Shown here: one piece after another, positions 1-62,016 of the stretch
How the letters are laid out: the number at the start of each line of letters is the position of its first letter
Position numbering within the stretch: the stretch's first letter is position 1
Origin: a bacterium
Lineage (GTDB): Bacteria; CLD3; SB21
DNA length: 62,016 nucleotides
Direction: 5' to 3'
NCBI GenBank assembly: GCA_013360215.1
Contig: JABWCP010000018.1
Span: 1-62,016, forward strand
Translations under genes and position numbers: made by a program
Notes under the pieces: generated by a model
Told to the model about the DNA's origin: nothing
Databases searched by the model: none
What the model saw: the letters and a program-made list of their open reading frames with translations, nothing else

Positions 1-99
1 TCTCGTCGAATGTTCTCGTCGAATGTTCTCGTCGAATGTTCTCGTCGAATGTTCTCGTCGAATGTTCTCGTCGAATGTTCTCGTCGAATGTTCTCGTCG
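1..99. repeat. 13-bp tandem repeat (TCTCGTCGAATGT)n; 7 perfect copies plus an 8-bp partial copy; may extend beyond the window's left edge
   Basis: Units start at 1, 14, 27, 40, 53, 66 and 79; partial unit at 92-99; no spacers. Confidence 0.97.
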
Positions 100-117
100 T
101 AACGGAGGAGGAAGGGA

Positions 118-447
118 TTGGAAAAAGAGGGAACGAGAGGTGTCACAGAATTGGCCGAGAGCGCATGTATGTGCGAACGCCACCTCCGCCGAAAAACGAA
201 AGAAAAATTCGGCTTACCACCGCACCGGCTTTTAGAGAATATACGATTGGCCAAAGCTCTCGAAGCCATGCATGAACAACCTGAAGTCACGTTGCTTCAA
301 ATCAGTCAAATTGCCGGATATACATCATACAAAACATTTTATCAGGCTTTTACGCGGAGATTCAAAGTGGCACCGTCGGAAGCGATATGGCGTATAAAAC
401 AAAATCCAAGAATTATGGCAGATGCCTTTCAGAGAAAATTGATATAA
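118..447 (+). CDS. Stand-alone AraC-family helix-turn-helix protein (109 aa)
   Basis: TTG start after GGAGGAGG; VTELAESACMCERHLRR...RLAKALEAM...LLQISQIAGYTSYKTFYQAFTRRFKVAPS matches the AraC double-HTH pattern. Confidence 0.8.
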   Translation: MEKEGTRGVTELAESACMCERHLRRKTKEKFGLPPHRLLENIRLAKALEAMHEQPEVTLLQISQIAGYTSYKTFYQAFTRRFKVAPSEAIWRIKQNPRIMADAFQRKLI

Positions 448-635
448 GAAAGTCGACCAATTAATGAATGTCAAACAGGTTTTCATTTAAGGCAAAATAG
501 CACATTTAGCGACTACCATTTAAATATATTGTTAAACAAAAATAAGCGATACAGCTTTAGCGAAAACAATTAAAAAACCATTTTTTTATTAATACAAAAG
601 CTTATTTCAAATTCTATACTAAGGAAGGGGACAAC

Positions 636-1958
636 ATGAAAATGTTCAGCCTGTTACTAACATTGGTTTTTTTACTATTGAATTGTAAAGTTATAGCACA
701 AAGTCAAACTATAGAACAAGGCGCCATGGTAGACCTGATAAATCCTAGATCATTGGATCATCCTATTTATTTATCGTTCAAAGATGGAGACTATCTTACA
801 TCAATTATTGAATGTGATAAATGGGATTCTGTTTATAGAGGCACAAATTCAGAAGATGCCTTTATGGAACAAGAAGCTTACTACAATTCTTTTGTAGGTA
901 ATTACAAAAAAGCACTTAACAATTTCGACAAAATTAATGCCAAATGGATTAAGCAGCTCGATACCACTAACTTTCTTGACAGATCTTTTTTGTCAGCAAA
1001 AAAGCTGGATGCTGTAAATGAGATTATAAGAGAAGCGCAAAACCGCCAAATTACGATTGTTAATGAAGCACATCATGTACCGCAGCATCGTGCCTTCATA
1101 TCTTCACTACTTAAGCCTTTATATGAATCCGGCTATCGTTACTTTGCAACAGAAATGCTAACAGATAATATTGATACGGTAAAGAAGAACGGTTACGTCA
1201 GCTTTCAACAGAACGGATTTTATCCGAATGAACCCGTATATGCTAATTTAATTCGAAAGGCAATTGAAATTGGATATACTTTAGTCGGTTACGAAGATAC
1301 TGTGAACTGTGATTTTGACCCAGTAAATCCATTTCGCTGTTTAAATCAGCGAGAACAAAACCAAGCTAAAAACATAGCCAATCTAATCTTAAAGAATAAT
1401 TCAAATGCAAAAATCCTTATACATTGTGGATACCAACATGCAGATGAAGTTGAACATCAATCACCTAAGGTCAAAACAATGGCAGCGCATTTAAAAGAGT
1501 TAAGCAATACCGATCCCTTGACCATTGATCAAACGGTTATGAGTGAACACAGCTTAGTTAATTTTGAAAACTCATATTACAGATATGTTCAAGATAGTTT
1601 AAAAATAAATTCACCAGCAATATTTAAAACGATTAATGGTTATTGGGTTGATGACACTAAACGCGGGTTTGTCGACATGCAAGTTTTTCATCCAAGGACA
1701 AACTATATAAACGGTAGACCAAACTGGCTCATTAAAGAAAATTACATCCTCACTTTACCGGATTTTGATATTTCCTCTTTTCCTTTTTTGGTACAAGCAT
1801 TTAAAAAGTCTGATAAAACTAATGCAATTCCAATGGATCAGTTTTTAGTTGATTCAAGGAAAGAAAAAATTGCCGTAGCAGTACCCAAAGGGTATTATCG
1901 AATACGCATGATTAACAGCAAAGGCACTATTCATGAATTCGAAGTGAAAAATCCTTAG
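636..1958 (+). CDS. Secreted protein, putative EreA/ChaN/TIKI-superfamily hydrolase (paralog 1)
   Basis: AAGGAAGGGG SD; hydrophobic signal peptide; motifs IVNEAHH, YFATE, NQREQNQAKNI, ILIHCGYQH. The ORF is secure; the family call is tentative. Confidence 0.6.
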   Translation: MKMFSLLLTLVFLLLNCKVIAQSQTIEQGAMVDLINPRSLDHPIYLSFKDGDYLTSIIECDKWDSVYRGTNSEDAFMEQEAYYNSFVGNYKKALNNFDKINAKWIKQLDTTNFLDRSFLSAKKLDAVNEIIREAQNRQITIVNEAHHVPQHRAFISSLLKPLYESGYRYFATEMLTDNIDTVKKNGYVSFQQNGFYPNEPVYANLIRKAIEIGYTLVGYEDTVNCDFDPVNPFRCLNQREQNQAKNIANLILKNNSNAKILIHCGYQHADEVEHQSPKVKTMAAHLKELSNTDPLTIDQTVMSEHSLVNFENSYYRYVQDSLKINSPAIFKTINGYWVDDTKRGFVDMQVFHPRTNYINGRPNWLIKENYILTLPDFDISSFPFLVQAFKKSDKTNAIPMDQFLVDSRKEKIAVAVPKGYYRIRMINSKGTIHEFEVKNP

Positions 1959-1962
1959 ATAT

Positions 1963-2192
1963 TATCGCTTATTCTAAGTCTTCACAATTAAAACGGAGAC
2001 AAACATGAAAAACGAAAAAAAAGAACAGAAATTAGAACAATTCGAAGACTATAAACTCCAAAAGGCAAACTCAATTTCTGGCGGAAAAGCAAACACACTC
2101 TTGACAACACACGTGTGCCAAGGCGGTTGGGATGATATTACCGACTAATTAACTTAATCATGTAAAACCAAACTCTCTTAGAATAAGCGATA
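1963..2192. repeat. Perfect 16-bp inverted repeat flanking the precursor gene (arms 1963-1978 and 2177-2192)
   Basis: TATCGCTTATTCTAAG and CTTAGAATAAGCGATA are exact reverse complements. Confidence 0.92.
2005..2148 (+). CDS. RiPP precursor peptide, 47 aa: MKNEKKEQKLEQFEDYKLQKANSISGG-KANTLLTTHVCQGGWDDITD
   Basis: Translated by hand; not in the ORF track. GGAG SD 5' of the ATG; double-glycine leader; Thr/Lys...Asp core; directly upstream of the ATP-grasp gene, in a cluster with a C39 exporter. Confidence 0.9.
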   Translation: MKNEKKEQKLEQFEDYKLQKANSISGGKANTLLTTHVCQGGWDDITD

Positions 2193-2198
2193 TTTTTT

Positions 2199-3215
2199 AT
2201 GATTCTTATTTTCAGCATAGACGGAGGTGATGGGTCTACATCCCCAGTAATGGATTGGATAACTTATCTTGGCGCTGATAGAATTAGAGTGAACGTTGGA
2301 AATCTTAATAAAGATGTAAAATTTTCAATACATTTAGAACCAAACGGTATTACTACTGAATATCGAAATATGGATATAAATTTTTCATCCAAAGAAGTTA
2401 GTGCCGTATGGTTTAGACGAGAAGAGCGAATGTTCAGCGGGCTTGATACATCGTCAATATCCAACATTCGAATCAAAGAATCAGTTGATAGATTTTTGCA
2501 ACGAGAAGTAGAGGTCATTAAACAAGCTCTCTACTTACAATTTGACGATAAAGTATGGCTGTGTGATCCATCGTCGGGCAACCTTAACAAGATTAATGCT
2601 CTACAAAAAGCATGTGACGCAGGCATACGAATCCCAACCACTTTAATTACCAATAAGAGAACTGAATTGGAACGTTTTAAAAATAAACATAGAAAAATTA
2701 TATGCAAATGCTTTAGACAAGGAGGTGTTATTCAGTTAGACGGCTCAACATATGGAATGCATACTGAAATACTGTCTGATGATATTATCTCTAGTACCGA
2801 TGATGTTTTGTTTCCTGCTTTTGTACAAGAATACATTCCTAAAAAATACGAATTGAGGATTTTTTTTATTGAAAGTAACTTTTTTCCCATGGCAATTTTT
2901 TCACAAAACGACCCTCAAACATCAGTTGATTTTAGAAAATATAATTATTTAAAACCCAATCGAAATACTCCTTACATCTTACCTCACGAGATCCAAGAAA
3001 AATTAAAAACTCTTATGTTAAGCCTGAAACTCAATACGGGTTCAATTGATATGATCAGGGCAACCGACGGAAGTTACGTGTTTCTAGAGGTCAATCCTGG
3101 TGGGCAGTTTGGGATGGTCTCTGAACCGTGTAACTATTATTTAGAGAAACGAGTCGCTGAATATTTAATAAATCAATCAAAAAAATATTATGAGTCAAAA
3201 GTTTTTAGAAATTGA
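2199..3215 (+). CDS. gwsG: Grasp-with-SPASM system ATP-grasp peptide maturase (graspetide synthetase)
   Basis: NKINAL..A...GIRIPTTLIT, QEYIPKKYELR, DFR, GSIDMI and FLEVNPGGQF motifs of RimK/MvdD-like ligases; SPASM gene downstream. Confidence 0.9.
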   Translation: MILIFSIDGGDGSTSPVMDWITYLGADRIRVNVGNLNKDVKFSIHLEPNGITTEYRNMDINFSSKEVSAVWFRREERMFSGLDTSSISNIRIKESVDRFLQREVEVIKQALYLQFDDKVWLCDPSSGNLNKINALQKACDAGIRIPTTLITNKRTELERFKNKHRKIICKCFRQGGVIQLDGSTYGMHTEILSDDIISSTDDVLFPAFVQEYIPKKYELRIFFIESNFFPMAIFSQNDPQTSVDFRKYNYLKPNRNTPYILPHEIQEKLKTLMLSLKLNTGSIDMIRATDGSYVFLEVNPGGQFGMVSEPCNYYLEKRVAEYLINQSKKYYESKVFRN

Positions 3216-3399
3216 TAAATTCATCAATGAGCCAACACTCATTTCAAAACTTCCAATAACATTTAAGCTACTTGAACAATCTACTTATGATCAATTAAGT
3301 ACTATCTCTCCGGTACGAAGTGATTTTCATCAAGAAAATAATTATGGAATAAAATTTTTTTATAAAACAATTTCAAAGCCATTTAACAATCCTTTTTAA
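3190..3399 (+). CDS. Small hypothetical protein (69 aa) between the ATP-grasp and SPASM genes
   Basis: Fills the gap exactly: overlaps the gwsG 3' end and stops 10 bp before gwsS. An open frame this long is unlikely by chance in such AT-rich DNA. Confidence 0.6.
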   Translation: MSQKFLEIDKFINEPTLISKLPITFKLLEQSTYDQLSTISPVRSDFHQENNYGIKFFYKTISKPFNNPF

Positions 3400-3409
3400 T
3401 TTTAAACTA

Positions 3410-4423
3410 ATGAGCGTTTTTTTTAAAATGCATGGCAACTGTATTCCGGTCAAAGGGGCAGTTAAAAGCGTAATATGCGATCTACAGCGTCATGAGCTAA
3501 AACAAATTTCAAATGACGTTTTCGAATTATTGGAGTTACTAAAGAATCACCCTGTAGAATATCTAAAGAATATTTACACTACTGAATTTATAGATGAATC
3601 GTTAGAGTTTTGTGTTACAAACGAATTCGGCTTCTACACTGAAGAGCCTTGGCTATTTCCAGAAATAGATTTGTCGTGGGATTCACCGTATCAAATATCA
3701 AATGCAATTATTGATTCAAGCAAACAATCAAAACACAACTATAAAAAAATAATTGACGAGTTAGATGAACTTGGATGTGAAACAATACAGTTTAGATTTT
3801 ACTTTTGCCCTCAATTATCTTTTCTAAACCACATACTTCTTCTTACGCAGGTAAGCAGGCTAAAGTCCATTCAACTTATATTAAAAGATGAAAATTTAAT
3901 AACTCAAAAAGAACTCGAAGAAGTATGCAGAGCTAACCCAAGAATTGAAAGCATTTTCTTACATTCATCACATCTTTTTAGGATCATTGATAAAATTGAA
4001 GGAAGTCACGCCAACATAATCTATTTTACTGATAGAATTGAATCGCATGATTCATGCGGAAATATTAATAAAATGTATTTTTGTATTAATATCCCAATGT
4101 TTACTGAAGCTCACAAACTGAATACATGTCTGAATCGCAAAATATCAATTGACGTTAATGGCGACATAAAGAATTGTCCTTCTATGACGCGTCACTTTGG
4201 AAACATACACAACACTTCATTACATAGTGCAATTATTCAAAAAGAATTTAAAGATTTATGGCTTATAAATAAGGATCAAATTGAAGTTTGTAAGATTTGT
4301 GAATTTAGATATGTTTGCACCGATTGCCGTGCTTTCATTACAGAACCAAGCAACATTTATTCAAAACCTTCAAAATGCACTTACGACCCTACTATTGGAA
4401 AGTGGTTAGATGAGACCCAATAA
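3410..4423 (+). CDS. gwsS: Grasp-with-SPASM system SPASM-domain peptide maturase
   Basis: C-terminal SPASM: CLNRKISIDVNGDIKNCP...FGNI...CKICEFRYVCTDC (Cx2Cx5Cx2C)...KC; no CxxxCxxC motif. Confidence 0.88.
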   Translation: MSVFFKMHGNCIPVKGAVKSVICDLQRHELKQISNDVFELLELLKNHPVEYLKNIYTTEFIDESLEFCVTNEFGFYTEEPWLFPEIDLSWDSPYQISNAIIDSSKQSKHNYKKIIDELDELGCETIQFRFYFCPQLSFLNHILLLTQVSRLKSIQLILKDENLITQKELEEVCRANPRIESIFLHSSHLFRIIDKIEGSHANIIYFTDRIESHDSCGNINKMYFCINIPMFTEAHKLNTCLNRKISIDVNGDIKNCPSMTRHFGNIHNTSLHSAIIQKEFKDLWLINKDQIEVCKICEFRYVCTDCRAFITEPSNIYSKPSKCTYDPTIGKWLDETQ

Positions 4424-4452
4424 ATTTAAAATGGCTACATAAATGAGGAAAG

Positions 4453-5754
4453 ATGAAATCGTTTGTATTACTTGTCTTGCTTTCATTAAACCAAATATAT
4501 GCGCAGTATTATCTCCCACCGGCAATTATGGATTCGATTCGGGATATTGATAGGTCACTATCTTCTGATCGTAACTATATAGCCGCTTTGAATCGGTTAA
4601 ACCGAATTCATGCAATGCCACAATATGCCGGGCAGCCTATATTGTTTAATCATTGGGGCTTGTATAATTCTTTAGTGTCCGATTATTCGACGGCAATTGC
4701 TTTTTTTGACTCCATTGAGCTTCTTCGTCAGAGTCAACGCCGTACCACATCATTGCCGCCAACCGGTTTAACCTTTGATACAAGCCAAATACGCCCTTAT
4801 CCCGCGATGGAAACCATACTTCGCCTTGCAAAGAATAATTCCGTCGTAATGATCAATGAGCGTCATCACATGCCTATGCATCGGGCTTTTATTTTGGAAC
4901 TTCTGATTCGCCTCAAAGCGCTCGGATATACCCACTATGCTGCCGAAGGATTGCAAAATCACGATACAATCACAAGCCCTACAACATACCCTGCGATAGG
5001 AAAGACAGGATATTATGTAAATGAGCCTGTTTTTGCTGAATTGATACGAACTGCCATTCTGTTGGGTTATAAGATAGTCGCCTATGAAACAACAAGCTCG
5101 GCATCTCCCGAATCCGATCCTATCAAAAACCAAAATAAAAGGGAAAAAGAACAGGCTGAAAATTTGTACAATAAAACTTTGCTCCAAGACCCTCATTGTA
5201 AAGTTTTAGTCCATGTCGGTTATGGTCACAACGATAAAATGGGAGTTGGCGGCTGGATACCTATGGCATCCTACTTCAAAACTATAAGCGGCGTCGAGCC
5301 TTTGTCCATTGATCAAATTGAAATGTTTGAACACCGTGTTTCGGATTTTGAAAACCCCTATTACCGGTTTATTTCCGGCATGATTTCGCAGCCTACAGTT
5401 TTTATTGAAAAATCTTCGAGCACATCTTGGGCGCACCTGCAACCCGGCAACTTCGATTTGGGAATATGCCACCCCAAAGAAACTTATGTTCATGGACGCC
5501 CGACATGGAGAAACATAGCTAACCGCTATCGGATGTATGATCTACCCAACGAAAAAAGAACAATTACAAAAGGTTTACTCCAGGCGTTTTATCATGATGA
5601 GCCTACGGATGCTGTTCCAGCAGATCAGATCGTTTTTAATACCGGCACTTGGCAGACGATCCCGTGTTTATTATTAAGACCGGGGAAATATCGCTTCCGA
5701 TTAATAAGCGGGGAAAGCGATGCATCATCGGAATGGGTGGATACGGTCAAATAA
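4453..5754 (+). CDS. Secreted protein, putative EreA/ChaN/TIKI-superfamily hydrolase (paralog 2)
   Basis: Signal peptide; MINERHH, HYAAE, NKREKEQAENL, VLVHVGYGH; co-linear similarity to 636-1958 (NEPV(F/Y)AxLIR, PL(S/T)IDQ, FENxYYR, GRPxW). Confidence 0.6.
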   Translation: MKSFVLLVLLSLNQIYAQYYLPPAIMDSIRDIDRSLSSDRNYIAALNRLNRIHAMPQYAGQPILFNHWGLYNSLVSDYSTAIAFFDSIELLRQSQRRTTSLPPTGLTFDTSQIRPYPAMETILRLAKNNSVVMINERHHMPMHRAFILELLIRLKALGYTHYAAEGLQNHDTITSPTTYPAIGKTGYYVNEPVFAELIRTAILLGYKIVAYETTSSASPESDPIKNQNKREKEQAENLYNKTLLQDPHCKVLVHVGYGHNDKMGVGGWIPMASYFKTISGVEPLSIDQIEMFEHRVSDFENPYYRFISGMISQPTVFIEKSSSTSWAHLQPGNFDLGICHPKETYVHGRPTWRNIANRYRMYDLPNEKRTITKGLLQAFYHDEPTDAVPADQIVFNTGTWQTIPCLLLRPGKYRFRLISGESDASSEWVDTVK

Positions 5755-5756
5755 TC

Positions 5757-7958
5757 ATGAGCCGCTTTCCGATATATCTTCAGCATGACAAAATGGACTG
5801 CGGCCCGGCTTGTATCCGTATGATAACAAGATTTTTTGGACGTACAGTCAGCCCGGAAAAATTACGCTGCATCACCTATGCCTCCAAGGGAGGCACCTCT
5901 CTTTTGAATTTGTCGGAGGCCGCAGAATCTTTGGGTTTTAGAACATTAGCGGTCAAGGTATCTCTTCAAAAGCTTCAGAAAGCGCCTCTGCCTTGTATTG
6001 TGTTTTGGCAGCAGCGTCACTTTATCGTAGTCTATAAGATCGGTCGAAGATATATCCATGTTGCCGATCCGGCGCACGGGATTCTAAAATACCGTCACGC
6101 AGACTTCGTATCCGGATGGTATAGTGACCGATCAAATGAAGGCGAGGGTCAGGGCATCGCCCTGCTCTTCGAACCAACGCCGGCATTTTACGAATCGGAG
6201 GATGATTTTGAAAAATCGTCGAATCCCAATAAAAAGGGCTTTGGCCTTTTATGGCCGTATTTGCGATCGCATCACAAGCTGATATTTCAGCTCGGTTTAG
6301 GTTTTTTATTGGGAAGCATATTACAGCTCATATTTCCGTTCCTCGCCCAATCTATGGTAGATATGGGTATTCACAATCAGAATATCGGCTTTGTATATAC
6401 CATACTGTTAGCGCAACTGATGCTTTTTCTCAGCCGAATAACAGTCGAAAGTATCCGGCGCTGGATACTCCTACATATCAGCACACGACTACAGGTTTCC
6501 CTCATATCCGATTTTCTGAGGAAGCTGATGCGTCTGCCTGTGGCTTTTTTTGATGCCAAACAAACCGGCGACCTGATGCAGCGCATAAATGACAGCCATC
6601 GGATAGAAAACTTTCTCACGGTGACTTCGCTCAGTTTCGTTTTTTCTATATTCAATCTTTTTATCTTCGGTGCCATTATACTTTTATACAGCCCTTTCAT
6701 ATTTCTGATTTTTACAACTTTCAGCGCCGTTTCGATAACATGGATCATGTTTTTTATGAAAAAAAGGCGTGATCTGGACTACAAACGGTTTGACCGTATG
6801 TCCGAAAACCAGCAGGGCATACTTCAGATCATCATGGGTATGCAGGAAATCAAACTCAGCGGATCGGAAAAGCAGAAACGATGGAAATGGGAATCGCTAC
6901 AGGCAAAACTTTTTACCATTAGCCGTAAAGCACTGGGTTTGGGGCAGGTGCAGGAGACCGGCACGCTTTTTATCAATGAATTTAAAAACATTATGATCAC
7001 ATTCATCGCGGCCAAAGAAACGATAGACGGACATATCACGCTCGGTGCGATGATGGCGATACAATATATGATCGGTCAACTGAATGCACCTATTGATCAG
7101 ATGATCGTTTTTTTGCAACACGCCCAAGATGCCAAACTGAGTTTAGAACGGTTATCAGAAATACATACCCACGACGATGAAGATCATGAAAGTGATAACA
7201 GCGCTCAACTTCCTCAGGAAAGATCCATAATGCTGGATCAGGTTTCATTTCAGTATGAGGGCCCTCACTCGCCCTACGCGCTCAAAGATGTCCACCTCCC
7301 GATACACGAAGGAAAAATAACGGCTATTGTCGGTGAAAGCGGTAGCGGCAAAACAACTTTACTTAAACTTTTGCTCAAGTTTTATATCCCGACAGAGGGA
7401 AAAATAAGCGTCGGATCGGACGCACTATCGCAGATCAGCGCTTCTTTTTGGCGTCAGCAGTGCGGCGTCGTCATGCAAGACGGGTATATTTTTTCGGATA
7501 CGATCGCTCACAATATCGCTCCTGCGGATGAAACCGTAGATCACCGAAGGTTGATACAAGCCGTCGAGGTTGCTAATATTCGGACATTCATTGAATCTTT
7601 ACCTCTGCGATACAATACTAAAATCGGAAATGACGGACTCGGACTCAGTCAGGGTCAAAAGCAACGCATTCTCATCGCCCGCGCAGTTTATAAAAATCCG
7701 CAATATTTGTTTTTTGATGAAGCTACCAGTGCGCTGGACGCTACTAACGAACGGATCATTATGTACAATCTTCAGCGTGTCTTCCAAAACAAAACCGTCG
7801 TCATCATCGCGCACCGACTCAGTACCGTGCGTAACGCCGATCAGATCATCGTACTGGAAAAAGGGAGTGTGGTGGAATCCGGCTCACATATTGAACTGAC
7901 CCAACAACGAGGCGTTTACTTCGAACTGGTACGCAACCAATTAGAACTCGGGAATTAG
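5757..7958 (+). CDS. Peptidase C39 domain-containing ABC transporter (PCAT)
   Basis: QHDKMDCGPAC catalytic Cys, HFIVV, DPAHG; transmembrane domain; GESGSGKTT, LSQGQKQR, DEATSALD. Start moved to ATG 5757, just after the previous stop. Confidence 0.95.
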   Translation: MSRFPIYLQHDKMDCGPACIRMITRFFGRTVSPEKLRCITYASKGGTSLLNLSEAAESLGFRTLAVKVSLQKLQKAPLPCIVFWQQRHFIVVYKIGRRYIHVADPAHGILKYRHADFVSGWYSDRSNEGEGQGIALLFEPTPAFYESEDDFEKSSNPNKKGFGLLWPYLRSHHKLIFQLGLGFLLGSILQLIFPFLAQSMVDMGIHNQNIGFVYTILLAQLMLFLSRITVESIRRWILLHISTRLQVSLISDFLRKLMRLPVAFFDAKQTGDLMQRINDSHRIENFLTVTSLSFVFSIFNLFIFGAIILLYSPFIFLIFTTFSAVSITWIMFFMKKRRDLDYKRFDRMSENQQGILQIIMGMQEIKLSGSEKQKRWKWESLQAKLFTISRKALGLGQVQETGTLFINEFKNIMITFIAAKETIDGHITLGAMMAIQYMIGQLNAPIDQMIVFLQHAQDAKLSLERLSEIHTHDDEDHESDNSAQLPQERSIMLDQVSFQYEGPHSPYALKDVHLPIHEGKITAIVGESGSGKTTLLKLLLKFYIPTEGKISVGSDALSQISASFWRQQCGVVMQDGYIFSDTIAHNIAPADETVDHRRLIQAVEVANIRTFIESLPLRYNTKIGNDGLGLSQGQKQRILIARAVYKNPQYLFFDEATSALDATNERIIMYNLQRVFQNKTVVIIAHRLSTVRNADQIIVLEKGSVVESGSHIELTQQRGVYFELVRNQLELGN

Positions 7959-7961
7959 AAG

Positions 7962-9242
7962 ATGCCCAACGATATTGAACCCCTTGAACGTATCCACAGC
8001 GACAGTTATGACGACGTGATGAATTACGAGCCCCATTGGTTGATACGGAGGGGTTCGTTCATATTGCTATTGGTCATTATTTTTTTGATTACCGTCAGCG
8101 GATATATACAATATCCGGATATATTACGCGGACAAATCACGCTGATCAGCGATCAGCCCACATTGGAGGTTGTCGCGCAATCCACAGGCCGCGTGAAATT
8201 GTTTGTCAAAGATCGCGACTCAGTCAAGGCCGGGCAACCTCTGGCTATGATCGAAAACCCTGCCGACTTTGCTTCCATTCAGAAATTGCGCTTATTTTTA
8301 GATTCTGCATCTTCTCAAAGCGATAGTTACGTAATGATAGATACAGCGTTACAACTCGGAGAACTGCAGACTTTTTATTCGGAAGTCATGCAGAATTATA
8401 AAGAATTAGCATCGTTTAAAGAGATCAATTATGAAGTAAAAAAAATCAACTCCATTCGGCAACAGATCAGCGCCTATTATAATTTGGGCGACCGACTGGA
8501 TGATCAGATCAAACTTCTGAAATTAGATGTGATGAAAGCCGAAAAAGATTTTGAAGTTAATAAATCTTTACATGAACGCGGACTACTTTCGGATGTCGAG
8601 CTCTCCGGTTATCAGTTCCAGTTAAACCAGAAGAAACTTGCGATGGAAGAAGCGCAGAAAGAAACTATCCGTAATTCGATCGTAGTTTCTGAAAATCTCA
8701 AAAACATATTAGACATGGAATTTCAAAATCAGGACAAAACGGCCCGGTACCTGATTCGCATACAGGAGTCACTGAGCAAACTCAAGAGCGAATTTTCAGC
8801 ATGGGAAAAAAAATACTGGATAACCAGTCCCATTAGCGGTGAAGCCATCTACAATGATGTATGGACAGACGACCGATTTGTAAAACTGGGCCAGGAGATC
8901 ATGACGATCAATCCGAAAACAAATCGTATTCGCGGACGCATAAAATATGAAGGCCCCGGACTCGGAAAAGTTGTTCCCGGACAGGAAGTTAAAATCAAAT
9001 TAGAAAATTATCCTTTTCAGGAATTCGGTATCGTATCGGGCGTCGTGGAAAATATTTCAGCCGTATCCAAAGATAAATCTGTAGTCATACAAATCACACT
9101 CCCTCAACAATTAAAAACATCTTTGGGTGCCTTATTGGAATACAAACAAGAAATGCAAGGAACATCCGAAATAATAACCGAAAACAGCACGTTGCTCGAA
9201 AGAGTTTTTCAACAACTGCGCCAAATCACCCAATATCAGTAA
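7962..9242 (+). CDS. HlyD-family periplasmic adaptor (type I secretion)
   Basis: N-terminal TM helix, VKAGQPLAMI, long coiled coil, SPISG, YPFQEFG..G.V..IS. Confidence 0.92.
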   Translation: MPNDIEPLERIHSDSYDDVMNYEPHWLIRRGSFILLLVIIFLITVSGYIQYPDILRGQITLISDQPTLEVVAQSTGRVKLFVKDRDSVKAGQPLAMIENPADFASIQKLRLFLDSASSQSDSYVMIDTALQLGELQTFYSEVMQNYKELASFKEINYEVKKINSIRQQISAYYNLGDRLDDQIKLLKLDVMKAEKDFEVNKSLHERGLLSDVELSGYQFQLNQKKLAMEEAQKETIRNSIVVSENLKNILDMEFQNQDKTARYLIRIQESLSKLKSEFSAWEKKYWITSPISGEAIYNDVWTDDRFVKLGQEIMTINPKTNRIRGRIKYEGPGLGKVVPGQEVKIKLENYPFQEFGIVSGVVENISAVSKDKSVVIQITLPQQLKTSLGALLEYKQEMQGTSEIITENSTLLERVFQQLRQITQYQ

Positions 9243-9586
9243 ATTAATTTGTATTTACTCGTGGTTTTCCAATACATAACTTCTTAATCTTATAAATTTG
9301 AAAACTATTTGATCTCCCATTGGAAAATCTCTATGATAATATCATGCGTGGTTACTTGATATAATCTACTAATCTGAAAAACAATCACCCCCTCTTTTTT
9401 GTTATCCCTCGCTCGTCTTTCACCGATTCATAACGACATAACCCCAACGATTTCATCGTTTGATAACCGACAAAAGTCATTTTTTACGATGATACGAATC
9501 ATTCCAAAGTATTCGGATTTATAATAGACTGCTCTTAGTCGGGTGCCTTGTGCACGGCCGGCTATTGTCCAACCAACGAGGCTGTT

Positions 9587-12500
9587 ATGTCCAATACCAA
9601 ACGTGCGATGGTTACGCTGGACGGCAATGAAGCCGCCGCTTACGTAGCCCACAAACTCAGCGAAGTCATAGCCATCTACCCCATCACGCCGTCTTCGGCG
9701 ATGGGCGAATTTTCCGATGAATGGTCCAGTAAAGGAAAAACCAATCTTTGGGGAACCGTGCCGCTCGTCATGGAAATGCAGAGCGAAGGCGGTGCAGCGG
9801 GAACTGTGCACGGCGCATTGCAGACCGGCTCACTCACGACGACATTTACCTCATCGCAGGGACTTCTGCTAATGATTCCCAATATGTATAAAATCGCAGG
9901 CGAACTCACCGCGACAGTATTTCACGTCGCGGCGCGGGCAATAGCTTCACAAGCACTTTCGATATTCGGTGATCACTCCGACGTGATGTCCGTTCGCGCT
10001 ACAGGGTGGGCCCAACTGAGTGCGCATTCCGTACAGGAAGTGATGGATATGGCGCTCATCGCGCATGCTGCCACGCTTCGTGCACGGGTACCGTTCATTC
10101 ATTTTTTTGATGGATTTCGTACGTCGCACGAAGTCATGAAAGTAGAACAACTTACCGACGAAGACATGCTCGCCATGATCGATGATCATCTCATCCGTGC
10201 GCATCGCGAGCGCGGTCTTTCACCGGAACATCCCGTCATGCGGGGCACGGCGCAAAATCCGGACGTATTTTTTCAAGGGCGTGAAGCCGCCAATCCCTAT
10301 TATCAAAAATGCCCCGCGATCGTTCAGGAAACTATGGATCGTTTTGCGAAACGCACGGGCCGCGCCTACAAATTATTTGATTATTTCGGCGCTCGGGATG
10401 CGGAACATATTATCGTCGCGATGGGTTCGGGCGCTTTGACGGCACAAGAAACTGCCGCATTCCTGATCGGACAAGGCCATAAAGTGGGCGTGGTCAAAGT
10501 TCACCTCTATCGCCCGTTTTCGATCGAACATCTTATCGCGGCTTTTCCCAAAACCGTTCGCACGATCGCCGTGCTGGATCGCACCAAAGAACCGGGCAGC
10601 GCGGGTGAACCGCTGTATCAGGATGTCATCACGGCGCTTACGGAAACTTTTATCGACGGCAAATTGCCCTTTGCTATGCCCCGTGTGATCGGTGGGCGCT
10701 ACGGCTTATCATCCAAAGAGTTTACGCCGGCCATGGTCAAAGCCGTTTACGATGAATTGCAAAAAACTCTTCCTAAAAATCATTTTACCGTAGGCATTCA
10801 TGATGACGTATCGCATTTGAGCCTGGATGTGAATCCCGATTTTTCGATTGAACCCCAAGATGTCGTGCGGGCATTATTTTACGGACTCGGCGCCGACGGC
10901 ACTGTCGGTGCGAATAAGAACTCCATCAAAATCATCGGCGAGGATACCGATAATTTCGCCCAAGGTTATTTTGTGTACGATTCTAAAAAATCCGGTTCTA
11001 TCACCGTTTCCCATTTGCGATTCGGCCCGAAACCTCTGTTTTCCTCGTATCTGGTGACCCGTGCTAATTTTATTGCGTGCCATCAGTTTAGTTTTCTTGA
11101 AAAATACGATATGCTCAAATATGCCGTCGAAGGCGGTACGTTTTTACTCAATAGCCCCTTTGACGAAAATGAAGTGTGGGATCAATTGCCGCTCATCGCA
11201 CAAAAAGAAATTACGGAAAAAAAATTACGCTTTTTTGTGATCGACGGTTACCGCGTGGCCAAAGAAACCGGCATGGGTGGACGATTTAATACTATCATGC
11301 AAACTTGTTTTTTTGCCATATCCGGCATTCTCCCGCGCGATAAAGCGATCGAAGCGATCAAACACGCCATTCAAAAAACCTACGGTAAAAAAGGCGATGA
11401 AATCGTACGCATCAACTTTAACGCCGTAGATCAGACATTGGCCAATCTCAAAGAAGTCAACTATGCCGGAAGACCTTTAACCGATCGTGCGATGCGACCT
11501 CCGGTGGATCCTCTGGCGCCGGACTTCGTCAAAGACGTAACCGGACGTATAATACTAGGCGACGGCGACACATTGCCGGTAAGCGCCATGCCGGCCGACG
11601 GGACATTCCCGACCAATACCGCACGTTGGGAAAAAAGAAATATCGCCCTCGAAATCCCGGTCTGGGATCCCGCCGTGTGTATCCAATGCAACAAGTGTGC
11701 ATTGGTATGCCCGCACGCAACGATCCGCGCCAAAGTGTTTCCAGAAGCTGCGCTCGATGGTAAGCCGGAACATTTCAAAGCCGTACCATATAAAGGCAAA
11801 GAATTTCCCAACAGTCTTTATACCATACAAGTGGCCCCCGAAGACTGCACCGGCTGTGGCTTGTGTGTTGATGTATGCCCGGCAAAAAACAAACAGGAAA
11901 CCCGCCTCAAAGCGATCTATATGCAGCCGCAAAGCCCGATTCGCGATCAAGAACGCATCCATTGGGAATATTTTCTTCGCCTCCCGGAAGCCGACCGTAC
12001 ACAGGTGCCGCTCAATACCGTCAAAGGTTCTCAGTTTTTACAACCGCTATTCGAATTTTCCGGTGCATGCAGCGGCTGCGGCGAAACGCCATATCTCAAA
12101 CTGATCAGTCAGCTTTTCGGCGATCGCGCAATGGTCGCCAATGCGACCGGCTGTTCCAGCATCTACGGCGGTAATCTGCCTACGACACCTTGGGCGCAAA
12201 ATAAAGACGGGCGCGGCCCGGCGTGGAGCAATTCGCTTTTCGAAGATAATGCCGAATTTGGTCTCGGTTTCCGTCTCACGGTAGACAAACAAACAGCGTT
12301 TGCACAAGAACTGCTCTATCGCCTCGGCGATTCATTGGATAAAGAGCTTATCACATCATTGATCGCGTCACCCCAAAAAACCGAAGCCGATATGCAAGCG
12401 CAACGCGCACGCGTTCAAGTTCTTAAAAACCGTCTTACTTCATTATCACATCCCGATGCCAAACGCTTACTCGACGTTGCCGATTTTCTTGTCAAAAAAA

Positions 12501-13168
12501 GCGTCTGGATTGTCGGCGGCGACGGCTGGGCCTACGATATCGGTTACGGCGGTTTGGATCACGTACTCGCATCCGGACGCAATGTCAATATCATCGTACT
12601 GGACACCGAAGTTTATTCCAACACCGGCGGCCAGGCGTCTAAATCCACCAATCGCGGCGCGGTTGCTAAGTTTGCCGCCTCTGGAAAACGTTACTCCAAA
12701 AAAGATCTCGGCCTCATGGCGATGAGCACCGGTCATGTTTATGTCGCACAGATCGCGATGGGCGCCAACGACGCACAGACTGTCAAAGCGCTATTGGAAG
12801 CCGAAGCTTACGACGGACCTTCGCTCATCATCGCCTATAGCCACTGCATCGCGCACGGTATTAATATGGGTCAGGGTATGCGCCAGCAAAAATCTGCCGT
12901 CGATTGCGGTCATTGGTTATTGTACCGTTTCAATCCGGATCATGTGTCACTGGGTCAAAACCCTCTCACATTGGATTCCAAAGCACCTACGCTTGCATTC
13001 AAAGATTATGCCCTGAGCGAAACACGTTATAAAATGCTGGCCATGACGGATCCGTCGGCATCGGAGAGTTTGGTCAAACAAGCGCAACAGGACATACTTC
13101 AAAAATGGCACTTCTACGAACAAATGGCGAAACTGCATTACAACGGTCAAAACGAAGAGAAACATTAG
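9587..13168 (+). CDS. nifJ: Pyruvate:ferredoxin/flavodoxin oxidoreductase
   Basis: YPITPSS, MQSEGGAAG, two ferredoxin motifs (CIQCNKCALVCP, CTGCGLCVDVCP), GACSGCGETPY, GGDGWAYDIG. Confidence 0.97.
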   Translation: MSNTKRAMVTLDGNEAAAYVAHKLSEVIAIYPITPSSAMGEFSDEWSSKGKTNLWGTVPLVMEMQSEGGAAGTVHGALQTGSLTTTFTSSQGLLLMIPNMYKIAGELTATVFHVAARAIASQALSIFGDHSDVMSVRATGWAQLSAHSVQEVMDMALIAHAATLRARVPFIHFFDGFRTSHEVMKVEQLTDEDMLAMIDDHLIRAHRERGLSPEHPVMRGTAQNPDVFFQGREAANPYYQKCPAIVQETMDRFAKRTGRAYKLFDYFGARDAEHIIVAMGSGALTAQETAAFLIGQGHKVGVVKVHLYRPFSIEHLIAAFPKTVRTIAVLDRTKEPGSAGEPLYQDVITALTETFIDGKLPFAMPRVIGGRYGLSSKEFTPAMVKAVYDELQKTLPKNHFTVGIHDDVSHLSLDVNPDFSIEPQDVVRALFYGLGADGTVGANKNSIKIIGEDTDNFAQGYFVYDSKKSGSITVSHLRFGPKPLFSSYLVTRANFIACHQFSFLEKYDMLKYAVEGGTFLLNSPFDENEVWDQLPLIAQKEITEKKLRFFVIDGYRVAKETGMGGRFNTIMQTCFFAISGILPRDKAIEAIKHAIQKTYGKKGDEIVRINFNAVDQTLANLKEVNYAGRPLTDRAMRPPVDPLAPDFVKDVTGRIILGDGDTLPVSAMPADGTFPTNTARWEKRNIALEIPVWDPAVCIQCNKCALVCPHATIRAKVFPEAALDGKPEHFKAVPYKGKEFPNSLYTIQVAPEDCTGCGLCVDVCPAKNKQETRLKAIYMQPQSPIRDQERIHWEYFLRLPEADRTQVPLNTVKGSQFLQPLFEFSGACSGCGETPYLKLISQLFGDRAMVANATGCSSIYGGNLPTTPWAQNKDGRGPAWSNSLFEDNAEFGLGFRLTVDKQTAFAQELLYRLGDSLDKELITSLIASPQKTEADMQAQRARVQVLKNRLTSLSHPDAKRLLDVADFLVKKSVWIVGGDGWAYDIGYGGLDHVLASGRNVNIIVLDTEVYSNTGGQASKSTNRGAVAKFAASGKRYSKKDLGLMAMSTGHVYVAQIAMGANDAQTVKALLEAEAYDGPSLIIAYSHCIAHGINMGQGMRQQKSAVDCGHWLLYRFNPDHVSLGQNPLTLDSKAPTLAFKDYALSETRYKMLAMTDPSASESLVKQAQQDILQKWHFYEQMAKLHYNGQNEEKH

Positions 13169-13217
13169 AAGTGAATTCAGAGTTCCGCATTCTACAAAAT
13201 TTTCTTGAGGACGCACT

Positions 13218-14234
13218 ATGGACTTAACCACCAGTTATCTCGGAATGACGCTCAAAAATCCGATCGTTCCTTCCGCTTCGCCTTTCTCCAAAGACATCGT
13301 GCAAATCAAACGCATGGAAGAGGCCGGTGCCGCCGCGGTGGTTTTACATTCATTATTCGAAGAGCAAATCGCTCATGATGAAAGAGAAATGTTTTATCAT
13401 CTGCACCACGGTTCGGAAAGTTCGCCCGAAGCGCAATCCTATTTTGTGGATATGGATCGCTACAACCGCGGACCCGAATGGTATCTGGAGCATATTCATC
13501 GCGCCAAAGCCGCCGTGGGCATTCCTATCATCGCCAGCCTCAACGGATCTTCGCATTCCGGCTGGCTGGATTATGCCAAAAAAATCGAACAAGCCGGAGC
13601 CGATGCGCTGGAACTCAATATGTACTACATTGCGGCCGATATTGCTGAATCGGCGACCTCTATCGAACATCGTTATCTGGAAATCGCGCGCACTTTACGC
13701 CAAAGTCTTCGCATACCCATCGCGATAAAACTCAGTCCGTTCTTCACTTCCTTTGCACATTTTGCTAAACACATGGATGATTGCAGCATCAACGGCCTTG
13801 TGCTTTTTAATCGGTTTTATCAACCGGATATCAATCTGGAAACGCTTGAAGTAATGCCGAATGTTATCCTGAGTCAATCATCGGAATTACGCTTAGCTCT
13901 GCGATGGATCGCCATTCTCCACGGGCGCGTTCGCGCCGACCTGGCGGCGACAGGCGGCATTCATACGCATGAAGACGTTATCAAAGCATTACTCGCCGGT
14001 GCGTCGGTCACCATGGTTTGTTCCACATTGCTCAAAAACGGAATCGCACGTATCACGGATATTGTAAAAGGCATGGAAACGTGGCTCATCGAAAGAGAAT
14101 ACGAGTCGGTCAAACAATTGCAAGGCAGCATGAGTCAAAAATCCGTTTCCGATCCCACAGCCTTTGAACGGGCTAACTACATGCGGGCATTAAGCGGCTA
14201 TAATCTGCCCAACGATCTTTTGTATCACAATTGA
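13218..14234 (+). CDS. Dihydroorotate dehydrogenase-like flavoprotein (usual nifJ neighbour)
   Basis: MDLTTSYLGMTLKNP, SLFEEQI, IKLSP, LFNRFYQPDI, ATGGIH. Confidence 0.88.
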   Translation: MDLTTSYLGMTLKNPIVPSASPFSKDIVQIKRMEEAGAAAVVLHSLFEEQIAHDEREMFYHLHHGSESSPEAQSYFVDMDRYNRGPEWYLEHIHRAKAAVGIPIIASLNGSSHSGWLDYAKKIEQAGADALELNMYYIAADIAESATSIEHRYLEIARTLRQSLRIPIAIKLSPFFTSFAHFAKHMDDCSINGLVLFNRFYQPDINLETLEVMPNVILSQSSELRLALRWIAILHGRVRADLAATGGIHTHEDVIKALLAGASVTMVCSTLLKNGIARITDIVKGMETWLIEREYESVKQLQGSMSQKSVSDPTAFERANYMRALSGYNLPNDLLYHN

Positions 14235-14239
14235 CCACA

Positions 14240-14761
14240 TCAGATCGAATCGTTTTCCATCATGCGTTTGAAATTATAGAGGTATCTGCGCCATCGCAGC
14301 TTATCATCGGTATAACGCAAGGCCAATAGTGAACGCTGTATCCACGTGTAGCCGCGAGTGCGGTGACGCAACGTAACACGCGTCGAATCACCCATATATT
14401 CCAGTCTGTATTCTAATGACCCTTTTTTCTCGGCATCTTCATAACCATACGTAAGCAAAATGCCGGGCCACGCTATCCTGTCCGTAAGAACAAATTCGCT
14501 TTTTTCTTCATCGATGATTTCACGCATCACATGCGCAGAATCATTGATCGGGTCGCTTCCCGCCCAATCTGTCCACCAGCTTTTCAAACGAGACGAATCT
14601 TGTAAAGCTTCATATACAAATATAGAAGGTTTGTAAATCACGGCTTTTGCTTTGTAGTCATGGTTGGGTTGAAACCAACCGATCATCCAAAACGATAAGA
14701 CACACAATCCTAAAAACAGAACCGATGAAATAATACGATCGGTCTTCGGCGAAAGAGGCAT
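14240..14761 (-). CDS. Membrane-anchored hypothetical protein (possibly SRPBCC/START-like)
   Basis: N-terminal TM helix; coupled to the upstream gene by a 1-nt overlap. Confidence 0.55.
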   Translation of the reverse strand: MPLSPKTDRIISSVLFLGLCVLSFWMIGWFQPNHDYKAKAVIYKPSIFVYEALQDSSRLKSWWTDWAGSDPINDSAHVMREIIDEEKSEFVLTDRIAWPGILLTYGYEDAEKKGSLEYRLEYMGDSTRVTLRHRTRGYTWIQRSLLALRYTDDKLRWRRYLYNFKRMMENDSI

Positions 14762-15465
14762 TATTTATCTAATCCTAATTTTTTGCGATGGCGAAGGATA
14801 GTTCTGCGGATAATCGCTTCTTGCTCGGCGTTAAAGCCGGTGTAATATTTCGCACGATATTTTTTTTGATCGGGGCATTCGCCGTTATGATGCATGATAT
14901 TTTGCCCGCCGTCTTCCGTCAACGTCGAATCGCAAATATGACCTAAACCAAACGCATGTCCCATCTCATGCTCTTCCAGCGAACCTTTGTGGCCGAGCGC
15001 CTGATAATCAATAAACACTACCGGAACGCCGCCATAAGTTGCACCGCGGCTCCGTCGCGAACGCCAGCCTTGGGCATCCGTGTAAGAATCAAAAATAACA
15101 AAGTTAACCGCTCGCGGATCACGCAGTTTCGTATCGGCACATTCTTTATATAAATTGGCCCAGCGCCCGATATACATGCCTTCATTGGCGGAATCAACAA
15201 ATGAGCACGCCGTGTTTTCGATGTCATCAAAAAAAGCCGCTGATTTAAAGCGAAAACGCACTAACGGACGTTTATCTTCGGTAACAAAATAAGTATTCAG
15301 TATCTCAATCTCGCGATGCATTTGCTCCAATGTTGCAACAGCGGCCACTTCTTCCGATCCGTCAATCACCACAAAATGAACAGGAAACTCCGGCAATGTA
15401 TCTTGTGTTGCAGCAGGTTGAACTGCAAAAAAAATAAAAAAGAACAAAAATATCATATTCGTCAT
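14761..15465 (-). CDS. Secreted zinc metallopeptidase (metzincin, M43/pappalysin-like)
   Basis: Signal peptide, FPVHFVVI...EILNTYF, HEMGHAFGLGH (HExxHxxGxxH), NIM Met-turn. Confidence 0.75.
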   Translation of the reverse strand: MTNMIFLFFFIFFAVQPAATQDTLPEFPVHFVVIDGSEEVAAVATLEQMHREIEILNTYFVTEDKRPLVRFRFKSAAFFDDIENTACSFVDSANEGMYIGRWANLYKECADTKLRDPRAVNFVIFDSYTDAQGWRSRRSRGATYGGVPVVFIDYQALGHKGSLEEHEMGHAFGLGHICDSTLTEDGGQNIMHHNGECPDQKKYRAKYYTGFNAEQEAIIRRTILRHRKKLGLDK

Positions 15466-15475
15466 CTGTTTTATT

Positions 15476-16066
15476 TTATTTATTTGAGTCGGTCGTTTTT
15501 ACAACGTAGCGCATGATAGGGCGCGTTTTGGACCGGCGTGCAACTTCCTTGAACCCGGCTTTGACAAAAGCCGAAGTCAACCCTGTCCATACAAATGGCG
15601 CGGGTACACCGGCATCATACGGATCACTGGGATACGCTTCTAAAATTTGAACCCCCATCTTTTTAGCCGATACGATGACTTGCCGGATGAGTTTTTCCGA
15701 CAAACCTTGTTTACGATAATCTTTGTGAATAAAAAAACATGAAATTGACCACACGGGTTTTTCATCAACGGGTTTGAAAATGCGTGAAGCCGCAAGCCGT
15801 ATATATTCCTCCCGCGGTGCAAATGCGCACCATCCCACCGGAATAACGTCTTTGTACATGATCAAACCGATTGGTAATTCTTTTTTAACCAATCGTTGCA
15901 TGGCTTTGCGATTGCCTTCGCCTTTATTTTTTTGAAACTCCGCGTTAGACATGCGCCAAACCATACACCAGCATCCTCCGCATGCGCCGCGTTCACCAAA
16001 CAGCGCGGCAAAATCATTCCATGTTTGTGGTGTGAGATGTTCGAATTTGTAGGACATAACCATCAA
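15476..16066 (-). CDS. GNAT-family N-acetyltransferase
   Basis: CWCM, VGWCAFAPR, WSISCFFIHKDYRKQGLS, EAYP. Confidence 0.88.
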   Translation of the reverse strand: MMVMSYKFEHLTPQTWNDFAALFGERGACGGCWCMVWRMSNAEFQKNKGEGNRKAMQRLVKKELPIGLIMYKDVIPVGWCAFAPREEYIRLAASRIFKPVDEKPVWSISCFFIHKDYRKQGLSEKLIRQVIVSAKKMGVQILEAYPSDPYDAGVPAPFVWTGLTSAFVKAGFKEVARRSKTRPIMRYVVKTTDSNK

Positions 16067-16214
16067 CCGTTAACTTAAGTTTCCATGCATCAAGCGTTAG
16101 CTTGGAGGAAAAAATTGCGTTATTCGATTAAAATCAGGCATTAAACTTTTTTTTAGCGCAAACATCTAACCGTCGATACACGTACAAGCCTTATAAAAAC
16201 AATAGGATTAAAAA

Positions 16215-16243
16215 TTGCATTTTTAATTTAGTGTAAATATATT
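16215..16243 (+). promoter_or_regulatory. Putative sigma70-type promoter
   Basis: TTGCAT-N17-TATATT upstream of the radical SAM gene. Confidence 0.45.
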
Positions 16244-16287
16244 GTTTTTCAAAGTACTTACTTAATGGATTGAAGCGGAATTATACC

Positions 16288-17271
16288 ATGATCGAAGCGA
16301 AATTTTACCGTAAAGAAGCCGATCATATCGTCTGTGAACTATGCCCTCGTATGTGTAAAATACAGGAGGGTGCGGAGGGCGACTGCTGGGGATATAAGAA
16401 TATTGACGGTAAATTGTACTCTTTTAATTACGGTAAAATTGTTACAGCCGTTTACGATCCGATGGAGAAAAAACCATTTTTCCATTATTACCCCAATTCC
16501 ACCATTTTATCGCTGGCACCTAACGGTTGCAACATGCGTTGCAAATTCTGCCAAAACCACGATGTGGCATTGAACAAAAAAGAAACAAAAGATATATCTC
16601 TGCAAACGATCTTGGATTATTCCGGAAAGAGTCATTCTATCGGCGTGGCTTATACGTTTACGGAACCTTTGATATGGTATGAATTTCTGATTGACTCCAT
16701 GCGTAAGCTGAAAGGTATCGGACAGAAAAATATCTTGATTACCAACGGATATTTGAATCAAAAACCTATCGAAGACATTATTCCGTACATTGACGCGATG
16801 AACATCAGCGTCAAATCTATGAACCCGGAAACGCATGAACGATTAACGGAAAGTAAACTAGAAATTGTACTCAATTCCATCAAATCCGCATTCGGGAAAA
16901 CGCATTTGGAATTGACGTACTTGTTGATCCCCGGTGAATCCGACAGCACGGAAGATGTCGGCAACTTTGTTGATTTCGTTGCGGGAATCAACAAAGACAT
17001 ACCTGTACATTTTAAACGTTTTTTTCCACACCACAAAATGACCTCACAACCCATGACGCCCAATGAAACGATGGTGCGAACATACAAACTGGCTACACAA
17101 AAGCTGAGTTACGTATATTTGACGGATACGGACATTGACGGTGTCTCGGATACATTCTGCCCCAACTGTAAACGTTTGATCATCAAGCGGCGCGATTACC
17201 AATCCAATCTCGGCGGTATGCGCGGTTCCAATTGTAAATTCTGCGGCCACCGCATTTTCATTAAATTTTAA
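16288..17271 (+). CDS. amrS: AmmeMemoRadiSam-type radical SAM enzyme
   Basis: CELCPRMC...GDC, DPMEKKPFFHYYP, CNMRCKFCQN (CxxxCxxC), AYTFTEP, C-terminal CPNC/CKFC. Confidence 0.82.
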   Translation: MIEAKFYRKEADHIVCELCPRMCKIQEGAEGDCWGYKNIDGKLYSFNYGKIVTAVYDPMEKKPFFHYYPNSTILSLAPNGCNMRCKFCQNHDVALNKKETKDISLQTILDYSGKSHSIGVAYTFTEPLIWYEFLIDSMRKLKGIGQKNILITNGYLNQKPIEDIIPYIDAMNISVKSMNPETHERLTESKLEIVLNSIKSAFGKTHLELTYLLIPGESDSTEDVGNFVDFVAGINKDIPVHFKRFFPHHKMTSQPMTPNETMVRTYKLATQKLSYVYLTDTDIDGVSDTFCPNCKRLIIKRRDYQSNLGGMRGSNCKFCGHRIFIKF

Positions 17272-17291
17272 AGTACGGGAGAAATTTCATT

Positions 17292-18650
17292 TTGCGCAGT
17301 TTCTTTATCGCTTCGTATTCAAAAAACATCTTTCATGGCTTCATAATTTTTCTTGTTTCACTTACATCATGCGATGACCATCTAAAAGATGTCGGCATGG
17401 AAGTTATTGACCGCGGTACCTCGACCGGTACTTTCAAAACGGATACATTATACGCCGATGACATAGAGCGAATCACTTCATTTGTTGATTCAATTCCCGT
17501 ATCAGAAACCAATCGCCTATATCTTGGAACATACGGCTCATACGATTTTCGTATGCTAATGTATTTCGCTATGCCGTCCGAAGAAATTACTGATGAAAAC
17601 GGCAATGTCATTCCGGTTGACAGCATGAATATTACCGAAAATTCACAGATCAGGCTTGTAGGTTCAAAATACTATGGATCTGCTGGAGCCATTACAGCAC
17701 AACTCCATACTATTCAAAAAAACTGGTCATCCAGTGACTTGTATTGGAGTCGTTTTGAGAAAGGTACAGATTACAACACTACACCAGCTTCCACTCAAAC
17801 ATTCAGCGCTCTTAACGAATTTGACACCGTAAGAATTTCCGTACCCAAAGACACAGTTATTCAATGGCTTAAAACACGAAATGATACAAGTACTACCGTT
17901 CCTAAACGCAATCGTGGTGTTATCATTGATTTTGACGCCGCATCTAATTTTATTCAGCAATTTTACAGTGCACGCGTAACAACCGTTTCCGGAGGAATCG
18001 CAACTCTTGACTTCGAAAAAGCACCGAGATTGGAAATAAAATATTCATGGGCGATTGATCGAAATAAAAACGGAGTTTACGACGGCGACAACGAGTTCGG
18101 TTCTAGTGTTTTTTATGTTGCACCGGTTTTCATTAGCGGCGTATATAGTGGCGGTTATCATGGATTTGTATATAGAGATAGAAATCCTCAACCAGTTAAC
18201 ACAATTACCGTTGGCGGGGGGCTTCCTTATCACTCGGTTTTGAAGTTTAAGACGGATAGACTCCCTAAAAACTTAACCATAAATTCAGCTTTTCTTATTA
18301 TGCACACCGATCCTGTTGGAAACTTATATCGTACTACAGGCGACTCGATTGTTATACGGAGTTATTTTTCGCTATCGGATACCAGTGATTGGAAAGCCGG
18401 TGAAATGAATGTTGATGAAGCTATATCTTCCAGCGATAATACCCGTGATGACACTTTACGGCTAAATATTTCTGATATGCTACAATCATGGGCGACTAAC
18501 CCAAAAAGTAATTTGGGGCTTATGCTTACAAATCAATTCTCGTTGAACGGTAACTTTAATCCGTTATATCGCGTCCGTTTTTATAATAATCCGTCCGATC
18601 GCGATAATTCTCCAAAAATAATCATTTACTATACTCAGTCACCGCAATAA
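17292..18650 (+). CDS. Putative lipoprotein (DUF4270-like)
   Basis: Lipobox LTSC, beta-rich, YLG and INSAFL motifs, C-terminal PKIIIYY. Confidence 0.6.
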   Translation: MRSFFIASYSKNIFHGFIIFLVSLTSCDDHLKDVGMEVIDRGTSTGTFKTDTLYADDIERITSFVDSIPVSETNRLYLGTYGSYDFRMLMYFAMPSEEITDENGNVIPVDSMNITENSQIRLVGSKYYGSAGAITAQLHTIQKNWSSSDLYWSRFEKGTDYNTTPASTQTFSALNEFDTVRISVPKDTVIQWLKTRNDTSTTVPKRNRGVIIDFDAASNFIQQFYSARVTTVSGGIATLDFEKAPRLEIKYSWAIDRNKNGVYDGDNEFGSSVFYVAPVFISGVYSGGYHGFVYRDRNPQPVNTITVGGGLPYHSVLKFKTDRLPKNLTINSAFLIMHTDPVGNLYRTTGDSIVIRSYFSLSDTSDWKAGEMNVDEAISSSDNTRDDTLRLNISDMLQSWATNPKSNLGLMLTNQFSLNGNFNPLYRVRFYNNPSDRDNSPKIIIYYTQSPQ

Positions 18651-18662
18651 AAGAAATCCCTT

Positions 18663-19880
18663 ATGCGATATACCGCTATTCTAGCATTAATGATTCTTGT
18701 AAATTTGGCGCCTCCGGCTGCTTATCCAGGTGGTTCTTCATATTCTGCGACCACTTATGGGCTTTACGAATACAAACCAAACCCCAGATCGCTCGGTATG
18801 GGCGGAGCGGGTTTAGCCATTCCAAGCTACTATACGCTTAATATGCAAAACCCGGCCACATTACTCGGGATTCCGATGACACGTTTTGAGCTAAACATGT
18901 TTGCCGAATGGAATCAAGCCAGTAACGGCGCTGCCAAAAATTTTTCCAATCGCGCTACCATCAACCATGTAGCATTTGCGTTTCCCTTTGGGAAAACTTT
19001 AGTCGCAGCGATTAATCTCTCGCGTGTAACAAATGTCAATTACGAATTTTCCACACCGAATTTGATCTTTGAAGGTGAAAAATATACCGAAACTTTAATC
19101 GGAACAGGTGGGCTTCAACAACTTGCCTTTACCGGAGCAGGCAAAATAAATCCCAAGTGGACCATTGGCGCATCGTTGCAGTATCTCTTCGGCACCATAA
19201 AAAGAGAATGGGGCATTAACTATAACTCGGATGAATTAGTTGATACGCGCGACGTAAGACATCAAAACATGAGCGGCGGTCGTTTGGTCATCGGAGGCCT
19301 TTATCAACATAATGAGCAATGGAATTTTGGCGGATTCCTGTCAATGGCCGGAAAAATATCCAGCGATGTACGTGTGGTCGGTACTTACCGCGATACGACT
19401 GTATCCTATGAACAAAGCTTGAATTACCCTACAGAAATCGGATTTGGCGCGTCTTATCGGTGGACGAAGCGCTATTTATTGGCGACTGATATTGTTTACG
19501 GAACATGGGGATCGGTTAAAGAATTTAGTCCCACGCAAAAAAACAGAAACACCGTTCGTTGGTCCGGCGGCGTCGAAAGACAACCATCGAATGCTTTTTC
19601 AGCTCCATGGTGGGATAAGAATTATTACCGCTTCGGCCTTATGATCAACAATTTGTATGCAACCAATACAACAGGAAACCACGCCAGCGAAATAATGTTT
19701 ACTTTGGGTATTGGAATGCCGTTTAACCGCGAACGCAGCAGTTTTGATTTGAGTTTAGAAGCGGGACAGCGCGGACAAATCGCGGATAATAAAGTCCGTG
19801 ACCGCGTTTATCGCCTGACATTATCTTTTACCGGTGGTGAGCGTTGGTTTTTGAATCGCCAAAAACGAAAACGTGATTAA
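18663..19880 (+). CDS. Outer-membrane beta-barrel protein (FadL/OmpP1-like)
   Basis: Signal peptide, RSLGMGGAGLA, NPA, amphipathic strands, ERWF terminus. Confidence 0.75.
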   Translation: MRYTAILALMILVNLAPPAAYPGGSSYSATTYGLYEYKPNPRSLGMGGAGLAIPSYYTLNMQNPATLLGIPMTRFELNMFAEWNQASNGAAKNFSNRATINHVAFAFPFGKTLVAAINLSRVTNVNYEFSTPNLIFEGEKYTETLIGTGGLQQLAFTGAGKINPKWTIGASLQYLFGTIKREWGINYNSDELVDTRDVRHQNMSGGRLVIGGLYQHNEQWNFGGFLSMAGKISSDVRVVGTYRDTTVSYEQSLNYPTEIGFGASYRWTKRYLLATDIVYGTWGSVKEFSPTQKNRNTVRWSGGVERQPSNAFSAPWWDKNYYRFGLMINNLYATNTTGNHASEIMFTLGIGMPFNRERSSFDLSLEAGQRGQIADNKVRDRVYRLTLSFTGGERWFLNRQKRKRD

Positions 19881-19948
19881 AACTTTTTTGTACATTTACG
19901 TATAAACATTTGCACGAATGTACACAAAACAGAAACGGAGGAACTCAC

Positions 19949-20719
19949 TTGAAAAAAATTATTTTGATCTTCATATGTGCTGCATCCGCTGCTTTTGCTC
20001 AAGAATCAAGCCCGGCTACGCCTTATCAGCATCGTCAGCTTGTTAACGTACCGACCGCAGGCATGCTCAACAAAGGTAATTACGAAATCGGAATGCGCCT
20101 TTTCGCTAATGGCGGCGTGCTTTCTAATATTGGTGTCGGTATAACGGATCGTTTTATGATCGGTATTTCGTATGGCGGAGAAAAAATTATCGGCTCCGGC
20201 AAAGTTAATTTTAACCCACTCCCGGGTGTCGATGTACGCTACCGTGCCGTTGACGAATCAACAGCCGGCCCCGCGGTAACACTTGGCTTTAACAACCAAG
20301 GTTTCGGTCCGTATTACAAATCGGTAGATACGGTCAAAGTAAACCGTTACACGCAAAAATCACGTGGTCTTTTTATCACGGCCAGTAAAAATTATGCCTT
20401 TGCCGGAAACTTAGGAATTCACGGAGGCATTTCGTGGTCGGTCACTGAAAAGAAAGATAAAGACAATCAACCGGCTTTTTTTGTCGGTGTTGATAAAAGT
20501 ATCAATGACGAATTAACAGCCGTTTGGGAATACGACCTCGCGCTCAATGACAATAAAGACATCATAGGGCACGGACGCGGTTATATGAATGTTGGTGCAA
20601 AACTCAATTTTGGTCAAAAAGTAATGGTCGAATTTATAATGACCGACATTCTCAACAACAGTAAAGATATCGGTAAGTTCTCCCGTGAGTTACGATTATC
20701 GCTCATTCACGCATTCTAA
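19949..20719 (+). CDS. Outer-membrane/exported protein (YjbH-like)
   Basis: GGAGG then TTG start; signal peptide; LVNVPTAGML; C-terminal Phe. Confidence 0.6.
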   Translation: MKKIILIFICAASAAFAQESSPATPYQHRQLVNVPTAGMLNKGNYEIGMRLFANGGVLSNIGVGITDRFMIGISYGGEKIIGSGKVNFNPLPGVDVRYRAVDESTAGPAVTLGFNNQGFGPYYKSVDTVKVNRYTQKSRGLFITASKNYAFAGNLGIHGGISWSVTEKKDKDNQPAFFVGVDKSINDELTAVWEYDLALNDNKDIIGHGRGYMNVGAKLNFGQKVMVEFIMTDILNNSKDIGKFSRELRLSLIHAF

Positions 20720-20746
20720 AACTGTACTGGATAACAACTCTTCTAT

Positions 20747-20777
20747 AAAAGCAGAGCTAATGGCTCTGCTTTTTTTA
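20747..20777. terminator. Bidirectional intrinsic terminator
   Basis: AAAAGCAGAGC-taatg-GCTCTGCTTTT hairpin between convergent genes. Confidence 0.85.
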
Positions 20778-20807
20778 TTGAAAAAAGATTAATTCTTGTT
20801 TTTTACT

Positions 20808-21254
20808 TTAGAGTTTTTTCATCAACCACCGATCTACCGACCATAAACCACCACCCCTCATAATGAGAACGATCATTATAACAATGACCAACAAGTGAAA
20901 TTCAAATCCTTCCCCCCGCTTTTCACTATACCAATTCATATAAAACCCCCAACGACCGTGCACCAGTAGGATAGCTCCGATCATTACCGATAAAATGGAC
21001 GCCGCCATGAAGCGTGTTGCAGCGCCGGCAATAAGGCATATCGCTCCTAACGAATCAGACAAAATAACCAACAAAGTTACGACGTACGGCATACCAAACC
21101 ATGCTTCAAAAGCTTGCATTGTTGCTGTCACACCGTGCCCGCCAAACCAACCCAAAAGTTTTTGTAGGCCGTGCATCAGAATAACCGACCCGGAAACTAT
21201 GCGCAAAACCGTCAGCGCCAAATCATCTGATGTTTCAATCATTTTTTTAAACAT
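20808..21254 (-). CDS. DoxX-family membrane protein
   Basis: LRI..G....HGLQKLLGWFGGHG, GFEFHLL, GGGLWSVD. Confidence 0.9.
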   Translation of the reverse strand: MFKKMIETSDDLALTVLRIVSGSVILMHGLQKLLGWFGGHGVTATMQAFEAWFGMPYVVTLLVILSDSLGAICLIAGAATRFMAASILSVMIGAILLVHGRWGFYMNWYSEKRGEGFEFHLLVIVIMIVLIMRGGGLWSVDRWLMKKL

Positions 21255-21370
21255 AATACGAGTCTTTCCGAATTAAAATGTATTGTCTTACGTAATTAAT
21301 TTTACGAGATTTTGTTAAATGAGTTTCCTGTGCATTGACACATCACAATCATCAGAATTTGCTTTAAAAC

Positions 21371-21399
21371 TTGAGGGTTATGCGCGAAACTCGTATCAT
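21371..21399 (+). promoter_or_regulatory. Putative sigma70-type promoter of purEK
   Basis: TTGAGG-N17-TATCAT. Confidence 0.35.
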
Positions 21400-21431
21400 C
21401 AGCACAAGTTTAATATCAGAAACTCAATATT

Positions 21432-21923
21432 ATGGCTCAAAAAATTCTTATCGGCGTGGTTATGGGAAGTGATAGCGACTGGGAAGTGATGAAATATGCG
21501 GTAGAACAACTCAAGGCATTCAAAATCCCATATGAAGCGCGCGTGGTTTCAGCTCATCGTACACCGGAACTTCTCTTTTCTTATGCGACTTCCGCTCAAG
21601 AGCGTGGATTGCGTTGTATTATTGCCGGAGCCGGTGGAGCTGCCCATTTACCGGGCATGTTAGCTTCCAAAACTATTGTCCCGGTTTTAGGTGTGCCTGT
21701 ACCTTCGCGATATTTAAAAGGCCTGGATTCGCTTCTTTCGATTGTACAGATGCCCAAAGGTATCCCCGTGGCTACGTTTGCGATCGGTGAATCCGGCGCC
21801 GCAAATGCGGCTTTACAGGCCATAGCCATCTTGGCAACGACGGACGACGCTTTAGCAAAAAAACTTTCTGCTTTTCGCGAATCCCAGACCCGAAAAGTTT
21901 TACAACTCAAGTTGCCAAAATAA
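21432..21923 (+). CDS. purE: N5-CAIR mutase
   Basis: [36 protein letters not shown]. Confidence 0.97.
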
Positions 21924-21970
21924 TTGTATAACACACATCCATTAAAAAAACTTCTCAAGATTCATAATAC

Positions 21971-23107
21971 ATGATTAAACCCGGCTCTACTCTTGGTATG
22001 CTCGGCGGCGGCCAGCTTGGACGCATGTTTACCATGGCCGCTCATGCGATGGGATATCGCGTCATCGTGCTTGACCCGGATCCGCAGAGTCCTGCGGGAC
22101 ATATCGCTGATCGCCATCTCACGGCCGATTATCACGAGGCTGAAGCCCTTCATATCTTACGTACGGAGTGCTCTGCCATTACTACGGAGTTTGAAAACGT
22201 ACCGGCCGACACGCTTGAAATATTATCACATCATTGCTTTATCCGCCCATCCGCTAAAGCCGTTTCCGTTACACAAGACCGATTGCACGAGAAATCATTT
22301 TTACGTATTCATCAAATCCCGACGAACAAATTTGCTGCGATACGCACAGAGTCAGATATAGATGAAGCCGTACACTTTGTCGGTCTACCCGCAATTCTCA
22401 AACGTAATCGTTACGGTTATGACGGCAAAGGGCAATACCGTGTTCGTACGATCCAAGATGTCCGGGATGCTTTTCGTGCCATGCATGATGCACCGTGCAT
22501 TCTTGAGGAAATGCTCAATTTTGAAAAAGAAGTATCCGTTGTACTTGCCCGCGCGGTAGATGGAAGCATCACAGAATATCCAACCGGCGAAAACATACAC
22601 GAAAACGGGATATTAGATATGACGATCGTGCCGGCACGTATCACGGAGGCAACGGATACTCAGGCACGCACCATCGCGCGACAGGTCGCTGAAAAATTGG
22701 ATTATCATGGCGTACTTGCCGTTGAAATGTTTGTCATGCCGGATGGACGCGTATTGGTCAACGAAATGGCACCCCGCCCTCATAATAGCGCGCACTATAC
22801 GCTGGATGCATGCATTACGGATCAATTCGAACAGCAAGTACGCGTACTTTGCGGTTTACCGGCAGGTGATCCTACTTTATTAACTCCTGTTGTGATGGTG
22901 AACCTTCTCGGTGACCTTTGGGGAAGCCAACAACCGCACTGGGAAAAACTTTTTTCACATACACACGTAAAACTTCATTTGTACGGAAAATCCGAAGCCC
23001 GGCCAGGGCGAAAAATGGGGCACTTTAACATACTGGATCGCAACATCGAAAATGCCATCGCACTTGGACGCCAACTCAAAAAGGATATCGCTTATGAAAC
23101 GAGGTAA
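21971..23107 (+). CDS. purK: N5-CAIR synthase
   Basis: GGGQLGRM, TEFENV, GYDGKGQ, NEMAPRPHNS, RKMGH. Confidence 0.97.
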   Translation: MIKPGSTLGMLGGGQLGRMFTMAAHAMGYRVIVLDPDPQSPAGHIADRHLTADYHEAEALHILRTECSAITTEFENVPADTLEILSHHCFIRPSAKAVSVTQDRLHEKSFLRIHQIPTNKFAAIRTESDIDEAVHFVGLPAILKRNRYGYDGKGQYRVRTIQDVRDAFRAMHDAPCILEEMLNFEKEVSVVLARAVDGSITEYPTGENIHENGILDMTIVPARITEATDTQARTIARQVAEKLDYHGVLAVEMFVMPDGRVLVNEMAPRPHNSAHYTLDACITDQFEQQVRVLCGLPAGDPTLLTPVVMVNLLGDLWGSQQPHWEKLFSHTHVKLHLYGKSEARPGRKMGHFNILDRNIENAIALGRQLKKDIAYETR

Positions 23108-24017
23108 GTTTTTTCTCTTTACCGGATTGTCCATACTGCTTCTCTTCATAAGCGCCTGTCAAAAAAAGAATGCACCGATCATAACCGATGCCGCTTACGT
23201 ACAGGAGATCAACGCATGGCACGCGCTACGGGAAGCCAATCTGAAAAAAGAAAAAGGATGGCTCAATTTAGTCGGATTGCATTGGCTCAAAGAGGGCGAT
23301 AACACGTTCGGAAGCGATTCCTCCAATCAGCTTATTTTTCCTCCGCAGGCACCTCCATTTGCCGGAATTTTTACTCTTCAAAAAGGAGTCATCACATTAA
23401 CTGTAAAAAAAGATGTCATCATAACCGCTGACGGCAAAACAATTTCTTCTTCCGTTTTGAAAGATGACTCTGACTCACTAATGACGCGCCTGGCGATGGG
23501 TTCCTTTCGTTTTTATGTGATCAAACGAAACGGCGAATACGCCATTCGTCTCAAAGATTTAGAAAGCCCTTTGCTAAAATCGTTTCAAGGCATTGATCGT
23601 TACACCGTTGATAAGAACTGGCAAACGCATGCCACAATTAAAAAATACGATCCGATGAAAATAATCCTAATACCTACCATTTTGGGAACCGTGGATTCGA
23701 TGAAATGCCCCGGGCTTTTGACGTTTACGATAGATGATCAAACCTATACACTCGAACCGGTATTGGAAGATGGTTCGGATGACTTATTCATTATTTTTGG
23801 TGACCGCACCAACGGATCGGAAACTTACGGCGGCGGTCGTTTTCTTTACTCCAAAATGCCGGCTCATGGCGATTCGGTCATCGTAGATTTTAATAAAGCC
23901 TATAACCCGCCCTGCGTATTTACGGATTATGCCACCTGCCCGTTGCCGCCTCTACAAAACAAACTGCCGATACCGATAAAAGCCGGCGAAAAAATGTGGG
24001 GCCATAAAAAACATTAA
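23094..24017 (+). CDS. DUF1684-family lipoprotein
   Basis: Lipobox ISAC; GWLNLVGLHWL, TYGGGRF, DFNKAYNPPC, CPLPP. Confidence 0.85.
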   Translation: MKRGKFFLFTGLSILLLFISACQKKNAPIITDAAYVQEINAWHALREANLKKEKGWLNLVGLHWLKEGDNTFGSDSSNQLIFPPQAPPFAGIFTLQKGVITLTVKKDVIITADGKTISSSVLKDDSDSLMTRLAMGSFRFYVIKRNGEYAIRLKDLESPLLKSFQGIDRYTVDKNWQTHATIKKYDPMKIILIPTILGTVDSMKCPGLLTFTIDDQTYTLEPVLEDGSDDLFIIFGDRTNGSETYGGGRFLYSKMPAHGDSVIVDFNKAYNPPCVFTDYATCPLPPLQNKLPIPIKAGEKMWGHKKH

Positions 24018-24035
24018 ATATGCCACATACATTCG

Positions 24036-24737
24036 TTAAAGGTCAGGGTAGAGTTTGACCGAACATTCTGGGCAAATGCCGTGTGTAAATTGCGCACCCG
24101 AATGCCGCTCTACATATTCTTCGATCCTATTCCAGTAACCTTTATCATCGCGAATTTTTTTGCACGACGCACAAATCGGTAACATGCCTCGAAGAGTTTG
24201 AACAAGTTCGAGGCTTTCCTGCAATTCGTGAATCAATCGCTCTCTTTCACGTTTATCCTGTAAGCGTTCTAATTCGGCTTCGGCACGTGATGCAAAAATT
24301 TTCAAAATACTGGCTTTAATTTCCGCATCTAAAATAGGACGCGTATCCAAAAGCGCCAGATGGCCGACTATTTCTCCGTTTGATTTTTTCAAAGGAATGC
24401 CGATATAACTCGTCGCTCGTATTTCAGAAAGCTCTTTTTCGAGAGGAAATTGAGCCGGCAAATCCTCCGTATAACACTGCAATCCGCCATGAATGACCAT
24501 CTGACAAGGTGTATGGGTAATATCATATTCGAAATTTTTTCCGTAATCCATCCCGATCCAATGTGCAATGGTACGCAGTCTGCTTTTTTCTGAGTTTGCG
24601 CATTCCGTAACCATCGCAAACTCCATTTGTAAAACGGAACTGAGGTTGCGAACCAACGATTTAAAAAAATCATCACCGATCTTTCCGTAAGTAGCTTCAG
24701 CGATGGCATGAAAATATTCCTGCAGCGATATAGACAT
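24036..24737 (-). CDS. GAF-domain protein with C-terminal Cys-rich (CxxC...CxxC) module
   Basis: FhlA-like GAF domain (FFKSLV, TPC, SYIGIPL, GHLA), coiled coil, LPICASCKKIRDDKGYW...FTHGICPEC. Confidence 0.8.
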   Translation of the reverse strand: MSISLQEYFHAIAEATYGKIGDDFFKSLVRNLSSVLQMEFAMVTECANSEKSRLRTIAHWIGMDYGKNFEYDITHTPCQMVIHGGLQCYTEDLPAQFPLEKELSEIRATSYIGIPLKKSNGEIVGHLALLDTRPILDAEIKASILKIFASRAEAELERLQDKRERERLIHELQESLELVQTLRGMLPICASCKKIRDDKGYWNRIEEYVERHSGAQFTHGICPECSVKLYPDL

Positions 24738-24911
24738 GTTAAATTCCTATATTTGCTTGGTTGTTGATTGCTCTCTTCCAAAAATAACTTCCCATTGAGC
24801 AATTGGCAAGCAACTATATCGGTAGAATTAGATATAGGCCTTTGCTTGCTATTTTTGGGTCTATTGCTTATTTTTGCGCGCTAAAAAAATATCAATATTT
24901 GGATTAACAAA

Positions 24912-25970
24912 ATGAAGCGCATAGCCGTAATTCCCGGAGATGGGATAGGAACTGATGTAATAAATGAAGCACTAAAAGTCATTGAAGCGGTCCAAACGCG
25001 TAAGCCGATGGATATCAAGTTGACCACGATGGATTATGGCGCCGAAAAGTATCTGAAAACCAAGGTAACGATGCCGGAAGAGCAATACGATGATTTCCGG
25101 AATAACTACCACGCCATTCTCATGGGCGCGTTCGGTGACCCGCGTGTTCCCGGTAACGAGCATGCAAAAGATATTCTTCTAGGTACGCGCTTTAAACTGG
25201 ATCTCTATGTCAATTTCCGTCCTGTCAAATTGTTGGATGAGCGGTTTTGCCCTCTGAAAAATAAAACCGTTCACGATGTCAATTTTACGGTTTTCCGTGA
25301 GAATACGGAAGGTCTCTATGTCAGTGTTGGCGGTATTTTCAAGAAAAACACTCCCGATGAAATCGCCATTCAAGAGGAAGTCAATACACGCAAAGGCGTG
25401 GAGCGCATTATCCGTTATGCGTTTGAATTTGCCTCCAAAAACGGACATAAAAAAGTCGCCATGGCGGACAAAAGCAATGCGATGACATATGGTCATAACC
25501 TTTGGTATCGTTGCTTCTTTGAAGTGGCCAAAGAATATCCGCAAATCCAGGCCAAACATTTTTATATTGATGCCCTCGCCATGATGATGATCCGTGAACC
25601 GGAAATGTTTGAAGTCATTGTTACCAATAATTTATTTGGCGACATCATTACGGATATCGGAGCACAGCTTCAAGGCGGTATGGGCCTTGCAGCTTCAGGT
25701 AATATCAATCCGAATGGCGTTTCCATGTTCGAACCGGTACATGGTAGCGCACCGGACATTGCCGGTAAAGATATCGCCAACCCTGTGGCTTCTATTCTGA
25801 CAGCCGAAATGATGCTTCGTCATCTCGGATTTACTACTCAGGCCGATATGATCGACCGCGCTGTACGCGTCGCCATACAAAAAAACAAGTTAACCAAAGA
25901 ACTGGGCGGCACCGAAGGAACAAAAGCCTGCGGTAATTTTATTGCTGAAGTGATTCGCGCTGAAAATTAG
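24912..25970 (+). CDS. leuB: 3-isopropylmalate dehydrogenase (isocitrate/isopropylmalate dehydrogenase family)
   Basis: IPGDGIG, RENTEGLY, NLFGDIITD, FEPVHGSAPDIAGKDIANP; exact substrate not certain. Confidence 0.75.
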   Translation: MKRIAVIPGDGIGTDVINEALKVIEAVQTRKPMDIKLTTMDYGAEKYLKTKVTMPEEQYDDFRNNYHAILMGAFGDPRVPGNEHAKDILLGTRFKLDLYVNFRPVKLLDERFCPLKNKTVHDVNFTVFRENTEGLYVSVGGIFKKNTPDEIAIQEEVNTRKGVERIIRYAFEFASKNGHKKVAMADKSNAMTYGHNLWYRCFFEVAKEYPQIQAKHFYIDALAMMMIREPEMFEVIVTNNLFGDIITDIGAQLQGGMGLAASGNINPNGVSMFEPVHGSAPDIAGKDIANPVASILTAEMMLRHLGFTTQADMIDRAVRVAIQKNKLTKELGGTEGTKACGNFIAEVIRAEN

Positions 25971-26034
25971 AAGATTTACTTTCTCTTTCAATCGTGTATG
26001 TATCGTACACTTATGTAAAGTAATTAGGGGCAGT

Positions 26035-26115
26035 ATGAAAAAGGAATTCAGGGAATTAATCCTGTGGTTACTCATCCTCGTGGTGGTAACCGGAGGATTT
26101 TACGCTTGCGGTTAA
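26035..26115 (+). CDS. Candidate small membrane peptide, 26 aa (MKKEFRELILWLLILVVVTGGFYACG)
   Basis: Translated by hand; AGGGG SD; charged N-terminus followed by a hydrophobic helix. Confidence 0.4.
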   Translation: MKKEFRELILWLLILVVVTGGFYACG

Positions 26116-26241
26116 CCCGCACTTACAAATTTTCATCAAAAAACAGGCTTCTCGTCCGGTAATAATCTGTTATAGTATTACCGTTGATAATGCATTGCTA
26201 ATTTTAGATATTCCTCTGAAAATTTTCAGAGGAATTTTTTT

Positions 26242-27210
26242 ATGATCCTTCTCACCGGCGGCGCGGGTTTTATCGGCAGCGCCATGTTACGTAAGCTCAA
26301 CGATCTGGGACATGATAAAATCATCGTGGTGGATAATCTGGGAACCAGCGATAAATGGAAAAATCTTATCGGTAAACGCTTTACCGATTATCTTCACAAA
26401 GATGAATTCCTGCGATTGCTAGACAATAAAGCCTACTTTGATGATACGACAGCGGTTATCCATATGGGTGCCTGCTCGGCCACGACGGAACAAGATGCCG
26501 ATTATCTTATGCGAAATAATTATCACTACTCCAAACGCGTAGCACGTTGGGCATTGGCACGCAACGTACGTTTTATTTATGCCAGCAGCGCGGCTACCTA
26601 CGGCGGCGGCGAATTAGGCTTTACCGATAACGATGCGCAAATGCCCTCGCTCAAACCTCTGAATAAATATGGTTATTCCAAGCACATTTTTGATCTTTGG
26701 ATTTTACAGGAGCGATTACAATCCCGGGTAGCCGGTTTAAAATTTTTTAACGTGTTCGGCCCAAACGAATATCACAAAGGCGATATGCGAAGCCTCGTAA
26801 ACAAAGCCTTTTATCAAGTTTTAGAAAGCGAAAAAATTCGACTCTTTAAATCTCATCGACCGGATTACGCGGATGGCGCTCAAGTCCGCGATTTTGTATA
26901 CATCAAAGACACGGTAGATATCATAGCTTGGCTCTTAGAATACCGCGATGTAGGTGGGATTTTTAATCTCGGGACAGGAAAGGCTCGTTCGTGGAATGAT
27001 CTCGCAAAGGCTGTGTTTCATGCAATGAACAAACCCGTGTTAATCGAGTATTTTGATATGCCGGAGATGATTCGCAATGCATATCAATACCATACGGAAG
27101 CAACCATGAAAAAACTACAAGATGCCAGTTGTCCGATTCGATTTCGAACACTTGAGGAGTCGGTGAAAGACTACGTACAGAATTATCTTTCTAGCAATGC
27201 TTATTTATAG
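26242..27210 (+). CDS. rfaD: ADP-L-glycero-D-manno-heptose 6-epimerase
   Basis: TGGAGFIGS, HMGACSATTE, YASSAATYG, PLNKYGYSK, FNVFGPNEYHKG. Confidence 0.95.
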   Translation: MILLTGGAGFIGSAMLRKLNDLGHDKIIVVDNLGTSDKWKNLIGKRFTDYLHKDEFLRLLDNKAYFDDTTAVIHMGACSATTEQDADYLMRNNYHYSKRVARWALARNVRFIYASSAATYGGGELGFTDNDAQMPSLKPLNKYGYSKHIFDLWILQERLQSRVAGLKFFNVFGPNEYHKGDMRSLVNKAFYQVLESEKIRLFKSHRPDYADGAQVRDFVYIKDTVDIIAWLLEYRDVGGIFNLGTGKARSWNDLAKAVFHAMNKPVLIEYFDMPEMIRNAYQYHTEATMKKLQDASCPIRFRTLEESVKDYVQNYLSSNAYL

Positions 27211-27240
27211 TATTTAATTTTATAGTATCCAATAAAATCA

Positions 27241-27621
27241 TTACGATTTATCGGACAAGAGATCGTTGATTTTTTCGCGAAATTTCGACACCTCGATAGG
27301 TTTGCTGACGTAGCTGTCACACCCTGCTGCTAAAATTTTTTCCTCATCCCCTTTCATCGCGTGCGCCGTCAATGCAATAATGGGAATATGCTTCAACGCC
27401 GGATCCGCTTTGAGAGTTCGCGCGACCGCATAACCGTCCATTTTAGGAATTTGAATATCCAAAATAATCAAATCCGGTTTGTACTGTGCAGCGCGTTCCA
27501 AGGCTTCTTCACCGTTACCGGCGCTTACGATCGTATAAGCCGGATTTTTGATCGTACGTTCCACAAGCCGCATATTGACTTCATTGTCTTCCACCAGCAG
27601 TATTGTTTTTTGCTTTATCAT
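27241..27621 (-). CDS. Single-domain response regulator (DivK/CheY-like)
   Basis: LLVEDN, LDIQIPKMDG, ALTAHAM, SKP. Confidence 0.93.
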   Translation of the reverse strand: MIKQKTILLVEDNEVNMRLVERTIKNPAYTIVSAGNGEEALERAAQYKPDLIILDIQIPKMDGYAVARTLKADPALKHIPIIALTAHAMKGDEEKILAAGCDSYVSKPIEVSKFREKINDLLSDKS

Positions 27622-30600
27622 GAATTACTCAGCGCTCCTGTTTTCGGGTGGATTCGTCGAATTTCTTCTATTAAATCTTCCGTTTTGTATGTTGCTTTTT
27701 GCATCAATGCACGTACATGCATACGCAGCCGTTCGCGTTCTTCGGCCGTCAGGTCTTTAGCCGTCAAAATAATGATGGGTATTTCACGCAGCGTTTCTTC
27801 ATTACGCATAGCTTCTACTACTTCAAAACCGGACATTTCCGGCATCATCAGATCCAGCAGCACCAGATCAATCGCCGCGCCGTGCATCATAACAAGCGCC
27901 TCTCTGCCGCCATGCGCACGCAAAACACGGAACCCGTTTTTATACAAAAAACTTTCAAGTATGCTCAGCGCATTCGGATCGTCATCCACGATGAGTATCT
28001 GACGAATTTCGCCTGTGATACGGCGCATGCGCAACTGGCCTATACGATGGATCAAGCGCTCACGATCAATCGGCTTGGTAAAATAATCTTCCGCTTTAAG
28101 ACTGTAGGCCAACTCTTTATTCTCTGCTACCGACACGATAAATACCGGAATATCCGACGTATCGGCATCATTTTTTAATTCCTGCAGTATCTGCCAGCCG
28201 TCTTTGCCGGGTAACATAATGTCCAGTGTAATGGCCATCGGCTTGAGTCGCCGCGCTTCTTCCAGAGCTTCTGAGCCGTTGCGCACATGCGCAACACGAT
28301 AACCGGCTATTTCAAGATAGCGTCGGAGCAGGCTGGCCGACTGTGGATCATCTTCGATCATCAAAATCAATGATTGATGCGTAAGATCCACCGGCATTTC
28401 CGACATAACTTCTTGCGAGGATCCTGCAACGGCGCGCGGGATGGTAAAACGAAATGTGCTACCGTGATGGATTTCACTTTCGACGCTGATTTTGCCGCCA
28501 TGCATTTCGATCAATCGCCGACACAACGCCAAACCAAGCCCCGTGCCCTGCTCCGCACGGGCATGGCTTCCATCAATCTGCCGAAACTCTTCAAAAATCA
28601 AATCCAGATTTTCCGGCGCAATTCCTTTTCCATGATCATGTACGGCGATCTCTACCATATCAATCTCATCGGTATTCAACGCTTTTGATGTGACGATGAT
28701 CGCACTGTCGTGCGGAGAAAACTTGATCGCATTGGACAATAAATTAATCAGAACCTGTTTGATCTTGTTTTGATCGGCGTACACAGCCGGCGCATTGGTA
28801 TCTAACTGCCATGACAGCGTTTGATTTTTTCTATTCAAAAGCGGAGCCATCGTATGGTGAACCGATTCCAACAACTCCTCCATAATAAACTGTTGTGGAA
28901 AAAGCTCCATTTTCCCGGCTTCGATTTTGGATAAATCAAGTATATCATTGATTAACATCAACAAGTGGCGACCGCTGTCATGAATGTCACTGAGATTTTG
29001 AAGTTGATCCGCATTTGCCGTATGCCGCATTTCGTCAATAAGCAATTCTGAAAATCCAATAATAGCATTCAACGGCGTTCGCAATTCATGACTCATATTG
29101 GCCAAAAATTCTGATTTCAGGCGATCGGTTTCCATGATTTTGGCATTCATCTCGCTGAGATCTTTTGTACGCTCGGCCACTTTTCTTTCGAGCAACTCTT
29201 TGATTCGATTTACGCGATTGAGGCGTGAACGGTAGAACGAATACGCCACAAGAACAATGACCAATGATGCAAGAATGCGAAACCATACCGTTTTATAAAA
29301 AACAGGAACCACCGTAACCTGCACGGCGATACCTTCATTGTTCCAAATCCCATCGTTATTGGACGCTTTGACCCGAAATGTGTATGTGCCACCATCCAAA
29401 TTAGTATAACCCGCATACCGGCGCGTGCCGCAGTAAATCCAGTCTTCATCAAACCCTTCCATTTTGTACGCGTATTGATTTTTTGTAGGCGCCGTAAAAT
29501 CCAAAGCGGCAAATTCGAACGAAAATGCATTTTCTTTTTGACCCAAGGTCACTTGATCCATCGCGGCTATCGCACCTTGAAGGCGAAGCGGTTTATCAAA
29601 AATTTTAAACGCCGTCAGTACGACCGACGGTACATGCGTATTATCTTTGATTTCTTCAGGAAAAAACGCATTGAATCCGTTGACACCACCAAAAAACAAT
29701 TCGCCGCTTTTACTTTTATGAAACGAAGAACCGTTAAATTCGTCGGCCTGTAATCCGTCATTCGGGTTATAGTTTCTGAATTTTTGGCCGCGTGGGGCAA
29801 GCGGATCAAACCGTGCAAGTCCGCGATTCGTCGAAAGCCAAAGGAAGCCTTTATTATCTTCTAAAACTCCCAATATGACTTCGTTGGGTAAACCATCTTT
29901 AGGTGTGTATCTTTCAAAACTGTTTCTTTGATGGTTCAAACGGTTCAATCCTTCAGTTGTACCGATCCACAATGCGCCATTACGATCTAAACACAACGAA
30001 GAAATTTTATTGGAACTAATCGAAGACGGATTACGAGGATCGTGCGTATAACGCGTAAACGTCATCGTTCGCAGGTTAAGACTATTCAGTCCATTGTCAA
30101 ACGTACCGATCCATAAAATACTATCCTGTACAAGCAGCGCATAGGTGTCATTGGAACTGATACTTTTTCCGTCCGGGCCATCGTATTGATATGACGTAAA
30201 AACATTTTTTTTACGATCAAATCGGTTGAGTCCACCACCGCGTGTAGCGACCCACAGAATGCCATCATGATCTTCCACGATACTACGCACACGATTGTTA
30301 TTAATTGAAGTTGGGTTTTTTGGATCATGACGGAAGTGCGTAAAACGGTCCGTCGCGAAATCATAACGCGACAAACCGCCGCCGGACATACCAAGCCAAA
30401 TTTCGCCGTCACGCGTTTCGTAAATTGTCCAAACGCGTTCAGCGCTTAATCCGGATGCATGTAATTTATTATAACGCCAGTTTTTCCAGTTACCGGTTTT
30501 TCTATCCAAACGATTGAGACCGTCATTAGTACCTACCCATAAATAACCCATTCGATCTTCCAAAATGTCCCAAACATGATTGTGGCTTAACGTATTTTGC

Positions 30601-31709
30601 GAAGTCAACGAGCGACGATACACGCGAAATTTATTCGCTCTGGCATTCCAAATACTTGTTCCGCCGCCCGTTCCTATCCAAACATTGCCCGCATCATCTT
30701 CAAGAACTGAATAAACTCGATTTTCGCTTAAACTGCGCGGATTGAGTTGATCGTTTACAAAACGAACAGCTTCCGATCGTGTCGTATCAAATATTCCGAA
30801 AAGGCCGAAGTTATCTGTGCCGATCCAAACGCGTCCGGCACGATCCGTGGATACTTGGTTTATCGGACCATCCGTCAGAACTTTATTATCCAACTTCGTT
30901 GAAGTGTATTTGGTCATTGTCCCGTTGTCCCAATTGAACAATCCTTTATCCGTACCGATCCAAACTTGACCAGTGATATCTTCGGTTAACGAGGTAACGA
31001 CCACTTCATCACTTTGCGGACGACCGGCGATTTGCATCGAAATGCGAAACCACTGGCCTTGACGATCGCGTACAAATAAACCTCCCAGTTGTGTTCCTGC
31101 CCATACGGTGCCCGAGCGTTCTACACACAATGCCTTTATTTGCCCATACTTTAATTCCGGAACTTCAGAGGCAGGGCGAAAAGTTTCTTTTTCACGATCC
31201 ATATACACGATGCCCCGGCCGGTAGCAATCATAAAATTGCCGATATGATCTTCTAGTATCGCATAAACGTCATTAGACGGCAACGAACCGGCCTGGCCGT
31301 CAGCGATAAAATTACGAAACTGTTCCGTGGTTTGGTTCATGCGTGATAGCCCGCCGCCTTGCGTACCGATCCATAACACATGATGTTTATCTTCGTAAAT
31401 CGTATTGATCCAATTCATAGATATCGAACTACTATCATCCACATCATGTTTGAAAACACTAAACTGATAGCCGTCGTAACGGTTGAGACCATCCTGCGTC
31501 CCAAACCAAATAAATCCGCGATAGTCTTGTACAATGGCATACACATTACTTTGCGACAGGCCGTTTTCTACGGTTAGTCGTTTAAATTCAAATTCACGGG
31601 ATTGTGAAAAAAGAAAGGTAGTTCCGATAAAAAACAACCAAGCGACCAAAATTCGTTTTTTGATCATAGTCATTACTTTCATATCCATCGGCATGGCATT
31701 GCCATGCAC
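27618..31709 (-). CDS. Hybrid sensor histidine kinase: beta-propeller sensor, Y_Y_Y domain, HisKA, HATPase, two receiver domains (start may be ATG 31667)
   Basis: Repeated W.GT..GL propeller blades, YAYKMEGFD, MSHELRTPLN, NLLSNAIKF, GTGLGL, two REC domains. Confidence 0.93.
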   Translation of the reverse strand: MHGNAMPMDMKVMTMIKKRILVAWLFFIGTTFLFSQSREFEFKRLTVENGLSQSNVYAIVQDYRGFIWFGTQDGLNRYDGYQFSVFKHDVDDSSSISMNWINTIYEDKHHVLWIGTQGGGLSRMNQTTEQFRNFIADGQAGSLPSNDVYAILEDHIGNFMIATGRGIVYMDREKETFRPASEVPELKYGQIKALCVERSGTVWAGTQLGGLFVRDRQGQWFRISMQIAGRPQSDEVVVTSLTEDITGQVWIGTDKGLFNWDNGTMTKYTSTKLDNKVLTDGPINQVSTDRAGRVWIGTDNFGLFGIFDTTRSEAVRFVNDQLNPRSLSENRVYSVLEDDAGNVWIGTGGGTSIWNARANKFRVYRRSLTSQNTLSHNHVWDILEDRMGYLWVGTNDGLNRLDRKTGNWKNWRYNKLHASGLSAERVWTIYETRDGEIWLGMSGGGLSRYDFATDRFTHFRHDPKNPTSINNNRVRSIVEDHDGILWVATRGGGLNRFDRKKNVFTSYQYDGPDGKSISSNDTYALLVQDSILWIGTFDNGLNSLNLRTMTFTRYTHDPRNPSSISSNKISSLCLDRNGALWIGTTEGLNRLNHQRNSFERYTPKDGLPNEVILGVLEDNKGFLWLSTNRGLARFDPLAPRGQKFRNYNPNDGLQADEFNGSSFHKSKSGELFFGGVNGFNAFFPEEIKDNTHVPSVVLTAFKIFDKPLRLQGAIAAMDQVTLGQKENAFSFEFAALDFTAPTKNQYAYKMEGFDEDWIYCGTRRYAGYTNLDGGTYTFRVKASNNDGIWNNEGIAVQVTVVPVFYKTVWFRILASLVIVLVAYSFYRSRLNRVNRIKELLERKVAERTKDLSEMNAKIMETDRLKSEFLANMSHELRTPLNAIIGFSELLIDEMRHTANADQLQNLSDIHDSGRHLLMLINDILDLSKIEAGKMELFPQQFIMEELLESVHHTMAPLLNRKNQTLSWQLDTNAPAVYADQNKIKQVLINLLSNAIKFSPHDSAIIVTSKALNTDEIDMVEIAVHDHGKGIAPENLDLIFEEFRQIDGSHARAEQGTGLGLALCRRLIEMHGGKISVESEIHHGSTFRFTIPRAVAGSSQEVMSEMPVDLTHQSLILMIEDDPQSASLLRRYLEIAGYRVAHVRNGSEALEEARRLKPMAITLDIMLPGKDGWQILQELKNDADTSDIPVFIVSVAENKELAYSLKAEDYFTKPIDRERLIHRIGQLRMRRITGEIRQILIVDDDPNALSILESFLYKNGFRVLRAHGGREALVMMHGAAIDLVLLDLMMPEMSGFEVVEAMRNEETLREIPIIILTAKDLTAEERERLRMHVRALMQKATYKTEDLIEEIRRIHPKTGALSNS

Positions 31710-31941
31710 GAACCGTCGAGAACATTAAGAAGTGAGAACATCAGGCAAGCGTTTAAAACTTAACTAATCTCAAGAGCCTGTGCAAGAAAATTAAAAAACT
31801 GGTATTCCAAACCTTTCAAATCATAGTTGAGAATAAGTCTTTTTTTTAATACTAAATACCATTTGGCATGATGGATGTTTTTCGTTTTATACATCGGAAA
31901 ACAACATTAGACAACCTATCTCCTTCGCAAAGGACATCTCT

Positions 31942-32808
31942 GTGATTCGACCCCGCAACGCCACACTGCGTAAACGAAAACAGCTTTTGGATAACCTTTA
32001 TAACGCATTTGATGCGTCCTATATCGCCAGCGATCCGATCCAAATGGTTCACCGTTTTGAGCAACCGTGTGATCAGGAAATTACAGCCGTACTGGCATCC
32101 GCCATGGCGTTCGGTCAGGTAGCACAAATCAACAAGGCATTATCTTCTGTGCTAACACTTATGAATAATCAGCCGCATTATTACGTTACCCATTTTGATC
32201 CCGAGCGTGAATTACCACGCTGGCAAAAATGGTACTATCGCATGATCCGGCCGGAAGACGTTTTACGTGTCCTATACGCTTTGAAAATCATTTTACAAAA
32301 ACATCAAACACTTGGAAAATGGATTGAGTCACACTATCGAAATGAAGATGTACATCTAGGTATCACATGGAGCCGATGTGTGGATGAATTGAAAGACACC
32401 GATAAAAAACATTGGCAATGGCGGCGTGCACTCGGCGTAGGATTTACTTTTCTTTTGGCTGATCCGTCCAAAAAAAGCGCCTGTAAACGTGCATTTTTGA
32501 TGTTGCGATGGATGGTGCGCAAGGATAGTATTGATTTAGGATTATGGAATCTACCGACGTCGAAATTACTTATTCCCGTAGATACCCATATTCAGCGGAT
32601 TGCACTTTATATCGGCTTAACCAAACGTACGGATACTTCCCAAAAAACGGCGATAGAGATTACCGACACGTTAAAAAAATTAGACGCGATAGATCCTGTA
32701 AAATACGACTTTGCGATTTGTCGTCTCGGCATTCTCAAAATGTGTCCGCGCAAACGACGGATCGTTCAATGCCATGCCTGTCCTATCTATGATATCTGTT
32801 TGCTGTGA
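31942..32808 (+). CDS. TIGR02757/DUF2400-like protein (HhH-GPD related)
   Basis: SDPIQ, SACKR...LRWMVR.D..DLGLW, IPVDTHI, DPVKYDFA, C-terminal Cys cluster. Confidence 0.85.
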   Translation: MIRPRNATLRKRKQLLDNLYNAFDASYIASDPIQMVHRFEQPCDQEITAVLASAMAFGQVAQINKALSSVLTLMNNQPHYYVTHFDPERELPRWQKWYYRMIRPEDVLRVLYALKIILQKHQTLGKWIESHYRNEDVHLGITWSRCVDELKDTDKKHWQWRRALGVGFTFLLADPSKKSACKRAFLMLRWMVRKDSIDLGLWNLPTSKLLIPVDTHIQRIALYIGLTKRTDTSQKTAIEITDTLKKLDAIDPVKYDFAICRLGILKMCPRKRRIVQCHACPIYDICLL

Positions 32809-32873
32809 GAAAAAATGAGGTATGAAACGTGCCGTGGAAGAGAATGAAACAATGCAGATTTTTGAGAATTTTT

Positions 32874-33293
32874 TTATTTATTCGACGGTTGTGCGGATTC
32901 GGTATCCGGTTCAAATTTTTCACATTGATCATCCAATGCCACCGTGGCGCGGGTCAACTGGCAAGCGTAGGTAAAATCCATTTCCGGGCGATCCAAACTG
33001 ACATACGATAATCTGTATTTACACGCCAGACACGAAACGCCGTGCGAGGGGTTGGAGCGAATGGCTTTATTTCGCAACTGCCGCATCACATCCTGATTGT
33101 TCACCGCCAATGATGCGCTTTTGGAGTGCGTTTTGGAAATCTCTTTAAAAAACACATTCATGAGCTGAATGAATTGGCTCGCTTGTGTAAGCGAACGACG
33201 CACACGATACAGGATGTATGACTGAATGGCCAATACGATGATAAAAAGCAAAAAAAGAATATTGATAAGCAGTTCGGATTGCGAAAAATGCAT
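32874..33293 (-). CDS. Hypothetical membrane-anchored protein with a 4-Cys C-terminal motif
   Basis: N-terminal TM helix; CLACKYR...YACQL...QCEKF. Confidence 0.6.
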   Translation of the reverse strand: MHFSQSELLINILFLLFIIVLAIQSYILYRVRRSLTQASQFIQLMNVFFKEISKTHSKSASLAVNNQDVMRQLRNKAIRSNPSHGVSCLACKYRLSYVSLDRPEMDFTYACQLTRATVALDDQCEKFEPDTESAQPSNK

Positions 33294-33348
33294 AGAGTTT
33301 CCTTTCTTTGCTAAGATAATTCACGTGGCGCGTAAAAGCAATCCGGGT

Positions 33349-33933
33349 TTATTTTTTTACAACCGCCACACATGAGCGAAACTCTTCAGTCGTCATCGCT
33401 CGCCACGAACCGGGTTGTAATCCCTCCAATGACAAGCTCATGATGCCCACACGCAATAAACGAAGCGTCGGGAAACCAGCTGCCGCTGTCATCCGCCGCA
33501 CTTGGCGGTTTCGACCTTCGGTGAGTACCAACTCAACCCACGTCGTCGGAATATTTTTTCTGTAGCGGATAGGCGGATTGCGAATCGGATGATCCGGTGG
33601 CGGTTCCAATACCGTCACCCGTGCCGGCAATGTGGGTTTACCGTCCAATAGAATTCCGTGCCGCATTTTATCCAACGCTCCGTCATTAGGAATTCCCTCC
33701 ACCTGCGCATGATAGGTGCGCGCATGGCCGTAACGCGGTTCGATCAAGCGATGTTGAAAATCACCGTCATCGGTGAGGATCAACAGCCCCTCGCTGTCCG
33801 TGTCCAAACGACCGACCGGATATACGTTTTTTGGAAATTTGAACTCTGCTAAGGAAGGATGTTTTTCATGCGGTGAAAACTGGCAAATAACACCGTACGG
33901 TTTATAAAAAAGTATGTATTGAAACCGCGTCAA
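33349..33933 (-). CDS. rluE: rRNA pseudouridine synthase (RsuA family, RluE-like)
   Basis: YKPYGVICQF, GRLDTDSEGLL, EGRNRQVRRMTA. Confidence 0.85.
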   Translation of the reverse strand: MTRFQYILFYKPYGVICQFSPHEKHPSLAEFKFPKNVYPVGRLDTDSEGLLILTDDGDFQHRLIEPRYGHARTYHAQVEGIPNDGALDKMRHGILLDGKPTLPARVTVLEPPPDHPIRNPPIRYRKNIPTTWVELVLTEGRNRQVRRMTAAAGFPTLRLLRVGIMSLSLEGLQPGSWRAMTTEEFRSCVAVVKK

Positions 33934-33936
33934 AGG

Positions 33937-35388
33937 TTATGCTAAAAGTCCAAGTTTTTTCATACGCATGACAAGTGTCGTGCGTTTCATACCGAGTAAT
34001 TTAGACGCTTCGGCTTTATTTTCGCCCGTTTGATGCAGCACAAACCGTATATACTCCCGTTCCATATCTTCGATCGGAAGCAGCGCACTCACACCGAAAA
34101 CCGTACCCCCTTCGGGCAAAACAGGCACCACCGCCGACCGCTTGACTTTGAGCAATTCGTCAGGAATGTCGCCCATCTCCAAATGGCTACCCTCCGCGAA
34201 CACCATCATGCGATGAATGATGTTTTTTAATTCGCGGATATTGCCTTTCCATTCCAAAGACGACAAATGATCCATCGCCTCGCGGGAAATCGAAACAATG
34301 GATTTGGCCGATTTTTTATTGTACTCATTGATAAAATAATTGATTAATAACGGAATATCGTCGCGGCGATCACGTAAGGGCGGCAAAGCGATCGGAAGCA
34401 CATTGAGACGGTAAAACAAATCGCTGCGAAAACGTTCTGTTTTGCATTCTTCGACGAGTTCCCGATTACTGGCGGCAATAACGCGCACATTGACCGGGCG
34501 TGATTTGGTATCGCCGATGCGCCGAATCTCACGCTCCTGCAAAACCCGCAACAGACGCGCCTGCAACGGCAAACTGGTGTTTGATATTTCATCCAAAAAA
34601 ATCGTTCCGCCGTCGGCTTCTTCAAAAAGTCCTTTACGATCCGCTACGGCGCCCGTAAAAGCGCCTTTGACGTGACCGAACAGTTCACTCTCCAACAGCG
34701 ATTCGGACAACGCACCGCAATCCACCGCTACCATCGGAAAATTCTGACGTTGACTGTTATGATGAATGGCCCGCGCAACAAGCTCTTTGCCCGTACCGCT
34801 TTCGCCGGTAATCAGCACGGTCTCATCGGCAAGTGATGCAGCCTTGATGATGCGCCGAATCTGATTCATACTCGGACTGACGCTGACGATATTGTCCAGA
34901 GCATATTCTTTTTCGATCTCGGACTTGAGAAGAATGATTTCTTTCTGAAGTTTTTCTTTTTCCAGCTGAAGCCGGGTGATGTCATCAATACGCTGCGCGT
35001 TGGCAAGATTTTCTTCGTATTTTTCGATCGCCGCATGCACATCCCACATGAGCGCTTCACTATCCCACGGCTTGGTGATGTAACGGAAAATTTCACCCTC
35101 ATTGATCGAAGCGACCAAATCGGAAATGTCCGTGTACGCCGTAAGTACGATGCGCACAATGGTGGGGTATTGCTCCTTGATTCGTTTGAGCAACTCGACA
35201 CCGGTGATTTTGGGCATTTTCTGATCAACGATAGCGACCGCCACGCTGTGTTGCTGCAGCAGCTCCAAAGCCTCCAGCGCACCTTTAGCGGTATACACCT
35301 GATACTTTTCTTCGAAAAGTTTCGACAGGATATTTAATATGACCGGTTCGTCATCAACGCAGAGGATACTGTGGCGTTTGGACGTCAT
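33937..35388 (-). CDS. Sigma-54-dependent response regulator (NtrC/HupR-like)
   Basis: REC domain (DQKMP), GESGTGKE, GAFTGA, FLDEI, Fis-type HTH; start at the ATGA overlap with the rlmD stop. Confidence 0.93.
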   Translation of the reverse strand: MTSKRHSILCVDDEPVILNILSKLFEEKYQVYTAKGALEALELLQQHSVAVAIVDQKMPKITGVELLKRIKEQYPTIVRIVLTAYTDISDLVASINEGEIFRYITKPWDSEALMWDVHAAIEKYEENLANAQRIDDITRLQLEKEKLQKEIILLKSEIEKEYALDNIVSVSPSMNQIRRIIKAASLADETVLITGESGTGKELVARAIHHNSQRQNFPMVAVDCGALSESLLESELFGHVKGAFTGAVADRKGLFEEADGGTIFLDEISNTSLPLQARLLRVLQEREIRRIGDTKSRPVNVRVIAASNRELVEECKTERFRSDLFYRLNVLPIALPPLRDRRDDIPLLINYFINEYNKKSAKSIVSISREAMDHLSSLEWKGNIRELKNIIHRMMVFAEGSHLEMGDIPDELLKVKRSAVVPVLPEGGTVFGVSALLPIEDMEREYIRFVLHQTGENKAEASKLLGMKRTTLVMRMKKLGLLA

Positions 35389-36791
35389 ACGTTTTTTCTC
35401 ATTTGTACGATATTCTCTATATGGTATGTGTGCGGAAACATATCTACCGGTTGTACACGTTCGATGGTATAATGCGCTTGCATCAGAGCAAGGTCGCGCG
35501 CTTGCGTAGAAGGATTGCAACTAACGTACACTATTTTATCCGGCGCCAAACGCATCACACTTCGAATGACATCTTCGTGTAACCCGGAACGCGGCGGATC
35601 GAGTATCACCACATCCGCTTTGGTTTGCAACGTATCCAGTGTCGTACGCATATCACCGTTAATAAACCGGCAATTGTCGGCGCGGTTTCGTGTGGCGTTT
35701 TTTTCCGCATTGCGGGTTGCACTTTCGATTAACTCTATACCGATCACTTCACGCGCCCGGTCGGCAATATATATCGCGATACTGCCGGTACCGCAATACA
35801 AATCCAAAACTACTTCATGACCTTTCAGATCCGCCATTTCACGGATGGTGCGATATAGCACCTCTGCGCCCAATGTATTGGTCTGAAAGAACGAACTGGA
35901 TGATATTTCAAATTCAAGACCGTCTAATTTTTCCGTGATCACGCTTTGTCCATGCAAAAGATTTTCGCGTTCGGCGAACGCTACTTGCGATTTACGGTCG
36001 GTGATCCCGTTGATCAGGCTGGTAATTTGCGGAAACTTATTTATGATCGCCTGTTTAAATTCCTTCATAATCTCCGGCTGATCCGAATACGTCATAACAT
36101 TGACCATCAAATGGCCGGTATGTACGGTTTCGCGAATAATCAAGAAACGCCAGAAGCCTTCGTTGGTCTGCACGGAGTACGGCGGTAATCCGCTACGCTG
36201 TGCAAAATCGCGCACAAAGGCGAGAATATCGTTAGCCAAAGGCGATTGCAAATAGCACTGATCAATGTGAAGAATTTTATCGAACCGTTGAGGAACGTGC
36301 ATACCGAGCATAAACGAACGCGGCGGCCCTTCCGATGTTTTATCTACAACCCACTCCGTATCGCCGAAAGTAAACTCCATTTTGTTACGGTAATGAAAAA
36401 TGCGCGGCGATCCGAGCGGTGCGGGTATATCAAGTCCTTTAAAACCGCCGATGCGTTCAAAAACATCAATCACGTTACGGCGTTTAAATTCCAACTGTGC
36501 ATCATAATCCACATCCTGCCATTTGCATCCGCCGCATATTCCGTAATGCGTGCAGGCGTGATCTACGCGAAAACGCGAAGGTTCGATAATTTGCAGCGAT
36601 CGGGCTTCGGCAAAATTTTTCTTCTTTTTCATTACCCGGGCTTGTACGCGATCGCCGGTAATGGCACCCTCCACAAACACGACAAAATCATGATAACGCG
36701 CCACGCCTTGACCGCCAAACGTGACCGTTTCGATATCAAGCGTCACATCGTCGCCTTTGCGCAGGATCGGTATGTCCGTCGTTTCGATCAT
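35385..36791 (-). CDS. rlmD: 23S rRNA m5U1939 methyltransferase
   Basis: TRAM domain, CGGC, YRNKMEF, FFQTN, DLYCGTG, DPPRSG, YVSCNP, DMFPHT.HIE. Confidence 0.92.
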   Translation of the reverse strand: MIETTDIPILRKGDDVTLDIETVTFGGQGVARYHDFVVFVEGAITGDRVQARVMKKKKNFAEARSLQIIEPSRFRVDHACTHYGICGGCKWQDVDYDAQLEFKRRNVIDVFERIGGFKGLDIPAPLGSPRIFHYRNKMEFTFGDTEWVVDKTSEGPPRSFMLGMHVPQRFDKILHIDQCYLQSPLANDILAFVRDFAQRSGLPPYSVQTNEGFWRFLIIRETVHTGHLMVNVMTYSDQPEIMKEFKQAIINKFPQITSLINGITDRKSQVAFAERENLLHGQSVITEKLDGLEFEISSSSFFQTNTLGAEVLYRTIREMADLKGHEVVLDLYCGTGSIAIYIADRAREVIGIELIESATRNAEKNATRNRADNCRFINGDMRTTLDTLQTKADVVILDPPRSGLHEDVIRSVMRLAPDKIVYVSCNPSTQARDLALMQAHYTIERVQPVDMFPHTYHIENIVQMRKNV

Positions 36792-38392
36792 TTTTTCTTG
36801 GCCGGTTCCAGTTCGTATTGCAATGTATAATTTTGATCCGGTGTAAAGTTACGTTCAATGGCACTCGTCACATAACCTTCTTTTTGCAGGAATATTTTAT
36901 GCAAACCCGTTTTTACTGAAGGAAAAATCAAACCCGTCGGAGATTTGCCGAGCGGTTTGGACTTGAGGTCATCCAAATGCACCGATACGCCGGCCGGTTC
37001 AGAAATAACGGCAAATCCGTAACGACGCGACTCCGGACGAACACCGTCCAACGAAGCTGCAATTTTGGTCAGATCCAAATTGAGAGCTTTGGATTCGTCC
37101 GCACCGTCGAGTGTAAAATTATATTCATAGGTGTGGTACAAAAGCGGAAAACGAATTTTAATCGCGTTGCGTCCGGGTTGTAAATTATCAATAATCAACG
37201 ATCCGCCAAAATTATCATCCAATGGAAATTCCGAATCATTGACATAGACACGTGTATCTTTGATCGTCTGACGATCGGAGCGTACACTCAGCGCTAAACG
37301 GCCATACGGATCATAATTACCCAGCGGATGATCACTGGGCCAAAAAAGATATGCCAGAACACACAAGATAACCAGTGCGGCGCTGCCCAAGACGAGGTGA
37401 CGCTTATTCAGAACAAAATTATTGTTTTTTTCCGTATCGACCGGGCGTGTTGAGGTTTCCGCTGTTTCCACAGACACCGGAGCCGGCAAAACAAATACAT
37501 TCATGTCCACAATTTTATCTTTGGTGGTTGCCGCTTCGTAATAACGAACCAACCAATCACGAATTTCTATTTGCGACATGGATTGAAGATATTTGTTGAG
37601 ATCTTTGATAATCTCACTCGTCGTCGCATATCGTTGTCGGAGACTTTTGACCATAGCCCGGTGCACAATATCGACCAATGCGGGCGGCAAGTGCGGATGT
37701 GTCTCGGATAGCGGCGTAAATTTCCCCTGCGCGATCAGCGAAATCAGAGTCATGTTGGTATCGGCCGTGTACGGCTTTTTACCGGTCAGCATTTCATACA
37801 TCATAATACCGAGACTGTACACATCGCTTTGCGGTGTGAGCTGATCGCCCGAGGCCTGTTCCGGCGACATATATGACGGTGTGCCAACGATCACGCCGGT
37901 CGCGGTCAGGTGACTTTTTCCGGCATCTTCTTCATGTTTGGCGATACCAAAATCCATCAGTTTGACTTGCCCGTTTTTTCCGAGACGGACATTGCTGGGT
38001 TTGATATCGCGATGAATAATTCCGTTTTCGTGCATGTGTTCCAGGCCACGGCACACTTCGCGAGCGATCATGGCGACAATCATCGGAGGAATCGTCGTTT
38101 TGGATTTGATGATCGGGCTGATATCAACGCCGTCAACGTACTCCATCACCAGATAATGATTATTCTGATCATCGGTAAAATAATCAAAGATCGCCGGGAG
38201 GTTTTCTTGTTTGAGTGTCGCCGACAACCGGGCTTCGCGTTCAAAGCGGCGCACTTTATCTTTTTGTTCGCCCTTCACGACTTTGATAGCGACGAGACGT
38301 TCCAACGCAGGATGCCGTCCAAGAAAAACGGTCGCCATACCGCCAACGCCGATTTGTTTGATGAAGTCGTAACTTTGATTGAGATTTGCCAT
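36788..38392 (-). CDS. Membrane-bound Ser/Thr protein kinase with C-terminal PEGA-like domain
   Basis: GVGGMATV, VAIK, HRDIKPSN, DFGIA, GTPSYMSPEQ; TM helix; SEPAGVSV..D...G.SP. Confidence 0.92.
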   Translation of the reverse strand: MANLNQSYDFIKQIGVGGMATVFLGRHPALERLVAIKVVKGEQKDKVRRFEREARLSATLKQENLPAIFDYFTDDQNNHYLVMEYVDGVDISPIIKSKTTIPPMIVAMIAREVCRGLEHMHENGIIHRDIKPSNVRLGKNGQVKLMDFGIAKHEEDAGKSHLTATGVIVGTPSYMSPEQASGDQLTPQSDVYSLGIMMYEMLTGKKPYTADTNMTLISLIAQGKFTPLSETHPHLPPALVDIVHRAMVKSLRQRYATTSEIIKDLNKYLQSMSQIEIRDWLVRYYEAATTKDKIVDMNVFVLPAPVSVETAETSTRPVDTEKNNNFVLNKRHLVLGSAALVILCVLAYLFWPSDHPLGNYDPYGRLALSVRSDRQTIKDTRVYVNDSEFPLDDNFGGSLIIDNLQPGRNAIKIRFPLLYHTYEYNFTLDGADESKALNLDLTKIAASLDGVRPESRRYGFAVISEPAGVSVHLDDLKSKPLGKSPTGLIFPSVKTGLHKIFLQKEGYVTSAIERNFTPDQNYTLQYELEPAKKK

Positions 38393-38444
38393 AGTACTCG
38401 TCTGCCGCACCGCCGGATGCGTTATGTTTGATAGATTACGTTAT

Positions 38445-38475
38445 AAAAAAAGGGGCTGTTTTTGTGAACAGCCCC
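38445..38475 (-). terminator. Intrinsic terminator after hpf
   Basis: GGGGCTGTT/AACAGCCCC stem followed by a U-tract on the minus strand. Confidence 0.8.
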
Positions 38476-38505
38476 AATGTAATGGATTCTTAAGGGATTT
38501 CAAAA

Positions 38506-38841
38506 TTATTCTTCGTCTTCATCGATGATCGGCATTTTTTTAACGGACTTCTTTTTCTTGTCTTTGATCTTATCATTAAACTTTTTGATCTGCGACTCGA
38601 GTTTGTCCATAGCCAAATCGGTAGCTTTGGTCACATCGGCATCTTTGGCTTTGACGTTGATCACTTTGCCGAAAACTTTCACGTTGACTTCGACGACCTC
38701 TTTGAGCTTTTCTTTGTCCACGATGACTTCGCAGTCAATGATATGATCATGATACCGATCCAGCTTCTCCAGTTTTTCTTCGATGTAGGCTTTCACTTTA
38801 GGGCTCATTTTCTGGTGCCGTGCCGTGATACGGATTTTCAT
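38506..38841 (-). CDS. hpf: Ribosome hibernation promoting factor (RaiA/HPF)
   Basis: MKIRITARH...YIEEKLEKL...A.D...DKLESQIKK; follows xerC. Confidence 0.88.
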   Translation of the reverse strand: MKIRITARHQKMSPKVKAYIEEKLEKLDRYHDHIIDCEVIVDKEKLKEVVEVNVKVFGKVINVKAKDADVTKATDLAMDKLESQIKKFNDKIKDKKKKSVKKMPIIDEDEE

Positions 38842-38934
38842 AACAGACTCCTTCAAATTAGATAATTAACCGACGGGAAACAGAAGCCCGGGCACAATCG
38901 AAGATCATGCCCGTTATAACAAAACATTTTCATT

Positions 38935-39831
38935 TCATTTTGCGCGCGGATGTGCTTTTTCATAGACTTTTTTCAAACGATCAACCGTAACGTGCGTATA
39001 TACCTGTGTGGTTGAGAGATTTTCGTGACCCAGCAAATCTTTCACGGCACGCAGATCCGCGCCATTGTCCAGTAAATGCGTAGCAAACGAATGCCGCAAA
39101 ATATGCGGACTCAGTTTTTTGGCATCGGATACTTTTTCGAGTGCGCGCTTGACCAAACGCTGAACGGCAAGCGGGGTAATCCGTTTACCGTTTTTTCCGA
39201 GAAATACGGCGTTTTTATCGGCGGACGAAACGGACCGTCGGTAATCAATGTAACCTTGCAACGCCGCTCCGGCATGTTTTCCCATAGGAATAATTCGCTG
39301 TTTGGCGCCCTTACCGAAAACCGAAAGCGTACCACCGGTAAAATTGATATCGGAAAAATTGAGACCCGTCAATTCGCTAAGACGGATACCGCAGCCATAA
39401 AACAATTCGAGGATTGCGCGATCGCGTAAGCCTTCCGGGGTACCGGCATCGACATAATCAAATACATCACGCACCTGTTCCTGACCAAGGAATGCCGGCA
39501 TTTTTCTTTCAAATTTGGGTGTAGCAATGAGTTTGGCCGGATTGGCCGTAATGATTTGCTGTTTGGTCAGATATTTAAAAAAGGATTTTACGGCGGATAA
39601 TTTGCGTGCGATACTTTTTTTCTGCAACCGATCACGGCTGAGTTGACCAAGATAAGCACGAATTTCGTTTTTGGAAATATCGGATGCATCAAACGATGAA
39701 CTGTCGAAACGCGTCTCGACAAACGAAATAAATGCTGCGACATCCGTATGGTATGCGCCCACCGTTTTATCGGAAAAATTACGTTCGGCGTCGAGATATT
39801 TGAGGAAATCGTGTAGGTGTTGTCTGATCAT
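38935..39831 (-). CDS. xerC: Tyrosine recombinase XerC
   Basis: RDRAILELFY..GIRLSEL, GKGAKQR, HILRHSFATH, LGHENLSTTQVYTHV; xerC-hpf gene order. Confidence 0.88.
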   Translation of the reverse strand: MIRQHLHDFLKYLDAERNFSDKTVGAYHTDVAAFISFVETRFDSSSFDASDISKNEIRAYLGQLSRDRLQKKSIARKLSAVKSFFKYLTKQQIITANPAKLIATPKFERKMPAFLGQEQVRDVFDYVDAGTPEGLRDRAILELFYGCGIRLSELTGLNFSDINFTGGTLSVFGKGAKQRIIPMGKHAGAALQGYIDYRRSVSSADKNAVFLGKNGKRITPLAVQRLVKRALEKVSDAKKLSPHILRHSFATHLLDNGADLRAVKDLLGHENLSTTQVYTHVTVDRLKKVYEKAHPRAK

Positions 39832-40026
39832 TAAAAATCAATCAATTCGATTGATCGGCCGGTATATTATGTGCACCGATAAAAGTTAAGCAACAAAACG
39901 AGAGCTGTCAAGGACGGAACGGTGTTTTTTGATAAAATATTCAATTTTTTTTCAAAGTTTCGTTCATCGGCAAAGGATCATCGTAATTTAAGAACCTCTT
40001 AACTGTTTCTAATTTAACGATATAAG

Positions 40027-41196
40027 CTACCGCCCCATCGCCGTACGGATATCTTTCATACTGTCGCCGCCGTACTTTTCCAGCAAGGGATTGATCAAAG
40101 CCAAGGCCAACATGGATTCCGCCACGACACTGCATGCGGGCACCGATACCGTATCGGTGCGTTCTTTATGCGCACTGGCGGCTTCATGCGTACGGATATC
40201 AACCGACATCAACGGCCGCGCCAATGTCGGTATCGGTTTCATCGCACAGCGCACGATGATCCGTTCACCGGTCGTCATTCCGCCTTCCAATCCTCCGCTG
40301 CGATTGGTTTTACGGTAATACCCCCGAACATCATCATAAAAAATCGCATCGTGCACTTCCGAACCCCATTGCAAGGCGTTATCAAATGCGCTTCCGATTT
40401 CCACGCCTTTAACCGCCGGTATCGAAGCCATATGCTGCGCAATCACACCGTCCAATTTTTTATCCCAATGCGTATAACTGCCGATTCCCGCAGGCAAACC
40501 ATCCGCATACACTTCAAAAATTCCGCCGAGTGAGTCGCCTTGTTTTTGCGCTTCTTTGATGACGGCGATCATACGTTGTTCGGCTTCCGCATCCAAAACA
40601 CGTACGGAGGATTGATCGGCTTTTTCATTGATCGCCTCCGCCGTCATCGCATCCACACGAAGCTTCTCCGATTCAGCCGCGGTCAGAGATGCGCGCCCGA
40701 TATGCGTCACGTGCGACGCAATACGAATACCGCACGATAATAAAACTTCACGCGCCACGGTCCCCAGCGCCACGCGCATCGCCGTTTCACGGGCACTGGA
40801 TCGTTCGATCACAGGGCGTATATCATCAAAATCAAATTTTAGTGCCCCGGCCAAATCGGCATGCCCCGGTCTAGGAAGAGTTACCGGCTTGATGGTTTTC
40901 AAAATCTCCGGCGATGGGGTTCCCGTCATCATTTTGTCTGTCCAATTTTCCCAGTCGTTATTGCGAATGCGCAATCCTATCGGTGCACCGATGGTTTCAC
41001 CGAAACGAACGCCGGAAATAATTTCCGCCTGATCGGTCTCGATTTTCATTCGACCGCCGCGTCCATAACCCTGTTGGCGGCGCCAAAGTTGATGATTGAT
41101 GGCATCAACCGACAATTTCAGATGCGCGGGCACACCCTCTATAATGCCTACCAATCCCGAACCATGCGATTCGCCTGACGTCAACCAACGTATCAT
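40027..41196 (-). CDS. aroC: Chorismate synthase
   Basis: TSGESHG, RRQQGYGRGGRM, PRPGHAD, ERSSARETA, MKPIPTL. Confidence 0.97.
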   Translation of the reverse strand: MIRWLTSGESHGSGLVGIIEGVPAHLKLSVDAINHQLWRRQQGYGRGGRMKIETDQAEIISGVRFGETIGAPIGLRIRNNDWENWTDKMMTGTPSPEILKTIKPVTLPRPGHADLAGALKFDFDDIRPVIERSSARETAMRVALGTVAREVLLSCGIRIASHVTHIGRASLTAAESEKLRVDAMTAEAINEKADQSSVRVLDAEAEQRMIAVIKEAQKQGDSLGGIFEVYADGLPAGIGSYTHWDKKLDGVIAQHMASIPAVKGVEIGSAFDNALQWGSEVHDAIFYDDVRGYYRKTNRSGGLEGGMTTGERIIVRCAMKPIPTLARPLMSVDIRTHEAASAHKERTDTVSVPACSVVAESMLALALINPLLEKYGGDSMKDIRTAMGR

Positions 41197-41241
41197 ATAA
41201 GGATTCCCTAAAAAATTAAACTCGCAAACATGTGTTATGAA

Positions 41242-41270
41242 TTGCAATTATAGGCCAAAAAAGGTATAAT
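41242..41270 (+). promoter_or_regulatory. Putative sigma70-type promoter
   Basis: TTGCAA-N17-TATAAT. Confidence 0.6.
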
Positions 41271-41295
41271 TAAAACAGCTAAAAAACGAATTCTT

Positions 41296-44200
41296 ATGAG
41301 GAAAATACAGTCTATGAAGAGGATTATTGCATTAGTTTTATCGCTGTGTGCTGCGGTATCGGCCTCCGCCCAGTGGCCGCGTTTATCGGTTAAAACAGCT
41401 GTCACCGCTATTGCCGTGGAAGATACGGTAACCTGGATCGGCACCAACGATGGTATTCGCGGCGTCGTTAACGGAACAGAGAAATTTTATTTTGACAAAG
41501 GCAACGGTCTGACGTCCAATATCATCCGCGCTATCACGATCGACAACCAAAACCGAAAATGGATCGCGACGGAAGAAGGCCTTAACGTACTTGACGGAAA
41601 GAAAGTCAAACAATACCTCAAGAGTCCGGAAACTTTGCCGACCAACGAAATCAACAGTGTCCACGCCGATGAAGAAGGCAATGTGTGGATCGGTACGGAA
41701 AAAGGATTGGTACGTATCAGCGGCAACAGTTGGACGCTTTTAGATCGTAAAACGACCTTGGACGGCCTTCCATCAAACACCATTCGCGGGATCAGTTCGG
41801 TTTGGAATGGCCCGGTTTGGATCGCAACAGATGACGGCTTGGTTTCATACCACAACAAAAAATGGGCGCTCTATACACGCAAACTAAATAACCTTCCGTC
41901 CGATGACGTATTTGACGTGGTCGCGGATCCCTCCACCGGCAACGTATGGATCGGAACTTCGCGCGGCGTCGCTTTATTTGACGGAAAATTGATGACGCAA
42001 TTTCTTTCCGATATACCGGTGCGCGCCCTGACTTTGGATAAGATCGGACGCTGCTGGGTCGCCACCAAAAACGAAGGCGTGCATCTGATCGACGGTGCGC
42101 GTGTCGTGAAGTACTCGACTAAAGAAGGAATGCTCGTATCCGACGAAGGATATGCTGTCACGTGCGACGCGTTCAATACGATATGGGCAGGTCATCAGCT
42201 CGGTGTTCAAATTTTTTTAGATGAATCCATAGGGAATCGCATCGCTCCTTATTTTCTTACCGAGGCGCAAAAAGCATTTTGGTCCAACGACAATACGCGT
42301 GCCCGTTTATACTACAACCATATTGTCAACCGGTCGTACTTATCCGCAACACCGGAAGCCGCGACCGCAATGATCGGGTTGGGTGAACTCTACGAACGCG
42401 AAGCTATGACCGAACGCGCTGCCGATACCTACCTTCGTTTTACGGAGCGCTTTCCGAACGATGCACGTACAAAAAATTTGCTTTTGAAATCGGCACAACT
42501 GCAGTCACAGATAAAAAAATATGCTGAATCCGCTGCTACGTATCAGAAATTTATCACACTCTACAAGGACGATGCGGACGCTTTTACCATAGCGTGGATG
42601 CGTTATAATCTCTTAGAACTCGCCGGTGATTCGGTGAATGCGCTTCAGACGCTGCAAAATCTTAACACACAATTCCCGTCCAATCCGCGTGCCGACGAAA
42701 TTCGCTGGCGGGTACTCTCTGCCGGAAATTCTGCCGGGACAGCATCTAAAGAACTTAGTGCCTTAGCTAATTCGACACGTGACTTTGAAGTACAATACCA
42801 GCTCGCGTCCCTTTATGATGCCCAGCACCGCAAAGATATACTCGAAGGCATGCAAGGCAGCATCACATGGCAAACGCTGTCATCACCTTCCGCCGTCACC
42901 TCCATACTCGAAGACGGCGACATTGCCTGGGCGTCTACATCCGGCAACGGTGTTGTCAAATGGGACATCAAACTCAACGCTCTTACCTCCTACAGCGACG
43001 GACTGAAAACACCGATGGTAAAATCGTTTTATATGGATGCAGATCGTGATCTGTGGGCCATGATCGAAGGCGTACCCGAGAGTAATTTGTATAACATGAA
43101 TTACAGCAAGAATCGCTACAAGTGGATTATACAACCCGCGCCCTTCGCGAAAAAGACAGTAAATCAGGTACTCTATCGTGCTAAAACTAAAACTACGATT
43201 TGCGCTACCGATCAGGGATTGCAGATCGTCGGTAAAGGCGGTCGCCTTGTAACAGCCAAAAACGGTTTGCCGTCCGATAAAGTAAAATTTATCGCCGACG
43301 ACAGTCAGGGTATTTTGTGGCTGATCTCCGACAACAAGTTGGTACAGTTTGACAAAGAACCCAAAATGATCTTATACACCGGCGAAACCAATTTTACAGA
43401 GGTGCGCGGCTTTTTTATTGATGCCAAGGACAATAAATGGCTGGCGACCGATCGCGGTTTAGTACGCTATGACGGCACATGGAAATCGTACACACAAAAA
43501 GACGGACTTATCAGTGACAATGTCACTTGCGCGGCCGTTTCGCCGTCCGGTAAAATTTTGACCGGCACGTCATCCGGTGTCAGTTACTTCAATGGTACGT
43601 ATTGGATCAGTTATACCACGGAAACCGGATTACCATCCAATGATGTCAAAGCCGTACTTTTTACCAAAGATGAGACCGTGTGGGTAGGAACCGATAAAGG
43701 CATACATATTCGCAAGGCCGAAGGTGACGGCGATCGTGTATTACTGATTCGCAAGGTACTTGCCGAAGAAGATTCGCTTTTGAATATACGCGCATATGAC
43801 AAACTCCGTACCGTCTATGCATCGGTAAATATCTTCGGCGATCTGACGGAATGGGTAGCCTACAAAACGGCTAATACATATGAAATGGAAAAACGCTGGG
43901 ATGATGCATTCCAATTGTACACAAAAATCCGTACCGATAATCCGGTCACGACCTTGGCGACGGATGCGCGTATGTACCGTGTCGCCCGTGCCTTTGAAAA
44001 TGCGGGCGAATCAGCCAAAGCTATGCCGATTTATTTTGACCTTGCCGAACGGTATAAAACATATACGGACGGCAACTATCGCGTCGAAGAAGCGCTGGTT
44101 CGCATTATCCGCAACTACCAAAAAGAAAACAACATTCAACGCGCGTTGGAACAGGCCCGGCAAATAATGGCCATGTACCCCCGTTCACCGTGGCTTCGTG

Positions 44201-44472
44201 AAGTGCGATTCATATTCACGCAGATCACTGAAAATGCTCCTCCCAAAGAAACGTCCACGATGGCGCTTCTGCAGGAATGGCTTAACCGCTTTCCGGATCA
44301 CAGCGACGTTCTGCGGTTGAAGTACAAATTGGCTTCGATGTATTGGGAAGAGCAGCAGTTTGAATACGCCGAAAAATTATATGCGGAAATCAATTCAGCG
44401 GCCGGCACACCCAAGGGACTTCAATCTTTATTAGAGCGCCGTATGGCCAAACGTCAGCTGACCAAAAAATAA
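41296..44472 (+). CDS. Secreted protein with two beta-propeller blocks alternating with TPR-like regions (start may be ATG 41314)
   Basis: Signal peptide; W.GT..G and GLPS..V repeats; helical repeats ending in FP motifs. Confidence 0.75.
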   Translation: MRKIQSMKRIIALVLSLCAAVSASAQWPRLSVKTAVTAIAVEDTVTWIGTNDGIRGVVNGTEKFYFDKGNGLTSNIIRAITIDNQNRKWIATEEGLNVLDGKKVKQYLKSPETLPTNEINSVHADEEGNVWIGTEKGLVRISGNSWTLLDRKTTLDGLPSNTIRGISSVWNGPVWIATDDGLVSYHNKKWALYTRKLNNLPSDDVFDVVADPSTGNVWIGTSRGVALFDGKLMTQFLSDIPVRALTLDKIGRCWVATKNEGVHLIDGARVVKYSTKEGMLVSDEGYAVTCDAFNTIWAGHQLGVQIFLDESIGNRIAPYFLTEAQKAFWSNDNTRARLYYNHIVNRSYLSATPEAATAMIGLGELYEREAMTERAADTYLRFTERFPNDARTKNLLLKSAQLQSQIKKYAESAATYQKFITLYKDDADAFTIAWMRYNLLELAGDSVNALQTLQNLNTQFPSNPRADEIRWRVLSAGNSAGTASKELSALANSTRDFEVQYQLASLYDAQHRKDILEGMQGSITWQTLSSPSAVTSILEDGDIAWASTSGNGVVKWDIKLNALTSYSDGLKTPMVKSFYMDADRDLWAMIEGVPESNLYNMNYSKNRYKWIIQPAPFAKKTVNQVLYRAKTKTTICATDQGLQIVGKGGRLVTAKNGLPSDKVKFIADDSQGILWLISDNKLVQFDKEPKMILYTGETNFTEVRGFFIDAKDNKWLATDRGLVRYDGTWKSYTQKDGLISDNVTCAAVSPSGKILTGTSSGVSYFNGTYWISYTTETGLPSNDVKAVLFTKDETVWVGTDKGIHIRKAEGDGDRVLLIRKVLAEEDSLLNIRAYDKLRTVYASVNIFGDLTEWVAYKTANTYEMEKRWDDAFQLYTKIRTDNPVTTLATDARMYRVARAFENAGESAKAMPIYFDLAERYKTYTDGNYRVEEALVRIIRNYQKENNIQRALEQARQIMAMYPRSPWLREVRFIFTQITENAPPKETSTMALLQEWLNRFPDHSDVLRLKYKLASMYWEEQQFEYAEKLYAEINSAAGTPKGLQSLLERRMAKRQLTKK

Positions 44473-44492
44473 AACGACGGATCACGATAAAA

Positions 44493-44531
44493 CAAAAAAA
44501 CCTGCTTACGATAAGCAGGTTTTTTTATTGG
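44493..44531. terminator. Bidirectional terminator; left copy of a 39-bp direct repeat
   Basis: CAAAAAAACCTGCTTACGATAAGCAGGTTTTTTTATTGG, identical to 47057-47095. Confidence 0.9.
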
Positions 44532-44775
44532 TGGGAAGTCGCAAAATCACGATTACACAACTTTTTTCAAAATATTCGATTTTAGTGAACAGACAAATGT
44601 CGTGTCATATATATTCCTCGCTGTGACTGTTATAAAATTACGATTGAACTATGCACTCTGAATCAATGGAAAAATGATGCTTCGGCATCCAATACATGCA
44701 TTAAAATTTCTGTGGAACAACGAAGTCGGTTTAACTATCTTGGCAAGCGTCCGCTATACTCTATAAAGGAAACCG

Positions 44776-46128
44776 ATGCCATCGAATCAGTTTGCGTATA
44801 ACTCGTTTGTTGAGTTGGATAACCAAATAAACGGTAAGCGAAGCCCGTTTAGCCCACTCAATAACAAGCTCAACTTTGATGATAAGCGATTTCATGATTG
44901 GTATCGATTTGTATTGTCTTATCCCGCGCATCTGGTAAGAACCTATCTCCAAGAGTTTTGTAGCAGCCAAAACGATATTGTACTTGATCCTTTTTGCGGT
45001 ACCGGAACGACTCTGGTAGAAGCAAAACTAAATGGAGTTAACTCTGTAGGCATAGAAGCTAATCCGTTCGCTCATTTTGCATCGACCACTAAAATCAATT
45101 GGGAAATATCTGCTGATCAATTTTTAAAATGCGCACTTGAAATAGCTGATCTTGTCAGATCAGAATTTGAAAAAAGTGGAATTGATGATGATGACACTAA
45201 TATGCCAGAACATACATTTCCTCTAAGAACACTTGATTCCGAATTAGAAAAAATCATTTTAACAAATTCTATAAGCCCAATTCCACTACACAAAACGTTA
45301 GTGTTGTTAGAAAACATTAAGAATCATGCCCAAAAACAATATTATCCTCACTTACTTTTAGGGCTAGCCAAGGCTACAGTGTTTAAAACAAGTAACTTAA
45401 AATTTGGCCCGGAAGTCGGTCTTGGAAAAATAAAGGATAATGTATCTGTCATTGCACCATGGCTATTTGAAATAAATGCAATTGCGAATGACCTCCGAAC
45501 AATCCAAATCGGCACGCATAAAGAATCCATTGCGCATTTGGGAGATTCCCGCCAGGCGAGTGCATTGATTAAACCTCAATCGATCACTGCGGTTATCACC
45601 TCACCGCCATATCCAAACGAAAAAGATTACACTCGAACCACTCGTTTAGAATCCGTTTTGTTGGGCTTCATACGAAGCAAAGAAGAATTGCGTCAATTTA
45701 AAAAGACTTTGATTAGATCGAATACCAGAGGCGTTTACAAAGACGATGACGATCACCAATGGATTGCCAATCACCCCGAAATTAAGCGTATTGCTGATCA
45801 AATTGAGGCGCGTCGAATTGAGCTTAATAAGACATCTGGATTTGAGCGTTTATACAGTAGAGTGACGTTATTATATTTTGGAGGAATGGCAAAACATCTA
45901 AAAGAATTACAACCGGTATTAAAACCCGGCGCTCGATTAGCTTATGTTGTTGGAGATCAAGCCTCTTATTTGAGGATAATGATCCGAACCGGTGAAATTC
46001 TTGCTGATATTGCAAAAAAGTTAGGTTACAGAGTTGATCGAATTGATTTGTTTAGAACAAGGTTTGCTACTGCAACGGGCGAACAATTACGCGAAGAGGT
46101 AGTTGTTTTGACATGGCCGGGAAATTAA
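44776..46128 (+). CDS. Site-specific DNA methyltransferase (probably N4-cytosine, alpha motif order)
   Basis: HDWYRF, motif I VLDPFCGTGTT located before motif IV TSPPY. Confidence 0.88.
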   Translation: MPSNQFAYNSFVELDNQINGKRSPFSPLNNKLNFDDKRFHDWYRFVLSYPAHLVRTYLQEFCSSQNDIVLDPFCGTGTTLVEAKLNGVNSVGIEANPFAHFASTTKINWEISADQFLKCALEIADLVRSEFEKSGIDDDDTNMPEHTFPLRTLDSELEKIILTNSISPIPLHKTLVLLENIKNHAQKQYYPHLLLGLAKATVFKTSNLKFGPEVGLGKIKDNVSVIAPWLFEINAIANDLRTIQIGTHKESIAHLGDSRQASALIKPQSITAVITSPPYPNEKDYTRTTRLESVLLGFIRSKEELRQFKKTLIRSNTRGVYKDDDDHQWIANHPEIKRIADQIEARRIELNKTSGFERLYSRVTLLYFGGMAKHLKELQPVLKPGARLAYVVGDQASYLRIMIRTGEILADIAKKLGYRVDRIDLFRTRFATATGEQLREEVVVLTWPGN

Positions 46129-46130
46129 TC

Positions 46131-46925
46131 ATGAAATCAGACAACCGATATAAACAAATCATCGAAAAAATATTCTTTAACCATTATAAAAATGGGATGA
46201 AAGAAGTACCATTTGAAAGAGATGAAATTGAACGTGTTGCAAAAAATCTAAAGATCAAACTACCTAAGAACATTGGCGATATTATTTACACTTTTCGGTA
46301 TCGAGTGGCACTGCCTAATTCGATTGTTTCCAAGGCACCTAAAGGGATGGAATGGATAATCAGACCTGCCGGTCAGTCTAAGTACAAATTTGTAACTACA
46401 AAATTTGCAAACATCCATCCTTCTGAGATACTAAGTCAGACCAAAATCCCTAATGCCACCCCCGGTATTATAGAGTCATATGCTTTCTCTGATGAGCAAG
46501 CACTGTTAGCAAAAATCAGATATAACCGACTAATCGACATTTTTACCGGAATAGCATGTTATTCATTACAAAGCCACTTACGATCAAATGTTTCGAACCT
46601 CGGCCAAATAGAAACAGATGAAATCTATGTTGGCATTGACAAGAAAGGGGTGCATTACATTATTCCAGTGCAAGCAAAAGGTTCTACTGATAAACTTGGA
46701 ATTGTGCAAATAGAACAAGATATCGCATTGTGTAAAAACAAATTCCCTAACTTAGTCGCCAAACCAATTGGTGCGCAATCCATTACTGACGATCTGATCG
46801 CGTTGTTCGAGTTTGAAATATCGGATAATGGAATTACAGTTGTTTCTGAAAAACACTATCGTTTGGTCAATCCTGAAAATCTATCGCCTCAAGAATTACT
46901 AAGTTACCGTAATCGAACCGAGTAG
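46131..46925 (+). CDS. Putative type II restriction endonuclease (PD-(D/E)xK-like)
   Basis: Starts 2 bp after the methyltransferase stop; ETDEIYVG...PVQAK resembles a D...(Q)xK active site. Confidence 0.65.
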   Translation: MKSDNRYKQIIEKIFFNHYKNGMKEVPFERDEIERVAKNLKIKLPKNIGDIIYTFRYRVALPNSIVSKAPKGMEWIIRPAGQSKYKFVTTKFANIHPSEILSQTKIPNATPGIIESYAFSDEQALLAKIRYNRLIDIFTGIACYSLQSHLRSNVSNLGQIETDEIYVGIDKKGVHYIIPVQAKGSTDKLGIVQIEQDIALCKNKFPNLVAKPIGAQSITDDLIALFEFEISDNGITVVSEKHYRLVNPENLSPQELLSYRNRTE

Positions 46926-47056
46926 ACTTGTACGGACAACTTTAATGCGCATAGGAATCGGCATAACACATAATATGTTGCCTATTTTTGAAGTAAAATA
47001 ATATCTGGAGCAAGAAGATTTGGTTCTTGAATCATAGCGGTCACATTTGATTAAAG

Positions 47057-47095
47057 CAAAAAAACCTGCTTACGATAAGCAGGTTTTTTTATTGG
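47057..47095. terminator. Terminator downstream of tRNA-Glu; right copy of the 39-bp direct repeat
   Basis: Hairpin with A and T tracts, 1 bp from the tRNA CCA end. Confidence 0.9.
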
Positions 47096-47096
47096 C

Positions 47097-47171
47097 TGGT
47101 GACCCCAAGGGGATTCGAACCCCTATTACCGCCGTGAAAGGGCGATGTCCTAACCATTAGACGATGGGGCC
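47097..47171 (-). tRNA. tRNA-Glu (anticodon UUC)
   Basis: Minus strand GGCCCCATCGTCTAATGGTTAGGACATCGCCCTTTCACGGCGGTAATAGGGGTTCGAATCCCCTTGGGGTCACCA; cloverleaf, GTTCGAA T-loop, encoded CCA. Confidence 0.97.
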
Positions 47172-47201
47172 ATATTTTCTAAGAACATCAAAAGTGCGCC
47201 T

Positions 47202-47230
47202 AATATAAGCGACGACCTTCGGTTGTGCAA
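47202..47230 (-). promoter_or_regulatory. tRNA promoter
   Basis: TTGCAC-N17-TATATT followed by a GC-rich discriminator (AGGCGCAC). Confidence 0.65.
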
Positions 47231-47247
47231 GTTTTTTTTTATTTATT

Positions 47248-48483
47248 TCACGGCTCTAAAAGTACAGCGACTTCCACATTCCCCGTCGCCGGAAACATAT
47301 CTACGGGTATCACATGTGCCGCGCGATACCCGCCTTGACGCCAGCGTTTTAATTCATACGGAAGACGTTCGATATCGCAAAATACATGCACGACGCGATC
47401 CGGTTTGGCCATAGCCAGCGTCTCGATAACGCCCGGTGCCGTTCCCGAACGCGGGGGATCCAATACCGCAATGAACGGCGTTTTCTGTTTTTTGAGCATG
47501 GGCTCCAGCGTAAGACCGGACAGGTCGCCGATATGAAACCGTGCGTTGGTGATTTTCATTCGAAGCGCATTGGTACGCGCTGAATCCACCGAATGACGCG
47601 ACATTTCTACACCGATTACTTTTTCGACATTGGGCGCCAAACTCAGACCAAACAAACCATAGCCGCAGTATAAATCGTACAACGTATGATGCGGTTGCGG
47701 CGAAATCAGATCGTGTACCGTCGCGATAAAATCCGGAAGTACGGACGGATTGGTCTGAGAAAATCCCAAAACCGAATGCGTGAACTGTTGCTCCCCCACA
47801 TCTTGGACAACATCCCGTTCTCCAAATATTTTTTGCAACGCTGTCGGATCGCTCACGGCTTTGTCGGACATATAATATTTTGAATATTCATCCTTGATCA
47901 GAAGGAAACCGACAACCATCGGAAATTCACGCGACAGCGATTTGGATAACAACGTACAATCACGTTTGATCCGATTATCTTCATCGCGCACACTGAGGAG
48001 AACGGTGATCCGGCGATCATCACCTCGCAAAATGACATAATTCAACGCACGGGCGAACATATACGAAGCTTCGGAGGACAACCATTGCTGCACGTAGGCG
48101 TAAATGCCGCTATGCAAAAGCCGCTCAATACCGCATTGGCGCACATCCAAAGGTTTGATTTTTCCTTCGTCATCCATCCCGGTCAATCCCAGCAACACGC
48201 GATTATCCGTAACAAAAGCGCGGCGTTTAGAATTGGTACGGTACCGACGCGAAAGCGGAGAAGCGATGATAGACTCCGGTTTTCCGTCTAATCTGTGCAT
48301 GCGCCAAAATTCTCGGATCGCCTCGTTTTTGATTCGCAATTCGTCATTATAATTAGACTGAATGAGTGGACATATTGTACAAACCGATCCGCGGTACGTC
48401 GTACATTCATTTTTCGGTAAAGTCGCCGGCTTGGATTTAGATTGCCTACGTAGATTTAAAAGAATATCAGAAAATGTGGTCAT
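47248..48483 (-). CDS. Second TrmA/RlmD-family RNA m5U methyltransferase (no TRAM domain)
   Basis: Cys cluster, FSQTN, DLYCGYG, DPPRSG, HVFCD, DMFPATGNVE. Confidence 0.82.
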   Translation of the reverse strand: MTTFSDILLNLRRQSKSKPATLPKNECTTYRGSVCTICPLIQSNYNDELRIKNEAIREFWRMHRLDGKPESIIASPLSRRYRTNSKRRAFVTDNRVLLGLTGMDDEGKIKPLDVRQCGIERLLHSGIYAYVQQWLSSEASYMFARALNYVILRGDDRRITVLLSVRDEDNRIKRDCTLLSKSLSREFPMVVGFLLIKDEYSKYYMSDKAVSDPTALQKIFGERDVVQDVGEQQFTHSVLGFSQTNPSVLPDFIATVHDLISPQPHHTLYDLYCGYGLFGLSLAPNVEKVIGVEMSRHSVDSARTNALRMKITNARFHIGDLSGLTLEPMLKKQKTPFIAVLDPPRSGTAPGVIETLAMAKPDRVVHVFCDIERLPYELKRWRQGGYRAAHVIPVDMFPATGNVEVAVLLEP

Positions 48484-48727
48484 GGCTCCGGTGGTATATT
48501 ATTGGCCTAAGGCACGCGCAGCATGTACAAAATTCACATGCCGACAAACTATAGTCTTACTGATCTAATGTTATTGCGTCTCGCCCGTAATTAAAATTGC
48601 TTTTTTAGTCGATCAATCGAATCAAAATACAAACGTTCATTTTGCGAATAAACACGCAGTGCCACTGAGTGCATCACACCGATCAAAAAAAATAAGACTT
48701 GGCTAACGGCGTCATTTCGTACATTCA

Positions 48728-50281
48728 TTACTCCCATTCAATCGTAGCCGGAGGTTTGGAGCTGATATCGTACGTTACGCGATTGATACCGCGAACCTCA
48801 TTAATAATCCGGTTGGAAATGCGACCCAATAAGTCGTACGGCAGATGCGCCCAATCGGCGGTCATGCCATCCTGACTTGTGACGGCACGTATAGCGACGG
48901 CATTTTGGTAAGTACGTTCATCCCCCATCACACCGACCGACTTGACAGGAAGCAAAACGGTAAAGGCTTGCCAAACATTGGAATACTCGCCTGATTTTTT
49001 CAATTCTTCCATAAAGATCGCATCGGCTTCGCGCAATAAATCACAGCGTTCTTTCGTTACCTCGCCGAGCACACGTACGGCCAGACCGGGACCCGGGAAC
49101 GGGTGACGCATAAGCAGATCATCGGGCAAACCTAACTGGCGACCGACGGCGCGCACTTCATCTTTGAAAAGTTCGCGCAGGGGTTCGATTAATTGCAGTT
49201 TCATTTTTTCCGGTAATCCGCCGACATTGTGATGTGTTTTGATCGTAGCCGAGGGCCCTTTGATGGATACACTTTCGATCACATCCGGATAGAGCGTACC
49301 TTGCGCTAAAAAGTCAATGTGGCCCGTTGTGGCACGCAACTTTTCAACTTCCGTTTCAAACACATCGATAAACGTTGCGCCGATGATTTTTCTTTTTTTC
49401 TCCGGATCGGTCACATCTTTGAGTCGCGTCAAAAAAAGTTCGGACGCATCCGCCACAATCAGATTATTGTTAAAAAACGAACGAAACGCCGCTTCGACTT
49501 GCCCGCGTTCGTTTTTTCGAAGCAGTCCATTATCTACAAAAATAGCCGAAAAACGATCCGGTATGGCCTGATGCAATAGCATCGCTACTACGGACGAATC
49601 CACGCCACCGGAGAGCGCACAAATCACATAACCGTCACCGACCTTTGCACGAATAGCATCCGTCGTTTCTTTGACAAAGGAAGAAGGTGTCCATTGACCC
49701 GTACACGCGCAAATGGTGCGAACGAAATTTTTGAGAAGATTGATACCCAGCGGTGTATGCGCCACTTCCGGGTGAAACTGAACGCCCCAAAAACGACGCG
49801 CTTTATTTCGCATTGCCGTGATCGGCGCATTGTCCGTACCGGCGATGATTTCAAATCCATCGGGAATTTTTTCCAAACGATCTCCGTGGCTCTGCCATAC
49901 CGTCGTTTGTTCAGGAAAGCCGCTGAACAAATCCGTGTGATCGGTAATGCGAATTTCAGCCCGACCGAACTCCCGATGTGCCGCTTTATCTACAGCACCG
50001 CCGAGAAAATAAGCCATAACCTGCATCCCGTAACACACCCCCAATACGGGAATTCCCAAATCGAAGATGGCACGATCCGGATGCGGCGCTCCGTTTTCAT
50101 ACACACTGCTTGGTCCGCCCGAGAGGATAATTCCTTTAGGTTGCAGCGCGCGAATTTTGTCCGGCGTCATATTGTACGGATGTATTTCGCAATACACCTG
50201 CAGTTCGCGAACACGCCGTGCGATCAATTGGGTAAATTGTGATCCGAAATCCAGTATTAAAATAGTTTCACCGTGACTCAC
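48728..50281 (-). CDS. guaA: GMP synthase (glutamine-hydrolysing)
   Basis: [45 protein letters not shown]. Confidence 0.98.
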
Positions 50282-50309
50282 GTTGCGATTCCTTTATTAC
50301 AATTATAAT

Positions 50310-50732
50310 TTATAATAGTTTTTGATACAGTTCCCATGCCCGTTGAAAATCATGGATCGTAAAGGCCGGTGCCGCACTGCCCAAGGAGGGTTGCCCGTTA
50401 CGTAACGCATTCATATCCGACCATATATAATCACTATGTTCGTCTGAAAGTGATACTTCGCTCGACGGCGAAATGGCTAAATAATCTACCGACACATAGA
50501 TCCCGCGCCCGAAATCACCGTACCAGATGTCCACCGGATGAAGTATTTTTACCGTGAGACCGCACTCTTCAAATACTTCCCGCAACACCCCTTCATTTGG
50601 GTTTTCATCCGGATTGAGTCTTCCGCCCGGCGGTCCCCAAATCACCGGAGGATTGGTTCTTTTCAACAAAAGAAATTTTCCATCGTGAACGATGTATGCC
50701 GTCACCGCCATACGATGCGTACGTTCAGGCAT
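50310..50732 (-). CDS. NUDIX hydrolase
   Basis: PGG......NEGVLREVFEECGL Nudix box; start moved to ATG 50732. Confidence 0.88.
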   Translation of the reverse strand: MPERTHRMAVTAYIVHDGKFLLLKRTNPPVIWGPPGGRLNPDENPNEGVLREVFEECGLTVKILHPVDIWYGDFGRGIYVSVDYLAISPSSEVSLSDEHSDYIWSDMNALRNGQPSLGSAAPAFTIHDFQRAWELYQKLL

Positions 50733-51258
50733 GCGACGATTTCCGTTCCAGATATTTCTGATGACCACGCATAATAGCCGATTTGGCAAACGCCTCCGGT
50801 TCCCAACCAAAACTGCGTACGTCTTTACCTTCGAGATGTTTATACGTGGTAAAAAAATGTTCAATTTCGACAAGCAAATGATGCGGCAGTTGCTCCACCC
50901 GGTGAATATCGCGAAACTGTTCGTCACGTATCGCCACACCCAGAATTTTATCATCCGGACCTTTATCGTCCCGCATGCGTAAAACACCGACCGGACGCGC
51001 TTCGACCAATACTCCGACATGAAGCGGTTGCGATGCCACGATCAAAATATCAAGCGGATCACCGTCATCATAAAATGTACTCGGAATAAAACCATAGGCC
51101 GTAGGATAATGCACGGCCGAATACAACGTGCGGTCGAGTTTAAATATTTCAAGTTCTACGTCGTATTCGTATTTATTACGACTGCCGCTCGGAATCTCGA
51201 CGATCGCGTGCACTTCGTCGGGTGATTTTTTTCCGATCGGGAGATCTTTAAGACTCAT
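50725..51258 (-). CDS. ppa: Inorganic pyrophosphatase (family I)
   Basis: EIPSGSRNKYE, YGFIP, DGDPLD, DDKI, HFFTTYK. Confidence 0.96.
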   Translation of the reverse strand: MSLKDLPIGKKSPDEVHAIVEIPSGSRNKYEYDVELEIFKLDRTLYSAVHYPTAYGFIPSTFYDDGDPLDILIVASQPLHVGVLVEARPVGVLRMRDDKGPDDKILGVAIRDEQFRDIHRVEQLPHHLLVEIEHFFTTYKHLEGKDVRSFGWEPEAFAKSAIMRGHQKYLERKSSHA

Positions 51259-51703
51259 GCGATGATTCTTTTTTTAATGTTTTTAATCGCGCAAGATGGA
51301 CGGTAACGGCGGATGCAATACCAATCAATATCCACGGCACAAACCACGGCATGGTCGTCGTCCAAATACTGATACCGATAGAAATCCACAATACGGAGAT
51401 CGAACCGATTTTGACAGACAATGGTGTGCCGCGATTTTCTTTATAATTGCGAAGATATGTCCCGAAGAATTTATTGGTATACAGCCAGCAATGAAATCGC
51501 TCAGAGCTTCGCGCATAACACCATCCGGCGAGAATGAGAAAAATCGTCGTCGGCATCAGCGGTAAAATAGCACCGATCACACCCAAGGCTACGAAAATGT
51601 GGCCTGCTATGACAAGCAAAATACGCATCGGACGACTGAGCGGTTTTGTCGCGATCTGTTTGACAGTTATTGATGATTCGTCAGAAGCGTGCGGATTCAT
51701 CAT
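51248..51703 (-). CDS. YbaN/DUF454 membrane protein
   Basis: LGVIGAILPLMPTTIFLILA..CYARSS.RF..WL. Confidence 0.9.
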   Translation of the reverse strand: MMNPHASDESSITVKQIATKPLSRPMRILLVIAGHIFVALGVIGAILPLMPTTIFLILAGWCYARSSERFHCWLYTNKFFGTYLRNYKENRGTPLSVKIGSISVLWISIGISIWTTTMPWFVPWILIGIASAVTVHLARLKTLKKESSHES

Positions 51704-53061
51704 AATCCCTTCATCATTTTATTGGCGGCAACAAGAATCGGATCCCATACCGGTGCAAACGGAGGCGTGTACATCATTTGCATATCCGCGATTTGACGCA
51801 GCGTCATTTTTTGTTGGATCGCTAGCGCCAATACATTGGCGCGCAGAGCGGCGCCTTCTTCGGCGATGAGATTGGCCCCGATCAGACGTTTGGAATGTTT
51901 ATCGGCGAGAAGTGTGATCATAACCGGTTTAGCGCCGGGATACGCTCCAACGCGGGAGCGCGCCATGATTGTTTCTTCGATAACGGATAGACCGTGCGCG
52001 GATGCCGAAGCCGCATCGAGACCTACCGAAGCTACTTCGAGGTCGAAAATTTTGACCGCTGTATTACGCACTACCGGAGGAAACTCGGCAAACCCGCCCG
52101 CTGCATTTTCTCCGGCGATCCAACCCATTTTGTTGGCGATATTAGCCAATGGCAGATACATCGGTTTATTAATAAGTGCATTTTTAAATTCAGTACAAGC
52201 CCCGGCCGCCCATATACGATCTGCATTTGTTTTGAGGTGATGATCTACGATGATACCGCCGGAAGCACCGCACCGTATCTTGGCTTCCCGCGCAAGATCC
52301 GTGTTAGGTTCAAAACCTGTCGCTATTATGACCACATCGGCATCAAAACGGGCGTTACCGGAAATCACCGCACGCACTGTTTGGCCGTCCGCCACCACTT
52401 CTGGTGAAGTAATATTACCTTCAAATTTTACACCCTGACGCTTTAATTCATCCGCCACCACGCGCCGACCGGACAATTCCAGTGAGTCCATTGGCCATTC
52501 CGATTTATGCAGGACGGTGACGTGCATGGCATGACGGCGTAACGCCTCAGCCATCTCCATACCGATAAAGCCACCGCCGATAATGACGGCTGTCGAAGGA
52601 CGTCGTGATGCGAGGTAATTTTTGATACGCATGCTATCAGACAGTGAACGTACGGCAAACACATTATCATATCGAAACCAAGCCGGATCGGGTACACGGG
52701 CTCGCGCGCCCGTCGCAATAATCAATGCATCGTAAGTGTATTCCGCGATCTGATCGGTTTGCAGATTGCGCATGACGACACGACGGCGATGCGGCCATAT
52801 CGCTTCCGCACGATGAAAAATTCGTACGGCACACCCTTTTTCTTTTTCAAACGAGGCCGGTGTAAAATGAATTAGTTTTTCCGCTTCCGGTATCACATCA
52901 CCGATAAAATACGGCATCGCACATGAGCCATAGGAAATATGTTCGCCTTGCTCAAACAAAACGACTTCGGCGCGGGGATTGATCCGTTTGGCTTTGGCCG
53001 CTGCCGCCGGTCCCGCCGCTACGCCGCCGATGATAATGATTTTAGGCGATGAGGATTTCAT
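51700..53061 (-). CDS. CoA-disulfide reductase / NADH oxidase-family flavoprotein
   Basis: GGVAAG, SYGSCAMPY, ATGA, GGGFIGMEMAE, YTPPFAPVWDP. Confidence 0.88.
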   Translation of the reverse strand: MKSSSPKIIIIGGVAAGPAAAAKAKRINPRAEVVLFEQGEHISYGSCAMPYFIGDVIPEAEKLIHFTPASFEKEKGCAVRIFHRAEAIWPHRRRVVMRNLQTDQIAEYTYDALIIATGARARVPDPAWFRYDNVFAVRSLSDSMRIKNYLASRRPSTAVIIGGGFIGMEMAEALRRHAMHVTVLHKSEWPMDSLELSGRRVVADELKRQGVKFEGNITSPEVVADGQTVRAVISGNARFDADVVIIATGFEPNTDLAREAKIRCGASGGIIVDHHLKTNADRIWAAGACTEFKNALINKPMYLPLANIANKMGWIAGENAAGGFAEFPPVVRNTAVKIFDLEVASVGLDAASASAHGLSVIEETIMARSRVGAYPGAKPVMITLLADKHSKRLIGANLIAEEGAALRANVLALAIQQKMTLRQIADMQMMYTPPFAPVWDPILVAANKMMKGL

Positions 53062-54326
53062 GTTTTTTGCGGTTTCTTTTTGGCCGCAGGAAAAAGAATG
53101 TTATTAAGAATCAGCCTATAACCGGGCGAATTTTTGTGCAGTGCAAGATCCGTAGGCGGATCCCCTACGGCGTGGGTATAGTCTTCCGGGTCATGACCAC
53201 CGTAAAACGTAAATGTTCCTTTGCCAAAATTACCATGCAAATATTTGACCGAGCCGATGGAAGCGTCTTCGCCCATCACTACGATATTCTCTTTGAGTAA
53301 TTCACGACGGTAACCCGTCGTTTGACCCATAAATCCTTTGACAACGTTGACATGATTTTGCGTTAACATAGTCGGTACAGGGTCGTATTTGGCTGAAAAA
53401 TCAAACAACGTAAAATAATCCTCTTCCGGTGTTTTAAGCCGCAAGCCGTTACTGCTGGGGTGATCAATACTGGAAAACTCATACTGGTACGGATCCAGTT
53501 CGACACGAAAATTTTGAAATGCCAGACAATGACCGTAGTCTAATTTCTCATTAGCACGCATATCCACCGGATCACCATCGTAAACCACATCGCAGATATC
53601 GGTTTTTTGCGCGGCCAAAGCCACATCAAAACTATCCGTCGCCCCGCACATGGCAAACATAAAACCGCCTTTAGCGATAAATTCTTTCATGGCCTGCACG
53701 ACACCAAGTTTTTCCTTGGAGACTTTACTATATCCCATCTGCTGTGCAAATGTTTCATAATCACGTTGTTGCTGTTGGTACCAGGCCGCACGCCCGTACG
53801 CTGAGTAAAATTTGCCGTATTGTCCTGTAAAATCTTCGTGATGAAGGTGCAACCAATCGTATTCGGCAAGTTTTCCTTGCAAAACATCAAGATCAAAAAT
53901 CTTATCGTATTTTATTTCAGCGTATTCCAGCGCCATAGTGACCGCGTCGTCCCAAGGTTTTTTATCCGGGGGCGTGTAAACGGCAATATGGGGCGCCTTT
54001 TCGAGATAGACGATTTCCATGTTTTCATTTTCGATCGTCGCATACACCTCGGCAACCTGTGCCGCTGATAAATTCTCCGTTTTGACGCCGCGCGCTAAAC
54101 AGTAGTTGACCATCGTTTCCGTGTAGGCGATCATAAAAGATCCGCCGCGATAGTTGAGAAGCCATTCGACGGGTACTTTATTTTCCAACGCCGTATATGC
54201 GACGCCATAAGCTTTGAGATGATCGGATTGGCGCAGATCCATGGGAATGAGTAATTTTTGAGCGGTAAGCTCAGGCGTAAGAATACATATAAAACATGCC
54301 GCAGCAATAATGAGCTTTTGCATCAT
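53058..54326 (-). CDS. Conserved exported protein (family often labelled asparagine synthetase B; function doubtful)
   Basis: Signal peptide; HLKAYG, WLLNYRGGSF, WLHLHHEDFTGQYGKF, GGHDPEDY, GYRLILNN. Confidence 0.7.
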   Translation of the reverse strand: MMQKLIIAAACFICILTPELTAQKLLIPMDLRQSDHLKAYGVAYTALENKVPVEWLLNYRGGSFMIAYTETMVNYCLARGVKTENLSAAQVAEVYATIENENMEIVYLEKAPHIAVYTPPDKKPWDDAVTMALEYAEIKYDKIFDLDVLQGKLAEYDWLHLHHEDFTGQYGKFYSAYGRAAWYQQQQRDYETFAQQMGYSKVSKEKLGVVQAMKEFIAKGGFMFAMCGATDSFDVALAAQKTDICDVVYDGDPVDMRANEKLDYGHCLAFQNFRVELDPYQYEFSSIDHPSSNGLRLKTPEEDYFTLFDFSAKYDPVPTMLTQNHVNVVKGFMGQTTGYRRELLKENIVVMGEDASIGSVKYLHGNFGKGTFTFYGGHDPEDYTHAVGDPPTDLALHKNSPGYRLILNNILFPAAKKKPQKT

Positions 54327-54802
54327 ACGGCGGGTTTTCCCAAAAGCACCAAGACTTCATCCGTTGTCGCGGCTTGCAAAAGGCGCTCACGATTTTTTTC
54401 GATGCGTAAAAAACGAGCAATACCGGAAAGGGCTTTGATGTGCGGTCCTGTAACGGTTACCGGAGAAACGAGTAGAAAAAATATTCTTGCCGGGGCACCG
54501 TCAGCCGAATCAAAATGAATCCCGTCGCGTTTTATTCCAAAAGCGCCGACGAGTTTATCAACCCCGCTTGTTTTTCCATGCGGAATAGCGATACCGTGTC
54601 CAAGTCCGGTACTGAGCTTGCGTTCGCGGTCGATTACAGCTTGCCGAACCGCCGACTTATCCCGCACCAGACCGGCCTCCGATATCAATTCGATTAATTC
54701 GTCAATCACACTTTGTTTGGTTTTGCCCTGCAAATCAAGACGAATCGTGGCGGGTAAAATCAAATCCGCCAATGAAATCGGCGATGTATTCACTTCTGTC
54801 AT
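54323..54802 (-). CDS. PTS EIIA (Fru/Ntr-type) domain protein
   Basis: RERKLSTGLGHGIAIPH, FDSADG; start moved to ATG 54802 after GGAG. Confidence 0.9.
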   Translation of the reverse strand: MTEVNTSPISLADLILPATIRLDLQGKTKQSVIDELIELISEAGLVRDKSAVRQAVIDRERKLSTGLGHGIAIPHGKTSGVDKLVGAFGIKRDGIHFDSADGAPARIFFLLVSPVTVTGPHIKALSGIARFLRIEKNRERLLQAATTDEVLVLLGKPAV

Positions 54803-54896
54803 CAAATCTCCTTTATGCGCGCGAAAGATACTCACAGCGCCGTTGATTTTCAAAGGATATTTGGCTTTATTTCTTTCAAATTTAACCTCCATCCAT

Positions 54897-55892
54897 ATGC
54901 CTTCACTACTTTCGGTTCGCCACTTATCGGCTCATTTTCATGTCGAAGACCAACTCTATAAAGCCGTAGATGATGTCAGTTTTGACATCGCACCGGAAGA
55001 AACATTATGTTTGGTCGGGGAATCCGGCAGCGGTAAGAGTATTACGGCATTATCGGTTTTGGATCTACTGCCCTACCCGGGAACCATCGCCGGCGGAGCA
55101 ATATATTGGCAAGGCAAAAAACTCTATGACTCCGGCATAGATCACCGGAAAAGCTTGCGCGGTCGGGAAGTAGCCATGATCTTTCAGGAGCCTTTGACGG
55201 CGCTCAATCCCGTTTTGACATGCGGCGAACAAATCACCGAAGTTCTCCGCCTTCAACCAAAAACCGACAGCCGTACGATACGTCATCAATGTTTAGATTT
55301 ATTGGAGCGCGTGGGATTAAACGAATCTGAAAAAGTGTATTCGGGATATCCGCATACGTTATCCGGCGGTATGCGTCAGCGGGTCATGATAGCTATAACC
55401 CTGGCATGCAAACCAAAACTTCTGATCGCCGATGAACCGACAACCGCGCTGGATGTTACGGTGCAGGCGCAAATTTTGGATGTACTGCGCGATCAGCAAA
55501 AACGCGACGGTATGGCACTGCTTCTTATTACGCATAATTTCGGAATTGTGGCCGGTATGGCCGATCGTGTGGCCGTGATGTATGCATCGAAACTTGTCGA
55601 AAGCGGGCCGGTAAGATCTATTTTTAAAAAACCCGCCCATCCTTATACTTCGGGTTTACTTCGCGCCATCCCCAGCCTGGTTTCCGATGAAAAGAAACTG
55701 TATGGCATTCCCGGGCAAGTCCCGCGGGCCAATCAATATCCTGCCGGCTGCCATTTTCACCCGCGCTGCATGCATGCCGACCACACGTGCCGCAACACAA
55801 AACCGGAACTCATCCATGTGGACGATACGCATCAAGCCGCATGTTTTCATCCCTATGCCGAAACATCAAGCACGGCAACTGATAAAATTTAG
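54897..55892 (+). CDS. Oligopeptide/dipeptide ABC transporter ATP-binding protein (OppD/DppD-like)
   Basis: GESGSGKS, IFQEP, LSGGMRQR, DEPTTALD, HPYT, GCHFHPRC. Confidence 0.93.
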   Translation: MPSLLSVRHLSAHFHVEDQLYKAVDDVSFDIAPEETLCLVGESGSGKSITALSVLDLLPYPGTIAGGAIYWQGKKLYDSGIDHRKSLRGREVAMIFQEPLTALNPVLTCGEQITEVLRLQPKTDSRTIRHQCLDLLERVGLNESEKVYSGYPHTLSGGMRQRVMIAITLACKPKLLIADEPTTALDVTVQAQILDVLRDQQKRDGMALLLITHNFGIVAGMADRVAVMYASKLVESGPVRSIFKKPAHPYTSGLLRAIPSLVSDEKKLYGIPGQVPRANQYPAGCHFHPRCMHADHTCRNTKPELIHVDDTHQAACFHPYAETSSTATDKI

Positions 55893-55897
55893 CCAAT

Positions 55898-55930
55898 AAA
55901 AAAGCCTTTGTTTTTCACAAAGGCTTTTTT
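55898..55930. terminator. Bidirectional intrinsic terminator
   Basis: AAAAAAGCCTTTGT...ACAAAGGCTTTTTT between convergent genes. Confidence 0.85.
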
Positions 55931-55950
55931 AAAAAAACTATTTCGTCAGA

Positions 55951-56706
55951 TTACAATTTATCGGCCGCTTGTTTAGCCACATTGCGAACATCGCCATCCG
56001 CGTCAGACTGCGCTAACTGCATGAGTTTATCCTTAGCGGGTTTGTGTTTGATATTACCGAGAGCATCGGCGGCATAACGTCGCACAAACGAAACGCTATC
56101 GTCCAGCGCTTCCATCAGCACATCTTCGCAACCCGGCGCACTAATATCATCCAAAGCACGAATGATTGCATGCTTAAGATCGGGATCGCTGATTTTCTTG
56201 TATAACTTGACCAACGGTACCACGGCCTGCGCATCGTGCAAATCACCCAAAACACGAACCGCCGCAACTTGCTGACGGGGACGTTTTGTTTCCACAATGT
56301 GGATCAATGGTAACACGGCACGACGATCGTGAAGTTTGGCCAAAGCGTGTGCAGCACTCGACACCACACTGTGATCCGAATCTTTCAGCAGAAAAAATAG
56401 CGCATCCGCTGCACGTTTATCACCCAATTTTCCAAGCGCGTAGGCCGCTGCACTGCGCACCATGTACTCACCCGACTTCAGGCATTCCATCAAAGCATCA
56501 AACGCTTCGACTTTACCAAGGCGACCCAAAGACTCTGCTGCCGCCGCACGCACACCGACTTCTTCGTGCTGAGATTTCAGAACACCCATCAGCGCCGAAA
56601 CAACTTTAGCGTCGTCGTAACCGCCCAATTCAAACGCGGCCTCTTCTTTGACTTCGACCTTGTTGCTTTGTAAATCTTTTAAAAGCTCGTCAATCGACTT
56701 GCTCAT
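55951..56706 (-). CDS. HEAT-repeat (PBS lyase-like) protein
   Basis: Repeated VR.AAA.ALG.LG units. Confidence 0.9.
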   Translation of the reverse strand: MSKSIDELLKDLQSNKVEVKEEAAFELGGYDDAKVVSALMGVLKSQHEEVGVRAAAAESLGRLGKVEAFDALMECLKSGEYMVRSAAAYALGKLGDKRAADALFFLLKDSDHSVVSSAAHALAKLHDRRAVLPLIHIVETKRPRQQVAAVRVLGDLHDAQAVVPLVKLYKKISDPDLKHAIIRALDDISAPGCEDVLMEALDDSVSFVRRYAADALGNIKHKPAKDKLMQLAQSDADGDVRNVAKQAADKL

Positions 56707-56810
56707 ACCATCACTCCTCTAAAAACAAAACAGTTTATAAAAAAATTAGAATTACGTGCAAATTGCGCCCAACATACGTAAACGCTTTAAAATTTCCAAT
56801 TCTTTTTTGG

Positions 56811-57410
56811 TCAGTGCACGATCTTGGCTATGACATAGCCCGTGACGATCCCGCACAAAAAAATAATGACCAACAACCGGTAATTGAGTACGGCTTTACC
56901 GTGGCCGGCGCGGATAGCGACCACGGAGACAAAATAACCGAGTCCATTGATGATCCATAAGAGCGATGAACTGAGAATCGCCACAAGAACCGGTCCGATA
57001 AACGGGATCAAACCGATCCCACCCAAGATCACCGCAGCAAGCCATGAAAACGCGCTTGAAATCAATCCAAAAAAAACGACGGCGCCGCCGACCATTTCAC
57101 GATCCCAACCGAAATACGAGCCGATCGCCACCAATGCCATGATGATGATCCAGACCACCACCATTTTTTTCGTATCTTTGAAAAAATCGGCGGTTCGTGA
57201 AACAAATATCCTGCGGCGAACATGAAACCGACGCCAAAAACCTTGTTCGCGAATGGACTCCGGAACCACTTTTTGCTCAAACGCCGACTCCGGAGCCTGC
57301 GTCTCTTCGATCTGAAAGTGGATATAATCCGAAATCTCACGCTCGTATTTTCGCGTGGTCTCAGGGGTTTCCGACGGGTTATTGCGCGATGTCTCTTTGG
57401 AATCTTCCAT
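56811..57410 (-). CDS. Hypothetical membrane protein
   Basis: Several TM helices in the C-terminal half; co-oriented between neighbouring genes. Confidence 0.65.
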   Translation of the reverse strand: MEDSKETSRNNPSETPETTRKYEREISDYIHFQIEETQAPESAFEQKVVPESIREQGFWRRFHVRRRIFVSRTADFFKDTKKMVVVWIIIMALVAIGSYFGWDREMVGGAVVFFGLISSAFSWLAAVILGGIGLIPFIGPVLVAILSSSLLWIINGLGYFVSVVAIRAGHGKAVLNYRLLVIIFLCGIVTGYVIAKIVH

Positions 57411-57428
57411 ACTCGGTAGTTCTCGCTA

Positions 57429-58232
57429 TCAACCGCCGAAACGGAATTCCGGATAGAGGCACATACCGCCGTCCACATACAATGTCGTACCGGTAATATA
57501 GTCCGCTTCATCAGAGCAAAGGAACGCAACGGCCGCGGCGACATCATCCACTTCACCCATACGTCCGTACGGCATCTTGGTCATAAGATCAGCCATGCCT
57601 TTGGGATCGCTCCATACATTTTGATTGATCGGTGTTTTGATCGCACCGGGCGCCACTTGATTGATTCGAATTTTTTTCTCGGCGTATTCCTGCGCAACGG
57701 ATTGCGCGAATAGATTGATACCGGCTTTCGTCGCGCAATAACTGGAAAATCCGGCCCACATGATCACTTGGTGAACGGAGCTGATATTGACAATTTTGCC
57801 GCGTGAACGGGAATTGGGGCGGTTTTCGTTTTTCAGAAATTGACGAATCGCGCTGCGGGAGCAGAGAAAATTACCCGTCAAATTGACACCGATCACTTTA
57901 TCCCATTCCGCTTTGGTTACGTTTTCCAAAAAATTATGAATTTCTATACCCGCATTATTCACAAGAATATCAATGGTGCCGTATTCTTTGAACATCGCTT
58001 CGTACATCGCATTGACCTGATCTTCGTTGGATACATCCGCGCGAAACGCGATAGCTTTGCCGGCGCCGGCTTTGTTGATTTTATCAACCAGCGCTTTGGT
58101 CGCATCTTCGTTGGCAAACCAATTGATCATAACATCCGCACCTTCGGCGGCAAGACGTTGTACGATGCCCGCACCGATGCCGCTATTGGCGCCGGTGACG
58201 AGGGCTTTTTGGCCGGCAAGACGTTTTTCCAT
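57429..58232 (-). CDS. SDR oxidoreductase, glucose 1-dehydrogenase-like
   Basis: TGANSGIG, NNAG, SSVH, YCATK, PGAIKTPIN. Confidence 0.9.
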   Translation of the reverse strand: MEKRLAGQKALVTGANSGIGAGIVQRLAAEGADVMINWFANEDATKALVDKINKAGAGKAIAFRADVSNEDQVNAMYEAMFKEYGTIDILVNNAGIEIHNFLENVTKAEWDKVIGVNLTGNFLCSRSAIRQFLKNENRPNSRSRGKIVNISSVHQVIMWAGFSSYCATKAGINLFAQSVAQEYAEKKIRINQVAPGAIKTPINQNVWSDPKGMADLMTKMPYGRMGEVDDVAAAVAFLCSDEADYITGTTLYVDGGMCLYPEFRFGG

Positions 58233-58342
58233 GACGATACTCCCGTTTGGTTAGACGATTTTGGATATGAAGAAAAATTACAGGTGTTCAGAAAGTGCGA
58301 AAAAGTTAGCTCTATTTGCGATATGAAACAAACCCTTTTTCG

Positions 58343-60457
58343 TCAGAAGCGTTGTACCAATACGGCCATCGTGGCGGCAAAATTACGATTTCCTTTGCTG
58401 CGTTGCGTCAAACGCCAGGTAAAATCCAGCCGCACAATACGATATATATCGCCGACCGCAAATCCCGCTTCGACCAAAGGTCTTCTTAGGTACTGGATTT
58501 TGTTTTGTCGCAAATTTTCCAATGTTTTTTTAGAAGCGTGTACAAAACCAATGGAAAACGTCGGTATACAATCTACATATCCGTCGCGCAGAAACGGCAA
58601 ATCCGTACGTTCCAATAACGTGCCGCCGAAATTGTGTTCCATCGTCAACGCCGCCATACGATTGCCTTGAAAATGATTGGGCGTCGGTTCTCTGAAATCT
58701 ACCGTTTTCAAAACGTACGGCGTCGTGCCGCCATAAAGATGAAAAAGGTACTGATTTGGCAATCGGTCCGTGCCCAGACCCAGTGCGGCCTTCCCGTCAA
58801 GTGAACCGCGCCGCGTCGTGGGGATATGAAATCGCGCGGAAAAATTATACAACGTAAAATGAAAATCGCTTTTCAGAAAATTGGGATTGGCATGATCAAT
58901 ACTCGCATCAAAAATCCAGTACGGTGTCCGCGGAGCGATACCCGTTCCCGTGCCGATGGTATAGTTAGCACTCACCGTGATACGACGTAAACGGCCGTCA
59001 TTGATCGGATACACCGGATCAAAATCTTTATACATACTTTTGATGAGCGCGTAGTGTGCGTTTTTGGCTGCGCTGGAATCCCAGCGATCTGTGTAGGCAA
59101 ACTCAACCCGTGCACCGCGAAAAGGCCTGACCCCGGTATAAGCCTGATAACCGCGTACATAAAAATAATTATAAATATCATAACGGTACACCAGACTCGT
59201 CAAGGAGTTATTGAGTACGCTGCCATCGTTGGTAAATTCTTTGTACGCAAGATCGTCGTAATATTTACCTCCGACATAAAATCGTTTGTCCAACCATTTT
59301 TTTTGCGCTTCGACGGAATACTTCACCGCTTCATCCGCAAACCCATATCCGACTTTGGTTTTGATCGTCAGATTCCTGACAATACGTTTGTACGCCAAAT
59401 CATCAAATTCTATTTTGGCACCGGTAAAAAATCCTTCGACACGATTGTAGCGGATATCGGGAATGAGCTGAAATCCCCAATCAATATCCTTTTGCCGCTG
59501 ACGTTTGCGGTATCCTTTCAAATCGGGATTGAGAATTTTCAGATTCCAAGGCAATTGGCCAAGATTGCTAAACCCCTGCGTTTCATCCTCTGTCATCGGC
59601 AATTTTTCATTATCAGCCCAAAATGCCGAATCGCGGAAATACGCATCTTCACGCGTTTCGACGGCTTTGCCGCGATACACGGCCGACGGTATTTCAGGAT
59701 TGATCGCTGTTTCGTAAACCATCGTTTCACTGCGCCACTGCGCTTGCGCCGGCCACGGAAATGTAATATTGAACTGCATTCCCCACTGAATATGCTTCGG
59801 CAACCAAATCCCCGATGGTGTTTCCGCATACATGACGCGCACTTGCAATAAATCCGGAGGCGGGAAAAATTTGACGGCTTTATTAAACTGTATTTCAAAA
59901 CCCACAACTTGAAATGTTTCCTGCGCGATATACACCACCCCATCCATCAAGGGTTCGTATTCCGTTTTGGGTTTACACCGTAACTGATGGACCGCAACAC
60001 CTCCGATGACCGTGTCCCCGGCCAGCGAAAAATCATAGTATACCGCGGCATCTTCCGTCAGCGGGCCTGCTACCGATACGCGACCCACGGTGATCCTCGC
60101 ACGAGTAAGATCATCAATAATCGGAAGATGTTCGATATTGTAATCCGTATAAAAAAAGTCATCAATGTGGCGGCGAGCAATTTCAATCTCTCGCACTTCA
60201 TCAGGTTGACGCCAATAGTATTCCGCGTGCACCAGCGATGCGCTTTTCATTTCAAACGCATTTTTTTTGCTTTTATAGAGATCAATAAAAGATTTGCTGT
60301 ACGTGGTAAGTTTGTAGGCCGAAAGTTTACCCCGTGATGCGCGAATCGCATGACGCGCCTTCTCGGCGAGGTTCAGCGCTTCATCCGTACCGGCCCATAC
60401 CGGGGTATTAATTTCCATGAGCACGGTTATTAAAAATAATAATCGAAAAAACTTCAT
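58343..60457 (-). CDS. DUF5686-like outer-membrane/exported protein
   Basis: Signal peptide, YYDFSLAGDT, DSAFW, RYNRVEG, C-terminal barrel-like strands. Confidence 0.7.
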   Translation of the reverse strand: MKFFRLLFLITVLMEINTPVWAGTDEALNLAEKARHAIRASRGKLSAYKLTTYSKSFIDLYKSKKNAFEMKSASLVHAEYYWRQPDEVREIEIARRHIDDFFYTDYNIEHLPIIDDLTRARITVGRVSVAGPLTEDAAVYYDFSLAGDTVIGGVAVHQLRCKPKTEYEPLMDGVVYIAQETFQVVGFEIQFNKAVKFFPPPDLLQVRVMYAETPSGIWLPKHIQWGMQFNITFPWPAQAQWRSETMVYETAINPEIPSAVYRGKAVETREDAYFRDSAFWADNEKLPMTEDETQGFSNLGQLPWNLKILNPDLKGYRKRQRQKDIDWGFQLIPDIRYNRVEGFFTGAKIEFDDLAYKRIVRNLTIKTKVGYGFADEAVKYSVEAQKKWLDKRFYVGGKYYDDLAYKEFTNDGSVLNNSLTSLVYRYDIYNYFYVRGYQAYTGVRPFRGARVEFAYTDRWDSSAAKNAHYALIKSMYKDFDPVYPINDGRLRRITVSANYTIGTGTGIAPRTPYWIFDASIDHANPNFLKSDFHFTLYNFSARFHIPTTRRGSLDGKAALGLGTDRLPNQYLFHLYGGTTPYVLKTVDFREPTPNHFQGNRMAALTMEHNFGGTLLERTDLPFLRDGYVDCIPTFSIGFVHASKKTLENLRQNKIQYLRRPLVEAGFAVGDIYRIVRLDFTWRLTQRSKGNRNFAATMAVLVQRF

Positions 60458-60533
60458 CAATAATTCTACAGGCTGAAAAGTGAGAAACGATATCGGGAGG
60501 CAATGTAAGGAAGACGCGTATGTCAATCAAGAC

Positions 60534-62016
60534 TTATGACCGATGACGATGCGCCTGAAGATAGGCGTTGACATACGCCGTGTACGCTTGTATTTCCGCT
60601 GTGATACGCTCCTGAGACCACGCCAAGGCGCTCCCCATAATACTGGCCACACCATGCGCCACCGGCAATCCGTTATCCGGACTATAAGCCAGTCGCGTAC
60701 GTCGTAACATTACATCGGAGAGTGTACGTGCCCATTCTTCTTGCACGGCATACCGTATCTGCGCTTCGCTGGTTTGATAATCGGGAGCCACCGGGCTCAA
60801 TGACCAATTTTTTTGCTGCGCCATTTGCGCGGCCGCTCCGGCATCGGATCCCAGCATCGCTGTCAATGGCAATAGTTCTGTATCGTGATGCATCAAAGGG
60901 TGCATAGGTTCTGTTGCAGTACGGCAAGGTTGCATAGTAATACCAAGCGATTTTTCGATATGATCAACCATTTGCTCCGCCGCGCTACGGTATGTCGTTA
61001 ATTTTCCGCCGATGAGCGAAACCAAGCCTTCCGCGCCTTCGCGTTGATGATCCAAAATCCCATGTCGCCGCGTAATGGCTCCGGTATGACGACGTTCGTC
61101 ACGGGGAAGCGGGCGAATCCCGCAAAATGAAAAAACAATATCGTCACGCCCTGAGATTAACTCAGGCATGACATGGGTTGCTTCTTCGATGAGGTAATCA
61201 ATCTCATGCGATTCAGGGAACACCGTATCCGGATGACCTTCGTAGCGCAAATCCGTCGTGCCGATGAGAATATAATCCAACCATGGTATGATAAAGAACG
61301 GGCGCCCGTCCCGACGGGCATTAACATAAAGCGCATCTTGCAATGCGATCGTATTGCGTATGACGATATGGCTTCCTTTGGTACCGCCTAATTGGGGTGG
61401 TATATTTTTTTGGGCATGCTTGAGCACATGATCCACCCAAGGACCGGACGTGTTGATCACCATATCGGCTGTGTATTCTGCTTCTTCACCGGTGAGGGTG
61501 TTCCGTGTTTGCACTCCGGTTATGCGTGCTTTCGATCGCAAAAATCCGGTGACTTCCGTATGGTTATATACTTCAGCGCCGTAACGAACGGCCGAATGGA
61601 TATTGTCCAGAACTAAACGTTCCGGATAAATCGCCTGTGCATCAAAATAAGAAACACCGCCGAGAAGACTTTGCGCATTGATGCCGGGATAACGCGCACG
61701 CACCGCGCGATGGGTATATACGGAAAAACGCGGAAGCGATTTGTCAAACGACAAAAGATCGTATGCCCACATCCCCGCACGCATGGCCAGTCGGCCATAT
61801 TTACCATGTCTATATATCGGCACAGTCAAACGAATAGGACGTACTAGATGCGGATGCTGATGCAGCAGGATTTCACGTTCACGCAGTGATTCGCGAACTA
61901 ACCCGATTTCGCCGTGCTCCAAATACCGCAATCCGCCGTGAATCAGCTTGCTGGATGTCCAGCTTGTGCCTGAAGCAAAATCGTTTTTTTCAAAAAGTCG
62001 GACGTGATATCCACGT
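60534..62016 (-). CDS. glpD: FAD-dependent glycerol-3-phosphate dehydrogenase (5' end beyond the window)
   Basis: Frame is open to the window edge: EKNDFASGTSWTSSKLIHGGLRYLE; also KGSHI, IGTTD, GIRPL, GGKLTTYR. Confidence 0.92.
   Translation of the reverse strand, partial: RGYHVRLFEKNDFASGTSWTSSKLIHGGLRYLEHGEIGLVRESLREREILLHQHPHLVRPIRLTVPIYRHGKYGRLAMRAGMWAYDLLSFDKSLPRFSVYTHRAVRARYPGINAQSLLGGVSYFDAQAIYPERLVLDNIHSAVRYGAEVYNHTEVTGFLRSKARITGVQTRNTLTGEEAEYTADMVINTSGPWVDHVLKHAQKNIPPQLGGTKGSHIVIRNTIALQDALYVNARRDGRPFFIIPWLDYILIGTTDLRYEGHPDTVFPESHEIDYLIEEATHVMPELISGRDDIVFSFCGIRPLPRDERRHTGAITRRHGILDHQREGAEGLVSLIGGKLTTYRSAAEQMVDHIEKSLGITMQPCRTATEPMHPLMHHDTELLPLTAMLGSDAGAAAQMAQQKNWSLSPVAPDYQTSEAQIRYAVQEEWARTLSDVMLRRTRLAYSPDNGLPVAHGVASIMGSALAWSQERITAEIQAYTAYVNAYLQAHRHRS

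Follow-up and report, generated by a model that had tools for sequence, protein, structure and literature searches.

Nine co-oriented genes, proposed earlier to form a RiPP cluster, lie at positions 118-9242 of the window (the whole stretch of DNA analysed, 62,016 nt). All nine ORFs and their coordinates were confirmed on the plus strand (Table 1). From ChaN1 to HlyD the genes are closely packed, with intergenic gaps of -26 to 50 nt, and the LPL ORF overlaps the 3' end of GwsG by 26 nt. The exporter ORF is indeed open over 5649-7958, but its start is more likely ATG 5757, 2 nt past the ChaN2 stop codon, than TTG 5649. A promoter and terminator scan gave 26 promoter-like sites, with 29.5 expected. 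An identical 13-nt array is present at the end of contig C35, and since both contigs carry it, C35 joins this contig at 1..99.

Table 1. Features of the gws locus (positions in the window)
Feature	Position	Strand	Length	Remarks
13-nt tandem repeat (TCTCGTCGAATGT x 7.6)	1..99	n/a		at contig edge
AraC-family HTH-only ORF	118..447	+	109 aa	TTG start; PF12833
ChaN1 (hydrolase-like 1), secreted	636..1958	+	440 aa	signal peptide, fold model, site residues
Precursor peptide	2005..2148	+	47 aa	double-glycine leader and 20-residue core
GwsG, grasp-with-spasm ATP-grasp peptide maturase	2199..3215	+	338 aa	TIGR04192
LPL-family small protein (by motifs)	3190..3399	+	69 aa	KLPITF, FYKTISK
GwsS, SPASM-domain protein	3410..4423	+	337 aa	TIGR04193
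ChaN2 (hydrolase-like 2), secreted, predicted Ere/ChaN fold	4453..5754	+	433 aa	ChaN1 paralog
C39-ABC exporter	5757..7958	+	733 aa	from ATG 5757 (open ORF 5649-7958); PF03412, PF00664, PF00005
HlyD-family periplasmic adaptor	7962..9242	+	426 aa	TIGR01843, PF13437

The core genes belong to the grasp-with-SPASM type (graspetide group 14; 'branch 5' of Makarova et al. 2022). The curated cut-offs are 230 bits for TIGR04192, 175 bits for TIGR04193 and 143.4 bits for the RimK family. GwsG passes the first with 284.9 bits against the grasp-with-spasm equivalog, and GwsS the second with 310.9 bits, whereas the RimK score of GwsG is 24.8. Thus, as had been suggested, the HMM check places the ATP-grasp protein with the graspetide enzymes, and not with RimK housekeeping ligases, and these scores, the GG precursor and the C39 exporter bear out the assignment of the cluster. 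The nearest relatives of GwsG are 42-44% identical to it. GwsS carries CxxCx5CxxC at its C-terminus and matches radical-SAM families in the SPASM region 243-313 only; the radical-SAM motif CxxxCxxC is absent, and a Pfam search gave no Radical_SAM match.

The proposed survey of synteny covered the best 80 of at least 591 GwsG loci. GwsS lies downstream of GwsG in 78 of these best 80, and within 900 nt in 74. Between the two genes, at least 57 of the 74 loci have a small ORF with LPL-type motifs. The motifs KLPITF and FYKTISK of the 69-aa ORF align with LPxx[FY] and [FY]KPISK from 27 loci, and judged by these motifs the ORF is a member of the published LPL family of small proteins (PMC8939145). 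The predicted complex of GwsG, GwsS and LPL scored 0.87, and 0.00 twice when LPL was swapped; however, an unrelated protein in place of GwsG scored 0.83, so the prediction is neutral on binding.

The precursor has a leader ending in SISGG and a 20-residue core, KANTLLTTHVCQGGWDDITD, with a second GG, Cys11, and Thr and Asp residues. It is the sole GG-leader-like small ORF in positions 1-10000 of the window. It has no NCBIfam match at E<=10, and the curated precursor models TIGR04139, TIGR04149 and PF14406 are not matched; the best Pfam match is ComC (E 0.14), and a database search returned nothing beyond its own cluster. Precursors of this ATP-grasp branch are reported to be highly diverse, and thus the missing model match is compatible with membership in the cluster.

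In most respects the locus resembles other grasp-with-SPASM clusters: the order GwsG, LPL, GwsS, the PCAT and HlyD genes downstream, and a GG-leader precursor whose core has Thr, Asp and Cys. It differs in its host, which belongs not to Bacteroidota but to a phylum represented by just 20 species genomes in the collection, in its precursor, which matches no precursor model and no other database sequence, and in that two proteins with the predicted Ere/ChaN fold replace DUF6624 ('cluster 23'-like). We are confident that this is a genuine functional gws cluster. The type is defined by genome mining, and the literature searched contained no characterised product. The locus therefore represents a known but chemically unstudied RiPP type, in which two secreted enzymes of the erythromycin esterase fold are unusual.

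The exporter contains all domains of a PCAT that cuts double-glycine leaders, as predicted initially: C39 (PF03412, 116.5 bits), ABC membrane (PF00664, 99.8 bits) and ATPase (PF00005, 104.9 bits). Its score of 453.7 bits against TIGR03796 is under the cut-off of 853, and it is under the cut-offs of every named equivalog. HlyD scores 82.2 bits with TIGR01843, below the cut-off of 208.65, and 39.1 bits with PF13437. The initial annotation noted that TolC is missing from the window, and indeed the 42 further window ORFs have no OEP/TolC matches at E<=1e-5; seven TolC-like genes occur on other contigs of the genome. The claimed AraC-type HTH gene fared less well. The domain is present (PF12833, HTH_18, 59.4 bits, residues 12-88, model positions 1-76 of 80), but the ORF is short, probably 5'-truncated, and none of the best 80 of at least 591 loci has such a gene. 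It is preceded by an in-frame stop at 100-102 and by the tandem repeat. Eleven residues stand ahead of HTH_18, compared with 26 in the closest stand-alone homolog (125 aa, sister genome G010), a difference of about 15 N-terminal residues. Membership of the AraC ORF in the cluster is uncertain.

The two hydrolase-like proteins, described initially as duplicated, are paralogs. However, their identity is only 34% and the family tree does not place them as sisters, and thus they do not stem from a recent duplication. Each consists of a signal peptide, a TPR-like part, an Ere/ChaN core (Tiki superfamily) and an FN3-like part; in ChaN1 these are TPR-like helices at 34-108, the core at about 110-355 and a sandwich at 366-440. 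Pfam gave no match to either protein even at E<=10, PF04187 and PF05139 included, and searches of PDB sequences with ChaN1 and with the family profile gave nothing useful. The AF2 model of ChaN1 has pLDDT 92.8. Its core matches erythromycin esterases best in VIA (EreC 6xcq, Z 16.6; Bcr135/136, 2rad, Z 17.1, 2qgm, Z 17.6, and 3b55; 226-237 residues aligned), followed by HopBA1 (5t09, Z 15.9) and ChaN (2g5g, Z 14.7). Foldseek returned 5t09, 6a7h, 5w6l and 2g5g at E 1e-4 to 2e-3. According to the model, the core has the fold of the Tiki/erythromycin esterase/ChaN superfamily, with a parallel beta-sheet. ChaN is a haem-binding protein, which was counted against the hydrolase reading.

The putative catalytic set is E144, H146, E173, H268 in ChaN1 and E136, H138, E165, H259 in ChaN2. 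Positions E144, H146, R152, E173, R239 and H268 are invariant across 42 family sequences. The family spacing E-x-H, +27, +95 resembles E3900/H3902/E3930/H4030 of RRSP; the candidate equivalence of the two 2His/2Glu sites rests on this spacing and not on superposition. Some site residues are lost in 4 of the 15 solo copies, whereas all 11 cluster-linked copies keep them. The putative His/Glu set resembles, by its spacing, that of the erythromycin esterases, whose substrate is a macrocyclic ester, as the graspetide ring is. On the other hand, identity to these esterases is 12-14%, PF05139 is not matched, and ChaN1 and ChaN2 are secreted and have the added TPR-like and FN3-like domains. The Tiki/TraB/PrgY and RRSP peptidases have the predicted fold and, by motif spacing, the same site in common with ChaN1 and ChaN2, but are distant (RRSP, Z 9.4) and have another domain context.

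ChaN1 and ChaN2 are the only copies of the family in the 3.72-Mb genome. The suspicion that they lie outside the canonical gene set agrees with the survey, as ChaN-like genes were observed in only 7 of the best 80 of at least 591 loci. There they are immediately upstream of GwsG or downstream of GwsS; in loci L056 and L093 the gene is between the precursor and GwsG. Eight of nine ChaN-like copies adjoin gws clusters, in five genomes. The gws-linked copies do not form one clade, and the tree forces at least six origins of linkage; linkage of ChaN-like genes to RiPP loci is recurrent and polyphyletic. In sister genomes, ChaN-like genes neighbour a GG-leader peptide in G010, a DUF6624 gene in G019, and in G007 a lanthipeptide-like set together with a fragment of GwsG. 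Proteins of close relatives are 87-90% identical to ChaN1 and ChaN2. A metagenome scan with ChaN2, in a collection that may leave out records close to this genome, returned no relative, and one with the closest foreign GwsG (P0122) returned loci without ChaN-like genes. Across 400 evenly sampled Bacteroidota genomes there are 14 ChaN-like copies; all 14 have unrelated, variable contexts, and none adjoins a GwsG gene or GG-leader ORF. Thus the family as a whole is not RiPP-bound, and a general link to RiPPs was rejected for Bacteroidota at large.

DUF6624 genes occur in 24 of the best 80 of at least 591 gws loci and never in the same locus as a ChaN-like gene (0/80). Within the locus DNA examined, 49 of these best 80 loci have neither, and the function supplied by the two families is therefore dispensable. 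Like ChaN1 and ChaN2, the DUF6624 proteins are secreted and often have an N-terminal TPR part, and their genes occupy the same sites beside GwsG and GwsS. However, the two families are non-homologous (hhalign probability 0.6%). The model of a DUF6624 protein is all-helical (pLDDT 91.6), and Foldseek and VIA found TPR matches to its N-terminal part only. Four metagenomic proteins are fusions of DUF6624 with ChaN-like domains, in both orders. Thus Ere/ChaN-fold, DUF6624 and TPR modules are linked by position, mutual exclusion and fusion. Judging from the descriptions, DUF6624 probably corresponds to what Makarova et al. call 'cluster 23'. Identity of 'cluster 23' with the ChaN-like family was rejected, as the common accessory is the unrelated DUF6624.

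We infer the chemical steps, and the location and substrate of the ChaN hydrolases, as follows. The double-glycine leader would serve as a binding handle, and GwsG with ATP would link the side chains of Thr/Ser (or Lys) in the core to those of Asp. LPL and GwsS may modify the core further, Cys11 being the obvious candidate. The exporter would cleave after SISGG, and the 20-residue product would leave with HlyD and TolC supplied in trans. In the periplasm, ChaN1 and ChaN2 would have the exported peptide as their substrate, their TPR-like part possibly binding it. Where product remains in the envelope or gets back into it, they would hydrolyse one of its ester rings or peptide bonds. They would thus fill the position that DUF6624 proteins hold in other gws clusters. 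The chances of this overall explanation, a gws operon whose extra hydrolases work outside the cytoplasm on the peptide after export, seem to us evenly balanced; that the ChaN-like proteins are functionally tied to the peptide is probable. Two families listed as 'unknown' would then fall under one testable hypothesis of extracytoplasmic action on the exported peptide.

The composition of the cluster is foreign (GC 32-34% vs 45%; GC3 16-40% from ChaN1 to GwsS vs 53% in the neighbouring PFOR gene), and it may well be an intact operon acquired horizontally. In that case a system found mostly in Bacteroidota would have spread to a little-known lineage of activated sludge. The GC3 difference would also suit a silent or decaying import with no product in this host, as would the short AraC ORF abutting the tandem repeat and the GwsG fragment of the sister genome. 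However, the eight ORFs downstream of the AraC ORF are all intact, a contig from another study spans 100-7964 with 9 differences, and the stretch is present in sequencing runs of 10 studies, none of these runs being listed as RNA; such recurrence points to its maintenance. Silence or decay is very improbable. It is also improbable, if slightly less so, that ChaN1 and ChaN2 are passengers on the island that serve an independent function, for instance general periplasmic hydrolysis or, like ChaN, the handling of haem or iron. The variable contexts in Bacteroidota and the structural match to ChaN agree with this, as do weak PF04187 matches from 31 of the 42 family members (best E 4.3e-6). Nevertheless, both copies of the genome are inside the operon with gaps of 2-46 nt, gws linkage arose repeatedly and independently, the linked copies have retained the putative catalytic set, and the fusion partner DUF6624 is itself a graspetide-cluster protein.

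Another possibility is that the two proteins are maturation enzymes, which would trim the peptide, once cleaved by C39 and exported, to its active form in the periplasm, for example at its N-terminal residues or the core's second GG. The Tiki superfamily has endopeptidases, for instance RRSP with, by motif spacing, the same 2His/2Glu set, two ChaN-like family members are fused to an S41 peptidase domain, and the gene order of L056 and L093 is also suggestive. For a different graspetide branch, Makarova et al. proposed that Tiki/TraB peptidases cleave the leader. But leader removal is already provided by the C39 domain of the exporter, and a cut at the second GG would yield a 6-residue piece without Thr residues. 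Moreover, 73 of the best 80 of at least 591 gws loci are without a ChaN-like gene, and so maturation cannot generally depend on it. Trimming of this kind is therefore rather unlikely.

As to the role of the ChaN-like proteins, we tentatively favour self-protection or turnover, and maturation is somewhat less likely. Self-protection would have a precedent in PrgY and TraB, which restrain the peptide pheromone that a cell itself secretes. A more specific version is that the ChaN-fold proteins are periplasmic ring-opening esterases for graspetide side-chain macrolactones, providing self-immunity of the producers, with DUF6624 as the second half of the same step. This version is unlikely; the lanthipeptide-like and Cys-rich peptide neighbours in sister genomes argue against an ester-specific role. 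If true, it would make the ChaN proteins the RiPP counterpart of macrolide esterases, would reveal a route by which ester-bridged peptides are resisted or turned over, and would give a first function to DUF6624, the commonest unexplained accessory family of graspetide clusters. Being complete, intact and compact and having only one precursor, the cluster is convenient to express.

A similar association was described in gammaproteobacterial graspetide loci ('cluster 575'), which have an ATP-grasp protein, a GG precursor, a double-glycine peptidase and an erythromycin-esterase homolog (Makarova et al. 2022, PMC8939145). These two near-identical loci, likened here by description, belong to a different ATP-grasp branch and are without SPASM and LPL proteins. 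For the Ere-like protein, modification or host resistance was suggested by the same authors.

All nine co-oriented genes of the initial annotation are present as open reading frames, and the gaps from chaN1 through hlyD lie between -26 and 50 nt, consistent with a single operon. The core genes also proved to be what they had been called. The ATP-grasp maturase GwsG scores 284.9 bits with the equivalog model TIGR04192 (cut-off 230), and 24.8 with the model of the RimK-type housekeeping ligases (cut-off 143.4). The SPASM protein GwsS scores 310.9 bits with TIGR04193 (cut-off 175) and contains the C-terminal cysteines CxxCx5CxxC. However, it has no CxxxCxxC motif and no match to Pfam Radical_SAM, and to treat it as a canonical radical SAM enzyme would be premature. 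The exporter combines C39, ABC-membrane and ATPase domains.

Features of the grasp-with-SPASM (gws) cluster, its contig and related loci of the same phylum
Feature	Contig	Start	End	Remarks
Tandem repeat	C27 (window)	1	99	13-nt unit, perfect, 7.6 copies; also at the 3' end of contig C35
Whole cluster	C27	118	9242	+ strand
araC-type ORF	C27	118		TTG start; 109 aa, HTH only
chaN1	C27	636	1958	
gwsG	C27	2199	3215	
LPL (69-aa ORF)	C27	3190	3399	
gwsS	C27	3410	4423	
chaN2	C27	4453	5754	
Exporter	C27	5757		probable ATG start, 2 bases past the preceding stop
Two-variant region	C27	7935	9456	HlyD and downstream spacer
Tyrosine recombinase	C27	38935	39831	XerC/D-type domains; distant from the cluster
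DNA methylase and neighbour without assignment	C27	44776	46925	distant from the cluster
L121 (genome G010)	C131	2	2837	
L122 (genome G007)	C11	8462	15040	

The cluster was compared with 80 related loci, the best 80 of at least 591 GwsG loci found by a profile search of genome contigs. GwsG is followed by a GwsS homolog in 78 of them; exporter matches above 400 bits occur in 35 (counted from the table of matches) and HlyD matches in 26. In at least 57 of 74 loci, a short ORF whose C-terminal motif resembles K-P-I-S-K lies between gwsG and gwsS. The 69-aa ORF of the window aligns with 27 of these via KLPITF and FYKTISK, and is by sequence a member of the LPL family. Makarova et al. (PMC8939145) report that this family always immediately precedes the SPASM gene, and propose it to be a PqqD-like chaperone. 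The grasp-with-SPASM system itself is already known; Carter et al. 2026 (PMC13097080) place SPASM-linked graspetides in their group 14.

A heuristic scan of the first 10 kb of the window found a single small ORF with a GG-type leader, encoding 47 amino acids. The core predicted after a cut behind SISGG is KANTLLTTHVCQGGWDDITD, with candidate donors Thr4, Thr7, Thr8, Thr19 and Lys1, candidate acceptors Asp16, Asp17 and Asp20, and Cys11. The precursor matches no curated precursor model, and a search of 5.8 billion sequences, which requires shared 5-residue words, returned only its own cluster.

The two extra hydrolase-like genes, chaN1 and chaN2, encode members of the Ere/ChaN (Tiki superfamily) fold. 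Neither protein reaches any Pfam or NCBIfam model. Their family comprises 2506 clusters at 50% identity (E<=0.001), with members annotated as hypothetical, and 31 of 42 aligned members weakly match PF04187 (ChaN). In the AlphaFold model of ChaN1 (pLDDT 92.8, pTM 0.89), residues ~110-355 resemble the erythromycin-esterase-like structures 2qgm (Z 17.6), 2rad (17.1) and EreC 6xcq (16.6), followed by HopBA1 (15.9) and ChaN (14.7), whereas the first match outside the superfamily falls to Z 8.6. Residues 34-108 resemble TPR-like helices, and 366-440 FN3-type sandwiches. The alignment of 42 sequences has invariant N143, E144, H146, R152, E173, R239, G265 and H268 (ChaN1 numbering). The Glu and His residues are spaced E-x-H, then E (+27) and H (+95), much as in E3900/H3902/E3930/H4030 of RRSP, a 2His/2Glu set shown to be catalytic there and common to the Ere family (PMC6254334). 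The equivalent residues of ChaN2 are E136, H138, E165 and H259. The two genes had been described as duplicated; they are indeed paralogs, and the only family members in this genome, but distant ones (34% identity over 357 residues) and not sisters on the family tree.

The earlier view that such genes lie outside the canonical set holds, as the family HMM finds a ChaN-like homolog in only 7 of the 80 loci (L007, L012, L028, L035, L048, L056, L063). It is always directly before gwsG or after gwsS, and in L056 and L093 lies between the precursor gene and gwsG. The five genomes behind five linked loci, a sample selected for this very link, have nine copies, of which eight adjoin a gws cluster. In G021, a Bacteroidia genome, there are four separate gws clusters (L035, L063, L092, L093), each with its own ChaN-like gene. 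On the other hand, among 400 evenly drawn Bacteroidota genomes, 12 contain ChaN-like genes (14 copies) and nine contain GwsG above the cut-off, yet none of the 14 copies adjoins gwsG, none has a GG-leader ORF nearby, and their contexts vary. Thus the family extends beyond RiPP biology, to which a subset has been recruited. A tree of 46 rows, from a quick search with SH-aLRT as the only support measure, needs nine changes to account for the linked copies, at least six of them forced by well-supported branches. The putative catalytic set is kept in all 11 gws-linked copies and partly lost in 4 of 15 solo copies.

The commonest extra gene of the 80 loci (24) encodes DUF6624, a secreted protein, often TPR-headed and often directly upstream of GwsG. 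By description it probably corresponds to the "cluster 23" predicted extracellular enzymes of Makarova et al., and it fits what Carter et al. (PMC13097080) say of DUF6624. It shares no locus with a ChaN-like gene, but with 24 and 7 of 80 the zero overlap is not significant alone. The two families are not homologous (hhalign probability 0.6%), and DUF6624 is absent from the window's genome, 100% complete by markers. Of 275 ChaN-domain proteins, four are fusions with DUF6624 (DUF6624 first in three, ChaN-like first in one), an S41 peptidase domain occurs in two more, and another consists of two ChaN modules in tandem. Other ChaN-like proteins (P0323, P0318, P0332) are fused with regions 2 and 4 of an ECF sigma factor, with a SnoaL/DUF4440 domain, and with DUF5329.

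The phylum-wide set consisted of 20 genomes, all that the collection returned. Five have ChaN-like genes and two have GwsG, this genome and one other, whose separate locus has a different gene order, a different precursor and no ChaN-like gene. Locus L121 contains, in one direction, genes for an AraC-type protein (125 aa), a ChaN-like protein, a Cys-rich GG-leader peptide (33-49 aa, four Cys) and a thioredoxin-like protein, and might represent a minimal peptide locus that lacks known maturases. Locus L122, from a sister genus, contains a C-terminal fragment of GwsG (58.5% identity over residues 256-330), a ChaN-like gene (612 aa), Lant_dehydr_C, a Cys-rich GG-leader precursor and a LanC-like gene. 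In G019 a ChaN-like gene adjoins a TPR-DUF6624 gene. Such surroundings speak for a function tied to exported GG-leader peptides generally, not to ester rings alone.

We infer that GwsG would form Thr/Ser-Asp ester (or Lys-Asp amide) rings, that LPL and GwsS would add a further change, and that the C39 domain would cut behind GG, with export through a TolC supplied from elsewhere in the genome (seven candidates, all outside the window). ChaN1 and ChaN2, whose N-termini have a hydrophobic signal-like segment when read by eye, would target the peptide outside the cytoplasm. The main rival to a protective role is that they trim the peptide after export. We favour self-protection or turnover, because leader removal is already provided for, and ChaN-like genes are dispensable, patchy in occurrence and exchangeable for another secreted family. 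The superfamily offers parallels for this reading: Ere enzymes disarm a macrocyclic ester antibiotic by opening its ring, and PrgY/TraB curb a cell's own peptide.

Among the papers searched, Makarova et al. (PMC8939145) alone tie an erythromycin esterase to a RiPP, and they do so for another ATP-grasp branch. Neither Ere/ChaN-fold proteins within SPASM-linked clusters nor the ChaN-like/DUF6624 fusion came up in the open literature searched.

The cluster has a two-part composition, suggestive of two acquisitions or of parts that differ in age. The genes from chaN1 to gwsS have GC 26-38% and GC3 16-40%, those from chaN2 to hlyD 41-45% and 40-49%, and the flanking PFOR gene 51% and 53% (genome GC ~45%). 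The nearest foreign GwsG proteins (Bacteroidota, Gemmatimonadota, Acidobacteriota and others) share only 42-44% identity with that of the window, and none of 45% to 99% identity turned up. Public relatives encode proteins resembling ChaN1 at 87% identity and ChaN2 at 90% (P0395, P0388, P0386, P0391); in four assemblies their accession numbers are 8 apart, as against five genes in the window, and the intervening cassette may differ.

The stretch was found in 20 sequencing runs of 10 studies, mostly of activated sludge. A 7,895-base contig from one run covers 100-7964 with only 9 differences. At the right end of the cluster, two variants coexist in run X4, one contig identical to the window and the other, at higher depth, with 51 differences over 578 bases, a pattern indicative of strain-level recombination there.

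The window, one of 56 contigs of the 3.72 Mb genome, otherwise contains housekeeping genes. None of the 80 foreign loci yielded an AraC homolog, but in G010 and G007 genes of the AraC type occur alongside ChaN-like ones. The araC frame is interrupted by a stop at 100-102 and resumes at TTG 118, after a GGAGG-rich stretch. Since the identical repeat array ends C35, the two contigs abut. The upstream ORFs of C35, named by reading translations, are thioredoxin/rhodanese-like, LysR-type and KatG-like, and none is an AraC N-terminus. The repeat unit is not a multiple of three, and the array breaks the assembly. It lies just 5' of the RBS-like GGAGG of the short araC ORF, and could vary through slippage, altering expression.

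Follow-up and report, generated by a model that had tools for sequence, protein, structure and literature searches.

A likely grasp-with-SPASM graspetide precursor gene, bracketed by an inverted repeat, in a bacterium outside Bacteroidota

The window analyzed here, a 62,016-nucleotide stretch of contig JABWCP010000018.1 (assembly GCA_013360215.1; GTDB lineage Bacteria; CLD3; SB21), carries near its left end a grasp-with-SPASM operon holding GwsG, an LPL-type protein, GwsS, two secreted paralogs, a C39-ABC exporter, and an HlyD protein. The neighbor genes of this operon all lie on the + strand, and a very small gene is placed directly before gwsG. The features of the locus are as follows.

636..1958, + strand: protein of 440 aa, signal-peptide-like at its N-terminus and paralogous to the product of 4453-5754
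1956..1978: left arm of an inverted repeat, with a perfect 16-nt core at 1963-1978, beginning at the TAG stop of the 440-aa gene
1995-1999, + strand: Shine-Dalgarno-like GGAGA, six bases 5' of the ATG, read directly from the sequence
2005..2148, + strand: probable precursor peptide gene, 47 codons plus TAA, encoding MKNEKKEQKLEQFEDYKLQKANSISGGKANTLLTTHVCQGGWDDITD
2005-2085, + strand: leader, 27 aa, ending SISGG
2086-2145, + strand: core, 20 residues, KANTLLTTHVCQGGWDDITD
2177..2199: right arm of the inverted repeat, with its perfect core at 2177-2192, its last base coinciding with the A of the gwsG ATG
2199..3215, + strand: gwsG, ATP-grasp peptide maturase (graspetide synthetase), 338 aa, scoring 284.9 bits by TIGR04192 (cut-off 230)
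3190..3399, + strand: LPL-type small protein, 69 aa, motifs KLPITF and FFYKTIS, overlapping the end of gwsG by 26 nt
3410..4423, + strand: gwsS, protein with a SPASM domain and an RRE-like N-terminus, scoring 310.9 bits by TIGR04193 (cut-off 175)
4453..5754, + strand: 433-aa paralog, sharing an NE(A/R)HHxPxHRAF stretch
5757..7958, + strand: Peptidase-C39/ABC exporter (PCAT), Peptidase_C39 E = 1e-33, with ABC_membrane and ABC_tran
7962..9242, + strand: HlyD-family membrane-fusion protein, HlyD_3, TIGR01843 at 82.2 bits, below its cut-off

The 47-codon ORF occupies most of a 240-nt spacer of 34% G+C between the 440-aa gene, which ends at 1958, and gwsG, which starts at 2199 on the same strand after a gap of 51 nt. 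It is present exactly as the initial annotation had described it, with a Shine-Dalgarno sequence, an ATG, and a leader ending in ...LQKANSISGG, and there is no earlier in-frame start codon 5' of the ATG at 2005. The length of the ORF is by itself weak evidence and mildly unusual, because + strand ATG ORFs of at least 47 codons appear in 191 of 5,000 dinucleotide shuffles of the spacer. This count and the base composition of the spacer are what would speak for a chance, unexpressed ORF in A+T-rich sequence, a reading that we regard as highly improbable: it has to contend with the Shine-Dalgarno-like site, with the first place that the ORF takes against an independent leader profile (below), with the conservation of the peptide in public assemblies, where the single variant is conservative, and with an RNA-library contig that lies on the ORF. 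With all its features taken together, the ORF is far beyond chance.

The identical peptide sequence is found in NCBI nr and on 9 contigs of the Logan assemblies, and the only natural variant in public data, Thr8 to Ser, keeps the hydroxyl. A 1.2-kb stretch of the locus occurs nearly whole in sludge metagenomes from at least 6 studies, possible source samples not counted. The RNA-library contig (run X20) spans 1987-2141 with 0 differences, and others cover gwsG (X18) and the upstream gene (X19); these contigs record presence in an RNA library, which is not proof of transcription, of transcript ends, or of levels, and the three runs cover little of the 3.5-kb stretch, so that uncovered parts are uninformative on expression. 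Promoter-like sites number 8 against 13.6 expected in a promoter scan, a terminator scan returned none on the + strand, and no Rfam family was matched (best E = 0.39, below gathering).

The exporter of this operon carries a C39 peptidase domain, and the leader of the peptide is of the corresponding type. We took 17 peptides encoded beside other GwsG genes, leaving out the window's own, built a 20-column profile from the 20 residues at the end of their leaders, and searched it against the 17,338 ATG ORFs of 30 to 100 codons in the window's genome. The precursor ORF ranks first of the 17,338 (12.2 bits, E = 0.22 over that set), where the profile is to be read as a GG-leader profile because the comparison peptides were picked by eye for a GG leader. 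It aligns to residues 9-27 and ends at the first Gly-Gly (Gly27). Hydrophobic residues at leader positions such as -4, -7, -12, and -15 form the classical double-glycine pattern, and the residues that precede the first GG are Ile at -4, Ala at -7, Tyr at -12, and Phe at -15. The profile and the Peptidase_C39 domain of the exporter thus bear out the proposal of a double-glycine leader ending at Gly27. The second GG, which lies in the core, ends at Gly41, and had been put forward as an alternative cleavage point, is disfavored, because it scores -3.0 bits by the same profile against 12.2 for the first and because the residues before it (Cys at -4, Thr at -7, Asn at -12) are not hydrophobic.

The described precursor models TIGR04194 (grasp_w_spasm_A), TIGR04139, TIGR04149, and PF14406 do not match the peptide at E <= 10; the same four models, run against 18 comparison peptides from other GwsG loci, find a match above a cut-off in 4 of them and at least a weak match in 11. 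The one named-family profile that the peptide does match is ComC, a double-glycine leader family, faintly (Pfam E = 0.14). This match, the failure of every described precursor model, and the presence of an exporter and HlyD protein that alone would suffice for secretion are consistent with an unmodified double-glycine-leader peptide, either a class II bacteriocin or a signal peptide, that shares the exporter and is not a substrate of GwsG. We consider this improbable. The ORF shares the strand of gwsG and precedes it by 51 nt, a position taken by precursors at other loci, and RODEO scores it as a graspetide precursor. Its core, short and acidic, has its donors and acceptors at opposite ends, a composition that sets it apart from the usual cationic bacteriocin.

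That position was examined in 15 GwsG-type loci besides the window, which were oriented and whose small ORFs were read by eye. In 13 of the 15, GwsG is preceded on the same strand by a small ORF with a GG leader, at distances from 51 to about 1,400 nt. Of the remaining two, one (L019) has a similar upstream ORF that has no GG, and the other (L022) has no upstream precursor ORF and sits directly behind another cluster. The latter belongs to a genome (G061; loci L001, L022, and L029) with two complete GwsG-LPL-GwsS sets in tandem, for which a single GG-leader precursor was found, upstream of the first set; one GwsG in this genome has an in-frame TGA.

A small ORF abuts GwsG in 14/14 loci with a full-length GwsG, the window included, and in most of these ORFs LP(L/I)xF occurs close to the start and FYKPIS close to the end. 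The window's 69-aa protein aligns with its counterparts at the 13 other loci and was assigned to the LPL family by the description in PMC8939145, there being no curated model. Modeled alone it is predicted to fold poorly (pLDDT 61.4, pTM 0.22), as might a protein that needs a partner, and a PqqD-like identity for it has been suggested in the literature. Because no other small ORF is so constant across these loci, and since some group 14 rows in the available part of the RODEO table list LPL-like ...FYKPIS... sequences as "precursors," this protein could itself be taken for the true GwsG substrate, with the 47-aa ORF left to some other role. This reading is very unlikely: the LPL protein has no GG motif despite the C39 domain of the exporter, donors and acceptors are not abundant in its conserved parts, and PMC8939145 judges the family auxiliary for the first of these reasons. 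A complex prediction of GwsG, the LPL protein, and the peptide scored 0.01 against a mark of 0.32 and counts neither way.

GwsG is the sole TIGR04192 protein of the window's genome. By sequence it is related to the solved graspetide ligases AMdnB, CdnC, and MdnC/MdnB (E = 7e-26 to 5e-22), among them the enzymes of the microviridin system (MdnA with MdnB/MdnC; 5ig8, 5ig9) and of chryseoviridin (CdnC; 7mgv). Against the microviridin ligase models MvdC/MvdD it stays far below cut-off (TIGR04185, 160.5 versus 425; TIGR04184, 128.8 versus 475), in keeping with the initial annotation, which had found neither the microviridin nor the plesiocin motif in the core, as inspection of the core confirms. 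The chemistry expected by analogy with microviridin is the ATP-dependent formation of side-chain esters and amides. The locus differs from the microviridin system in that its core has no TxKxPSD, its leader has no enzyme-binding motif, and SPASM and LPL partners are present in addition.

The two secreted proteins that flank the maturation genes share 33.9% identity over 357 aa (E = 9e-63). Neither has a match in Pfam or NCBIfam, and a sequence search with the 433-aa paralog reached no protein of solved structure (best E = 0.45). Both probably belong to the "cluster 23" family of PMC8939145, whose description agrees with the signal-peptide-like start of each and with their conserved His/Arg stretch. 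The exporter likely starts at the ATG at 5757, just after the previous stop, rather than at the TTG at 5649 given in the ORF list.

Position beside gwsG, the leader profile, and the C39-peptidase exporter all support the proposal of a precursor peptide for GwsG. We therefore conclude that the ORF is very probably the precursor gene of a grasp-with-SPASM graspetide, corresponding to RODEO group 14 and to Branch 5 of Makarova et al. The peptide is not new. The initial annotation had called it hidden, a description that does not survive the presence of the identical 47-aa sequence in NCBI nr and, as row 16131 assigned to group 14, in the RODEO table published by Carter et al. 2026 (PMC13097080, supplementary file 2). 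It is thus an already catalogued, ordinary member of a known and chemically uncharacterized kind. Makarova et al. 2022 (PMC8939145), in the text available, describe the architecture as ATP-grasp "Branch 5," with 190 loci nearly restricted to Bacteroidetes. The window has the same gene set and order as group 14, equivalent to Branch 5 and to the NCBIfam grasp-with-spasm system (TIGR04192/TIGR04193): a GG-leader precursor, an ATP-grasp enzyme, an LPL protein, a SPASM protein, cluster-23-like proteins, a C39-ABC exporter, and HlyD, with the small LPL protein directly before the SPASM gene in both. The cores of group 14/Branch 5 are hypervariable, and no relative of the window's core was found. 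A further likeness is to the gwsG/gwsS operons of Porphyromonas gingivalis as given in the available text of a preprint (bioRxiv 10.64898/2026.08.04.741601), where the precursor also lies immediately upstream of gwsG and is often left uncalled by the gene caller, and where a type-I-like secretion set follows, as in the window. The P. gingivalis propeptide gene described there is 222 bp long, against 144 bp in the window, and its operon sits on a conjugative/mobile element; no mobile-element genes were seen beside the window's precursor operon.

Because the type of gene cluster was described between 2009 and 2022 and has been named by NCBIfam, its identification here adds little by itself. The host is not a member of Bacteroidota, the phylum to which the system had been considered nearly confined. 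Row 16131 gives the organism as "bacterium" and the phylum as "Undefined," and the other 59 of the 60 surrounding rows, among those listed in the available part of the table, are from Bacteroidota. One group 14 row from a Bacteroidia bacterium in the same part of the table has a leader identical by eye at 15 of 27 residues and an unrelated core.

The window's phylum is represented by only 20 genomes in the genome collection, and among the genomes of 61 relatives GwsG scores above cut-off only in the window's own. A genome of the same order (G016) holds a 214-bit GwsG copy interrupted by a contig end (L009), and one of the same family (G005) holds, at 1480-3104 of locus L010, the last ~75 residues of GwsG, with a homolog of the 440-aa protein after them. 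This remnant, the closest relative found, is 58% identical to the window's GwsG, and the locus has the appearance of a cluster that has degraded in a sister genus. Among 401 sampled Bacteroidota genomes, 11 have GwsG at E <= 1e-40, 10 of them above cut-off, at 15 places in all. Further GwsG relatives were found at 7 loci in genome contigs (best 33% identity) and 3 in metagenome contigs (best 38%). In a neighbor-joining tree of 21 sequences, the window's GwsG forms a deep, unresolved branch that is not sister to the copy from the same order. A search of 5.8 billion proteins for relatives of the core returned only the peptide's own cluster, and tblastn found no paralog of the peptide in its own genome (best other E = 0.38). 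Conserved-core evidence was not obtained, because these searches found neither close GwsG loci nor relatives of the core.

The 20-residue core has candidate donors at Lys1, Thr4, Thr7, Thr8, and Thr19 and candidate acceptors at Asp16, Asp17, and Asp20. These positions, and the HVCQGGW loop at residues 9-15, agree with the initial annotation, which had omitted Thr19 as a possible donor. A graspetide synthetase works by phosphorylating the side chain of an Asp or Glu and linking it to a Ser, Thr, or Lys. A hairpin with up to three Thr/Lys-to-Asp links is a plausible product. Graspetides characterized so far inhibit proteases, according to PMC13097080 and the P. gingivalis preprint. Microviridin cores also have Trp beside two acidic acceptors. 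The pattern TxxxTx(6-10)Dx(1-4)D, which PMC8939145 gives for the cores of Branch 1, another branch, also describes the window's core. A Trp followed by Asp, considered as a core motif shared by group 14, was rejected, since it occurs by eye in 4 of the 18 comparison peptides, which is too few.

A resemblance is found to the C-terminus of group 28 cores (Branch 3, clusters 270/5178, in the available text of PMC8939145), where ...CNGGWDDCDD and ...SDGGWDDSDCF may be set against CQGGWDDITD of the window's peptide. The conserved group 28 core, ...(T/S)ISG(S/C)xxGWDD(C/S)D, and the window's core have GGWDD in common, as well as Ser/Thr donors placed a few residues before the acceptor patch. Among the first 30 of at least 50 "GWDD" rows of the RODEO table, whose counts are all lower bounds, 27 are from group 28, and the window's peptide is the sole row from group 14. 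Group 28 leaders, however, are long and have no GG site, the acceptor spacing is WDD-x-D rather than the WDD-xx-D of the window, the synthetases belong to another group than the assigned group 14, and the hosts are Actinomycetota, Pseudomonadota, and Cyanobacteriota. Because leader, enzyme group, and spacing all differ, we read the likeness as possible convergence on an acceptor patch rather than as kinship, and no homology is claimed. The literature searched held no description of this likeness.

The SPASM domain of GwsS is recognized by TIGR04085 (30.2 bits versus 27), and its predicted structure (pLDDT 88.4) consists of four short strands and three helices, followed by an alpha/beta region and then the SPASM part. 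The modeled fold matches SuiB, CteB, TigE, and PqqE (E down to 1.4e-6, TM 0.38-0.47), and GwsS is like these RiPP radical-SAM/SPASM maturases in overall fold, in the RRE-like N-terminal domain, and in the seven-Cys SPASM motif. Unlike them, it has neither a CxxxCxxC motif nor a match to the Radical_SAM Pfam (PF04055); the motif is absent from 11/11 aligned GwsS sequences, in which only the SPASM cysteines are kept. SAM-radical initiation by GwsS is unlikely for these two reasons, and leader docking or electron transfer is a more likely role than radical chemistry. The single Cys of the core, with His and Trp, had been suggested as a site of further chemistry. The idea is weakened, and for Cys it loses its main support, since GwsS is devoid of CxxxCxxC and Cys is missing from 6 of the 18 comparison cores.

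These elements can be arranged into a maturation pathway. The 27-residue leader would dock on the maturation proteins, most likely on the RRE-like N-terminal domain of GwsS and/or the LPL protein, because group 14 leaders have no motif that binds ATP-grasp enzymes directly. GwsG with ATP would then activate the side chains of Asp16, Asp17, and Asp20, and the activated residues would be joined to Thr4, Thr7, Thr8, and possibly Lys1, to give esters or an amide. Our best guess for the outcome would be nested, hairpin-like rings around HVCQGGW, of which Thr8-Asp16, Thr7-Asp17, and Thr4-Asp20 is the pairing we would draw, one that is unlikely to be correct in every bond. GwsS, which would keep two auxiliary Fe-S sites and no SAM cluster, may act only as a scaffold or may add a second change. 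Cleavage after Gly27 would fall to the C39 domain of the exporter, which with HlyD would secrete the 20-residue product. The two secreted paralogs may have an extracytoplasmic part in trimming or self-protection. How the rings form and connect, what GwsS does, and in which sequence the steps run are all inferred, because no characterized group 14 product was found in the freely accessible literature searched. With 20 residues, one Cys, and cleanly separated donors and acceptors, the core is one of the smallest and simplest of the kind, and it is for this reason a convenient test case for the rings that GwsG makes, for the role of a SPASM protein that has no radical-SAM site, and for the LPL protein as a needed partner; partner proteins have recently been shown to be needed for two other graspetide groups.

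The inverted repeat sets the locus apart from other group 14 loci. Its arms are 23 nt long, 87% complementary, and 198 nt apart, and they exactly bracket the spacer with the peptide gene; no inverted repeat longer than 12 nt was found at any of 22 other GwsG loci. In the 3.72-Mb genome there are 4 perfect 16-nt inverted pairs with arms 100-400 nt apart, the window's pair included. The arm sequence itself occurs in the genome at the two arms only, with two other matches that carry 2 mismatches each, and for this reason a repeated mobile element (MITE) was considered and rejected. When the RNA is folded, the stem formed by the arms is part of the minimum-energy structure as well as of the centroid (z = -4.05, with 0/200 shuffles folding as well), and the predicted stem contains the gwsG ATG.

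We favor a role at the RNA level, which may be in processing, in stability, or in gating the translation of gwsG; a DNA switch and paired operator sites are in our view less likely. In one specific form of the RNA reading, which we put forward tentatively and regard as somewhat doubtful, the repeat would act as an rRNA-type processing stalk that loops out the ORF, buries the gwsG start, and offers a duplex to a double-strand RNase. A stem-capped precursor message would then be released, and the ratio of precursor to enzyme would be set in this way. In a less likely variant, the arms would delimit a DNA segment whose inversion switches the precursor off. The window's one recombinase, XerC, lies 37 kb away, and no strand-changing joint indicative of the inverted form was seen in 4 runs, all of them contigs, which drop rare forms. 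Neither a stalk nor an invertible switch was found described for an operon of a peptide natural product in the literature searched. The repeat around the gene may point to an unrecognized regulation of precursor supply.

Elsewhere in the window, positions 16270-20716 hold an AmmeMemoRadiSam-type radical-SAM gene followed by genes for a DNRLRE-domain protein and a BamG-family protein and by an unnamed ORF, all of which appear unrelated to the peptide cluster. The radical-SAM gene (16270-17268) was considered as a missing partner of GwsS and rejected, since it belongs to the unrelated AmmeMemoRadiSam system. At the very start of the contig, positions 1-110 consist of about three tandem copies of a ~39-nt unit, one frame of which reads MFSSNVLVECSRR, and just after these repeats lies an ORF with an AraC-type HTH (118-447) that may be cut short.
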